From Podarcis bocagei (taxonomy: Eukaryota): a stretch of 64,000 nt of DNA. The stretch's first letter is position 1, and each line of letters begins with the position of its first letter. The stretch lies in assembly GCA_964188305.1 (NCBI GenBank), contig OZ076888.1; one strand, written 5' to 3'. This document shows, in pieces, positions 1 through 64,000 of the stretch. The notes beneath the pieces were generated by a model, which saw only the letters and a program-made list of their open reading frames with translations, ran no database searches and was not told where the DNA came from. The position numbers and the translations under genes are program-made.

Positions 1-67
1 GCTTTGAACCCTAAACATGTTACACTTTTTCGGTTATGATTATTACATCTTTTCATTTTCTTTCCAG

Positions 68-130
68 GATCTGCTCATACTGTCTTAAGTAGTTACTGGT
101 CACAACAACTGGGGGGAAAGGAAATGTGTG
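68..130 (+). CDS. PBLD: PBLD (phenazine biosynthesis-like domain protein), penultimate coding exon
   Basis: Acceptor tttccag| at 67 and donor |gtaag at 131; 63 nt, phase 1-1. Encodes (G)SAHTVLSSYWSQQLGGKEMC, matching recalled PBLD GSAHAVLSSYWSQHLGKKEMH. Confidence 0.93.
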
Positions 131-1155
131 GTAAGAATCTGTCTTCATTTATAAGAATAAACCTTAGGGCTCAATAATTTAATAAATGTAATCTGTTAAA
201 AATAAAATCTGCAGAAACTTTAACTACACATTAATTTTTCCTCCTGTTTAGCCAGAGGGTCTGAAGGCAAGCAAGGGTTCAGGAATGTATATGGTCACAG
301 TGCTGTGCAAGGATATCAGGTGTATTAGTTTTTCCACCCTTGCCAAAATTGATGAAAGAAGAAATGTAAACCAAGCTGTTCTTTCCAGTTTGCATGCAGC
401 AGGGTAAAATTACTGTGGCTTTCCTTCTAAAAATAAGAACCATAGGCAAGTGAAGATGATATTGGTCACTTAAAATCAATGGCAATATGTCTTTCAAGCC
501 TGGATCTAAAGAAATACTTGTATTATTTTTAAGCTGTTTGGCTCTAGGTGAGTTAACATACATATGGGATTTGCTGTCCCCATATCTACTTGAAACTGTA
601 GATCAATTCACACATTACTCTGGTGTGGGGTAATTTTGTGCTCACTCAGGAGCAGGGCATTTAGCCCCATCCCCTGCATCCTTCCCCCAGACATGTGTTC
701 CATGTGGTTGTCTGTAAAGGAATTCTTATATGTAAGACCTTACATGGGAGCAGGATCTCGTGCATTAAGAGTTCCTTCACAGAACTGTAAGTTCGGAAGA
801 GACACTTTTCTTCCTAACTCAAAAACTCGCCTTCTTTGAAGGCTCTTCCCTGGCCCCCAAAGGTGGAGGGAGCACGAGGAGAGACTGTGCAGCATATAAC
901 ATGCACATAGGCTGCAGAGTTTTGTGGGGGGCAGGTGGAGTTTGCATCCTCCCCATTTGCTGTCTAGGGTGAGGGCTTCACCATAGCCGGTCAGTGGATT
1001 GGCTCTGCTGAGTTCAGTAATTCCATAGAGCTTTCCCCTTTCTTTAATCCATCTGCTGCTCATTAGTGACAACCAAGCATTGCAGCATGCATCGTTCATG
1101 GGGAACACAGATAATAGGAAATATAAATACAAGCCTCCCCCCTCTCTTTGTTTAG

Positions 1156-1268
1156 CATTTCAGTGTTCTGCTCGTGGAGGAAAGTTGAAGATTCTGCTTC
1201 GGTCTGATGGAAGAGTAGACGTCAGTGGCCAAACAGTCATTGTGTTGAAGGGTTTTTTGACCATTTAA
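1156..1268 (+). CDS. PBLD: PBLD last coding exon
   Basis: Acceptor ctctttgtttag|, in phase with the previous exon. Encodes AFQCSARGGKLKILLRSDGRVDVSGQTVIVLKGFLTI*, matching the recalled PBLD C-terminus (AFQCSxRGGEL...DGRVD...VLEGTL). Synteny with ATOH7. Confidence 0.93.
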
Positions 1269-1299
1269 GAAAATACGCTGAAAAAAAGGAGAGAGAGAA

Positions 1300-1315
1300 A
1301 ATAAAATGAAATAAA
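1300..1315 (+). terminator. Candidate PBLD polyadenylation signals
   Basis: AATAAA at 1300-1305 and 1310-1315, with further copies near 1542-1552. Site usage cannot be determined from sequence. Confidence 0.35.
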
Positions 1316-4135
1316 GCTCTTTGTCATTACAAATTTCCATTTCTTCTTATCGTTGCTGATGCAGATGAATATTTTACAGAGAAAACGACTACTTAAATCA
1401 AAAGGCAAAATGGACATAATTCAGAAGACAGGCAATTTAACTGAAATTTGATTTTATAGTTTTATCTGATTTTTATTTGTTGCATTGCATATTTGTAAAC
1501 TGCCCTGAGACTATTGTGGTATATAATTTTTTTTTAATTAAAATAAAATAAAATGTTTGTATACTTTTATTTCCATTACTATCCTCTTCTGTGCTATCCT
1601 GGCTGCTTGAGCCAGATCATAACAGATTAAGGAACACATTTATTTAATAATGTGTTGCAATTTCTGTCTAGCCCCTTTGTAACTGCTTGGGACAATTCAT
1701 TCCATGACTGTTTAATCCTGTCTTCGTAAATAGCTCTACGTATATAAGCTTGAATTTGGTAGACCTCTAAAGCAGAGTTAGAGACCGAATGCAATTCTCC
1801 AAACCTCTACTTCATATTATCCTTTTGTATTTTTGCCTGGCTGGAATGTGCCCTTGTACTCTGGTGATGCCTCTTGCTTTGTTGTACGTCTGTTGTACGC
1901 AGGTAAATTTTTTATTAATTGCTCCACCCATTTTTGCCTCTGTCCCTACAAGCCCCAACATCACATGGCCCCCAGAAGGTTGTCCAGAAGGGAATGTGGT
2001 TTTCAGGATGAAAAAGGTGCGGGCAGCAGTCTCCATCATATTTGAAATCAAGTCTCAGAAGCAAGTAAATCACACTCTGCAAGTTAGAGTTAACTCTTTA
2101 TAAGCAAGAACATGATTTGCACAGACTTGGCCCAGTGTCAGGCCTAATGAGGACAGAAGCTCATCCCTGGTACGTCTGATCCCATGGATCAGTTGCCAAG
2201 ACTAAAAGCCCCCACCTCCCCACAGCTGTCTTAAGTCCCCTCCAGGGTTTTTCTAAAGCAACATGAGACTGTGCCTGCATGAAGCTAGCTTCTTCACCCT
2301 TTTTATGCCTCCTCTTGTTCTGGGAAACTAGAGGGGAAGGGAGCTTTCTTTCCTTGGGGTGTTTCCTAGCAGCTTCCTTCTACCATTCCTCTGTGTCCAA
2401 CTAGTCCATGACCTCAGTCCTGGTTGGTTCCCTCTTTATTTTCCCCCCCAGGTCAAGCAGCTTGACTCATTGTTGCCACCATTTTAATTCCCTTATAATG
2501 CAATACCACACTTTGCCCTGCACCTGCCACACACACCGGAAGCTGGCCCTCTTTCAATAACCTAAACATGTAATACACATATATCCACCTAATTCTGGAT
2601 CCTCCAAAACTAGTTCGGGGGGGGGGGGCAGGGACTACAGAACAACAGAAATTAAAAATCTCTAAATAATACAGATAGTCGCATGCAACTACTTGAAAAT
2701 GGATGAGTGTCTTTTTCGTGGTTGCCAGCAATCTGTTAATGTGAAACTGCCATGTGATTTGGAAGATAATTTGCTTCTTCATGATTTAGAACTCCGAATA
2801 AGACCTCACCCAATTAAGGCATAAAGGTCAAATATTTGTCGGTGTGGGACCAGATGAGTGTGTACCTCTCATAGCAACTGACCTGAACCTCTGGGTAGGC
2901 TTCTTTAGAGGCTTTAAGCTCAAGTTGCCCTGAATAGTTTTCTATTAGACATGTTGATTGTTGGGTTTGCATACATGCAAAGAAGGGGAGCTGTACCAAG
3001 TTGAAATGCTAAAGAGCATCTGCTATACAAATCCTGGCTATTGCCCTGTTTTAAGAACATCAGAGCCATACTGGATCAGAACAAAGGTCCAGCATCCTGT
3101 TCTCACAGTGGCCAACCAGATGGAACCTGTAAGTAGGACCTTGAGTGCAACAGCATTCTCCCCACTTGTGATTCCCACAGCTGGTATTGGGCTGTCTAGT
3201 CCATACTGCACTGCTAGTCCAAGTCTTGGATAGTTGAACAGGGGTAGTAAAGTCTTACTGTTTGGGGCTGAATGCTTCACACCAACTGGCCTATCCAGGA
3301 GCACCACACAGACAATAATTTACCTATATGAAATGCTTGTATGACTCCTGTAGCTGCACTAAGGAGGCAATTACTGTTCACCTGTCCAGATTTAACAAAT
3401 AGACAATGCAGTTTTCTTTCCTGGGGGAATAAAATAATCAGCCGAGTCTAATAACTTTTTTAAAGCACGGCCTATCTAAATCTTCCTGACTAGACCAATA
3501 TAGTTGCTGCTTAACGCAGATTTCTTTATTCATTGTGTTGGGCTTTTTGGTACAGTTTATTTTTTCCTTTGTGTTCATTTCTGTGTAGTGCAGACAACAA
3601 CAAAAAAAGAGAAGCAGAGAGCTCAGGTGGGAGTCTGAGCTCTAAATGTGTTTGTAATCAACAGATTAGTTAATCAGTCATGATTTATTAATGATGAATT
3701 AATTATCCCTGATTTTGCATTTCTCCTGGCTAAATGGAGCTTTAAAGAGGTTATTTTATTAATCATCGTGGTGCTAATTGCAGACACTTACAGAAGGACT
3801 GCTAATTAAACATGCAACCGTGTGCAGAACGAGGTCTTGGCTGCTGAGAGTGGCAAGAATAGAAGACCTCGTTTTCTGAGCAGTGAAACTTCATTCCCCA
3901 TGAAATATTACTGTGTTGACCCGACCATACTAATTAGTTGCCAAGATCTGTTTTAATACATTACAGTTTTTTCCATCAGCAAAAATAAAATACCTGGTTA
4001 TGTGTGAGGTGTTTGTGGGATCTTTTGCTTCTTTTTGCATCCTCCCATTGGAAAGTTCAGTGTGTTGTTCTTCCATTGCCTCTCCTTGCTACCATTCTAG
4101 AGGTAAGTCAATACCACCAGTGTTGTGCAGATCTG

Positions 4136-4717
4136 TGTCATGAACTGGCAGGACAACGAGGAGGAGGGTGAGGATCCTGGCGAGGGGTGTAGCTGGGACT
4201 GGGACACACCAGGGCAAGCAGAGGATGGAGAAGGACGTACTCACAAGGGAATGGAGCATGGCGAGGTGATGGAGGACCCATCACCAGAGCCAGAGGGGCC
4301 CATGTACATGGGCTGTGAGGTGTAAGGAGCAGTGAGAGTGGCACTCTAGGAGGCTGAGGCAGGCAAGGGCCCATAGCCCAGCTCTCTAGCTGGCCAAGTG
4401 GGGCTCACTAGAACAGATGAGAGTCACCTGCCTCATCAAGCCCAGATGCTGCAATCAGCAGGCATAGTGTAAAAGGGAAGCAGAACTGAGGTGAGGTGTC
4501 TGCTCAACTGCCCTTGGTTTGGATGCTCCTGGACCACTTTGGGACTATGCTTTAGGATTGTCTCTGGACTGTATCCTGACTGGGACTTCAGACTTTGCTA
4601 CCTGGATTGACCCTGGACTGTGTTTCCTGAACTTTGGACTTCGCTTGTGTGGTCTGACACCCCCCCCCCCGACTTTGGACTTGCTACCAGGTAGGCCAAG
4701 GGCTCAACTTCAGGACA
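4136..4717 (+). mobile_element. Solo LTR (Gypsy-like), 582 bp
   Basis: Termini TGTCATGAA...TTCAGGACA; perfect 5-bp TSD ATCTG (4131-4135, 4718-4722); reiterated TGGAC motifs in the 3' third. Confidence 0.8.
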
Positions 4718-7700
4718 ATCTGGTTTCCCCCAGTCTATTTGTTGCTGTGAGCTGCGTCAATCCTCTCATGACAATAAGACAGAATGGGAAGCTCCAATGA
4801 TATTTAATCCCAGCTTCTTGCAGTTTAATCATACAAGAACATAGATTTATTCCCCGCCCCCGCCCGTGTTTCATAAGCCAGATCCTGCATCACCATAACT
4901 GGGCTGTTTTTATAAGTTATGGATATGAGGTTCCTCAGTTTGTTCCACACTTGCTCCTTTCTGTAGTAGGCAAAGTAGACAACCATGTCACACAGGGCAG
5001 GGAAGCTTCTCCCTCAGTTTGGGTCCAGGTGCTCTGTGTGCCCATTCAAAACCATTAGCGGAGATTATGAGGTCTGGAAGCAGTGATTTAAACCCTGAGA
5101 CAATAAATTGTGCAGGATCACTCTCTTCCACTCCCTCTTTAAAACAACATAAACGCAAACTAATTTTCCTATTTTGATTTTCTGCATCTTCAAGCTTGTT
5201 GCGAATACATTTTCTTTTTGTAATTCTTTGATCTTTTGTACTGGATTTGGCTTAATTTTTCTGTTGCTGTAGTTTCTGTTCTGTCAGTTTCATTTCCATT
5301 GGAAGCATTAGTGCTTTCTGAGTATTTTAAAGAAGCTCATTCATAGCTGGTTTTTGTGCTGCCAATTCTCTTAAGATATACCAAATTTCTTTCTCCAGTG
5401 AGGAAGAGGCCTTTATTGAGGGTGATGCCATCTTGATTGCGGCCTTCATTAGTGTCCTTGTTGAGACATGAGTCTTCTGTCTTGAGGTAGGCAGAATGGA
5501 GTGAGGCCTTTTGTTTTCAGCTTTTCTGAACCCATTCTCTCATTCTTCAAGATTTTTTTTTTTTTTGGGGGGGGGTTAGACAGCAAAGGCTTTTCCTCCA
5601 AGCTGTTTTTCTGGGTCTTGGAGCAGAGCTTAGAGTTTAAGCGGTCATCTTATTTCCTTTGTGGCCATGCCTGCCTCAGTCATTGGTTTTGAGAAATTTT
5701 CTGTGTTTGGGTGCAGTTTACATAAAGGTAATAGAATACTGGTAGGGTGGAGAGGGGATTTACAGTTTGTGATTGTGAGCATGCAACACAGTTACTTTAC
5801 CGCCTGCGATTGTTGTAATGTACAGCTCAGAACAGAATGAAATAACAAAATACCTGATAAGAAGCAGTAAATATAATGCTAATGGAGAAGTAAAACAAAC
5901 AGCCTTAAGGGTAAGACTAGACATTATACCTCAGGAAACATGTTCCCAAGCCCAAATTGGCCTGGGCAACAAAAATGTGTCGATTTGGGGGGGATTTATA
6001 GGGGAGAATTGACAGCCAGGAGGGAGTTCTTAACCTTTCCCACACCTGCCAGTTATCTCTTCCAGATAACCCCAGAGTTACTATTTGCTTAAAAGTATCG
6101 TTGGCTAAAAAGCAGGCAAAAATGGTTTGAAGGGCATCTGCAAAGGAAGATTGATGAGAAGGCAAAGAATTAAGCGGCCCATCTTTGGCTAACGAAGTAT
6201 AATGTGATACGGAAAAGTGAAATGAACACTGGGGAAGAATGTAAAACAAAATCAGGAAAAAGCCAACATTTTCCATATGAAGCTGTTTACATAATCAGTC
6301 TACTTGAGGAAAGTGTAAGGGACTTGAGGAAAGTCAAGAGGGAAATCAACCAAAGGTAAGTAAATTAGTAATAGTGATTGTCAGTGTTGGAAATAAAAAC
6401 CAAGAAGAAACAACTACTGATCTCTACACAGCAAGAGGTCATTGCTAGACTGATCATCCAGAAAGGAGGGAGGGGGTGAGGTAGCGGAGAAAAAGGAGGG
6501 ACGCTTAGTGACAGCTGAGGCAAATACTGTTGAGAAACGAACTGATTTCTTTGTCTCACCATCTAGTGACAGGGAAACTTATGCTAGAAAGACAATTTTC
6601 CCAGGGGAAAAGAAAGAAATGAAAATTAAAGGTGACACCAAAATAGGCCCCCCCCCCAAAAAAAAGGCTAGAAAGGAAGCAAAATGGTTGCTGTTGCATT
6701 TTGATGTTAGAGAAGTCAATAAAATGAAATATGAAATCATTTTGCCACAGCAGATGCTCTATGGACCAATCACCAAGGACTTTAAAAAAATAAATACAAG
6801 CATGAAAGCAGTGATGTAGAACCACTACCCTTGCAAACTTTGGTAAAGGAAAAAGGAATATGTTTAATTAATATAAGCTAGTTCTGGTTTATTTGCCTAA
6901 TTGGAAGTATATAAAAGTGTCCACAGGCAGTATAAAATACACACCCAGAACCTAGTTTTGAAAAAGAGCCAGTTGTTGCTATGAGAATGTTAAAGAACAA
7001 TGCATTTTGTTGGGGCAAACTCTGATGGAATAGGGGCAGGCAACACAGATGCATAGACTGTGTTCACACATCACCAACTACAGTGTTTTAACTGTGGCTG
7101 GGCACAAACAAGTAGCAAGCTAGCGCACACTGTTTTGAAGTCACCACTTTGTCCATGCTGTTCCTGGAAAAAGAAACTTGAAGCCTTGGCTTGCTGTGTT
7201 TTCCAAATCACAAGTGGTAAACCAGCAACAGACCTTAGCTACTGTACATGGTTCGTTTAGAGACAAACCACATACTCAGGTTTTGACAGCAGACAAGTAA
7301 TTTAATGTGATATGTAAACCATTACCGATCTTAGGGTTGGCCAAAAAAGCTCAATAACTTTTTCTGTCTGGATTTTCACTGTTTGAAATATGGCGACCCT
7401 ACATTGGGGACCTCTGCTTTGATAAGTTTATGAGGAATCCTAGAGTACCCTGATGCTTTATACCATCATTAATTTCTAAATGTGTCACCTTATCCATCTT
7501 TATTTTATTTTATTTATTTATATTAAAGTTAAACAATTTCATTGTAGACCAATTTGCTGTGAAGGAAATTTACTTTGGGAGAAATCCACTTTGGGATAAG
7601 TGGAGGTTGAGTGGTTAGTATTGTTCCCTCACTAGGTAATGAGGAAGTAAAGTTGTTTGCATGCATAGACAGCTATTTAAGAAAGGCCTTGATGCTTTAT

Positions 7701-7868
7701 TGGTCTAATATTGCAGCCTCTGGACAACATATAGTTAAAATATAAAAACGATTTTCCTGTCACTTTCCAAACTGCAAAAAGTAGCTTTGTCACACTAGGA
7801 CAGCAGAGAACTTTAATCCACTCTAACCACACAAACCAAAAATTCTGGTATGTGCTTGAATCCCTCTT

Positions 7869-7872
<4 letters not shown>

Positions 7873-7906
<34 letters not shown>
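7873..7906. repeat. (AC)17 microsatellite
   Basis: Read directly from sequence. Confidence 0.97.
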
Positions 7907-7909
<3 letters not shown>

Positions 7910-9254
7910 TCTTGACTGCATTTAAGTGTAATGTCTACTTTGGGTCTGTTTGAGCTGTGTTACGTCTCCTGCTGAAGTATCTATACTTTTTTTTTAAAAA
8001 AAAAAACCATTTAAGAGACTCTACATACTTAGCATTTTAAAAACAAAATGACATAATTAAAATCCTCACTGATAAGCACCCACAAGATACCTTTGATAAT
8101 TAGCTAGAAACAGCCTTGATAAAGTAACAATTTCAGCAGAAAAAAAACCACATTCAGAATGAGCACCTGCTCTTTTAAAATTACTCTGCTGCAGGTCCCA
8201 GCCCAGGAGAGTTTGCAGATGGTTTTATATTTACAAACCTGACCTCAGCAGCCCTTCATCAATCTTAAACCAAGCGATACTTCAGAAAGCATTGAACATT
8301 CTGTTCCAGGATACTGCAATCTTCATATGTTTGCTGACTAGAAGTCTAATTAATTAGGGATTTTGATTTTGAGCTTGTTTTTAACTCTTACCAAAAGCTC
8401 AGGACTGTGCAATGGGCAATTGGTTCTGGAGTATGTGGAACTCAGCTAGACAGTATCATCACTCATCAACTCATTCTAATGGCAAACTCAGGCAGTGAGT
8501 GCCGACAATTATGTAGCCAAACTTAGGTTAGAAATTAGCTCAGAATATTTGGGCATTGGGGCAGGGGAATTTTTAAGTTTTGTAATGATAGCTTGAATCT
8601 CTCTCAGTTGCGAATTGCTCTGAATGTTGATTGTGAACTAACAACATAACAAAATAATCAGGTCTCATTTGTGCCACTGGTTTGCCCCATTAGAGACTTT
8701 TAAAGCATGCATTACTGACCCTAGAGCTGCCATTGTTTAGCTACTTAAAGATCCTAGAGAAATTGCATGTTTCGTCATTATTTTTCACCTTCATTTTCTT
8801 TTGTTTATCAGCAGGGAGCAAAATATTTAATTAGGTCAGGGGCATTTATAATCTCTTCTGGGCCAGTTCCATCCATAACACTGGACGCCACTTCTAACTT
8901 AATTCCAGTCAGGCCTGCTACTCTACTAGAACATATGGATAACCTATAAGCCTTTAGTAAAAGGTGGCAGCCTCCCTGCTGAGAAAAGGCTATGCAAGAA
9001 AGCAGAAAGGCAGTCCACATCACTAGTGGAGGTCAAAGCAGCACTTAGACCAAACAGCATCTGGCGTACTGTGCCAATTGGAAATCAATGAGAAACTCTA
9101 GGTTGTAATTTTATGCCCATTTGCACAAGAAAATAACCCTGAATTAAAAAATAATAGGCCTCTGTCATTCACCATCGCAATACAGTTACGGTAATGCATC
9201 TCTGACAGTTGAACGGTTGACAGACCAAGCAATGGATTATGACATTGCTTATGA

Positions 9255-9380
9255 GAAGGTGAGCCAATGTGGTGCCTTCCAAAACAATTCCCATCATCCT
9301 TGGTCATTGGCTACGCTGGCTGGGGCTGATGGGAGTTGTAGTCCAACAACATATGGCGGGCACCACATTGGATACCGCTG
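9255..9380. mobile_element. Short non-autonomous DNA-transposon-like repeat (ACAACTCCCATCATCC...GATGGGAGTTGTAGT family)
   Basis: Internal inverted repeat; related copies at ~10135-10262, 23319-23458 and 31514-31646. Boundaries approximate. Confidence 0.55.
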
Positions 9381-10134
9381 GCCTAATGATGCTGAAGCTT
9401 AGCTACGTGAATACAGAACACCATTGACCAAGCAGTAATTTACCACGGAGAGCATCCAGTCACTCGATAAGCTAGTCTATAACATCCTACTGAAGTGGTA
9501 CATGCTACTACTGCACACAATTAAACAACAACAATTAAGAATGTGGAGGGTCAAATTCTCCGTGCCATATAGCAGGATTTATTTATTCATTTAAATAAAT
9601 TTATATCCCACCGTTGCTCCCACAGGAGTCCAAGAGCAGTGGCGGATTTTGGGCTCTTAAATTTCAGCACCCCCTGACTCTCTCACTCCGTTCTACAGCA
9701 TTCTTGTGGTGCCCAGTGCGGCCAAACCGGTCGCGTGACTCTAAAACCACCTCTGCCAGGACAGAAAATGCACAAATGATAAAACAATTTACAAATCTTA
9801 AAAAAAGTCTAAAAACAATTCCAAAGCAGATGTTACAGATACCTGGCCTGCTAAAATGTGATTTCATGCCCATCCTGTTGAATTACCACTTGGTAAATGG
9901 AAATCTTAGAGGAATTCCTATTTAGGATGCCAGTCTGCATTAATTATTATTACTTATATAGACTTTGGGTTAAGTTGGTTGTAATACATCTGGCATATCT
10001 TTGGTGCCTTCCCTGTTTCTTGTCCAAACAGCCAAGCTAGGAAACAGGCTGGCGCAAAAGACTACTCCTTCCCTATACCTTGCTAATTGGGCACATAGAA
10101 CTGGTTTTATTATAATAAATTGGATCTTGGATAT

Positions 10135-10262
10135 AAGGCAAGTGGGGGGAACCTGTGTCCCTCTAGATGTTGCTAGAATACAACTCCCACCATCCCTGGT
10201 CATTGGCCATGCTTAGTTTGGTCTGAGGGGAGATGGAGTCCAACGAGTGGAAGGCCAAAGGG
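10135..10262. mobile_element. Second copy of the same short palindromic repeat family
   Basis: tacaactcccaccatccctggtcattggccatgct...gagggagatggagtccaac resembles 9255-9380. Confidence 0.5.
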
Positions 10263-11399
10263 CAGCTCTACTATGGACCTAATGAAGCTTAGGTTTCAGG
10301 GCCCGTAATCCCAGAGGGGATCCAGAAGCAACTGACTCAGTATAAAGTAGCTTCCTATGTTCCTAAGGAAAGTGGTATCTACACACATATAAAAAATGCT
10401 GTGAAAATGCTTTTTAAAAAAATGTTTTTAAAAATACATTGAATTTTGCATAGTTCACTGTTGCCATCTAGTGTTACATTTGTATATTGCACTTTACAAC
10501 ACATTTAAAATGATTTATTTGCAGCTGTGTAGCTGAATCGTAAGATGAAACTATATTTGCTTATATCCACCCCCTGTTAAACTTTCATTTCGCAATCCCT
10601 ACCCCTGCTCTCTCTGTTGTTTACCCCACTGTTGAAATTTTGACTCCAAACTCTTGGGACAAGGACCTATCTTTCTTTCTTTGCTTAACTTTGTTTATGA
10701 AGTGTCATATACCATTATGATCCTAGATAAAGTACTAGCAAGCAAGCAGCTATTAACAGACTTGCGGCCTATTTTTGAGTAGTGGTTCTTGTTTCCAATA
10801 AGCACTGATTTGATCTAATAGCCTGGCATGTGCTTTTACAAAAACCACAGTGAATAAATAAATGATTTTGAAAGATGAGCCAAATAAAGCAAACCACAGG
10901 GTTGTAAATGAGACTCAATTGCAGTTTGATTAGCCATAAGAAAGGGGCCATGTTTAAGTTTCAGTTCCAAATGTGGTAATAATGTGATTGCTCAGTTTAC
11001 AAACCTTTGTGCAGCTATAACTATTTGTGAAAATTTTGTGCATATATCCAGTTAGAATGTTTGCTGGAATTTAAGTACAGATCTGATGCTCCAGGGTGGA
11101 AATAAACAGCTTCATGACAATCTTAAATTATATTTTCCATCTGTTTATATCTAAATCACAAATGGTTGTTAGGAAAGCAAATGATGGAGGGGAAAACAAT
11201 CAGTGCACAGTTGAAAGAACAAGTAATGATCTGGCTGGAACGAGAACATAATACAGTTCTTTAAAAATTGAAAATGTACCAGACATTTTGCTAATGAAAT
11301 AATGGGGGTGCCCGGGTGCCCATATTAACTACACCATTTAGGATGCAGAATATTAGGAGCAGAGTGACGGTGCCTAACAGACTAGGTTCAACATCTGTC

Positions 11400-11625
11400 A
11401 TGCTGGAGTCCACTAATGCTCAATTGCATCCTATTGTTTTCAGATTATTCAACTTCATTCATTGTCATTGCCTCTGTGAAGGATTAATCAACTGTTTGCA
11501 ACCACATGATGTTTTGGAGTCATAGTGGGAACAATTGGTCTACAGTTTTAGATCAAAATGCCATGTTACAAGTCTGAATGAAAAGATGACTCGTCCATTA
11601 ATACTCGGTAACAATTTAATTAGTC
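11400..11625 (+). promoter_or_regulatory. Candidate ATOH7 distal (primary) retinal enhancer
   Basis: Non-repetitive block 1.0-1.25 kb upstream of the TATA box. SOX-type sites (CTATTGTT 11431, CATTGT 11460, AACAAT 11530 and 11610), OTX-type GGATTA 11481, E-boxes CAACTG 11489 and CACATG 11503, RBPJ-type GTGGGAA 11525, TAATTA 11617. Motif-based only. Confidence 0.45.
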
Positions 11626-12102
11626 TGAAAATATATATAAAACATTGTTGCTTTGCTTTGTAACACACAGCACGTTTGGACGAGAAAATATTTGAAAGGC
11701 GTGGGGAGGAAACATCCTCACAATAAAACTAAAATAAGCTACAAAAATATTCTTCAACCTCTATACGTATAATAAGTAGCCTAAAAGTGAACGTAGCATA
11801 ATTAAATAATTTCATTGTCAGTATTTCTTGTCATTAGTCTTTTGTTTGACAGACTTCTTTATTATGTATTAAGCAGGCTTACAAGGCACTAATCAATACT
11901 TTGCTTGATGTTGATCTGGCTGTTTGAAATAGATGTGAAGAGGGTGTTTCTATATATTTTTGCTGGAGGTCAAGAATGTATATTTATATGAAGTCTGTAG
12001 TATGCATCCTGAGGCAACTGTAAGGTGGATTTCTAAATCCATTTTTTAAATAATTTGAATATTATAAATATTTAAAGTTTGGTTCAAATATATATAAGCA
12101 AC

Positions 12103-12105
<3 letters not shown>

Positions 12106-12137
<32 letters not shown>
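12106..12137. repeat. (AC)16 microsatellite
   Basis: Read directly; ~0.5 kb upstream of the ATOH7 TATA box. Confidence 0.97.
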
Positions 12138-12139
<2 letters not shown>

Positions 12140-12461
12140 AGGTTCATTGGTGCTTTATGAAATATTACACTTCTCACTGTGGCAGTTGGGAAAATCCCTA
12201 ACTCTGCCATATGCCCAACATGCTTCACTTTGCAGTTAGGCTTGTGTGTTCCTTTAAAACTGTTTGCAAATTCTCTTCCTCTTGGGCTTAGATATCCTTA
12301 TTAGCAGCAGCTTCTTCTCCCAACCAAGCACTTTCAAGCAAATTCAGACTCAATGCTGTGATGTGTCAGGAAAGGTTTTTGCTGAGCTGCAGAAGGTTAT
12401 TCATTGAAAAGACCTTTTGCTTAGCTGTCGTGATTCTTGTGGGGCCAGCCAGACACTAGTC

Positions 12462-12655
12462 CAGATGGCAAGTTGTTAGTGCTGGACAGACATGGCTTTG
12501 GGAGACTTTTCAACAGATGAAGCCTGCAATGTCAGGATTTTGTTGGAGGAGGTTTTTTTGTGTCGTTCCCAGGGTGGGAAGGTGCTGGGATGGAAATACA
12601 GGGCCGCCCACCCACCTGCTGCCACCTGTTCAGCTTTTGCCAGTGCCTCTATAAA
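12462..12655 (+). promoter_or_regulatory. ATOH7 proximal promoter: four E-boxes and a TATA box
   Basis: CAGATG at 12462 and 12514; tandem CACCTG at 12613 and 12623, one helical turn apart; TATAAA at 12650-12655; GTGGGAA at 12574. Fits the known paired-E-box/TATA architecture of vertebrate Ath5/Atoh7 promoters. Confidence 0.75.
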
Positions 12656-13254
12656 GACTTCCCTTGCTTGTAATTTAGGCTCACTGACCAACACTAGCAA
12701 CCGAGGAAGTAGCAAGAGGGTTTCTCTCTCTCTGTCTTAGCATCCGCGTAAGACAGCATCACTTGAAGAAGAATCAGGAAGGCTTTATTCCTCTCTGCCC
12801 ACTGTTACTGTACAATCAATTGGAATAGATTTTTATTCATTTTTCTTGTCCATTGAAACTTTTTTTGGATTAAAAGGACTTCTCCTTCTTTTTTTGGTCC
12901 ATTTGAAACCTGAACTTTTGAGAGCAGTGATGCCATTTGTTCCCCCGTCATTACCAAACAGAATGAAATGAAGACAAATAAAAACATCCAATTAATTGCC
13001 ATGTGCACTCCTGATTTCAGTCTTTAATCTGAGGGGTGAAGGAACAATTTTAAGCCTCAGTATTGTTTTGCAAGTGTGGGGAGATGTTGCTTTTCCAAAA
13101 AAGTCCATCTTCTTGAACTCCAGGTGAAGCTGGGTTTTTTCTTTTTCCTTTTAAAACAAGAACGAAAAAGGAGAATCGTAGCAAAAGCTTTCTGTCTACC
13201 AACGCATTCACTGGCTGAGGTTCATTAATCTGTTTATTTGCAAAAGCATCCCAC

Positions 13255-13701
13255 ATGAAACCCTGCAAACTGAATAGCAGCATGGATGCTAGCTTGGAAA
13301 CGGACCTCCAGTGCCGAAACGGAACAGTCTGTGCAGCAAAGTGTGGCTCTGAGCGTGTGGAGAGCACTGCCAAGCGCAGGCTGGCTGCCAACGCCAGGGA
13401 AAGGAGAAGAATGCAAGGGCTCAACACTGCCTTCGACCGCCTACGCAAAGTGGTCCCCCAGTGGGGGCAAGACAAAAAGCTGTCCAAATACGAGACGCTT
13501 CAGATGGCCCTGAGTTACATTATGGCCCTGACGAGGATCCTCGCTGAAGCCGAGAGATACAGTGCAGAGAAAGGCTGGATTAACTTTCACTGTGAGCACT
13601 TCCACCAGGAGAGTTGCCACGCTTACACAGGGCAGAAGGTGGCAGCTGAAACAGACCCTTATGCGCAGAGACTTTTCAGTTTCCAGCCAGACCACTACTA
13701 A
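13255..13701 (+). CDS. ATOH7: Atonal bHLH transcription factor 7 (single exon, 148 aa)
   Basis: b[60 protein letters not shown] is diagnostic of ATOH7/Ath5; lies between PBLD and MYPN. Confidence 0.98.
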
Positions 13702-14291
13702 ATGGGCAATTAAGAAATCACTGTGGACTTGCAAAGGCCCGCTTGGTCTTTTGTGTAGAAGTATTTGAGAACAGGAACTTAAAACAGCTGCATAAGGTAA
13801 TCTTTGGTTGTTGTAGCCTTGTTCTTTGCCTGCAACGCACTGAGCTCCCTGGAACAAATTGATTTGGAACATTTTCCGATGCTTCATTAATTCCTACTTT
13901 GAGGATGCATTTTTGTTTCCTGATTTAATTGTGTATCTTAAAATAGAAAACAGAAATTATACTGTTTAGTCCTCAGAGAAGCAACTTAAACTTTGTAAGT
14001 TTGCCATAACAGGTTCTTTGAGACCAAATTGTGTAGGTTTAACTCATCTACAACTTACCACGTCTCTGGCGTATGCTCGAAATAGAGCTAGTTTCAAATA
14101 GTGTTTATGGAATGCTTAGATGTTCCTCTGTGCTTACTGTAAAATCAGATTAGTTCATGTGATAATGGCATTATGATAAAATAATTGCATGAAAATAGAG
14201 ACTTTAGAATTGGTAGGTTATGCTGATTCTGTATTTTTTTACATTGTTCTGTTTCCTTGAAGCCATAGAAAATTTTGTAAACTAAACTACA

Positions 14292-14297
14292 AATAAA
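14292..14297 (+). terminator. Probable ATOH7 polyadenylation signal
   Basis: AATAAA ~590 nt after the stop, preceded by TGTA and followed by T-rich sequence. Confidence 0.55.
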
Positions 14298-14923
14298 CAT
14301 GGTTTTCTCTCGTACAAAATGTTATTACATTTTAAAAGAAGTAGGTTCCTACAGTGGGAGTTATATGTACCCAGTAAAGGTGCTACTGTGGAAATTACTT
14401 TTGGAATTTGGATAGTTAATGTAACAACAGCAAATGTTCAATACAAGGCTGGTTTTATTTCTCATGCCTTAGGATCAGGGGACACATCAACACATCTCAT
14501 TATAAACAAACTTTGAACTGGTTTCATTTTCTAATATGCTGTATAGCCAGGCATGTATTGAGTTTAAATTGAGCAAGCAGCAAAAGAGCGAGCCTGTGGA
14601 AAATCTATCTTTCTTTGCCTTTCTCTTTCACACACTCAGAATGAACAGCCTTGTGCCTTACCTTGTACTTTAGCGTTGAGCCAGCAGGGAAATTCTTTCC
14701 ATCAGTGCTTGTCAGTGGGATGTGATATGCCAATATTATATATCATGACCAATATTCTGAATTTTTTTGGAAATATCGTCCAGTCATTTATGGTGTTAGC
14801 AGTAGGCTGAACATATTGAAGTAACGGAAGCAGGGGGTTTATCAAGTGGTGTGGAGAAAGCGGGGTATCAAGACCTTTGGGGCAGATATCTGCTTTCCAT
14901 CAAGTTCACAACAGGAAAATATA

Positions 14924-15033
14924 CCATATTTTCCCCTCTATAAGACGCACCAGACCATAAGACGCACCTAATTTTTTGGGAAAAAATATTCTGAATCTCA
15001 GAAGCCAGAACAACAAGAGGGATCGCTGAGCAG
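14924..15033 (+). mobile_element. Truncated Tc1/mariner-type MITE (left end only)
   Basis: TA|CCATATTTTCCCCTCTATAAGACGCACCAGACCATAAGACGCACCTA resembles the left end of the 53127-53504 element; no right TIR seen. Confidence 0.6.
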
Positions 15034-17546
15034 TATTTATGTAGAAGTTTTTTGTGGGAGATTCAGTGGGTTGCTCCCCATCTGACACCGTGGGGCAAAA
15101 TTAATCACACATTAGGCTTGGAGATCTGTGGTGATTTTACTGAGTTTTTAAATATATTATTATTCTAAGGCTGTGAATTATCACCAGCTTAAAACACGGA
15201 TGAACTGTTCTTTTTCTCAGTTCAGATTGAAGCTGAACACAGTATGAAACACAGTATTTCATAAGAAAAGGCAGGATAGATTGGGACTAAGGCTTCCCAA
15301 AGCAGTGGGAGTTCTCTGAATGCAGAGCAAACAGGCGTGCACACAGCCTATATGCAGCCAATAGGAGTCTGCTGATTTGATCTGGAAAGTGGCATAGACC
15401 TTGATGGCATTTAGGGTTGTGGTCAATGTTAGTTCTACGTTGAAATGAATGGCCATGACTACCCTAGGTCTATTAATTTCAGTGGGTCTACCCTGAGTAA
15501 AACTTAGCTGGCTACAACCCTCAACCTTTTAGGCTGCACAAAAAGCTGTTTCCTCCTTTGGTGCGGGGAGGAATCGGGTGCCTTTATCATTTCTGATAAC
15601 ATGATAGTGAGTAATCTTTCTAACAAGAAGACGTTTAAAAGGTCCATGCATTAAGTGCAACTTCATTGTGTTTTACTTTGGCTGGATCATGCCCAAATGT
15701 CAGCACATAACATAAAATGTAACTCAAGATTTAACACAGTTGCCTTTGCCTACAAAAATACTAGAAGATTTTAATCTCTCTAAATGTGGCCATACTACTG
15801 CAATAAAGAATAGCTTATTAGTGAAATACGAAAGCACTTCTAAGAATATTCAAAAGGCTAGCGAGGGATTACATTTTAAGTATGGTTTGCCTGCTACCAG
15901 TTGAAAACGTTCCTCCATTATTGTCACCAATTGCAAAGAGTTTGTGTCCTCTACGGCTTGTGCCCTGTTGATGTTGTTTGGTATGCACAGAGCCACATAA
16001 TGGCATCCATTACTCAGAATGGGTGGCCAGAAAACACCCCCTCTATAGCCTTTCCCAGGACTTTGGTCTGTCCATTAAGCACTTGCAAAAACACCCAATA
16101 TGTATTTACAAGAGATTCTTCTAATGAGTGGGAGAAATGCACACCATGGGTGACATGCCTTCAGCACTATGAGTGGGGGAGGAATCCCAAAACTTTAATC
16201 TTTCCCCATGTGAAGACTTGTAGCTATTTAAAAGATCGTTTAATCGCTGTTGTTCACAAGACCTGGATGCTGCTGCTAAAAGCGTAGCTAATATTTGCTT
16301 ACTGGCACCAGGATTTTACAGAAAAGCATTGATGCAGATTTTGTTACTATATGAATGCAGTGGGCAAAGCCAAGGTGCAGTGGTAATTTAAAATATAAAT
16401 CCTGATATGTTTTGCTGCTCTTTAGCAACTTGTATATTGTATATTATGGAGGGGGAGGGGAAGAAACACATTGGGCATTAACTGATTAAGTTCAGCAGCC
16501 GGCAAAGATGCTCAAGTGCCCTTTTTCTGGCATTCAGTACAGTACAACCCCCTTTTTCTGAGTGACACACAGCAAGATGAACAATGGGATCTGAATCAGC
16601 CTACTGGAATGCCTCTCATTCAGATGTGCATCTGATCTCTACAGTACTTGTCGTTGCTGATACAGCAATGGAACTGGGTACTGATCCAAACATATTCATC
16701 TGGTTCTTGCATGGACCTCGCTTGCTCAGTGAGGAAAAAATGTTTTGTGTCAAATCTTACCTGGATTGTTCATATGGAATTTCAAGTCACATGCCAGTCA
16801 AAGAGATACTCACACAGTGCAACTCTGAAGCATTTATTTAATGGAGGAGGGAAAATACATTTGCTGAACATTCTGACATTTCCTTTTATATGCATTTAAA
16901 ATATTATTTAAAATTGCAACATTTATTCCCCCCTTTTTTTCCCTAGCGAAGGTATGCACCTTCACATATTATGAAGATAAAAACCCATTTTAATGGAAAT
17001 GTAACAACTCCAAATTGGTAGACTATAAGGCCACCGGCTTGTGCAGTATTTAATTTAACAGCTATAAAGTTTTGTTAGATTTTCCTTGTCATATTAACTC
17101 AGTTACAGTTTACAGAGGGTATGAGAACACTTCTTAGAGAACTGTGTTTAAATCCTTCTGGTGCAGCTTATTAAAAAGAAAATCCATAATTTGTATTACA
17201 CATCACATTTCTCTGACTCAAAGCAGGTTTCCAACATATTTTGAAGCAGACATTGGTCAGCTGACATGATTTTAAAAAAGTATTTTCAGTCATTCTAAAA
17301 TATGAGGATATCAATGCTGCTAGGTATGTTCATGTTTTGCCTACATATGAGAACCACACAGGGTTGTTTGTTTCCCAATACTAAATATTTGAGTTGGTGA
17401 ATCTTCAAAGCCTTCATTATTAACATTTCTGCAGCACACCCTCAATGTTGTGCTTTTGATGCTGCTCTCTGCTGGAACTCGCACAGATTTGAGCAGCTAT
17501 ATTTTAAATAGTCTCAAAGGACAGGAAGCAGCTTTCTGGCTTAATA

Positions 17547-17798
17547 CAGTGGTGCCCCGCAAGACGAATGCCTCGCAAGACGAAAAACTCGCTAGACGAA
17601 AGGGTTTTCCATTTTTGCGTTGCTTCGCTAGACGAATTTCCCTATGGGCTTGCTTCGCAAGACGAAAACGTCTTGCGCTTTTTTAAAAAGCCGCTTGGAG
17701 AGGTGCAGTTGCGACGGACCGTGCTTCACAAGGCGAAAAACATCGCAAGACGAAAAGACTCGCGGAACGAATTCTTTTCGTCTTGTGAGGCACCACTG
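17547..17798. mobile_element. Tc1/mariner (pogo/Tigger-type) MITE, 252 bp, young
   Basis: TIR CAGTGGTGCCyCrCAAGACGAA at both ends; TA TSD; internal CGCwAGACGAA repeats; CpGs intact. Confidence 0.9.
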
Positions 17799-18973
17799 TA
17801 GTGTTCTCATACACTATGTGCTGATTCTGGGGATGTCTTTTCAGCTTTGCAAAGTTTGTATTGTCTTAGCCAAGCTCAGAAAGGAACAAAATACATTTAT
17901 AAATATATGAATTTTGAAAAGCTCAATTAAAAACCTCCTGCTCATTGTAGGGTTGTTAAATTTTATTGAACCACCCAAGTCCTGAGTGAGTACTTAAAAG
18001 ATAATGTTTATTTTGTTGTTATGAAAATTCTGTCCTTTTGCAGGTACATCTTTTGTTGCATAAGCCAAAATAATCTGTTCATAGTGCAAAGGCAGTTTGG
18101 CTTCTGTTCAATGAAATGAAGGGAAAAAAGAGCTCAAACAATACTGCAGAGGAAGATAACTCTGGCAGAGTATCTGAACTGCATTTTGGCTATATAAGTG
18201 ACTGCAACCATCTTTTCATATGTTATCCACACAACTGATATCACAGAATCAAAAGCTGTTGTATAAAATATTGTAAAACTGCCCTTAATATGGCGGCTGT
18301 TTAAGAAAAGAGCTTCACAGGGAGACTGCAATGTGAAACCACTGAATCAAAATTAAAGTACAGCTTCAATGCTATCAACTGCAACATGAAATGGGACAAA
18401 GGTATTTATTACTATTATCACATTTCATGTGTTAATTAGCTGACCTAATTCCAGGGTGCCTATCTTATCAACAACTGTTTTGTAAATTATCACCGTCTCT
18501 GTTCTTTATGCATTTCATTTTCCTCTGACCTCACTCCTTACAATCCCCCCCCCAGGTGTGTGTGTGTGTGTGCATGTGTGTATATATATCTCAAGATAAA
18601 GCTTCATGCATCTGCCGTGGTTGACTGTAGACAATGGAAGATTATGCCATAATACATATATCTTTAGTCTTTAAGGTGCCACAAGACCCTTGGTTGTTTT
18701 TGCTGCAACATACCTGACACGGCTACTAGTCTGGGAGGTTTGGGTGGGGGGTCAACAACTGTCAGTCATGACTAAAATCCATTGAAATAAACTATAATTA
18801 AATCAGTTGTAACAAAATTCACTGAATGTTGACATTCACACATGAACACTAACAATTCTAAGTAATGTCTTTAATTTCCAGAAATATTTATATGCCTTGC
18901 ATTTTTCAGATATACACAACCAATGAATGCTGCCAATCATGTATAGGTAATTTTTAACATTCACTGGTGTATA

Positions 18974-19508
18974 CAGGCAACTCCCAGTTTATGTACATCG
19001 AACTGTTGCACAACTATACATGCACACATTGTGCTGAACCTGGAAGTGACCTTTAAAATGGCAAAAACGGCCCTTAAAGAGCCCAGAAAAGGCAAAAGGC
19101 ATGAAAACAGCACCTAGGAATCCCAGGAGCCCTTCTACCAACAGCTGATGCCGGTGAAGAGTTGGAGTTTGAGAAAGGAGGTTTGAAAGGAGTGATTGTG
19201 GTGGAATTTGGTGCCTGGTAAGTGTTGCTGTTTTTTAAAGAGTTGTTCAAGCATTTCCAGTGGTTTAGATGGTGTTTGCAGGCTTTTCCAATGGTATTTC
19301 AAATATACACAATTTCAGTGACGCTTGCAGTACCTCAGAACCAGGGTTTATTTTCAGCTGGAACTCAGTTCCAGCACCTCAGGTGGGCACCATTGCCATT
19401 ATAAGAGAACAAGGGAGGCGTTAATGGTGAGTTCTGGCACCTCTTTTTCTAGAAAAATTGCACTGCTTAGAATAGAACGTAACCCCTGTGTAAATTGGGA
19501 GTTGGCTG
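18974..19508. mobile_element. Older Tc1/mariner-type non-autonomous element
   Basis: TA|CAGGCAACTCCCAGTTTA ... TAAATTGGGAGTTGGCTG|CA form imperfect TIRs; interrupted by a hAT-like MITE. Confidence 0.65.
19342..19465. mobile_element. hAT-like MITE nested in the 18974-19508 element
   Basis: CAGGG...GCACTG termini; 8-bp flanks CTCAGAAC/CTTAGAAT (6/8 match). Confidence 0.55.
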
Positions 19509-19788
19509 CACCTGACTTTTCAGGTTGGGCACAGCTATTGTCTGGAGCATTTACACATGAATAGAAAGGGTGGAATTCAACATAGTGTTAAGTGAATGTT
19601 CCATCAGTGCAGGGATTTCTGCTTGCACAATGGAACCCCGTCTAACTCCTAAATCTAAGGGAAGGGAGAGGGCAGAAAGTCCTGCCACACAAGTAGAAAT
19701 TTTTGCACTGATGGAACACAGTAGCTGAATACCTCTAAACTTTAACCAAACTTTGGACATTTGCTGTAACATTTTTGTGTCCTGAGAG

Positions 19789-19871
19789 CAGTGTTTTTCC
19801 TAGGGGAAACGGGGGGTATACAAGGGTACGCAGTACTAGCACCCTTTCCCCCCCCTAGAAGAAAAGCACTG
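19789..19871. mobile_element. 83-bp hAT MITE
   Basis: TIR CAGTGTTTTTCCTAGGGG / CCCCTAGAAGAAAAGCACTG; TSD CCTGAGAG/CCTAAGAG (7/8). Confidence 0.75.
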
Positions 19872-22448
19872 CCTAAGAGACTTCTTTGCTGTTAACATAA
19901 ATCATAGTATTCCTTTGTTCTTGAAACAGCAATCCCCCATTTATTGCACCTTTCTCTACAAAAGTGTTCATAGCAAAAATGACACAATGATATTATTTGT
20001 ATTTAACACTTAAGAAGATGGACTCCATCTTTCTCTATGTGGACAGTTAAAAGTAATCCTTAATTTCATGTACACATTCTGAGTATGATTTTAATTTATC
20101 AAAGTTTAGAATATATTTTGGGGACAAGTTCCTCCCACCAAGTTCTGCTCTTTGTAGAAGGTAGCACACCCATTTAAAAGCACTTGATCTCATGATATTA
20201 GTGCATTAGAATAGTCCAGGTTCTGGCCTAATTTAGAGAGCATTACCAGGCAACCCAGGACATTGTGCTGCCTGAGGTCCAAGATAAGCCATAAAGCTCT
20301 GTCCTTCACAAAGATAAGTCTCCTCACCACCAGCAGCCATTAAGAGGAACAGCTAAAGTGCTGCTGCCACTGGCACCCAGCATTTGTGGCCTGAAGCAGT
20401 TCCCTACTTTGCTTATTGGTAGGGCCTGCTTGTTTATGAGAAAGCAGAGGATATGGTCTCAAATGACATTTCCTTCTTTTTGAACTCTGTCTTACTGACA
20501 TCAGAATCAGACCTTGAGCTAACTAGCAATGATGGAATTCAGTTTCATATTCTGTTTTACTCTATCAGCAGCCATCAGGAACATCATACCAAACTAAGTC
20601 ACCTGCCTTTCATTTGTATCAATCCTTTAAAACTTGTTCATGTTAAAAAGTCTTAGCATATCTCCCTTCTCCTGTCTATATTTGTAAACACTGAATCTCT
20701 GGCAGACTTCCATGAGCTTGATGATTCTTCAGTGAAAAAAGCTAGTGATCTCAGGTCATGTGTGTAGGTGGGTGCGGGTGCTTATCACTGGTGCAGTAGT
20801 AGAAAATTTTCAGGCTCTTGGTTTGGATTAGAATTTAATTCTATTTCTTGGAAGGGTTCAACGTGTAGGGAGATTATACAGCCAAGTGGCTATTCTCTAC
20901 TATTAATACTTATAGCAATCTTATTTTTGTGCTTTATGGGGGTCTTTGGCAGACCTGATGGCAACAGAATAATCCCTTAGCAATAAAATTGGAACCACAC
21001 ACCTGAGAAATAGCTTAAACATTAAGAAAATGCTAACACATATCCCTAGCTTTAATTGAGATTTTGTTTAGAATACTGAATAAAACAGAAATGCAGTTAA
21101 ACTGGTTAATGAGATGTATTAGTAAATACCTCTCTCTCATAAATAGCTTTTGTGTGTGTTCATTCTGCCACATGCAAATAACAATTGTTTTTTCTGGGTG
21201 CAGGTGGGACATTTTACCAAAAATGCTAAAGTTTTGCCCTAGAATCAGATGCATAATTACCTCTTTGAAAACTGGGAGCTCTACTAGTACCCAAAATGAA
21301 ACAAATTTATTTGATTGGAATGGGCCATAGTTTGTTTAGTACAGAATACCTGTATAAGTATTTTCTCATCAGTGTGTGTCCAAAGTGGAGGGGCGGGGAA
21401 GGAAGTAGGATGGTCAGGTGGAACTCATATATGTCCATCTGAAAATTTCGGGTAGTTATAGGTCCATTTGCAAAGTATTTGGATGGCATCCTTCCACTGT
21501 ACACACACAATCATCCAAACCTCCGGCTGAGAAAGGAATTCATATCATCACAATGAAACAAAAATAACCTGTATGCTATTTATTTTTGTTTCAAACTAGG
21601 GAATTCCTAAAATGAGAAAAGAACTAGTAAGCACACTTCAAAATGCACATAGCAATGGTAGCTGTGGTGTCTATATAATGTGTGTTTTGTAGGATATAAG
21701 CTGTTTAATTGCACATGTTAACATCCAAACTATATGCATGGTGTTTCCCTATTAGGATTTGATACACCATGAGTACATAAATTCATGGAACATAAGCCCA
21801 CAACATTTTTTAAAGTGTTCTGCTGTATTTAGTGGTTCCTTTTTGAAATGCTACGCCTATCTGCATTCACCCAATCTCTTATTGATGTAATTGTGTACTC
21901 CTCCTGAACAGATCTTTCACGATTCATTTCCATTTTTTTGCTGACATTTGACTTGTGCTTTGTGACTGTCAGCCACCTTTAAGTATTATATTCAAAGTCA
22001 TGCAGCTCACCCTCTTTCAGAATTCTCACAATGTCAATACTTCTCCTGGTCGTGTTCAGCTGGACGTCCAAAACCTTTACCATTATGCATTTAAGGTACA
22101 GTAGTTTGTTTGTTTTTTAATTCAAGCAGAAAAAAGTGGGCAGAGCTTTTTCTCTTAACAGCTTAAAACTCAGCTGCCTCCCCTCATAATACTTGGGAGG
22201 GGGAAAACAACAGAGCACTGAACTTGCCGCAGTGCATTCAATGCTACAGTGACCCCACAGTACAATGCTGAACTAAGATCTTATACAGTATGTTACTCAC
22301 AGGAATTGCAGCAACCCTACAGTTACTCAACAAATACAAGTTGCTTGTAAACCTTGAGCCTCCTGGCTTGTGCCTTCCATTCTTTTTCACAGTTCTAGTT
22401 ACGGGGTGGTGGTGGTTTTTTTGCAGGTAAGATTGGAATCGGAGGTTT

Positions 22449-22618
22449 TTAAAGTTCTTCACTCTCTACCACAGGCTGGGATGGTGACGAAAACCGCACT
22501 GGATTCTCAACAGTCGAGAAAGCAGAAAAAATGTCGAGTCCTTGCCCCGAGAGATTTGCATATCGGGTGCCACCAGGGCGAATCTTTATTGGCTGAGGGA
22601 TCTGTTGATGCCACTGGG
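22449..22618 (-). CDS. MYPN: Myopalladin exon 20 (last coding)
   Basis: AQWHQQIPQPIKIRPGGTRYANLSGQGLDIFSAF...VVESEEL*; AG acceptor at 22619-22620; phase 1. Confidence 0.95.
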
Positions 22619-23318
22619 CTGGAGCCAAAAGCAACAACAAAAATCATAAACACCGTACACAAAATTCAAACCTCTCTCTTCAATCATACATAAAGACACT
22701 GAATGTCTACCCCTACAAACACACAAGTTGAAACCTAAGAACTAGTGGGAACTTGATGTTTCCAGTTGTCACCTGTTCCCAAGCTACTCAAATTAGAGAA
22801 CTCCTAGTACAGGGATGGCTAATGCCTTTTGTGGCCAAGGGATGCATGGTAAAATGGGCATGGCAGAGGCACAAAAATGGATGTGGTGAAAGCTTACAAT
22901 AACTTACCTTCTACTCCCCCCAGAGCCAGTCCCTTCCCTTCCTTAATCCCACCAAATACATTCTATTTGTTTGTATTCTGTCTTCCTGACTCTTCGGTAT
23001 CCAACTCGGACCAATCTGCTTCTAAATTGCTTCCCCGTTATCTAAGTCGCTGTCTTTGCTAGTCACCCTCTGTTCAAAGCTCATCCATATACAATACCTG
23101 GAATCTCAAGAGTCTCAGTTCAGCTGAAACAGCATAGCCCTGAGCAAACTTATCTCCCTTTATTATGTCAACCAAGCAAAAGATCTCTAAATTAAAAGGA
23201 CAATGCTAAATTCAAGAGAATATCCCAACAGAGGAATAAGATGAGAAAAGGCGACAAGCTACCAGCATGGAATTGGTATTGGTGACGTACATCAGTTCAA
23301 TTATTTTATTACTGAAAT

Positions 23319-23458
23319 CAGGGCTGAGGAAGCTGAGCCCCCATCCTGATATTGGTGGGCTACAAACTCCCACCATCCCTAACCATTGGCCCTGCTGGCT
23401 GGGCCTGATGTGAGTTGAGTCCCACAACACCCAGATGGCCACAGGTTCTGCATCCCAG
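23319..23458. mobile_element. Short palindromic repeat family copy
   Basis: CAGGG start and ctacaaactcccaccatccctaaccattggcc core shared with 9255-9380. Confidence 0.55.
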
Positions 23459-23479
23459 ACTTAAACTATACCCACTTAC

Positions 23480-23613
23480 CGTATATGTCAAGTCTAGCAG
23501 TGCAAGAGACGATACCAGCCTCGTTTTTTGCAGACAAAGTGTACCAGCCAGCATCCACTTTCTTAGCGGGCTGAATCAGAAGGCAAACATATCCTGTAGC
23601 ATCTTGATGCATA
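23480..23613 (-). CDS. MYPN: Myopalladin exon 19 (Ig5, C-terminal half)
   Basis: 134 nt, GT-AG; SMHQDATGYVCLLIQPAKKVDAGWYTLSAKNEAGIVSCTARLDIY. Confidence 0.96.
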
Positions 23614-24362
23614 CTGAAAACAAAAATACCAAGGGTTCTTATATTATTTGCTGATATAACTGGGGCTGTTATAACCATACAAGGAAAGGAAACTGCACGA
23701 ATATTTTGTGTAAGGCCTGGCTTAGTACCCAGCATCTTCAGGTAAGGTTGGGAAAGACTTCTGTCTGAAACCCTAGAAAGCTGCTGCCAGGCAGTACTGA
23801 GCAATTTCCATTCAATGTTCACATCTGTCCCTCTCTCCCAGGTACAACAGTAGTAACCACGAGAAAGAAAATTTTCCCAGTGCACCTAAATTCTTAGACT
23901 AAAGTAGGTGTCCTGGAAATGACATGTTGCATTGCTCCTCCTGTATGGAACAACACTAAGGAACAATAACTTTTCTTACAAACGTTTTCTTTCTGTGTTT
24001 ATATGCTTGTCTACTTGTAAGCATACATAATACATACAAGGTACACGCAGCCATGGCCAATTGTGGTTGTTCAGTGCATGCTTACGCAGCAATTTGCAGG
24101 CATAAAGACTTCTGCTGCAGGATCCCTCTCTTTAATAGGGCAGTCTTCTTACACAAAACCTGTATAAACAGAGCCATACATGCTCCTGCCCTTATGGTGG
24201 ATAAAATAGACTTCATGGGTAATATGGACTTCATGTTTGGAACTTAGTCCTTGCTGTTTCTTAGGCCTTGTGCAGGATAATATTAACTTTCCTGAGCAAG
24301 GAAATGCCTCCCCACTTGTAGAATGTCAGGTATTATCCCATTTTTAAAATATTTAAAGCTAC

Positions 24363-24528
24363 CTCATCCTCTCTCTATGGGGAGGAATGGTGTCATTGTC
24401 TTTCTTCCAATAAAAGACTGGGGGTGGCATTCCAATCACTCTGCATTCTAGCCGGACTGGATGTCCTTCTGGTACTCCACAGTTCTGTAATTTCTCAAGA
24501 ATCACTGGAGCTTTCTTAACTTCTTTTT
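24363..24528 (-). CDS. MYPN: Myopalladin exon 18 (Ig5, N-terminal half)
   Basis: 166 nt; EKEVKKAPVILEKLQNCGVPEGHPVRLECRVIGMPPPVFYWKKDNDTIPPHRERM. Confidence 0.96.
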
Positions 24529-25507
24529 CTGGAAAAGATGGAATCAAAGGCTTGTGTGATTCTCCTATCTGGTTTCTCTCTCACCCCTCACCCTGCCCCC
24601 AGCCCCACTGGACCACATTTTAATTCAATGTTCACATTCAGACCTGCAAACAAAATTTATAACGCTACAAAATTACTCATGTGATTCTCCAGGGTTATTT
24701 GGCAAATTGCAGACCACCATCGGAAACAATACACTTCACAACAGCATAGTTTATGGAAGACCCCAAAATATGTGTATGTATCTGTTTGTGTGTGTCTGTT
24801 GGCAGGGAGAGGGCATGAGTACAAACCTTCTTACAACAAAGACACATTTTTCTTAATGGAAATTTGCTGGAATTGGCAGACAGAAGCTTGATCATTTTCA
24901 GCCCTGTTTTCCTCCTGCCATGTTCATATCACTATACCAGATTACATATTAAAGTTCCCTTCCTCCAAAAAAAGGCGCTTCCTCTGGAGGAAAGGAATCA
25001 TTGACAGTAGTCCGCTGTTGATTGATTTGCTTTTCAAAAAACAAACATGCATTCTGCCTTTCTTCCAATATACATATATATTGTATATATAATGCTGTTG
25101 TCACACAACCCCCCTACAGGAGCACCTGTTGTGCCACATCACAATCCTGGATTTGTGTGATGTCAGGGTCCAGTAAGAGCGGTCATGGCATAGGAGCTTG
25201 AAGGGAAGGGGATTTGGCTGCCTTCTCCTTAAAGGTCCACTGATGGGGGAAGGCCTTTTAAAATAGGTCTCCTTGTGTAAGTGCCCTAGCAAGGTGCTTC
25301 TTACTCTCATGTAATTCCAGCAATATTCTGCATGACAAAGGTTGATTCCATCCTTCAGGTATGAAATGGGGCAAGTTTCCTTAGTATCAAGAGACACAAT
25401 AAATTCGAATAATGAGGATTTTCATTTGCCTCTGTTTTTGCCAACGGAACCATGACACTGCAATGCATGATGTAGCCTCTGCATTAAACATCTAAAAATA
25501 GCCTTAC

Positions 25508-25715
25508 CTACAACACTAAGCTCCAGGCTGAATGAATTTTGTCCTGTTTTGTTAGTGGCAATGCAAGTGTAAATTCCAGCATCGTTTTGCGTAAGCGGAT
25601 CAATAAGCAGAGAGTGCACTCCTGTCTCTCTGACCAGCATCTTATGAGTGGTGTCTGGTAAAACTGGCTTGCCATTCAGAAGCCACATCAGGTCAGGAGG
25701 TGGTAACCCACTCAC
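25508..25715 (-). CDS. MYPN: Myopalladin exon 17 (Ig4)
   Basis: 208 nt; VSGLPPPDLMWLLNGKPVLPD...DAGIYTCIATNKTGQNSFSLELSVV. Confidence 0.96.
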
Positions 25716-26413
25716 CTAATAGACAAACAAAAAAGCAAGCAAACAAAAACCAACAGTGACATTATTATTATTATTATTATTGTTGTTGTTAAATTTCCCC
25801 ACCCATGCCTTTAAGTAAAACAGATTAGGTCCAGAGTGCGATTAAAACATCCATCACTTATTGTTCCATTTCTGTTTTGCTCCTTGGTGCTCCAAAGATT
25901 CTCAAGAGGAAACTGTGAGAAAATTCATGCCATCTTTGTAAGCTTTAATGCAGGACGTGGTTCAGGGCTGGAAGAAGGCCCCCACCCCCGCTGAAGTACA
26001 ATGTTAAAGAGGAACAGAAGGCGACAAATTCTGTTATGCCTGCACTGAGCAGGAGACCATGTCAAAAACATATTTTATGATCCATTTGCTTATGATGCCA
26101 TTTATTCCTTCGAAGAGTGCATTTTGTTCATTTATACTTTCAGTTACACATTTGGGTTGTATGGCTGTGACAGGGGCAAGAAGAGAGTTGGTGGCTTTAA
26201 GTACCTCTGCTCCCCTCCAGGCTTGTGATTTTCTCTGGGTTGAAAGTTTCCACAAAAGCCAAATGTTTTAAAGTCACATATTGATAGTTTTGGAGTTTTG
26301 TTGTTGTTGTGTGTTTTTTTGTGGTGATCAGCCTGAACCCAGCCTGCACTGATTTTCTCTGAAGAGATGATCAAATGCTAATGCAACAGGGCAAACAAAG
26401 AAAGCCAGCCAAC

Positions 26414-26540
26414 CTTGCAATCCAGTCTACAAAGCCGTCCTTCGTGAGCTACCATGTCCCCAGGTGCCTGCAGAAAATAAGGCCGGAAAAATCGCTCCTG
26501 GACGGGTTCCTTATCTCCTTCTGGTATACGGGATCTTCCC
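26414..26540 (-). CDS. MYPN: Myopalladin exon 16
   Basis: 127 nt; GRSRIPEGDKEPVQERFFRPYFLQAPGDMVAHEGRLCRLDCK; donor gttggc. Confidence 0.95.
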
Positions 26541-26753
26541 CTGCAATGCAAAAACCTGTAAACATGGGATGAGCTTGGGAGGCAGGGCTGCCATCTTAGA
26601 AAAAGATGAACTTCCCAGCCAAGCTTAATCTTTGGGCATCTCCCTCCATCCACTGCTGGTGAACCCACCATAGCTTTAGTTTGCCCAGTTCACTCATGCT
26701 TACCTCACAATATATCTACACACCAAGGATCAGGTGTTGTTGGTTGTTTTTAC

Positions 26754-26836
26754 CTGTGTGACTGGATTGCTGTTGTTAATCTACCACGCATTGGAGGAGT
26801 TTGAACCAGTAAGTGACCAGAACAGCTAATTCTCCC
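26754..26836 (-). CDS. MYPN: Myopalladin exon 15
   Basis: 83 nt; GRISCSGHLLVQTPPMRGRLTTAIQSHR; translated by hand, not in the ORF track. Confidence 0.94.
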
Positions 26837-27046
26837 CTGTCAGAACGATATAGGAGAGAAGTAACACGATTCATTAAATTGTCTCCTTCCTCATTGCTGT
26901 TGTTGTGGTGTTTAAGACCAATGTACGGTTATGATATAACAGTGGTACTAGTAAATTGGACTTTCCAAAGCTATGCAGCTTTGTACACAAGTCTAAAGCT
27001 TGGGGGAAGGGGTGCAATATATTTTTAAAGGGAAGTAAACCCTTAC

Positions 27047-27196
27047 CTGTGGATTTGCAGCCATGAATGTATAGTTTCCATCATCATCGTTCGTGGTCTC
27101 TTCAATATGCAATGAGCATGTCCCATCACCCTCCCTGATCATCTTGAAATGTCCATCTTTCTTTGAAATCTGCTTGCCATCCTTAAACCAATATAC
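27047..27196 (-). CDS. MYPN: Myopalladin exon 14 (Ig3)
   Basis: 150 nt; VYWFKDGKQISKKDGHFKMIREGDGTCSLHIEETTNDDDGNYTFMAANPQ. Confidence 0.96.
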
Positions 27197-27608
27197 CTGT
27201 CATGATTGTAAAGAAAGGAGACTTAGGCTGCACACTTACCTGTGAGAGTAAGTCTCACTGAACTCAACCAGACTACATTCTACACCATTGTTGCGGTGCC
27301 CCCGAGGCTCTGCCCCCAGTGTAGCTGAACTGGTTGTGCTCTCCTAAATCTGTCTCTGATAGTTGCTACAGCTACAATCCTATACATACTCACCAAAAAT
27401 TAAATCCAACTGAATGGAGAATGGCTGATTTCTTCTCATGGGCTACTTCAGATTGAACAGTCCACTAAGAATCCCTTCCCCACCACATTCAAATTAATTT
27501 ACTAGGTGATCACAAGGCATTGTACTCTAAGCCTTCATATACACTATATATTTAAAACACATCTCCAGCATCGTCTTCCCTTCTGTTGGATTTCTGTGCA
27601 CCACCTAC

Positions 27609-27830
27609 CTTAGGTATAGGAATTCCAACAATTTTGCAAGTGAAGGTAGCAGGGTACCCTTCCAAGACACGGAAATGCTTGAGTCTTTTGTCGAAGATTG
27701 GGGCAATGCACTTGCCCGTGGGGATCTCATCATGCTCAACTTCATCATCTGATTCATCCACTGGGGTACGTTCAAGGCGAAACTCTATTTCGTTCATCAA
27801 TCTCTGCTCAAAGCTGGAAATTTTATATTC
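27609..27830 (-). CDS. MYPN: Myopalladin exon 13
   Basis: 222 nt; EYKISSFEQRLMNEIEFRLERTPVDESDDE...IAPIFDKRLKHFRVLEGYPATFTCKIVGIPIPK. Confidence 0.97.
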
Positions 27831-30800
27831 CTGCAATATAACCCAGTGGAGGGACATAGTTACAAAATTTGTACTCCAATATATTGCTGAAATCACAGTT
27901 CACGGCAGATATTTCAATGTTGTTTCCTCCATCTTCATAGAGACTGGCTATTCCCAGAACCAAGCAGTAGGACCTTTCCAAATGAAACCTGTGCATTGAG
28001 ACATGACTTCAACCTCTGTTTTTACCATGGGTGAGATCAAATGGGTTTTGGATTTCTCCATTCCATTCCAGCTTCCTTCCCTTGCTCTCCCCAAAATGAA
28101 CTGACCATCACTGACCTTCAGACCATCACTATTTTGTGTGAGACTTCAAGTGTGTATTAGCAATTTAGGTTTTTGCAATTAAAGTGGATTTAAAACGTTC
28201 TGTTGCCCTAACACAATAAATCTACTTATAACACCCCCCCAGACATTTTGCAGATAGAAAAGTGACAGGAAAATGCACTGAAAAGTGTAGAATGAGCAAG
28301 CGATTAACAGAAAATATATAAACACCCCATAAACAAATCAGTACAAAAACCGAACAAAGACTGGACATAGTGTAATATCCATGTAAGCTTCAGGCAAAAT
28401 AGGATAAATGCTCAATAAGCATTTCATTTGGAGGCACCCTGAGTTATCCTGAGTCTTGCTCCTGATGTCACCTGGCTAAACTACAAAGGGTTAGAGGCCT
28501 GCAGCCTCATGAAAGGACACACCATGTACATTTCCTCTTCTACTTGATTTGTTTATCCTGAGGGTCCAATTTGTGAGATTCTTCACCCTCAAAAAACACG
28601 AGGATTGCACAAAAATAGTTCCTGCATGTGTTGGCTTTTGTCAGGAGCACTAAACATTAATGGAAGTCCATAGATAGCAGAGAGGACACACTTTTCCATC
28701 ACACAGAGACTGGCAGGTTGAAGCTTCTTAAGCATCAGCTTAACACCTGACTAGGACTAGGCAAAAGGTGGAAGATCTTAATCACAACTCTTCCCTCTTT
28801 TTTTAAGAAAAGTATTAGAAGTTGCAGGGAGTCCCCAAATTTGATCAGGAGTGTGGCACTGGGGGAGGGGATTCGACCCCTTCCCTCATGATGTTTTCCT
28901 GCATAAAAGCACCCCTCTCCCACTCCAAAACATGTTTTTTCCAGCAGGGAAAAACATGCAGGCACCCACCATATGATACCTGTCCATGTGCTAATGAAGA
29001 GTTTGAACATATGCTACGTGTGCTATTATTGTGTTATAAAATAACCAGACATTTCCCCTTTAATTTCTCCCTTCCCCGGGAAAGTCTTGAGAGCAGTATA
29101 CTTACTGCCTTCCAGGTCATGGATGCACAATGGTAACTGAATTAGTTATAAAAATTTGTATTCCAAGCTAAAAATAACTTAGATAATTGTTGACAGGTAC
29201 TTCCATGACTCATTTGACTAGACCCTGTTTACTACTGAATTATTGTTTATATAATACCATTTTACTGGTTTGTACATTGTATCTCTGTTTTTAGGATACT
29301 GTTTTATTGTTTTTATGGTGTATTTTTGTATTCAGTACTGTACTCCTTTTAAATAAATAAATATTGGTTGTTTTAATTTTGTCCCAATCTATCTTAAATC
29401 TGACAATGAGAACAAGCATGTTGATAGTGGGCTTTCTTGTGTGTGTTATTTTTTTAATGTCCATCTATCCTCCTTGCATGGAATCAAACGTTTGTTTTTG
29501 GAATTTGAAGGGCTATGGACTACTCTTAAACTGAATTGCCTATAAATCTTTCACTGAAGGGCAAATAACATCAGGACAATTTTAATTGGGAAAATGCTAT
29601 GTGGTTGGGATGGTTAAGTCCCTCTTCCCACAGTGCTATGGGGAATCTTTCTTTTCTTTTTCTCTCTCAGTGTGTGCGGGGCATCCTAATTATGGTTTTC
29701 TGCATCACATTGAATTTGATCCTTAAAACATGTCCTTAAGGAGAATGGTTTTCATAAGTTCATCCAACAGTGAAAGACTGAGCCATGAAGCCATGAGTCC
29801 ACCACTAGATGGGGGTCGTCAGATCACCTTTGGGTTGGCTGTGCTTCATGGCTTTTCACCAGCTGGCATGCAAAGCCTATCCTTCTAGAATTTCACCTTG
29901 TTTAGTTTTCTCTTTCATGAAGCATGCCTCAGCAAATTGCTATACAAAATGGAGCAAATTCCTGTCTCAGTTACTTGCTTCTGATGGTTGTTACAGAATG
30001 CCTTTGCAAAATAGAAAGGCATGAGCTTCTAATAGTTGCCAACTGAAAGCACTTATTCTATGGTAGTAGATAAAAAAGGTCAAACATTCTGCTTATTGCT
30101 TTGTGATCTAAGCCTCCAAAATTGCTAAAACTAAGGTCAGTCTGAACCAGGGAAGTGCTGGACCCCCGAAATCATATACAGTATCTCAGCTCAGTCAATA
30201 GATGCAGTATTCACACTTGACGTATTTAACTTGAGGTAATTTTAAACTGGCTTAATATTTTAACTTCTGTATGTTTTAAAAGTACGGTTGTGAATTTTTC
30301 CCTTTTTATAAAATGCTTTGAGGGTTTTTTACAATCAAGTAGTATGGTACATAAATTTTATAAAATTAATTAATTAACTAATTAAAGGGCAAACTAGATG
30401 TGCAACAGGCAGCATATGTGTTTAAATGTGTGGGTTTCCTTGCAATATGCACAGAAACAGGAGCCCAGACCTCTCTTAATCATTGCTTTTGCCTCTATTG
30501 CAGATAGAAACCCAGGCATTTAATATGCACATATGCTCACTATGTATATTTTATCATTAAATGAGCCCTTTTGTACCATGTTAAAACTGTAAAAATGTGA
30601 ATTGACAAGTCACTCATTCTTAGCCTGTAAACTGGGAATAATAGTGTCTCTGTGAAGTACTTTGGGATAGGATGGGATTATCTAGCTAACTAACTAAGTA
30701 ATAACACATAGAGCTAATGTCCTTCTACAATTTAGAGCTTCTTTACTGTATGGGTTCACAGAACATCTGTCTTGAAGTATAGCCTTCTTGTTCTTAACAA

Positions 30801-30874
30801 ATTGGGAGCTTCATAATTGTCAAAAAATGTCAACTAATTGTCAATAATTATCATGGAGGTATTTTCTGTAAGAA

Positions 30875-30876
<2 letters not shown>

Positions 30877-30926
<50 letters not shown>
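30877..30926. repeat. (AC)25 microsatellite, read as (GU)25 in MYPN pre-mRNA
   Basis: Read directly from sequence. Confidence 0.97.
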
Positions 30927-30928
<2 letters not shown>

Positions 30929-31031
30929 CCCGCCACTTCCAATTGTGTTAATGGCTGAATTTCAGATTTTCAAATTCTAGTCATCAGATTTACATATGGA
31001 GCCTAGATTAGCAGGGTTAGCAGGGTTGTAC

Positions 31032-31124
31032 CTTAGATACATCCTGAGCTGTAAAGTTGAAGATTGGGGTATCATTGCTTGGTCCCTGAAGCTTGCGAGC
31101 CAGATATTCATCATAGGTTGCTCT
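31032..31124 (-). CDS. MYPN: Myopalladin extra in-frame exon '12b' (93 nt, palladin-like)
   Basis: Acceptor cttccctctaccag|, donor AAG|gtacaa, phase 0-0, stop-free. RATYDEYLARKLQGPSNDTPIFNFTAQDVSK resembles the palladin segment RLTYEERMARRLLG..ATVFNI that precedes EYKVSS. Confidence 0.8.
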
Positions 31125-33949
31125 CTGGTAGAGGGAAGTAATGGGATTAGGAAAATGTTATGATGATTTATATGGGCATAATTTTAATAAAATCTAGTAC
31201 AGGCAACAGAATGGAGTTTCAGAAGTGACACGTAGTGTGGGGTTTGATTAATCACCCAGTACTGCAGTGCACACACCATTTCAAATAATTAAGAGAGCAC
31301 AGAGTATTTTACAAGCTGGAAGGGACAGTTTAACTCCCAGTGATGTGAACTAAAAAGTCCCCACTGGTTAAAATGAGGAGCTGAATTGCAAATTCTGAGG
31401 TAAAAAAAATTATTCATTTCCTTCTTACTACATGGAGGTAGTGGGGATGACTGAGAGACCTTCCTTTCTCCCCCCACCCTCTTGTAAAGTTTGAAACAAA
31501 CACCTTAAAAACAAGGATGGGGGAACCTGTGGCTATCCAATGTTGTTGGATTATAAGTCTCTCATCCTTGAACAATGGCCATGGTGGCTGGGCCTGACAG
31601 GACCTGGAATTCAACAACATATGTGAGCTATAGGTTCCCTATCTTTGCTTTAAGTGTACTTTGGTAACAACTGAGGGCTTTGTATGGCTGAGGATGGCTG
31701 CAGCAGCCCTGTGGGCTAATTCTCCTTTGTACTTACAAGGAGATACCGTTTTCAAAATCAATAAATTGTTGTTTTTTGTTAAAATTTGTCCTTTCCTTTT
31801 GGCTATTTTGAATTAACTTAAAGGGGTCTATGTGGCAGCATTGATTTAACCAATAAGAAACAAAAATAAAGCTTGGGACATTCTTGTTGTTTTGTTCATT
31901 CTCGTGTTCCTTAAAATATTATAATTAATTGGGAAAACTAACATTAATTCTTGGCATTTACGACTGGAAGATAAATCAGAGTATACTCTGTACTCTGTTT
32001 ATATAAAAGCATTAAAGAAGACTATAGCGCTCTGCTCTGCAACATTTTCAGGAAACTGAACAAATAAACCCAGAATTTCTCCAATGAAGTTGTTCGCTCC
32101 TGATACCAGTGGAACAAAAACAGTCAGATTGAGGCCTTCTTTCTGTTTCAAAATGGGCAGAATGCTAGGGCCCTGTAACAAAAAATGAGCAGACCCCGGT
32201 AGAAAAAATGATGGGAAGATGCACTGGAAATCGTGGAATAACAACACAGTGGGATAACTCAACACAGTGTCATCTAACCTCTCTGCAAACAAATCCGGAT
32301 AAATGCTCAATAAACAAGTCGTCTGGTAGCAATCAGAGCCCCTTCTATTGCAGCAGCTATTGTGTGGCTGGCAAAACACAAGGAAACTTCCCTGCGAATG
32401 CTATCCAATCCAAGCAACAAAGGCGCATCTAGGGGAGCTTGACCAGCTCGGTCACACCAAGCATGGAGATTCTGGGGCGCTGCAACTGTGACATCCAGCA
32501 GAAGGAGGGAGTTGGGGAGGGACACACACACCAGATTTTGGCATTGCACAGGGCGCCACAGAAATTTGAGGTGCCAAGGTCTGCCACTGCAAGCGACCCA
32601 GCAGAGGACACCCTTCTCTCTGATGGGGCCTCAGCTTTCAGCTCTGCCTGACCTCACCACAGAAACCAATGGCACGCTAGGACTGAAGCCAGAAGATGGA
32701 GTTGCTGGAATGACTAGCAAACTGCGGCTCCATTATTTTCAGTGAGAACTCTCCCCTTTCAGGAAAGCAAGGAGAGTTTGCTGAGGGGAGAGAAATACTA
32801 TTGTTGAGTTGCTAGGGAGGATTTCTGTGCACATGCTCAGTAGGAAGGAGGCTCCTTAGCAATCATTTCTGTCAAATGTTTTGGTGGACACAGAAAGCAG
32901 GTGTGTATCCTGAACTTGACACTGAAGGGTTGAAAGTGTCAGTCCTGCCTGACTTTGTCACAGTTCCTGTCTTTGCTCTGCCCTCTTCATACCTCTTCTG
33001 GTTCTGGGAGACCAGAGGGGAGGGGAGAGCAGGAGGGCTTCCAAGCGAGAGGCATTATAGCAGCTCAAGCCAAAGGACTAAAGAGGCCACAGAACAGGGG
33101 GAGTCAGGGGTTTTAGGGGTGGGGCAGAAGAAAAGAGAGGGGTGAGGAAACAGGGTAATGGGTATTTATTTATTTATTGTTAATGTTTCTATACTGCCTT
33201 TCTGTAAACCAGCAAGGCAGTGTACAACTGATCAGAAACAGTAAACAGCATTAAAAATATATCTTTAAAACCTAAGTCACTGGAGCACAAAATGTGCAGG
33301 AGGAATGACTTGTTGAGATGTCACTGGGCAGATTCACGTTGGGGCAACGTTAACATATTACACCTGCTTCTTTCATGCAGCTTCCCCTACCTCAGCTCAG
33401 GAAGACAGGTGGGAATTGAGGCAGGACACACGACACGGTGTGAGCAGCATAAGCAGATGCTGGCAAAAAGAGCAGCAGAGCTTCTGGGAAAGGTCAGCCC
33501 AATAAATTAAGCTGATGATTCTGAAGGGCTTTAGAACTCTGCTCTCTGCCACTCCACATTCAGCTTTTATAAAAACTATTCATTAAACCCAGATCTATCA
33601 CTGATATAGAAAACCTGATTTTTAAAACATCAAGTGCTTTAAACATACTTGTAATACAACAAACTAATGAACAAACTTTTAATTGCTCACACAAACTACA
33701 CTGGTCCCTTGGGTTGGCACCAGAATGCGGTGCAGTTGGGCATTTGCTGTGATGTCAAGATCTGCAAAGGGGCCCAGCACCCCAAAAGTGCAGCCATTCA
33801 CACTTCTTGTGAAGTGTTCAAAAAGGGTCAGATGTGGCATGTTAGTATGTTCCACTTCTCCAAGGTTAAGGGTAGGTGCCTGGTCTAAGGTACACTCCTC
33901 ACCACCACCACAAAAAATATCCTAGAGCAAGTACTTTTAGACCCCATCC

Positions 33950-34336
33950 CAGCGGCATAGCGTGGGTTGTCAGCACCCGGGGCAAGGCAAGTAATTTGCG
34001 CCCCCTAACCCCTAACCTGCCGCCGCTGCCAGCTTCTTCTTGCTGCTGCCTGGTCTGGTCTGGTGTGGTTCTCTCCCGTGCTCAGTGCTGCGCTGGGCGG
34101 CCGCTGCACTGTCCCTCCCCCAGATAGTCCCTCGCTCGCTCTCCGCACCGCACGCCTGGCACCCACCCCCTCCACAGTGGGCGGCGACCCAGCAGCTCGG
34201 ATTGGATTCGCACAGCCAGCACTGCAGTGAGAGAGAGTGAGTGAGCCAGGTAGGGGCAGAGAGCTGCGAGCGCGCCCCCCCAGATGTTGTGCCCGGTGCG
34301 GCCGGCCCCCTCTGCACCCCCCACGCTACGCCACTG
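33950..34336 (+). mobile_element. GC-rich hAT non-autonomous element, copy A
   Basis: TIR CAGCGGCATAGCGTGGG / CCCACGCTACGCCACTG; 8-bp TSD CCCCATCC/CCCCACCC (7/8); close inverted relative at 50782-51022. Confidence 0.88.
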
Positions 34337-36553
34337 CCCCACCCCAAGTGGTCAACTGCTGAAAATATTGGGAAATGAAAGATGAAGAGATGGGAAGAAT
34401 GAAAATGCTTTGGATGAAACGACAATGAAGTAAATGGCAATCACAATATACGGTATTACCACGGTAATTAATGTTTAATTAATTAAATTAATTAAAAATT
34501 AATGTTTCGTATCACACAACCCAATGCACATCTAATTCAGGAGTAAATATCAGTGTGTTCAGTGGGGCTTACTCCCAGGTAAGTGTGCACAGGATTATAG
34601 CCTCAAACTTCTTGGCTCACTGTTCACTCACATCATGTATAAATAAATAGCTCATGCTCTCATTAGCACAAAGTGACTTTTGTTTCTAAAGGAGTTATTA
34701 CACCGTTAACATAAAGGATTGGGTGGTATTTCACAGTAGCCTTCTAAGAAATTCATCTCACCGCTTCAGCAAGTACAGACTTTAGCACCTATGATTCATC
34801 TGCAAAGACCCATCATGTGCCTAGAAGTGGTTTGGCAGGTGACTATGTTCCCAGAGCTGTCAACAAACCATATCACCTAAGTTATTGCCTGTGGGCAGTC
34901 TACCTCCAGGCTGATTTCCTTTTGTAAATATAAATATTTGGGCAAGGGTGGGGACAGCTGATTTACATGCACTGCAAGGCAGCTACAGCTACGTTTGTAT
35001 AGGGAGCTCCTCGCAAACCCGCTGAAGACGAAAAATTGCCCCTGCATTGTCATTAGTACATTCCTATGTGCTACTTCACGTTTATATATACAGGAACAAG
35101 GTCAGAGTTTAACTGGACTCCAAGTCACCACACTTGGCCCTTGAATCTGTTTTCAGCAACAGGGCTCAAATCTGGGTCAAGTGAAACAACAGTTAAAAAT
35201 AGAATATATTTCAATGTGTGCAACAGTACTTTCCCCTACACCATGGAGCAATCACATTCACTTATCCTGCAACTGCTCCCAATTCAAACAGGGCTATCAT
35301 ATTTTTCAAAGTTCCATCTTGGGTGAGAGGAAACCCCATCCAAAACTCTGATTTTTAGGAATCAAACAATGTTTACTTCTCCATCACCCTCTTTCCTCCT
35401 TTCTTTCCCTTCTCTTGTACTACTTATGTCTAGGGGCATCATAAAACATTTGCCGTGTGGTTACAAATACATTTAAATTCTTAGTCGCTTTGAGACAAAA
35501 CTCTTTTTTTCCATAGAAAGTCACAAATAACAACAACTGTATTTCTGATATCCATTAGTTCCATGGTTCCCTATTGGCTAAGTACTGTGAAGCCCCAGTT
35601 TTTCGAAAGGCAAGCCATGGACTCCCTACTTTTGAAAATTTTGATCTCTCTATGGTAGGTTTGTTGGTTCATTAGAACTAGCGGCAATCAGCAAATCCAG
35701 TTCACAAGTCTCTTGCATCCTAGGAGATCAGTGTTCCGGTCACTTGCAAAGACGCTATGAGCACTCAAGAAAGCTCATCTCTGATCTGAGAAGTGAATCA
35801 AAGAACTATGTAAGCAGCAGCAGCTCTCACCACTGATCACTCAGTCTTCTCCCCTTCTGAGAAGTCACTAGACATTGTCCACACAATTTCAAGCCAAACT
35901 CCATTTCCTTAAGGATTAGAACCCTTAAAAAAAATATCAAACAGCACCTCCCTGACAGATCTCTCCTCCACCTCCGCCATCCCTCCAATAAGCTTAACAG
36001 GAAGCAATGAGCAGAAGCTGCAGTGCTAAGACTGGCGGTGAGAAGAGAAGTGCCTGGTGGAGCAGCTGCAGCAGCCACTGCCAACTTCATTTCCCCAGAA
36101 TGCCTCTGGACTCCAGCATAGCAGTCCAGAGGAATTCTTCTCAAATTAAGATAGGGTGGATGCAGCCTCACCTGGTACTTCTCTTCACTGTGCTGGGATG
36201 AGCACTGCCACCCAGAAAATGGCTTTAAAAAAGGATGCCAGAAAGCAGCAGCAGCAACTGTAGCAGGTCTTGTAGGGCCCTGCCATTTGCCTCATCATAC
36301 CAGAAACTGATGCTGCACCTGAATATACACACAAGAGTTCTCATCAGCAGCCCTGCTGACAGTGATTAATATTCTGATCCTAAACATTAGGCCAGTCTAT
36401 GTGCCTATAATGCCAGTAAAATGTCACACTATCCCCGGGCATAATGCCATGCAGTGTGATATTTTGCTAGCCTAGTGTGTTGGGGGTGTGAAGCAAGGTG
36501 TGGGCTGAAGGTCCAAGAAGAGCACATGTTTAAACAGTAGGCAGTGCTCTTAC

Positions 36554-36698
36554 CTGCGGGCCATGTGGAAATACATCGTCCCGTAAATGCAGTCTTTTCT
36601 CCAGGTCCTTGACAACAGCAGCTTTGTGATCTCTAATTGAATCTTCTGTTGGCAGTGGCAAAGGCCTAAGATTTTTCTTCACCGTTCCCTGGCTTCCA
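36554..36698 (-). CDS. MYPN: Myopalladin exon 12
   Basis: 145 nt, phase 2-0; GSQGTVKKNLRPLPLPTEDSIRDHKAAVVKDLEKRLHLRDDVFPHGPQ; donor gtaag. Confidence 0.92.
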
Positions 36699-37333
36699 CT
36701 ACAAAACAAATCTTCTGTTAAAATGCTGCTTTAGCATTTCATTAATGCATGCTTCTTTTCTTTTTTCTACAAAAAACCACTGCCAACAAAAAGAAGCTGT
36801 TCAGATCCAGCTAGGGTCCACATGTGGACTGAGTACACCCAGCTTTGTAACTTATGATGCAATGAGGGGGACTTCAATTCTCACCCTCTACACCAAACAG
36901 CTGATCAGTGCAGTTGCAATTTTTTTCATGGGCTGAGTGGTATAGCCCTTGCTAGTGCACACACACTGTATGGAACCAAGGTCTTAGTCAATGATCCCAA
37001 TCATTAATGAAGAAAGAGGACGGCAAGTTCTAAATAGACTACGGCTGTGACCCACTGGATAACTATTATGGATACTATTACAATATCCAGTTTTTCAAAT
37101 ATAAAGTTCCTGGAGATGCCACAAACTTCTGTTAAAAATAAATTAACCAAAGCTAAAAATGCAGTTAAAGTGAAGCAAAATGCAAGTGAAACTCATTGCA
37201 ATAATAAGGTCTGGAGGCTGCAAAGGTTGACACCAGCTTGGTGGGATCCCTGTCCTCAAAGAAGCAGCATGGCCAGTGCAATAGCTGAAGTTGATAAAAA
37301 ACTGCTCTAGGGACCACAAAACCTGCTTCCCAT

Positions 37334-37477
37334 CAGTGCTTTCCCCCCCTAAAAAATTGTTTAGGGGTACTCTCATTTTTCTACTCATATTGAAATACTG
37401 CCCCTCAATGAGGCCAAACTTAGATTCACAAAATGTTTAGGGGTATACATCCCCCTGCACCCCCCGAAAAAGCACTG
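37334..37477. mobile_element. hAT-like MITE
   Basis: CAGTGCTTT...AAAGCACTG termini, related to 19789-19871; TSD not well preserved. Confidence 0.55.
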
Positions 37478-38145
37478 TTTGCAACCTTTATTAATTAATA
37501 TCAATATTTAACCCCACCAGGGCACAAGGATTTCATACTAACACCTGCTCCAACTTGTCTGAATTAAGTTTTAGTCTGTTCAACCTCGTTCATTTGATCA
37601 TCGCTTCCAAACACAGGAAGACAGAAATGGCAGCACCTGGATGTTTAGCTAATAAGGTACAAGGCATACTGGTGACACTAAACTCCAGACGATCTGTCCC
37701 AATAGGTTCATACAGTGCTGTATCAATAGTGCTCCCCCCGGGCAAAAGAATAGAAAGTGCTAAGTGGAATTCAGAACTCCCTAGAAAGCACATAGTGGTC
37801 TGACAGAATGAATAAGCATGCATGGTAAAAAGATCCTCCTCTTCCCTACCATACACTTTCTGATTTGGGATATTCTAAATACAGAATATCAAAAATAACC
37901 TTGCCTGTGATATTGTACACAGATTCCTGGAGAGCTTTCCTTCAAAGGACCACTTTTTCTCCTTTTTCAAGAGTTCATCAATGTATAGGTTCTAACAATG
38001 GAGGCCAATTTGTTAACTGTGCTCAAAACACCCTACCCCACAATTAATATTTGGCAGATGTTTCCCATGGACAAACCATCCCTGTCTGTTCTTTCACAAT
38101 GGCTCCCTTGTACCAACTTGAATGTGTTACATTTTCATCACTTAC

Positions 38146-38751
38146 GGAGTTGGCGCACTTTTAGGTAGACCCATGGCATTCGTTGGGGGTGTAGAAGGAA
38201 GAGAAGGTAGAACAGAGCTGAGGAAGGCTACCGGGTTCTGAATTCGACCAGTTGGAGAGAGAGGAGTAGGAGGCACATTTTGGGGCTGGAACTGATTCAT
38301 GCTAGATACAGAAAGCAATAGTGGTGGCAACACAGGTTCTTTGGGACTTGTAAGAGGCTGCTCAGTTTGGTTTGCCAATCCTCCTTGAGGCCTTGTCTGG
38401 GCTGGTGGGGATCCTAAGAAGTTCTCCTTGTTGGTTGTCCTCTGGGATCCTTGTGGTATGTTGCTGAACGAAGGCATGGGGGAGCTGGAAGGGGAGCTGA
38501 CGGCTGGGGTGGTGTTCTGAGATGCCAGGAACTGCTTAGGACGGGTGTAGGTGAATGTCTGTGTCGAGGGACCCTTGTTTTGCTTGTATGTAGTCGATGA
38601 AGGCTGCTGCTGTTGCTGGTTGGATGAAGTAGCAGAGTTCAGTGTGCCAGTACTGAATGGCAACTCTTTTGGAGGTGGGGGGGATGGTTGCTGTGTTTGC
38701 TGTTGCTCAAGCAAGACCTGGGTGTGTAGCTGTTTTAACTGGGTGGGATCC
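38146..38751 (-). CDS. MYPN: Myopalladin exon 11 (Pro/Gln/Ser-rich)
   Basis: 606 nt; DPTQLKQLHTQVLLEQ...SPTGRIQNPVAFLSSVLPSLPSTPPTNAMGLPKSAPT. Confidence 0.96.
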
Positions 38752-38948
38752 CTGCATACAAAAACAAAAATGGATGAAATATTTATTAGGGCCCATAAGA
38801 AAACCATTGTGATGTGCGAATCAGGCCATAATATACTATACATATTATACATAATATAATTTCTGCTTGAAATAAGAATATAAGTAACAGTTAAAATGGA
38901 ATTCCATTTCAGACATGGCTAAAGCTTTAAAAATGCCTTCTTACTTAC

Positions 38949-39318
38949 AGTTTTGGTTTAGCCAACACAGGAGGTGGCTCTTTAGAAGGTGAGGTTAGCT
39001 CCTGGTTTTTAAATATCTGTCCATTGATCTTATCCGGGAAGCAGTTTGGTCTGGTTTGATTTGTAGGCGCTCCTCCACCCTCTGATGAAGCTTCACTTCC
39101 TTGATCATCTTCCGGAAGCTTAAAGTGCACATGAAGGCCTATCTTGGAACTTGACCGAGGTTCATTGTGGTTTACAAGAACTCCTTCCAGTTTAGGCTTT
39201 GGAGGCTGATCCACCCGCGGAAGTGAAGGGGCAGGTGCAGAAGGCTGCTGCTCAGCAGCAACTAAACTGATAGAACTTATAGCATGGAGAGCAGCATTAT
39301 TATTCTGGTCCTCAGGTC
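38949..39318 (-). CDS. MYPN: Myopalladin exon 10 (ends in the proline-rich KEPPPVLAKPKL segment)
   Basis: 370 nt; PPKPKLEGVLVNHNEPRSSSKIGLHVHFKLPEDD...; GT-AG, phase 1-2. Confidence 0.96.
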
Positions 39319-40202
39319 CTGGAATAGCAAGCATTACAGTTATGGCCTTGGTAACTCATCACACAAATCAGTGACAACAGGGGTGCACAGAAGGGGCAAA
39401 ATGCATTTTGAGTGGTGTGCAAGCTTTGTCACTCATATCAGATTACTGAAAGCATGACAAAATATTTTAGGATTTTTGTTTGGGGATGTGTGCTTTGGAG
39501 GTGCTTGTGACCCAAATACTGTATGCTGAACTTGATTACAGTGATAGCATACACATATTAATCAGAGAGACCTAAAATACTCTAAACTTGATTTTCTTGC
39601 AACTGGTGTAAACTAGCCTTGTTTAAGTTGGTGAAAGATAAGGAGCAGTTAAAATGGTCTGCTCTTCCTGCAGTGTAACTGCACAATCCTGATTAAAAAT
39701 ACTCAAGAAAGCAGTGAAAACAGAGTGATAGAAGTCAAATTTATGAATCCTGACTAGTAGGAACATGGATGAGAGGAACGTTAAACGTATGCCTGGTAAA
39801 ATAAAAGACATTAGAACCTCACTGACATGTGGATCTGTGGATCAAGACTAATATTTTAATACGCCTTTTAAATTTTGTCACATTTTATTTTACTTATTTG
39901 TTTCAGTTTAGTCACCCCTTCACAAGCACACAATACTAATCAATATTTATGAAACACCTGAACAAAAAAAATACCCTCCCCATTATTATAATACAAACTT
40001 TTAATGAAATTGGTGTCTTTAGGCACGTTCAACTGAGATATGTCACCAGATTGTATTGAAATATTTTCACACTGGAGGAAATGTATTTGAGAAAGGCTAC
40101 TTCCTTGCTGAACCCAAACTCTTTTCTATATTCTCTGAAGTTCAGGCCACATATCACTATGTCTGTGATTATTGCAAAGGGATTATTACAGTCTTCTCTT
40201 AC

Positions 40203-40319
40203 CCTTTACAGTTAAGCGAGCTGTACTGGAGACTGTCCCATATTTATTGCTTGCAGTGCACGTAAAGCTCCCAGAATCTTCTGAAAACACCTCCGCAATG
40301 ACCAACGTGCAAATCTCCT
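40203..40319 (-). CDS. MYPN: Myopalladin exon 9 (Ig2, C-terminal half)
   Basis: 117 nt; EEICTLVIAEVFSEDSGSFTCTASNKYGTVSSTARLTVK. Confidence 0.96.
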
Positions 40320-40773
40320 CTGAAAACCATCACAACAGAATTGGCAAATTTTACCACAGAGCAGGTGCGAATTAACAAATAAAATAATCATGCTATAGGG
40401 TAGGGTACCAGATAAATGGGGGGCCTCCAAGTGTGCCCTGTTTGGGACTACTTTGATAATTATACTCAGCTGGCAACGGTGTTGCTGTTTCTTTGTTGCA
40501 TGACCAGAAAGTAGTAGACATGGAGCTAACTGTGGCATTTTTCAAAATACTGGTAGCCATCACAATATGTTGAGGAAAGTGGCCATTCAATCCAGAATTG
40601 ACACTATCAAATATCAAGCAAGGGGCTAATTTTGAGCACCATCAAAGCCAGTAGAGTGAGCAACAAGCAGATGTGGCCCATGAGACACAATCCACCAGGA
40701 TGTTCTGTTCCATAACTCGCGTTGAAATTTCCATGCATTGTTGTAATGAGGCTCAGGGATTATGGCTCTTGAA

Positions 40774-40965
40774 GGGGAAGAGCCATAGCTCAGTGGCAGG
40801 GCTTTAAATGCAGAAGGTTCTAGGTTCAAACCCTGGCATCTTCAGGTAGGGTTGAGAAAGATTTCTGCTTGCAATCCTGGAAAGCAGCTGCCAGTCAATG
40901 CAGACAATGCAGAGCTAGGTGGAACAATGGCCCAATTCGGCATAAAGCAGCTTCCTATGTCCCTA
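40774..40965 (+). mobile_element. tRNA-head squamate SINE (Squam3-like; family name tentative)
   Basis: A box TAGCTCAGTGG, B box GGTTCAAACC, tail GCAGCTTCCTATGT. Further partial copies at ~23700-23810, 45935-46100, 47330-47450, 52955-53125 and 59930-60110. Confidence 0.75.
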
Positions 40966-41209
40966 TATTAGTTTGGGGGAGGCAGGGGACTGGGAAGAGA
41001 TTGCTGGTTAAATTTTCAACTGGCAGGGGAATGTCTTAGGCTGCTGGTTTTGATGCTGCCCCAGAAAAACAGATTTCAGGTATAGGAGTCATGGAAGATG
41101 GAAACTGTTTCCATATATATGCCTCTATATATACAGTATAAATACAGACATGTTCTGAGGCTGCTTCATAGGAAACCAAGCCCTATGAGTACACAATTGA
41201 AATAGTATG

Positions 41210-41486
41210 TTTAGCTTGTAGAAGGGAAAGTTAAAGGGAGACTTGGTAGCGGTTTTCAAATATTTGAAGGGCTGTCACACAGAAGATGGAGCAGACCTCT
41301 TCTCTGTTGCCCCAGATGGCTGAAGTAGAATATGTGGATACTGTAAGGAAGCCTGACAGACAGCCTTCGGAGGTGGTGGGTTTTCCTTAAGCAGAGGTTG
41401 GGTGGCATGTTGTCAGGGCTGCTACAGCTGCAAGATTCCTGAACTGAGCAAGGGGTTGGACAAGATGACGTCCAGGGCTGCTTCAA
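41210..41486 (+). mobile_element. CR1 LINE 3' fragment
   Basis: ORF2 end translating as FSL*KGKLKGDLVAVFKYLKGCH; typical GGGGTTGGAC...CTATGATTC 3' terminus. Confidence 0.8.
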
Positions 41487-44033
41487 ACTAAAAATGTCTA
41501 TGATTCCAAGAAGACTAGCACCTATTTTTCACCTATCTTTCTGTATGTTAGTTGCTGGTCTATACCTTTCATTGGAGTGTATATTCCAAACGTCTATTGG
41601 CTGACAGAATAGCGTTTTATTTACCCTTCAGTACCACCTTTAAGCATCTTATAAGTCTAAAGTTCTGAAAAGTGTCAAATCTCTCTCTCTATCTCACACA
41701 CACGCACACGCACACAGCCTAGGCTAATTGTTTTTGTGTTGCTTTTACGATGTCACTATCCAAAACCCATGTAGTTAGAATCAGTACAGTTAAACCTTCT
41801 TGGCTCTCACATGATCTAAACTTGTTCAGTTGCTCTGGAATAGCAGCCTTTGGGGGAGAGGAAAACGTGTGCTTCTGAGGTGAACGCTCTCAACATCTTT
41901 TGGCAGGTGGCATCCCATCTGCCAGTCCCTGCAGGAAGGGCACGTCTGTGCCACTTTTATGAAGTACTCTCTCACATCATGTACAAACAAGTGAGTCTTC
42001 TTTCACCATCAAAAGCATTTCAGAGAGCACAAGGAGTGCCATGTCAATGGGATCTAGAGGAATGGCACTGCATGGGGTCTCCATGCCCTTTAATTTAGCA
42101 TTGCCTGCAGAAAATCTGCACTGGTTTGGAATCCATTGAAAAAAATCTAGTAACAGTCAGGATTCACCTCTCAAGAGGTAGAATGCACGACGTGGCATTC
42201 TCCGGTTTCAGAGGTGGAATGCCTGAAGTGGTACTCTCAGATTTCATGAGTGGGGCGGGGATGTGGGGAGCTGAGGGTTAAGAGAGAATAACTGGCATGG
42301 CCTGAGGTGTGACACAATACTCTCCAACTGGCAAGCAGGATAAAAATAGGACATCCCTACATCATCTGGTGCACATTTCGCGCTGGAGAAAAGAAAGGAT
42401 TTAATACTGACTCCTTCATTCACATCTAGCCTGGGAAAAGAACAGTCCTCTGATCTGAAATAAGAGCAATCACAGGAGAGAACAGGATCCTTATCTCCCC
42501 ACCAATGAAAGTAGTTTGTGTCCGCTTTAGCAGCCTTTTCAGGGCTGCAATCCTGTACCCAATGGTCTGGGAATTAGTCCCACTGAACTCACCGGGCCTT
42601 ACTTCTGAGTAGAAATGTACAGGACTGCACAATCCTATACATCTCTACTCAGAAGTAAACCTTGTTGAGTTCAATATGGCTTACACCCATTAACTAGATA
42701 TATGATTGCTGCTGGGTTTTGCAGAGGGTTGGGGAACTTTGGACCCAGCATGGGTCCCAGTTTGGCCTGCTGTCAGCCGCCTCCACAGGTCACAACTACT
42801 TGCCCCTTACCTGACATCAGATGTGAAGTCAGGTGTGGGGTAGGTAGAGATGCGGCTGGCTGTGTGACTTAGCTCTCTTGTAGGGAACCTGACTGCGCAG
42901 TGAATCCCTGAAGTAAGCAGACTTTCAAGTCTGCTTATCAGCAGCACTTCAGCACACCGTGTGGGGCTCTTTGCAAGCCCTGCATGGTGCTTTCAAGTCA
43001 GCTGACATCACTGTAACATCAGGTGATCGACAGGTGGGTGCCTCGGCCCATCAGTGATATTTGGCCTATAAGGGGTAGGGGAGATAAGGGTTGGTTAGAT
43101 GAGTCTGATGGTAAACTTCACAGCAGATAACATCTCTGTTACTCTCAACAGAAAACGATATAAAAGGCAGCAGACCCACCACCATGCCAGCAATCCAACA
43201 CTTGGTAGAGCAGAGTGCTTGATAATGTAGCACAATGTTGCAGAAAACAGGTCTGTTTCTCTTACACAGGGACTGCAGAGCTGAAGGCAGCACATTCTGG
43301 CCTCTACAATCAGCCATGGACTGAGGCCAATGGGAGACTGCGCTTGCCTCCTAGGAAAAACACAGTGACCAACTTGGCCTCATCCATTAGCCAGAAGAGG
43401 AGCAGCTGCAAGGACTTTCTTCCCCCATCTCTGGCAGAATTAACATTTAACCCCCAACTGCTGGTTGTCCTGGGACTGCAGGCATGAGGGGAAAGAACAG
43501 GCTGGCCCCATCCATTGGCCAAAGCTCAGATGCCAGCTGCTATTCAAGGAAGAACACCAGCAAAGGAACATCAGTCTGGCCCCAACTGGATATAAATGCC
43601 CACATAGCTCACCTCTTCGTTCTGGCCTTAACTAGCTGATGATTCCTTTCCCTTCCCTTCTGTGTGTCTGTACACTTGGCAGCAGTGCTTGATAGTCTCT
43701 CGCCACCCACCCTTGATGTGAGCTGCTTTGGAAGACAGTAACTGTCTGACAAGCAGGATACAAATACAGCATGTGACTAAATAAATAAATACCAGCTACT
43801 GATTTACTTATAAAAGTATTTATATACCACCCTCTCATAAAAATTGAGGGTGGTGTACAAGAATATAAAAACATACATTAGCTATGACTGTGCACTTTCT
43901 GGAAGAGGAACTGGAATGCTAGACTGCAGTCATTTATTTTTTTACTTTTTGCTTCAGTCTGTGTATGCCACAGTGGCATTTGGTAAGGCTCAAATAATTG
44001 AATATTTATGCATATAAGGTAAAGTGTACTTAC

Positions 44034-44057
44034 CTGGCTCAGCCATAGAGCGAGGTT
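44034..44057 (-). CDS. MYPN: Myopalladin exon 8 (24-nt microexon within Ig2)
   Basis: tttcctttag|AACCTCGCTCTATGGCTGAGCCAG|gtaagt encodes KPRSMAEP(E); phase 1-1. Confidence 0.93.
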
Positions 44058-44528
44058 CTAAAGGAAAGTAAGAGAAACATTACTCCATTCAATATTTATT
44101 TCAGTGTTTTCCCTAAGGACCCACCAGGTAATTAATGGGGGGGTCTTAACTATTTTTTTATTAGAGTAGACCAATCAAAATGAATGGGCCTAACTTATTC
44201 AAGTTCTTTAATGTCATCATCACCACCACCACCACTTCATCTCTGTGTGTGCCACCTTTCCACAAAAAAAATATGCTCAAAGTTGCTTACAATGAGAATA
44301 CATCACAAAAATCAACCACCACACTGACAAACCTTGCAGGGTTGTTGTAAGGATTGCTGAGAAAACACATGGTAAGCACCCTGAACCCTTGAAATGCACT
44401 ACAGAAACAGCAATGACTATTTTACAAATTGTGGTAAAGGAACGTAAGTTCTGGAAATACCATGGCTCACTGCTTTTTATTATTCAGGTGCATTTACATC
44501 TAGCATACAACAAAATATTACAACTCTC

Positions 44529-44671
44529 CATGGGCATAGCCAGGATTTTTGTTATGGGGGGGGGAAGGCTTTTGTTAGGGGGTGCAGAACCTCAGTTAGC
44601 TATGTATTTTTATTGATTTTTATCAATAAGGGGCAGCTGCCCTTCCCTGCCCCCCCTTGGCTACACCCATG
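44529..44671. mobile_element. hAT MITE, 143 bp
   Basis: TIR CATGGGCATAGCCA / TGGCTACACCCATG; TSD CAACTCTC/CAACCCTC (7/8). Confidence 0.8.
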
Positions 44672-44730
44672 CAACCCTCAGTACTGCCAACCCTTTCCAG
44701 ATAAACGTCTGCAATGAAAGGAAAGCCTAC

Positions 44731-44872
44731 TTTTCTGTAATATCCTGAAGTCCGGGGAGTCTTCTATCAATGTCCCTTCTCTGTACCACTCAACCTTTGG
44801 AGAAGGGGCTCCTTTCACTCTGCATTCAAACACAACCAGCTGGCCCTCAGAGGCAGATATTTCCTGTAGCAT
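44731..44872 (-). CDS. MYPN: Myopalladin exon 7 (Ig2, N-terminal half)
   Basis: 142 nt; MLQEISASEGQLVVFECRVKGAPSPKVEWYREGTLIEDSPDFRILQK. Confidence 0.97.
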
Positions 44873-45528
44873 CTAAAGCAGAGACAGGCCATAACATGGT
44901 TTTAAATTAATTTTAAAATTAAAACTGAATAATTATGTGCCAATAGTTACAGTAAGAAGAGCTGTACCTTTGAATGTCTATGTGTGCTGGAAATTTTCTT
45001 TACTCTGCAGTGCAGAGACATGTAGTGTTTTCAAATAGCCATGCACATAAAAATGTGTTGATCTGTTCTACAAAAGTGACTCTAGATACCACGCTTGAAA
45101 ATGCTGGGTTGGATCCAGATCGGCGATTGCAATTGCAGAAAGAACCAAGATCTATCAAAGGCTTCCCAATGGAAGTTGATCTGTGCCAATTCTTCCATCA
45201 CTTTGCACTGTCCTTACCCCCAGAGGTTCCTCAAACCCCCCCAAAGCAGCTAATTCAGGAAGTTCAGGGGATTGCAGAGGGAAGGAAGAATTGATAAATA
45301 TTGCCTCCTTGCCCCCTTCCTCCAGTGTGAGCAGAGCTCCGCTGAATGCAACTCGAGGTCCAACCCCAAAACCCCGATCTTCAGAGAGATATTTTATGGT
45401 AGAGGAAACAGCCTGGGGACAGTTAGGGACCCTTTTTTTTAAAAAAAAAAATTGTTTCATTTTAGGTTAAAGTCCCTCTTGATAGCATCTATTTGTTTCT
45501 CATTGTGGAAAAGCAATAAGTAAGTTAC

Positions 45529-45600
45529 CTTAGTAAACACTGGAGCAGCTATTATGGGCCTTCCGTCAAGTCCTTGTAAATAGTTGGTGGGGCTTTGACT
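45529..45600 (-). CDS. MYPN: Myopalladin exon 6
   Basis: 72 nt; SQSPTNYLQGLDGRPIIAAPVFTK. Confidence 0.96.
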
Positions 45601-46267
45601 CTGGAGGTTAAAAAGCAAACAGGAAGATAAAGATACAAGAGCAGTTATCAAGCAGCAGATTAAGGAAGCCCCTAGTCCTGACACTTATGTAATTCCCACC
45701 TCCTCCAGTGCAAGATTAAGAGGGAAGTCCACGTGAAAAACATGACACAGGAAAACAATTGGATGCAAACTTTGCAGAGAAGGATCAGTGCATTTTCCTA
45801 AGGGTGTTACATAAAAACTGTCCCATATTACCCTCAGCATTTCATCTGGAGCCTCTGGAGAAGCCAGAAGGCCTGACATGATGACACACAAACTGTTCAT
45901 TTTCCACAACATTTCCCCTCTTTTTTAGAAGACTGACTGCTTATCCCACTCATTCGCTGAATAATTCCTGAAGTCCATCTAACGATTGTCTACAATGACT
46001 GGCAACAGCTCGCCTAGATGTCTGGCAAGAACCGTTTCCAGAACTAGAACTTGGGACATCCCGCATGAGAAGCATGTGCTCCACCACTGAGCTATGGCTT
46101 TTTCAAAACCATCTGAAACAGAATTAAAACAGGGTTTCCCCAAAAGCACAAAATATATCTCTCGACAGACAAAAGATTGCCCACCCGTCTCTTAGGGAAA
46201 CATGCAAGCGATCTCCAGCTTATACAGTTTCTCTTCCTTGAATGATATAAATATTTATCTCTCTTAC

Positions 46268-46400
46268 ATGGTAGGCAGGTATCGACACAGGATGTACCAT
46301 AGAAGGTTGTGGTTTCGGTGTTTCTTGATGGGTGTTATTAACAGGAGCAGGAGCAGGAGGAGGAGGCACATTTGAAGAGATCTTGGTGCGGTTTTGGTAT
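46268..46400 (-). CDS. MYPN: Myopalladin exon 5 (divergent linker)
   Basis: 133 nt, phase 2-0, exactly bridging exons 4 and 6; stop-free YQNRTKISSNVPPPPAPAPVNNTHQETPKPQPSMVHPVSIPAYH; ttttcccag| and |gtaag. Confidence 0.85.
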
Positions 46401-46979
46401 CTGGGAAAATATCCAAGAAGGTATATTTATTTACAAAGAAAGCAAGTTTCACCGATAGGTCATTTTGTTTGCTTTAAAAACCTTTATTTGACTAAAGAAG
46501 CTCCCAACAGCAGGTTCCCCCTTTTCTCTCACACAAAAAGAGAATGCCTTTTGTAAGATGATGTCCACTTCAACACACATACCTTATCTCACTTAAAAAA
46601 TAAAGGATCGTTGTGGGTGAGCCTTCCTATGTTCCTAGATGTGTGTATTAATTAGAATTACAGTTTACTTTCCACCCCTGCACCATCTTTCCAAATGAGA
46701 TTGCCCCCACACCCCGCATGTGCTCTTCCCCCCTAATTAGGGAAAACATGGTACATGTATGGTTTCCCTTCTAATGGAACAAACAGTGACCTAGGAGAGA
46801 TTATCTAGATTGGGAAAATGGCACAGGAGGAAAGAGAACCTCCACTCACAGTACTATGGTCACGATCCAATTCTCTGCCACTCCCACAGCTGCTTTCAAA
46901 ATAAATATAAATTGGTGGGAAATTCAATAATGGATCTTCAGTGTCTAATCTATTTTAGCTCTCATACACATGGACTTAC

Positions 46980-47037
46980 TGATCCATTTCTTCTCTGCTG
47001 GTGCTCGTGTCGCTTTCAGATTCAGAAGAGGAGGCTC
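46980..47037 (-). CDS. MYPN: Myopalladin exon 4
   Basis: 58 nt; GASSSESESDTSTSREEMD; donor gtaagt. Confidence 0.92.
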
Positions 47038-48419
47038 CTGTGGGAAACCAAAAGTCAGTTTACGTGGCACCACATTTAATAATGCCTTTTAACTTCCTCC
47101 CTGAGGTTTTCGTTTATGTGATAAATGTACAATTATTACTAACTTCTTGTAGAGATGGATCCTGGCATCTTTCCCTGGGCCTATGCATCTTTCGCAGGAA
47201 CACTGTGCTGTACTGTTGTGCACATTTCAATATGATATATTCCTAAAAAATAGTATTTCTCTTCCAGCTAAGGCTGTAATTGCTGTTGCAAGTGTCACGG
47301 GGAAGGACAGGACAGCACAAGGTTTGGTTTTGTATGCAAAAATTCCTATGCAGGACTGGGGAAGATTCCCTGTCTGAAACCCTGGAAATCCGGTGCCACT
47401 CAATACTGAGATATAAAGTTCTGACTTGGTATAAGACAGCATCTTATATCCTTAAGATAATTTTGTCAGGGTGACAGACACCCATTTGGTATGAAGGTGC
47501 ACTAACTTCCCAGTACCATTTTGTGACTTTGTGGGCTGGGTAATACTTACTTTTAAACTGTTGGTTAGCTGGGGTGAGCATTTTTCTGCACTGCTTTCCA
47601 CTCAGCTTCAATCAATGAATAGGTACTTTCCCCCTCCATGGCAGGAGCAGATAGGAATCTAGCACCATTCATAAAATGTGTTTTGGTTTGGGCACTGCCA
47701 ATATTTTTGTGTAATAAATCATCATTACCACTTTATTTGTATGCCACTTTTACCCTACACAAAAATCATTCTTCAAGTGGGTTTTAACAAAGGGAACAGC
47801 AATAAAGCACAAAACTAACAACAGGAAGAATAATTTCATAACAACAACAATAATAAAACATGGGCTAATTCAACAGCAAAAAAATTTGCTTGTACCCAAC
47901 AGTGAAGTGGGTTTACTTAAGCTCACTTTTTGCAGCCTACATGTCTACTATTAAGGCATCACTTCTTTTTTGTGGTTGCATCACATTTTTTAAAAAATTA
48001 CAGCTGTGACATTCTTTGTATTTGGAAGATGTATAGTATACAGAATATCACCTTCATGCCCTTTCATAGAGCACCCAAAAACCCACCACTGCTGGCGACA
48101 GTAGTCTGGAAGAGGTATTGGAAAGGATGTGCACTTTCATGCCAAATGGGTATCTGTCACCCTGGCAAAACTATCTCAAGGATATATGATGCTGCCTTAT
48201 AATCTATATTTTTTTTAAAGTACTGTACAGCAGCAAGGTTATCCATCCCATCTCAGCCCATGTTCACACCAGACTGTAAAACAGTAAATTTAGATTATGT
48301 TTATCTGTCTGTATACCCATCTATCTAAAAGATTGTAAGTAGGCTAATTACCCTGTGCCATATCTATCCTAGCCAATAAAAAGTCTATCTCCCCTTCAGC
48401 ACAGCTATTTCCTCCTCAC

Positions 48420-48525
48420 TCATAAGAACATAAAAAGAGCCTGCTGGATCAAGACAATGACCCATCTAGTCCAGCATATCCTGTTTCACACTGGCCAACC
48501 AAATGTCTGTGGAAAACCAGCAAAT
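48420..48525 (-). mobile_element. CR1-type 3' tail fragment
   Basis: CATAAGAACATAAAAAGAGCCTGCTGGATCA...CATCTAGTCCAGC; similar fragments at ~3050-3200 and 62030-62175. Confidence 0.65.
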
Positions 48526-48726
48526 ATTGTCTATCAAATAATTTTAATTGAAGAAATAAATTCAAGTACCTGACTCTATCAAAGAGAGAACTGTTTGCAT
48601 TCCATGCTCTTGGATCACTGATTTCCATTTGGAACAACTATGCAGCAAAGCCACATAAAACCAAGTTCACAGTACAACTTCCTTTTGTTAATTATCAAGC
48701 GCTTTCTGTTCCAAAGAGGCCTTTAC

Positions 48727-48902
48727 CTTCTACGTAGATCTCTGCAGAGGTTGAGTCTGTCCCATAGATGTTAGAAGCAAAGCAGGAGTAACGCCCTGTG
48801 TCTTCTTCAAACGCTTCAACAATAACTAGTGAATGCAGCTGTCCTGACTGGATGATGTGAATATCTGGTGAGTTTTCAAGCTCTTTCCCTTCACAGTACC
48901 AC
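48727..48902 (-). CDS. MYPN: Myopalladin exon 3 (Ig1, C-terminal part)
   Basis: 176 nt; WYCEGKELENSPDIHIIQSGQLHSLVIVEAFEEDTGRYSCFASNIYGTDSTSAEIYVE. Confidence 0.97.
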
Positions 48903-49699
48903 CTGAAATGCAAGAGCACTATTTGTCACTGTAATATCCATTTGACAAAGAGACAGGCTGCAAACGCAACAGTGAAAACAATGCCTGATCACCCTAAGCA
49001 GAAACACACATCACACAAATGACATTGAAGCAAACAGAGGAATATCCTGCACTCTTCAGTTATTAACAGTAACAGGGCCACATTTTGAAGAGAGTATTTG
49101 GATCCTACTAGCTGATCAGTAAGTTGCACAATAGAAGATAGAACCGGTGTAGAGTAGCGGTTAGAGAGCTGGACTAAGACTACAGAGACTGAGGTTCCTG
49201 CTCAGACTGGAAGCTTGTTGGACCAGTCACTATCTCTTAGCCTAACCTAACTTTCAGGGTTGTTATGAAGAGAAAAAGCAGAGTGAGGAGAAAATGCAGA
49301 GGGATCCTACTTGGATGGTCATTTCCAGAGGGTGATCTTTGGCCTTTTAAACGGTGTGTGAGGAAATTGTTTTTGGTTGTTGTTACGGTATGTATTTTTG
49401 TGTTTTTATATTGTAAAATGCACTGTGATCTTCGGAAGAAGGGCAGGATATAAATTTAATAAATAATAATAATAAAGCATTGTTCCCAGGATTCTGGGGT
49501 TGGGGGAGGTGTGCTTTAAACATACAGTGAATATGCTTGGGCTATGTAAGAAGCGCTAAGGAATGCTAAAACTCGGCAAGACTAAAACAGAACAAGGCAG
49601 ATATTATTAGGGGAAGAATTAGAAACAACAATATACCAAAAGCTAAAGGCAAGGTCTAAATGGCAAGGATGTCAGTAGATCTTTATAAAATATTGCTTG

Positions 49700-50332
49700 A
49701 TGCAGATACAGAGATAATGCTTCTCTTTCCTCATAAAGCTAAAACTCAGGGCTACTCAATAAAACTTGACTGGCAGTAGATACAGGACAAAGAGAAATGG
49801 AAGTGGTTCTTCACCCAATGCTTTAACTTATTGCATTCATTGCCATGAGACATGGTGATTGCCACTGGATTTTTTAAAAAATTGGACATCACATGCACTG
49901 GATTCCGTCCTAATTTAGGCAAATGTGTATGATGTCATGCAGCAGGAGGTGGCCTCATGGGGCCCGTTGCAGCCAAGGGAAGGTCTGATGGGGCCCACCA
50001 CAGCTAAGTCCCACAGGCTGCAGAATATTGAGTGGGCTCAGCTCCCTGCTTGAAATTTTTTGGGAGGCCTTGGCCCCCTGCCCCCCCCCCCAGATGGTGC
50101 CCCTGGACCTGATCATGGAGGATAGGTTTATGAGGGGCTATTGGTCATAATGGCTCAATTTAATCTCCTTGTCCAAAGGCAGTATAGCAGAGGCTGAGGG
50201 AAGACAACTAGGAGGGGTTGTTGCATTCATTAACTGGTAGTGGACTTCCCACAAGCATCTGCCTTGTCTCTGTTGGGCACAGGAGGCTGGAGCAGACACT
50301 TGGTGTGATCCAGCAATTCTTTTGATCTTATG
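49700..50332 (+). mobile_element. Decayed CR1 3' fragment, interrupted by a GC-rich insert at ~49890-50105
   Basis: ORF2-end-like aaaactcaggg...ttcttcacccaa, then atggaggatagg...tgatccagca...cttatg tail. Boundaries approximate. Confidence 0.55.
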
Positions 50333-50415
50333 TAGTACAGGAGGCAGGAGTAAGTGTAGGGCAATACAACTTATGCCTAATAAAGCAAACATGGAGATGA
50401 GAGAGAGATCACAAT

Positions 50416-51498
50416 TGCTTCAAGCGATGACTTCCTTCCTTATATTGATAATCTGTGCATTAATAATCTACGCAGATCGGGTCCTCCCTAAAGAGGGCAT
50501 GTATTGCGCTGAGACCTGGAAACCGACTCCCTGTGTTGTGGGGGGTATGATTGGTCAGACACAACACCCAGTTGGTAGGTCCCTTGTAACTGGGTGCAAT
50601 CTGGCCAATGGGACACAGTCCAAACACTTCGAGGAACCTATTTATATCCATGCACGTGACCCAGAGCATTCTCTTTCGGCACGTGCATTCGGAACACCTG
50701 CCCTCCTCTCCCTACTTTTAGGGTTTTGCGCTTGACCTTGCTATGCCGTTGTGTGTCGTCTGACGTTGGGACAGGGGCACACTGTGGCGAAGCATGGGGG
50801 GTGCGGGGGGGCTGGCCGCACCGGGCGCAACATCGGGGGCGGCGCACTCACACTCGCAGCTCTCTGCCCTACCTGGCTCACTCTCTCTCTCTCACTGCAG
50901 TGCTGGCTGTGCAAATCCGATCCGAGCAGCCGGGTCGCCGCCCACTGTGGAGGGGGGTTGCGGTGCGGGGGCGCAAATTACTTGCCTTGCCCCGGATGCT
51001 GACAACCCATGCTACGCCGCTGGGGGCACAGCAGGAATTTTCCCCACTTGGCTGATTGGCTGTTGCCATTTGGGTTTTGCCTGCTGCGTAGCAAATCATC
51101 ACAACTTGTAAGGTTGCGGATAGGCTCTGGTTCAGGTGATAGGGATGGGAGAACGCTCTCGCCATCCCTACGTGAAGGGTATTCCGTTAAAGGAATCCAG
51201 GGACTCGATGGTTTGGTCAACCCCTGAGAAGGGGTTCTGCCCGTGCCTGAGTCCAGGGGGACATTTGGGTGGCGGAGATAGCCTGTTCCCGGCTTTCTAC
51301 TTATCCAGGTGTTCACCCTTGGCTGACCTATGCTGGAACCCTGGGTCAGCGCTACCTGCATGGCAGGGAGCTAGTCGAACCAGAGCCTATGCAACCAATC
51401 ACTTTCTGTAACCAATAAAGTTGTGGCCTAAATTCTGCCAAAAACCAAAACTAAAATTTGAGTCAACTTTAGGGGGGAGGTTTCTGGGCCTGAACACA
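50416..51498 (+). mobile_element. Solo LTR-like element (~0.83 kb without the nested hAT), antisense to MYPN
   Basis: TG...CA ends flanked by the direct repeat (CA)CAAT (50410-50415, 51497-51502; both 4- and 6-bp TSD readings fit). ATTGG 50550, CCAAT 50605, TATTTATA 50639, AATAAA 51414; CpG-rich. Confidence 0.7.
50782..51022 (-). mobile_element. GC-rich hAT element, copy B, nested in the LTR
   Basis: Perfect 8-bp TSD GGGGCACA (50774-50781, 51023-51030); reverse complement of copy A with an internal deletion. Confidence 0.9.
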
Positions 51499-53126
51499 CA
51501 ATTAAAAAAAAGTGTACACTCACACCATCAAGTGTGAAAATAATACATGTTTATTAAAGGGATTTGGAATGCATGGCATGCAGCAGCTGAGGGCTACAAA
51601 CAGACTCCCATTTACTCTGTAACTAGTGTACTCCCACAGCTGGTTTGGGAAGCGTTAGCCACAATCCATATGTATCCTGTATCTAGACTGTAATTTCTTA
51701 TGAAATACTGTGTTTTGCTATGTTTCCCTCCCAATCAGCTGTAATCCAAACTGTGCAAAAGAAGAAAACCACTGCATTTTAAGCCAGTAATGTGTACACA
51801 GTCTACAGCTCATGTCATTTTTACATGTGATGTTCATATTTTAAGATCAGATGGGAGACAACATTACCCATTTATGAGAGAAGACACTAATTTGCTTTCC
51901 CCATCCCATGTGCAGAATAGCTTAGTTCTAGACAGACAAACTTTCAGGAACAAATCTGTAAACCTATGACAGAAACATAGGGCAGGAAGGAACTTATGAT
52001 CTAGTATTTCTATATTCCTACCCAGCAGGATCCGTATATCCAAATGTTTTAATATATTTAATACCAATTCCTGTAGGTTGGCATAGTAGCAATGCCACAA
52101 TCAGGCTGGGTTGCAATGACCAGGGTTGTACTCATTCATAATTTCAGTAGATTGTTGTATTATGGTAATACCATTCACAATAAATTAATAGTTCTTGTTA
52201 TGGACAGAATTCTATACATTTGTTTTGGGTTTATCCTTGTGTGTTATTTCTCATAAGCCATGAAATCTTGATGGATGCACATGAATGATGAATCAGAGAT
52301 GATGTATTCATCATTTTGATAGCTTGTATTACTCTATATACATCCACCTTTGAAATAATGCAGTCAGCATTGCCATCAGTCATATTGGTGCAATGCTGCT
52401 GGACAGGAAAATCTCCTTCTGTAATAATCAAAACAATGTGACTAGATACTCATGGTTATAAAGTGACATTTAAAAAGTAAAGAAAGGGGGGGGGGGACAT
52501 AACTCTAAGTGCTACAGACAGGCTGCTTCCATTACTTGAAACAAGGAAACACAGTACAAAAGGACAGTGATTTTGATTAACTTTGCACACCTAATTTATA
52601 GGTAGAGGTGCATATTTAGAAATCATTGCTATAACTTAAGTATTAATGCAATGCAACTCACCATAGTGAGGAAGACTGTGACCAAGCGACTGGTGTGCCT
52701 GATCAGTCTCCTGTTCAGGGGCTCACCGCTGGTGAGTATAGTCATGGTCCTTGCTCTCTCTTCTTATGCTTATCATTAAACTGTTCTTGGCATGGACAGC
52801 CCTTTGAACAGAGCATTGCCCTCTGCAAAGTAGGACACATGACCATCTTATGAAAATGGTGTTCGGCCACAATCTGCCAGGTTGAACTGCTGCCTAGCAA
52901 AAATTGCTGCACCATTGTGACATGTGGTATTGTATACCACCAGAGGATGTCATAAACATGTGAAGTTGCTTTCTACTTAGTCTGACCATTGGTCCATCTA
53001 GCCCTGGAAAGACTTTTTCCAACAGGTAGTGGCTCCCTAGTATCTCAGGCAGAGGTCTTTCCCAGTCCTGAAAGATCCTGTCCTGCCAAAGAGATTGTAT
53101 CTGGGATGTTATATGTGCCAAGCATA

Positions 53127-53504
53127 CCGTATTTTTCGCCCCATAGAGCGCACCAGCCCATACGGCGCACCTAGTTTTTTGGGGGGGGGAATAAAGAAAA
53201 AAAAATTATTTCCCCCCCCCCCAGGCGCAGGGCTGGGGCGGGGGAAGCCCGAGCTTCCCCCGACCCCAGCCCCCAGAACAGGCAGCTCTGCGCAACCCTT
53301 GGGAGACCGGCACGAAGTCGCGCCGGTCTTCCAAGGGTTGTGCAGAGCTTCCTGAAGCCTGGAGAGCGAGAGGGGTCAGTGCGCACCGACCCCTCTCACT
53401 CTCCAAGCTTCAGCGAAAGCCTGCATTCGCCCCATAGGACACACACACATTTCCCCTTCATTTTTGGAGGGGGAAAAGTGCGTCCTATAGGGCGAAAAAT
53501 ACGG
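53127..53504. mobile_element. Tc1/mariner-type MITE (378 bp) inserted into a SINE
   Basis: TIR CCGTATTTTTCGCCCyATAG at both ends, TA TSD; the left flank is a reverse-oriented SINE. Confidence 0.9.
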
Positions 53505-53593
53505 TATATTCTGTTCTCTCCCCATTCCTGACTGATGTCTTTCCTCAGAAATCCACATCAATAAAAGCACTGTAAGTGTGCTTAATACTGAGC

Positions 53594-53668
53594 AGTCCCT
53601 CCTTACCTTCCAATTCATTTATGGGTCTGGATTAGACCCATAAATGAATTGGAAGGTAAGGAGGGACT
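53594..53668. repeat. Perfect inverted repeat: 35-bp arms, 5-nt spacer
   Basis: AGTCCCTCCTTACCTTCCAATTCATTTATGGGTCT-ggatt-AGACCCATAAATGAATTGGAAGGTAAGGAGGGACT. Confidence 0.97.
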
Positions 53669-53703
53669 TGGAGGTAATTGGAAGGTAAGGAGCGAAGGTA
53701 AGG

Positions 53704-53930
53704 TGGTTTTGACCTATAAAATCCTACATAGATTGGGACTGGAGTACCTGAAGGTACCTCTTCCTATATGTAGCCACCCATGCCTTAAGATCAACAGCTT
53801 CCTTCATTCTGAAATATGGAGGCTGTCCTGAGGGAGAGGGCCTTTTTGGCAGTGCCCCCCTGGTTGTGGAAAACTCCGTAAGGAGGCTCACCTGGCACCC
53901 ACATAAATGATCTTTTGGTACCAAGCAAAG
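53704..53930 (+). mobile_element. L2-like LINE 3' fragment
   Basis: Translates as VLTYKILHRLGLEYLK, typical of the L2/CR1-clade ORF2 C-terminal motif (LTYKALHGLGPxYL), followed by gagggcctttt..gtg..cccc..ttgtggaa. Confidence 0.7.
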
Positions 53931-55794
53931 TTTTTTCTTAATTGTCCCAGCTGGGCCTTTTAATATCTTATAAGCAACATTTCAATATAATTTCATCATC
54001 ATTGTTTAATATTTTCTCTAATGTTTGATCGTGGTGGCTTAGCTTTTAACTTTTCAAGGTTCATTTAGTACTTCTGAAGTGTAAAAGCAGCTATGTTTAG
54101 CAATGTTTTGTTTTTTTATACCGATTTCAGTTTTTGTGTATATTTGTATCATTGTTCTGTTTTCAGGTTATTGTTTTTTAATTTACTGTATGCTGCCTCT
54201 TCCATTAACCAGCAGCAGTTTCCCACTATTTCTGGCAGAGATATTTTTCTGCTTGCATGCTAAGTTCTTTTAACTGGCAATAGCAAGGATTGCTATTGGT
54301 TTTGTGCATACAAAGAACTTTCTCTACCTCTGAGCTATGGTCCATCTGTTCCCCAATTTAGTGCTGACAAATTCTAGCAGAACTCAATAAAACAAAAATA
54401 AACTGAAGAAGGATGCTGTATCTTGGAAGAGAATGTGGCTGTGATCCTAAACATACTTATTAGGAAGTAAATCCCATTAGATGTCATTCAACTAAATTTT
54501 ACTCACAGTAGACCCATTTAAATTAATTAACATGACTGAGTTAGTGCCATTAATTCCAATGAGTTTCCTCTAAGTAAAAGAATACTACCCATTTAATTCT
54601 GTGGGGCTTATTTCTAAGTAAGCATTCTTAGGATCAGGCTGTGAATGTGGTTAGGAACCTTAAATGCAGATGATCTGAATTCTCAAACAAAGCATGGTTA
54701 GAGTGTGCTTCTCTCAGGTATTCATGTGCATTTGCCAGAGAGTGCTCTCATAGAAAATGCATGACACATAGCCTGTTTATAGGGCTTCAAATCCTTTTGA
54801 CATGGGTCAGGCTAGCTGTGTATGCCAAGCCAAAGTAAAATTAACCTAACAGAGGTGAGCTAAGTAGTTTGGAAAAAATGCAGGCACCTCTGAGTAGAGA
54901 TGGCAAATATGGGTCACTTACAACCAATGGAGGAAATGTCTAAGATCGTAAGACTGGCCTTACTAGGTTACACTCATGGTCCATCTAGCACTGTATTCTG
55001 CCTTGGTGGGCCAGCTCTGACGTAGTATATGGCATTCATGGGAAGCTTCCTGGAATGTTTCCTGTGGAAAATGCTTCGGGGAATATCATTCATCTCACTT
55101 GCTGAGAGCCAGTTACTGTGATCTGAGACTAGATCCCAAGCTAAAGAGTTCCAGTCCATAGGACTGGCAGATTCTAGGAATTATCGGTCTCGGTGAAACA
55201 TTTCCACATTTAATATTGTAGTGAATGTCCAAAAGTTAGCAAATGTTGGTAAATGATATGCATGTATGAATGCTGACAATGACAAATGAATTTTGTGAAT
55301 GCCACCCTGAATATACACCAACATTTCAGACATACAGAAGTGAATGCTGACATGTAGTTCACTGCCAACTTTGATTGGTGTCTCTCTCTTTAAAAGGTGA
55401 ATTTTGGACAGTCCCTGCAACATATACAGCAATGGGGAATCAAAGAGCCAATCCTGTGGCTGCTATAGGGTAACAGAGGGAAATAGAGTAGTAATAGAAT
55501 ATTCACTTGCTGTTCACTCCTGATGCTGTTAAGAATTTAGGGACTGAATCTACAGGAATACAATCTGATTACATTGAATAATGGCCACTGATAATTACAT
55601 CTGTCATTATTTTGTGTGCATTTTCTGAAACCTATATCACAATATCCATACCATATAGTGACATCATGTTCCCAAATCCACTGATTCCAAAACACATTCT
55701 AGTAAGTCCAATTCAATTTGGCGTGCATCCACTTACTACAAGGTACGAGAGATTGAATTGTCCCTCACCAACCCTTACATTTATGAAAGGATTT

Positions 55795-55925
55795 AGAACC
55801 ATAGAATGGTAGAGTTGGAAGGGACACGGAGGGTCATCTAATCCAACCCCCTGCAATGCAGGAATATCAACTGAAGCATCCATGACAGATGGCCATCTCA
55901 CCACTGCTTAAAAACCTCCTACGAA
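55795..55925 (-). mobile_element. CR1 LINE 3' end
   Basis: TAGAACCATAGAATGGTAGAGTTGGAAGGGAC...GGTCATCTAATCCAACCCCCTGC. Confidence 0.8.
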
Positions 55926-57784
55926 GCAGACCGATATAAAACTTTATGCAAATTGAATTCTTGCATGCCCATCACTTGATGACTGCTACATCAGGGAGTG
56001 ACTTGCATATGTGAAACGACCACCACAGATCCAGCACCTTAGAGCAAGCATTAGTATCCTTAGACAATCATGAAGTTAAACACTATGGGTGCAATTCAAC
56101 ACCCAGCCACTGCGTAATAGGGCCACAGTCACATCTACAGCCCTCTTGAGCATGCTGACAAAGATGGAAGATGGTGGGCAGGCAGATCACTGTGCCAGCC
56201 TGGAGCAGAGCCCTCCCTGCCTCTAGAATGCCCCATTTCAAGGCTTTTTGTTGCTGCTGGTTGGGACTCTGCCAGGGAAATAGGGACACTAGCAGAGCTG
56301 AGTGGAAGGGCACCTCTGCTCAATCAACCCCCCCCCCCAATGCAAAGGGGAATTGGATTGGGCCCTAACCTTTTCAATGGGAAAAATTCCCCCATTCATC
56401 TATGCATCACTGAGCAATGTGCTAGAAAGGGGTGCCCATGAATATGTGAATCAGCCCTGATACAGTTTAAATGCCTGCTCCTGAAAATATCTTAGTGCTC
56501 CTCATCATATTATTATATTTAAATAGCACTTCAGGAAGAGGAGCAAGAATCACTCCTTGAAGAGCTGTTCTGGAGGATGGGGGGATCCTCTGGATCAGTG
56601 TGGGATATGGCAAAGGTGGGGTTGCCGGGAGAAAAAAGGGATCAGCAAAAAAAGTCTTCTTCCTGTGGATGTTGCTATTGAATCAGAATCCCTCCTGCAA
56701 ATGGAAGGAGCCCACAGCAGGATGGCCATGTGTCCAACTTTACAGAAGACAGTCCTTTATTTGAAGGGCTATAGAAGAACAGTCCCCTGTCTGCAGGTGA
56801 CTTCTCTCTAAAGGACTGACCAATCAAAGCCTGGTTTAAAGATAAAGAACCACCAGAATGAATGGAGAAGCCTTGAACTTGAACTAGCACCTGGACCAGT
56901 TTCCCTGATCACAGTCTTCCCCACTATGGTGACATGCATTTTATTTCTATTTAAGTTATAGCAATTGTTTCTAGTTTTGCAGCAATAAGCGAATCTGGCT
57001 ATTATTTTTTTGCTGATGCATTTCTTCTTTTTAGATAGTTTGTAAACGGCCCACCTTAGTGCACAGTATGACATGTCTGGATCCAAATACACAGCTTTTT
57101 TTCCATGAACAGAAGCATTTTGCCATCTTTGCCTTGTGCAAATATATTTTATTTGTTTGGAATGGGAAAGAGTCTTATGACTCAGATGACTCAGCCTTTC
57201 AAGTCTCTTTCCTTAAACTAATCTTTCCAAGCAATTATTGGTGTTTTATTTTTAAAGGGGCCTTGAACAGCTAAATGGGAAACTATTACACAAGGAACTT
57301 TTCACGCTTCGCCTGGTAGCAGCACAATTACTTATACTGTAGCAAAAAACAACAAAGGACTTGATCACACATTGCATAATGGAAACAATGTATGGACAAT
57401 TGCTGTATCTGAGAAACTAACTAAGAGAGTACACACCCTGAATGACATATCTGACACAGACAACTTTGTTGAAATATGGTACCCCTTTATAAAATATTCA
57501 AATGAACACCCTGATGACTGGCATCCACCAACTATGCACATAGACTTATGGGGGGGGATTGATGCAGTAGTTTTCTGTTTTGGGGTCTGGGAGTGGGAAG
57601 GAAGGAAATTAATCCTTTTGATTATGTTTATGTTTATATATTTTTTCTTGAAAATCAGTCATTGGAACAGCACCAACACACACACGGGCGTAAACAGGCA
57701 AATAGGAAGGAAATTCCTTGTCTCTTGAGTGATCTTAAATGTCTACCGTGGAGACAGGTGCGCTGCTACTCCCATGTGTGCCTA

Positions 57785-57976
57785 TAGGAATATAGGAAGC
57801 TGCCTTGAGTCAGACTATTGGTTCATCTAGCTCAGTATTCTCTTAAGTGTCAGGCAGTGCCTCTCCAGGATTTCAGACAGGGTCTCTCCCAGCCTTACCT
57901 AGATGTGCCAGGGATTGAACATGGGGCCATCTGCATTCAAAGCAGATGCTGTACCGATGAGTCATAGCCCTTCTCC
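57785..57976 (-). mobile_element. tRNA-head squamate SINE, near full length
   Basis: Reverse complement of the 40774-40965 family (ATAGGAAGCTGCCTT ... GGGATTGAAC ... GCTGTACCGATGAG). Confidence 0.75.
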
Positions 57977-58808
57977 TTGCAATGGAAAGAACTGCATATG
58001 CAGTCCCTTCCCCAAGGAAATGCAAATGTAGTATATGCATGCCTGCAGCTCCATTGACTCAGTTCAATTTCAGCTATGTACTTCCCATGTGTGCAGCTGT
58101 GATTTTCTTTCCATCTTTGTGAGGGTGACATCCACCCCTACTATGTAGGGAGGCAAATACCAGATAGTAACATTTTGGTATTTATTAAATATATGACCAA
58201 AACTTCATTTACTATTGAATAAATGCCTTGACACTTACACAGAGCAGGCTTCAAGGGGTCTGCATCTCTGGGCAGTTTTTAAGTGCCAGCTTCAGAACTT
58301 CCTGTCCTTGCTCCTTCCCTTCCTCCTTGCCATGAGGAGGAGGCGGCGCTGCTGCTGCCCCAGCCCTGAAGCCTCAGCCCAAGCATGGCTTGCCTCCCTG
58401 CAGCTCCTGCCTCAATGAAGGAGCATGTCATGAGGCTGCCTTGTTGCGCCTCCTCATAAATTTGCACCCAGGGCCCCCCTGGCCCCCCACACTACATCAC
58501 TGCATGCTTGGTCATGCAGACTGGGCCCAGTGGAAAAGACAAGTGCATGGGCAGCTAGGGAGGAAGGCCCACTGAAGGCATTTTCATCAAAAGCTGCCCA
58601 AAACCTGTGACTGGCATCAATCTTATGCCAGTCACAAGTGACCTTTCCAAGGTCAGAGACAGAATAATTACCGGAGCGTTGTAAAAGAGAAATGTATGGA
58701 TTTTAGAATACAATCTAAGGAAACATTGAGAAAACATTTAACTACTATACAGTAATCCACCCTCTGTGTACGCAAGCTATTACAGAAATAAGACAGGGAC
58801 ATGTTTAC

Positions 58809-59683
58809 CTGATTTCAGGTGTTGGAATTCCTACCACAATGCAGTCCAACTGCACTTTGGTTCCTTCAGGGACCTCCCTGCTCTTCAGCTTTTGAGTAAA
58901 ATGTGGTGGTTGGCCTATTGTCTCCTCAGAATAAAAAGATGCAGCTGGTGACTCTGTTGTTAACCCTGAACTTTCTAGCTGATTAACAGCTTCCAAGTCT
59001 GCCTGTGGAGGGTTATCTGGGTTTTCAAGTGAGTGCTCAGCTACAGCTAAATCTTGCGGTACTGGGTCACAAGGCCTTTCTCTGTTTTCAGAGAGATTTG
59101 AGAAAGCAGAACCACTGTCCTGAGCAGCCTTATTTTTAGATTCAAGTTTGCTCCTGTAGTTTTTGCATGTTCGGGGCCTGATTCTTTTTGAATTGTGTGC
59201 TTTGAAAAGAGAAGAAAGCTCCTCAATGAAATCTGCAGCCTTGTTGAGGAATTCCTTTTTCGACTCTGTCTCGGAACCAAATTGCTGTTTCCTTAGGCTG
59301 CTGTCTGAAGTTGGTGAAGCTGCCTTAGATGGGAACTGCTGTTTGTTTGAAACTGTATTTCCAGAGTTTTTCAACTCAGAGGGATAGAACACATGTATCT
59401 GTTCGTCCTGCTTGTTCTCAAGTGGATCTTGATTGATGGCTTGCCTTGCCAAGTTCACACTTTCATCCAGCTCTTCTTGGCTCAAAAAGGCTGAAAGATC
59501 AGGAAGGTCCTCTTGGCTAGCCACCTCGTCTGAAGGACCCGAACTACTGCCACGGTGGAAAGAATGTGGAGATGGCTCTGATCTGCTTCTTTCACTATTC
59601 CCTTGGCGGTTGTTTTCAGCTAAATAGCTCTCTCTCAGTAGTTGAGTTATCGAAGTAGAAGATTCTGAAGTATTGTCTTGCAT
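58809..59683 (-). CDS. MYPN: Myopalladin exon 2 (first coding exon; N-terminus to start of Ig1)
   Basis: ttaacag|C ATG start; MQDNTSESSTSITQLLRESYLAE..., DLPDLSAFLSQEELDESVNLAR, KEFLNKAADFIEELSSLF, PPHFTQKLKSREVPEGTKVQLDCIVVGIPTPEIR; donor gtaaac. Confidence 0.97.
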
Positions 59684-61173
59684 GCTGTTAACAAAGAGTA
59701 CAAATAGGACCATAACCTCATAAATAGCAAGTCTGTAGCCGGTATTGAATTAAAAAGGAAAATGAGGATGTGTCTACTCTATTACCCAGGGACATAGCAA
59801 GTCTTGAACCCCATCTGATGTCCAATTTCTGTATCCTTGTGAGCCTCTCTATTCTCCAAATGGTAGGGCAGAGGCTGAAGGTGCATTTTGCAGCAAAAAC
59901 TGCCCCCCCCAATTCCATTTAAAAAAATTGGTGCCATGAACTTACTAAACTGCCTTATATTCATGAATCCTTCAAGCCTACTGTAATAGGTGTCTGTGCT
60001 TTTAGACAGAGGTCTTTCTAAGCCCTGCAACCTGAGATCCTTTAAACTGGAGATACCAGGGATTGAGTGCTATTAACCCACCATAATCAAGAAATTCCTT
60101 CCACTGAGCTGAGGTCCACCTTAGCAGGAAGTGAATGAAGAGTGCATGCACTCAGACAATTCATACAAATGTATGCATTTTACATGTTGCATGCATATAA
60201 ATACCCAATCAAAATGCAATGCAAATTACAGTGTGAATTATTTATCCTTTTTTCAACATTAAAACTTTTTATCTGCCTTACAAGTCAAACTGTGGACAAA
60301 CTTCTTAATGTACCTTGATTAAAAATTAGGTGAGGCTGCCTGGAACCAGTTAAAAGTAACCCAGGGTCTGCTACTGGGTCATCCTCAATCTATATTAAAA
60401 CCTTTCCACTCGGAATCCTGTTTACATGAGATTGTTCTTTCAATGGTACTGGAGACCATGGTCTCCTGAAATTCTTATGTTTCCCTGAAAAGCATGCTGT
60501 TTCTTACCATTGCTTTTGGATTTTGAACTGTGGCTTGGGGTGGATAGTAGTATATATATTATGCATATATTTGAAAGAATGTATTCATGTGATACCTATA
60601 AAACCAAAACTGATGTTTAAAGGTTTTAGAAATTAGTTACATACATTTATTATTTGGGGGGGGGGATTATCTATCTATATAAGACCAAAAGGGCCAAATG
60701 TGACTTTGCAATCAACGTTCAGGGTTTTAAAAAGGCAAATAGCTTCAGTTGATGGGCATGGAGAGGAATTAACAGAATCAGAGCAGGTATTGTGAGATAA
60801 TTTAACCACTTCCTCCCTTGCTGCAGTCCTGAGGAAAATCCATCTTCTCAAGCTAGTGTTTGTATTGGGAGGAAATTCCTCCACTGGTGCCAAAAGGGAT
60901 TTCCTGCAAAACAAATAATGTCACTGGAAGAACTAATTTTCTCAGGGCCACAGCTGGGGAGGAAATTGTTGACTTCCTTTTCCATACCTTCCCTGAACCT
61001 ATTAATTGGCAGCCACACTCCCTTAGTTTATTCTGACTGCACTTTTTTAAAAACCACATGCTAAATGCAAAGATACATTTAACATCATGTATACATTTGG
61101 CCCTTTGAATTTTTGATTAAAGTCAGAGATGGGTTTGTGAAAGCAATCCATCTAATTCAGACGCAATGCCTCT

Positions 61174-61340
61174 CAACTGGCTGAAGGGTGTCAAAATGGC
61201 CAGTCTTGTCCCTGTGAAGCAGCAGCTGGTCTGCAGAAGACCCGGAGCTGCGTGAGAAATTTTGACCAGCTTTACTGTGCAGCTGATTTAAAGAGGAACT
61301 CTTGAGCCAACTGAGCAGTTCAGTCAAAAGCAGCCAGCTG
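61174..61340. promoter_or_regulatory. Myogenic E-box cluster, candidate MYPN muscle enhancer
   Basis: CAACTG 61174, CAGCTG 61223, CAGCTG 61280, CAACTG 61308 and CAGCTG 61335 within 167 bp. Confidence 0.45.
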
Positions 61341-62320
61341 GGGTCTTAGGAATAGAAGAATCACTGCTATGTTAAGTATACCATTAAAAGGGGGGAGGGG
61401 CTTAATGCAGCAAAAACACATGTGCTGCATGCTGCATGTGGAACTTACCAAAGTCCTACATTTGACACATGGATCATCAGAAATAAATTCCATAGGTCAG
61501 CTCCGGAACAAATTAAGTACGTAACCAGAGGTACCACTGTACTGCCTATCTCCAGGCAGCATTTGCAAGTCTGCTGGAACAACTCTAGCATTTCCTAATC
61601 CAGGGTCACACACCTAACAACCACATTCAGCAGCATCAGATCCTGACTCCTGTCCAGAAAGCAACCCACTAGCTATGCTCACATTTTAGCAAAGTTCTGT
61701 AATCTAAGTGTGTAATATCTCCGCCTTGGGGTGTTGCGGCGGCTGACAATTTGGATGAAAGGAAGAAACATTTTGGAACTGGGATATAAGAAAGCAGTGA
61801 CTGCTAGTGACTAAACTGACCTACACAACAACTAAGTATTAAGTATTACCTAAAAAGCAAAGAACAAAAATCTTGATGCAGCCAAAGCATTTTAACTTCC
61901 AATCAATTTCAGTGGGCAAAAGGTAACCATGTGGTTAAGTCCCCCAGTAAAATCTATAGGACTTTAAGTGTGGTTACCCTTTAGATGAATTGCACATGAA
62001 ATAAATTTATCTGGTCTTCTTCTGGGGTACATAAGAACATAAGAGCCTGCTAAATCAGGCCAATGGCTCACCTAGTCCAACATCCTGGCCTCACAGGGGC
62101 CAGCCAGATTCCTAAGGGGCACCTGCAAACAGGACATGAGCAAAACTGCATTTCTGGCCACCTGTGATTCCCAGCAAAACAACAACCCCCCCCCAGGCTC
62201 TTTCATGAATAACTATTAAGACTCTTGACCAATTAAATAATGTTGAGTTGATTAAGCATCTTCATTTCAGCTTGTGAATTGGCTAATTCAATGTACATGA
62301 ATCTGCATATTATAAAAACC

Positions 62321-62480
62321 CCAATATAGGAGCCTTTTTGAGAAAATGTAAGAAGCAAAATCTACAGTGCGACAAACAAAAGCTGCTATGGATATTTAGA
62401 AGCAAGGGCCATCCTGGACAGATTTTTTAAAAATTCCTGTTACAGTAACATACTATAACCAAAATAATCCTTAAAAATAG
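62321..62480. promoter_or_regulatory. Consensus CArG box plus MEF2 site upstream of MYPN exon 2
   Basis: CCAATATAGG (62321-62330) fits CC(A/T)6GG; TTAAAAATAG (62471-62480) fits YTA(A/T)4TAR. Confidence 0.45.
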
Positions 62481-63868
62481 ACAAATGTACATTGTGGCTC
62501 CACCAAGTAAAATTTGCTCTCACTTACTAAAATTGGCCCCTACTGATCAATCAATTAAAACTTCAGTTGATTAACTTAGAAATGCTACTGCTCAAAACTT
62601 GCAGTTCTAGTGAATATATTACATGGATTAGTAAAATGTAAGTATGACTAGACAGATAAATGTAATCAGTACTTCTAATCCCTTCAAGAACATCCATCGC
62701 TACCGTAACCCTGCCTAGCCTTGCTCAATAATTAGTGTAAAAGAGGGCTATGCAGACAAACAAGAGTAGATCCAGATGGGAAAAGGAAGGATGATGCTTT
62801 AACAACAGCTAAAGAAGCTACTACTTTCACTGCTAAGCAGATTCAGAGAGAGACTGCTTTCATGCAACATATTTGCTCCATAGTTACAGCAATCTAAGGG
62901 GGGAAACGTCTCATGCGCATGTAATTTCTGAGTTAGCCCTAAGCCTAAATCTTAACATTTTATTGTGGATCATCTAGGTCATAACATTCTATCAAAACTC
63001 TGCTTGCTATTCTGGTGAAGATAAATTCTTTTGCCCTATATTTAGTAAGAATCTAGCCAGCAGTCAAACTACAGCACTCTGAAACATATTTTACCCACCT
63101 CACTTTTTGTTAATTTTGCCTGCAACATATGCAATAATCAAACGAGAAAAGGTATCAGTTTTGCCAACAGTCTGCCTTGAAAAGATCAATGGTGCAATCT
63201 TAAGCATATATCTTCAGAAGTAAGTCCCACTGTGTACATATTTGCTACACACTCACCTGGGAGTAAGTCCCATTAAATTGAGCAAAACTTACTTTTGAGT
63301 AGATGTGCATCGGCTTGTGTGGCAAGTGTTACAGGCAGTTCTTGTTTTTAAATGACCCTGTCCTATGCTTCGCAAACCCTGGACAAAATCAAGTCATGCC
63401 CACTGTACAGCCTGTAGAAAGCAACCTGACTTCAGAGGACAGCAAACTCAAAACTAGTGATACCCACATACTGCATGGGGATTGGGATGTACCAAGTCCT
63501 CTTGACTGAAATCACTTAAATGCAAAAAGAAAATATTTTTAAAGACAAATTACCAGAATGTCTGGATGGATCCTATGATAAGTTAACTTAAGGAAACTAG
63601 GAATAAAAGTTTCCTGTCTCCTCTGCCCCACTTCGCCCCATCCCAGAAATGCAGGTGGCTGAAGCAGGAAGAAGAGGATAGGAAACTCTTCCTCCTAGCT
63701 AGCAGTGGGCAAAACAGAACCAGCACAGGGTGTGATCTAGGGAGAATCTCAAGGACCACATAAACAGGCTGGGAGCCACATTTGGCCCTCCAAGGTCCCC
63801 CAACCCTGTTCTAATGTTCTGAGTTGCAGACAGCAGCCAAGTTAGAACTTTCATATTTAGAGTTATCA

Positions 63869-63928
63869 TATATCTATATCTATATCTATATCTATATCTA
63901 TATCTATATCTATATCTATATCTATATC
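63869..63928. repeat. (TATATC)10 hexamer microsatellite
   Basis: Read directly from sequence. Confidence 0.96.
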
Positions 63929-64000
63929 TTTATTCTGGTAGGGCTTCTGTGCTTTTGAAAGAGAAGCATAGCCAGCAAATGAAGCAGTTCCCTTTTCTGA

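Follow-up and report, generated by a model that had tools for sequence, protein, structure and literature searches.

The question raised by this locus is whether a short open segment inside an intron of a lizard myopalladin (MYPN) gene is a genuine exon and, if so, how it is used and how old it is. The gene is one of those associated with cardiomyopathy and nemaline myopathy. The original prediction, based on the 64,000-nt stretch of Podarcis bocagei DNA analysed here (the window), described the segment as a hidden, palladin-type exon of 31 codons, ancestral to the family and lost or skipped in mammals. From the evidence presented below it is very likely that the segment is an ancient, alternatively spliced MYPN cassette exon in this lacertid (wall) lizard, carrying a linker module of the palladin/myotilin type.

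Identity of the gene in the window

Sixteen MYPN coding exons were located on the minus strand between 59686 and 22452 by tblastn of MYPN proteins, and the cassette is the 17th. The myopalladins of P. muralis, P. raffonei, L. agilis and Zootoca matched the window collinearly over exons from 59683 to 22452, with 85-100% identity per exon (tblastn), bearing out the earlier assignment of the gene to MYPN, whereas palladin (P0033) matched with 30-75% identity (tblastn). P. muralis isoform X1 was 98.3% identical to the window over the first coding exon and 96.9% identical over the cassette, where one residue differs. A HMMER search with the 74-residue downstream exon retrieved 164 relatives with MYPN and PALLD at the top; a Pfam I-set domain was recognised on the lacertid slice (E 1.1e-18), and the EYK[IV]SSFEQRL box before Ig3 was invariant in alignment A1. 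The window gene is a MYPN orthologue, closer to myopalladin than to palladin.

The window also contains a single-exon open reading frame of 148 aa (13255-13701, plus strand) in which Pfam recognises a bHLH domain (HLH, E 4.5e-21); judged by its sequence, it is a candidate ATOH7. In human, ATOH7 adjoins MYPN (10q21), so that an ATOH7 in this place would fit conserved synteny.

A 93-nt cassette between two constitutive exons

The features of the cassette and its neighbours, in order of transcription, are as follows.

36554-36698, minus strand: upstream constitutive MYPN exon, ending ...HGPQ in phase 0 (acceptor ...ttgtAG, donor CAG/gtaaga; MYPN tblastn matches cover 36694-36554)
31125-31150, minus strand: acceptor AG and polypyrimidine tract of the cassette, kept across sauropsids
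31032-31124, minus strand: MYPN cassette exon, 93 nt, 31 codons, phase 0-0 (translation, spliced contigs and tblastn)
31026-31031, minus strand: cassette donor gtacaa (joint 31031>27829 in contigs of two runs)
27609-27830, minus strand: downstream constitutive MYPN exon, EYKISSFEQRL..., 74 codons, leading into Ig3 (contigs cover 27606-27832)

Read in frame 1 from 31124 to 31032, the cassette encodes 31 residues (RATYDEYLARK...QDVSK); the other frames are unusable, one being interrupted by stops and the other yielding an unrelated peptide, and in-frame stops flank the cassette on either side. The acceptor reads ...cttccctctaccAG and the donor AAG/gtacaa, so that the cassette has both canonical AG/GT sites and a length divisible by three. 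Translation and splice sites thus confirmed the predicted stop-free, phase 0-0 exon of 93 nt with a good acceptor between the HGPQ and EYKISS exons. Because both junctions are in phase 0, the reading frame is preserved by inclusion and by skipping.

Such features do not by themselves prove an exon, since the same intron of 8,723 nt holds 311 AG..GT segments of 60-300 nt that are stop-free in frame, 205 of them at least 93 nt long. Crude splice filters are passed by seven of the 311, and it is the conservation and RNA evidence described below that singles out the cassette among them.

Codon 7 of the cassette (31104-31106) is TAT, encoding Tyr, at a position occupied by Asn in other squamates and by Lys in turtles, crocodilians and ratites (…YDE[NK]L…); judged from this comparison, the Tyr is the derived state, a substitution of this lizard's lineage. 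A perfect (AC)25 repeat on the plus strand (30877-30926), which corresponds to (GU)25 in the MYPN pre-mRNA, was observed 106-155 nt downstream of the cassette donor; none of the other sauropsid loci in the alignment has it. UG repeats are able to bind splicing factors.

Both splice forms are found in related lizards

Assembled contigs covering positions 27400-31400 were examined for run X1 (organism A) and run X9 (organism F), both from related lizard species. The contigs cover exons and not introns and therefore behave as transcriptome assemblies, RNA being our guess at the library type. An inclusion contig of 151 nt, in which the 93-nt cassette stands between 27 nt from the upstream and 27 nt from the downstream exon, was present in both runs, spanning 31127-31031 joined to 27829-27803 at a depth of 10.9 (X1) and 30.3 (X9). 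Both runs also contained a skip contig of 58 nt that leads from the tail of the upstream exon to 27834/27833-27803 (depth 16.3 in X1 and 17.8 in X9). The loose 27-nt ends of both junction contigs match the last 27 nt of the ...HGPQ exon. Taken at face value, and with contig depth as a rough measure of level, inclusion amounts to about 40% in X1 and 63% in X9. The raw RNA runs X23 and X24 placed one to two reads on 27400-31400.

Including and skipping MYPN mRNAs thus both exist, as had been predicted, and the 93-nt segment is a genuine alternatively spliced cassette exon whose two forms co-occur within each sample in the assembled contigs of the related species.

The cassette in public gene models

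RefSeq holds two myopalladin models for Podarcis muralis, X1 (XP_028585226.2, 1356 aa) and X2 (XP_028585227.2, 1325 aa), and these sizes are exactly those predicted for the two isoforms. Both forms are present in the RefSeq models of three lacertids (P. muralis, P. raffonei and Lacerta agilis), while the Zootoca model carries the insert. Pairs of X1 and X2 models that differ by 31 aa were also found for Hemicordylus (1356/1325), Sceloporus, Elgaria, Pogona, Rhineura, Anolis sagrei, Crocodylus, Gavialis and Rhea, and the insert is part of listed MYPN proteins in skinks, geckos and turtles. Among fishes, the MYPN proteins of bichir, sturgeon, gar, bowfin and paddlefish, and likewise that of lungfish, contain a RLTYE.KMARRLLGP..VFNF version of the insert, and X1/X2 pairs occur at the same junction in skate, eel and Labeo.

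The exon had been put forward as hidden and new. It proved to be modelled already, from skate and zebrafish to reptiles and rhea, and since the insert is annotated widely across vertebrates the novelty falls away on the prediction's own terms. The MYPN cassette is already known from public gene models and is ordinary. No paper on it was found in the literature searched.

Homology to palladin, myotilin and fish MYPN

Alignment A1 and a motif scan revealed an order common to palladin, myotilin and MYPN, in which the RLTYEEKMARRLLG module comes after a helix of the IQG.KDA.IQDLERKL type and is itself followed, in PALLD and MYPN, by the EYKVSSFEQRL helix and Ig3. The place of the module, directly after an IQ/IR-x-x-K-x-A-x-[IV]-x-DLE[RK]KL helix and an exon end of the ...NGQQ type (...HGPQ in the window), is also that of the lizard insert (alignment A1). 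In tblastn searches of the 64-kb window, bichir MYPN (E 2.3e-6), sturgeon MYPN (E 7.8e-5) and palladin (E 2.8e-4 and 9e-3) all matched at 31124-31032, and the peptides of palladin and fish MYPN had no match in the window outside the cassette exon. Searched against the cassette, peptides from crocodile, turtle, rhea, bichir and palladin gave E values from 1e-14 to 3e-4 (tblastn). These E values, together with alignment A1, uphold the homology that had been proposed between the peptide and the corresponding segment of palladin.

In gar, lungfish, bichir and zebra shark a second, micro-exon of 17 aa, of the DLKYMIESTRNTLGKQQ type in MYPN, separates the cassette from the EYKVSS exon, and some PALLD isoforms have a different 17-mer at the same intron position (proteins P0187, P0391, P0555, P0528, P0013, P0439 and P0434). 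A search for this micro-exon in the window and in four sauropsid loci gave no counterpart.

Conservation of the exon and of its upstream intron

Loci were fetched from Hemicordylus, Sceloporus, Eublepharis, Crocodylus, Rhea and emu, sauropsids whose lineages span some 280 My. The 93-nt exon is intact, with AG and GT, in all six, and both its length of 31 codons and its frame are constant in all sauropsids examined. The exon has 77-94% identity to the window across the range from geckos to crocodile and rhea, compared with 36-47% for the intron 51-150 nt downstream. On the upstream side, identity is 66-78% over the last 50 nt of the intron and 31-67% in more distant parts, and the final 25 intron bases before the cassette are near-identical in lizards, gecko, crocodile, rhea and emu. 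The cassette donor is gtacaa in five of the six sequences compared and gtacag in Sceloporus.

The dN/dS comparison proposed as a check was uninformative, because synonymous divergence is suppressed (0.10-0.29 even between lizard, crocodile and bird). The values for the cassette, 0.46 to 2.4, do not by themselves demonstrate purifying selection at the protein level. Regulated alternative exons are usually constrained at silent sites and in the neighbouring intron, and such constraint here suggests that inclusion of the cassette may be regulated.

Absence from the mammals and neognath birds examined

The flanking exons are joined directly in every mammalian MYPN protein among those retrieved, and no remnant of the cassette was detected by tblastn and blastn in the corresponding introns of a bat and the Tasmanian devil (loci L001 and L003), in agreement with the predicted absence of the exon from mammalian MYPN. 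In birds, neither tblastn nor blastn recovered the cassette from the duck intron (L004). In crow (L011:30710-30776) the conserved intron upstream survives over about 65 nt, the acceptor AG has become AC and no exon body is recognisable; read from its sequence, this relic marks the loss of the exon in a neognath bird. The emu locus (L010:35154-35246) has an intact 93-nt orthologue with AG/GT, and the RefSeq emu proteins (1347/1348 aa) omit the exon, probably through a gap in the gene annotation.

Given its absence in therians and in neognath birds (duck and crow), the exon was lost at least twice. The proposal of an ancestral palladin-family exon lost in mammals therefore stands as regards ancestry and mammalian absence, but the loss is not specific to mammals.

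Predicted structure and possible function

AlphaFold2 modelling on alignment A1 placed two helices (19-39 and 86-101) confidently on either side of the insert and gave Ig3 a pLDDT above 90. The insert itself (model residues 50-80) had pLDDT values mostly below 50, with a short helix at 55-60, so that the 31 residues are predicted, with low confidence, to be mostly disordered and to lie, with a conserved helix on either side, shortly before Ig3. Solved structures do not reach into the segment, the palladin entries matched beginning at Ig3, and no binding partner is assigned to the module in the literature searched. The alpha-actinin EF34 motif of the family lies farther towards the N-terminus, and the disordered flanks of the myotilin Ig pair, including flank 185-250, strengthen F-actin binding (PMC8062120).

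In the explanation that we favour, an ancient cassette, the spliceosome either includes the 93 nt between the ...HGPQ and EYKISS exons or joins the two exons directly, and the result is two in-frame proteins 31 residues apart (1356 and 1325 aa in the P. muralis models). The insert is the MYPN form of the RLTYEEKMARRLLG..VF module of palladin, myotilin and fish MYPN, situated in a linker with the helix IRDxKAAVVKDLEKRL before it and the helix SFEQRLMNEIEFRLE after it, followed by Ig3. Largely disordered by prediction, it may change the length of the linker or add a short linear motif beside the actin-binding region of Ig3.

A further step, which we advance tentatively from sequence comparison, is that the cassette might act as a regulated switch, for example between heart and skeletal muscle or during development, which would alter the spacing or the motif content between the helices beside the actin-binding Ig3; on this proposal the ancestor of jawed vertebrates would already have had it, and therians and neognaths would have lost it independently. 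If so, the view of MYPN as a single-isoform protein would be limited to the therian and neognath lineages.

Alternative explanations

We regard as rather unlikely, though deserving of weight, the alternative that the exon is conserved yet neutral, inclusion being splicing noise in a disordered region of the protein, such that mammals and neognaths could lose it harmlessly. This would agree with the predicted disorder of the insert, with dN/dS values near or above 1 in distant pairs, with the repeated loss of the exon and with the literature, in which MYPN is stated to be a single isoform in human and mouse and the human protein is reported to work as such (PMC2169455, PMC10069870). It accords poorly with the constancy of length and frame in the sauropsids examined and with the strong constraint on synonymous sites and upstream intron; alternative use of the exon is moreover modelled from skate to reptiles, and palladin and myotilin keep the module without variation.

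It is very improbable that the exon is constitutive and the skipping form an artefact of annotation or assembly. Turtle, skink and some gecko records do list the including form only, but both forms are modelled by RefSeq in three lacertids, and X1 and X9 each contain the skip form as a separate 58-nt contig at depths comparable to that of the inclusion contig.

A chance pseudo-exon, that is, an open AG..GT segment of the intron never or only accidentally spliced, would have 311 comparable segments for company, seven of them with decent splice signals, but is refuted by the spliced contigs of two species, by the conservation of the exon as an island of 77-94% identity in an intron that is about 40% identical across sauropsids, by the presence of the insert in dozens of annotated proteins and by its homology to, and alignment with, the palladin/myotilin module. 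The idea that a repeat or transposon became an exon recently in lizards, for which no support was found although the intron does hold repeats such as the (AC)25 tract, is equally refuted by orthologous exons from skate to crocodile (ray-finned fishes, lungfish, turtles and ratites among them) and by the paralogous exons in PALLD and MYOT.

An ancient, alternatively spliced cassette accordingly remains the explanation that we adopt. It means that single-isoform MYPN holds for the mammals examined and not for vertebrates generally, as reptiles, the ratites examined and fishes keep the exon. The result goes in no respect beyond public gene models and has no direct bearing on human MYPN; it is useful for annotating lizard genomes and for comparing Z-disc proteins between species.

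Comparison with known systems

The closest parallel is provided by the RefSeq X1/X2 pairs, which share with the window the gene, the intron and the 31-aa insert and, in P. muralis, also both isoform lengths; they are automatic gene models of species other than that of the window. In zebrafish, mypn isoform 1 (NP_001352226.1, 1904 aa) and isoform 2 (NP_001352227.1, 1877 aa) differ by the orthologous exon, which sits at the same junction (...FGQQ/EYKVSS) and has the core GP...[VF][FI]N[YF] in common with the lizard. The zebrafish cassette differs in having 27 residues instead of 31 and is strongly diverged in teleosts (KPMCFVGEMRHPLGPN...).

In palladin, the segment RLTYEE[KR]MARRLLGADSA..VF occupies the same position, between the DLERKLRFK helix and EYKVSS, and is 41-46% identical to the lizard peptide. 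In contrast to the MYPN cassette, it is found in every palladin protein examined and is longer (33-35 aa), with an acidic tail, whereas the sauropsid MYPN insert ends in FNFTAQDVSK. Myotilin likewise has the module, as the segment RLTYEEKMARRLLGP..A.SV following the same helix, IQGSKDA.IQDLERKL; in human MYOT this probably corresponds to about residues 178-200, next to the disordered flank 185-250. Myotilin differs from both other family members in being without the EYKVSSFEQRL exon that follows the module in MYPN and PALLD.
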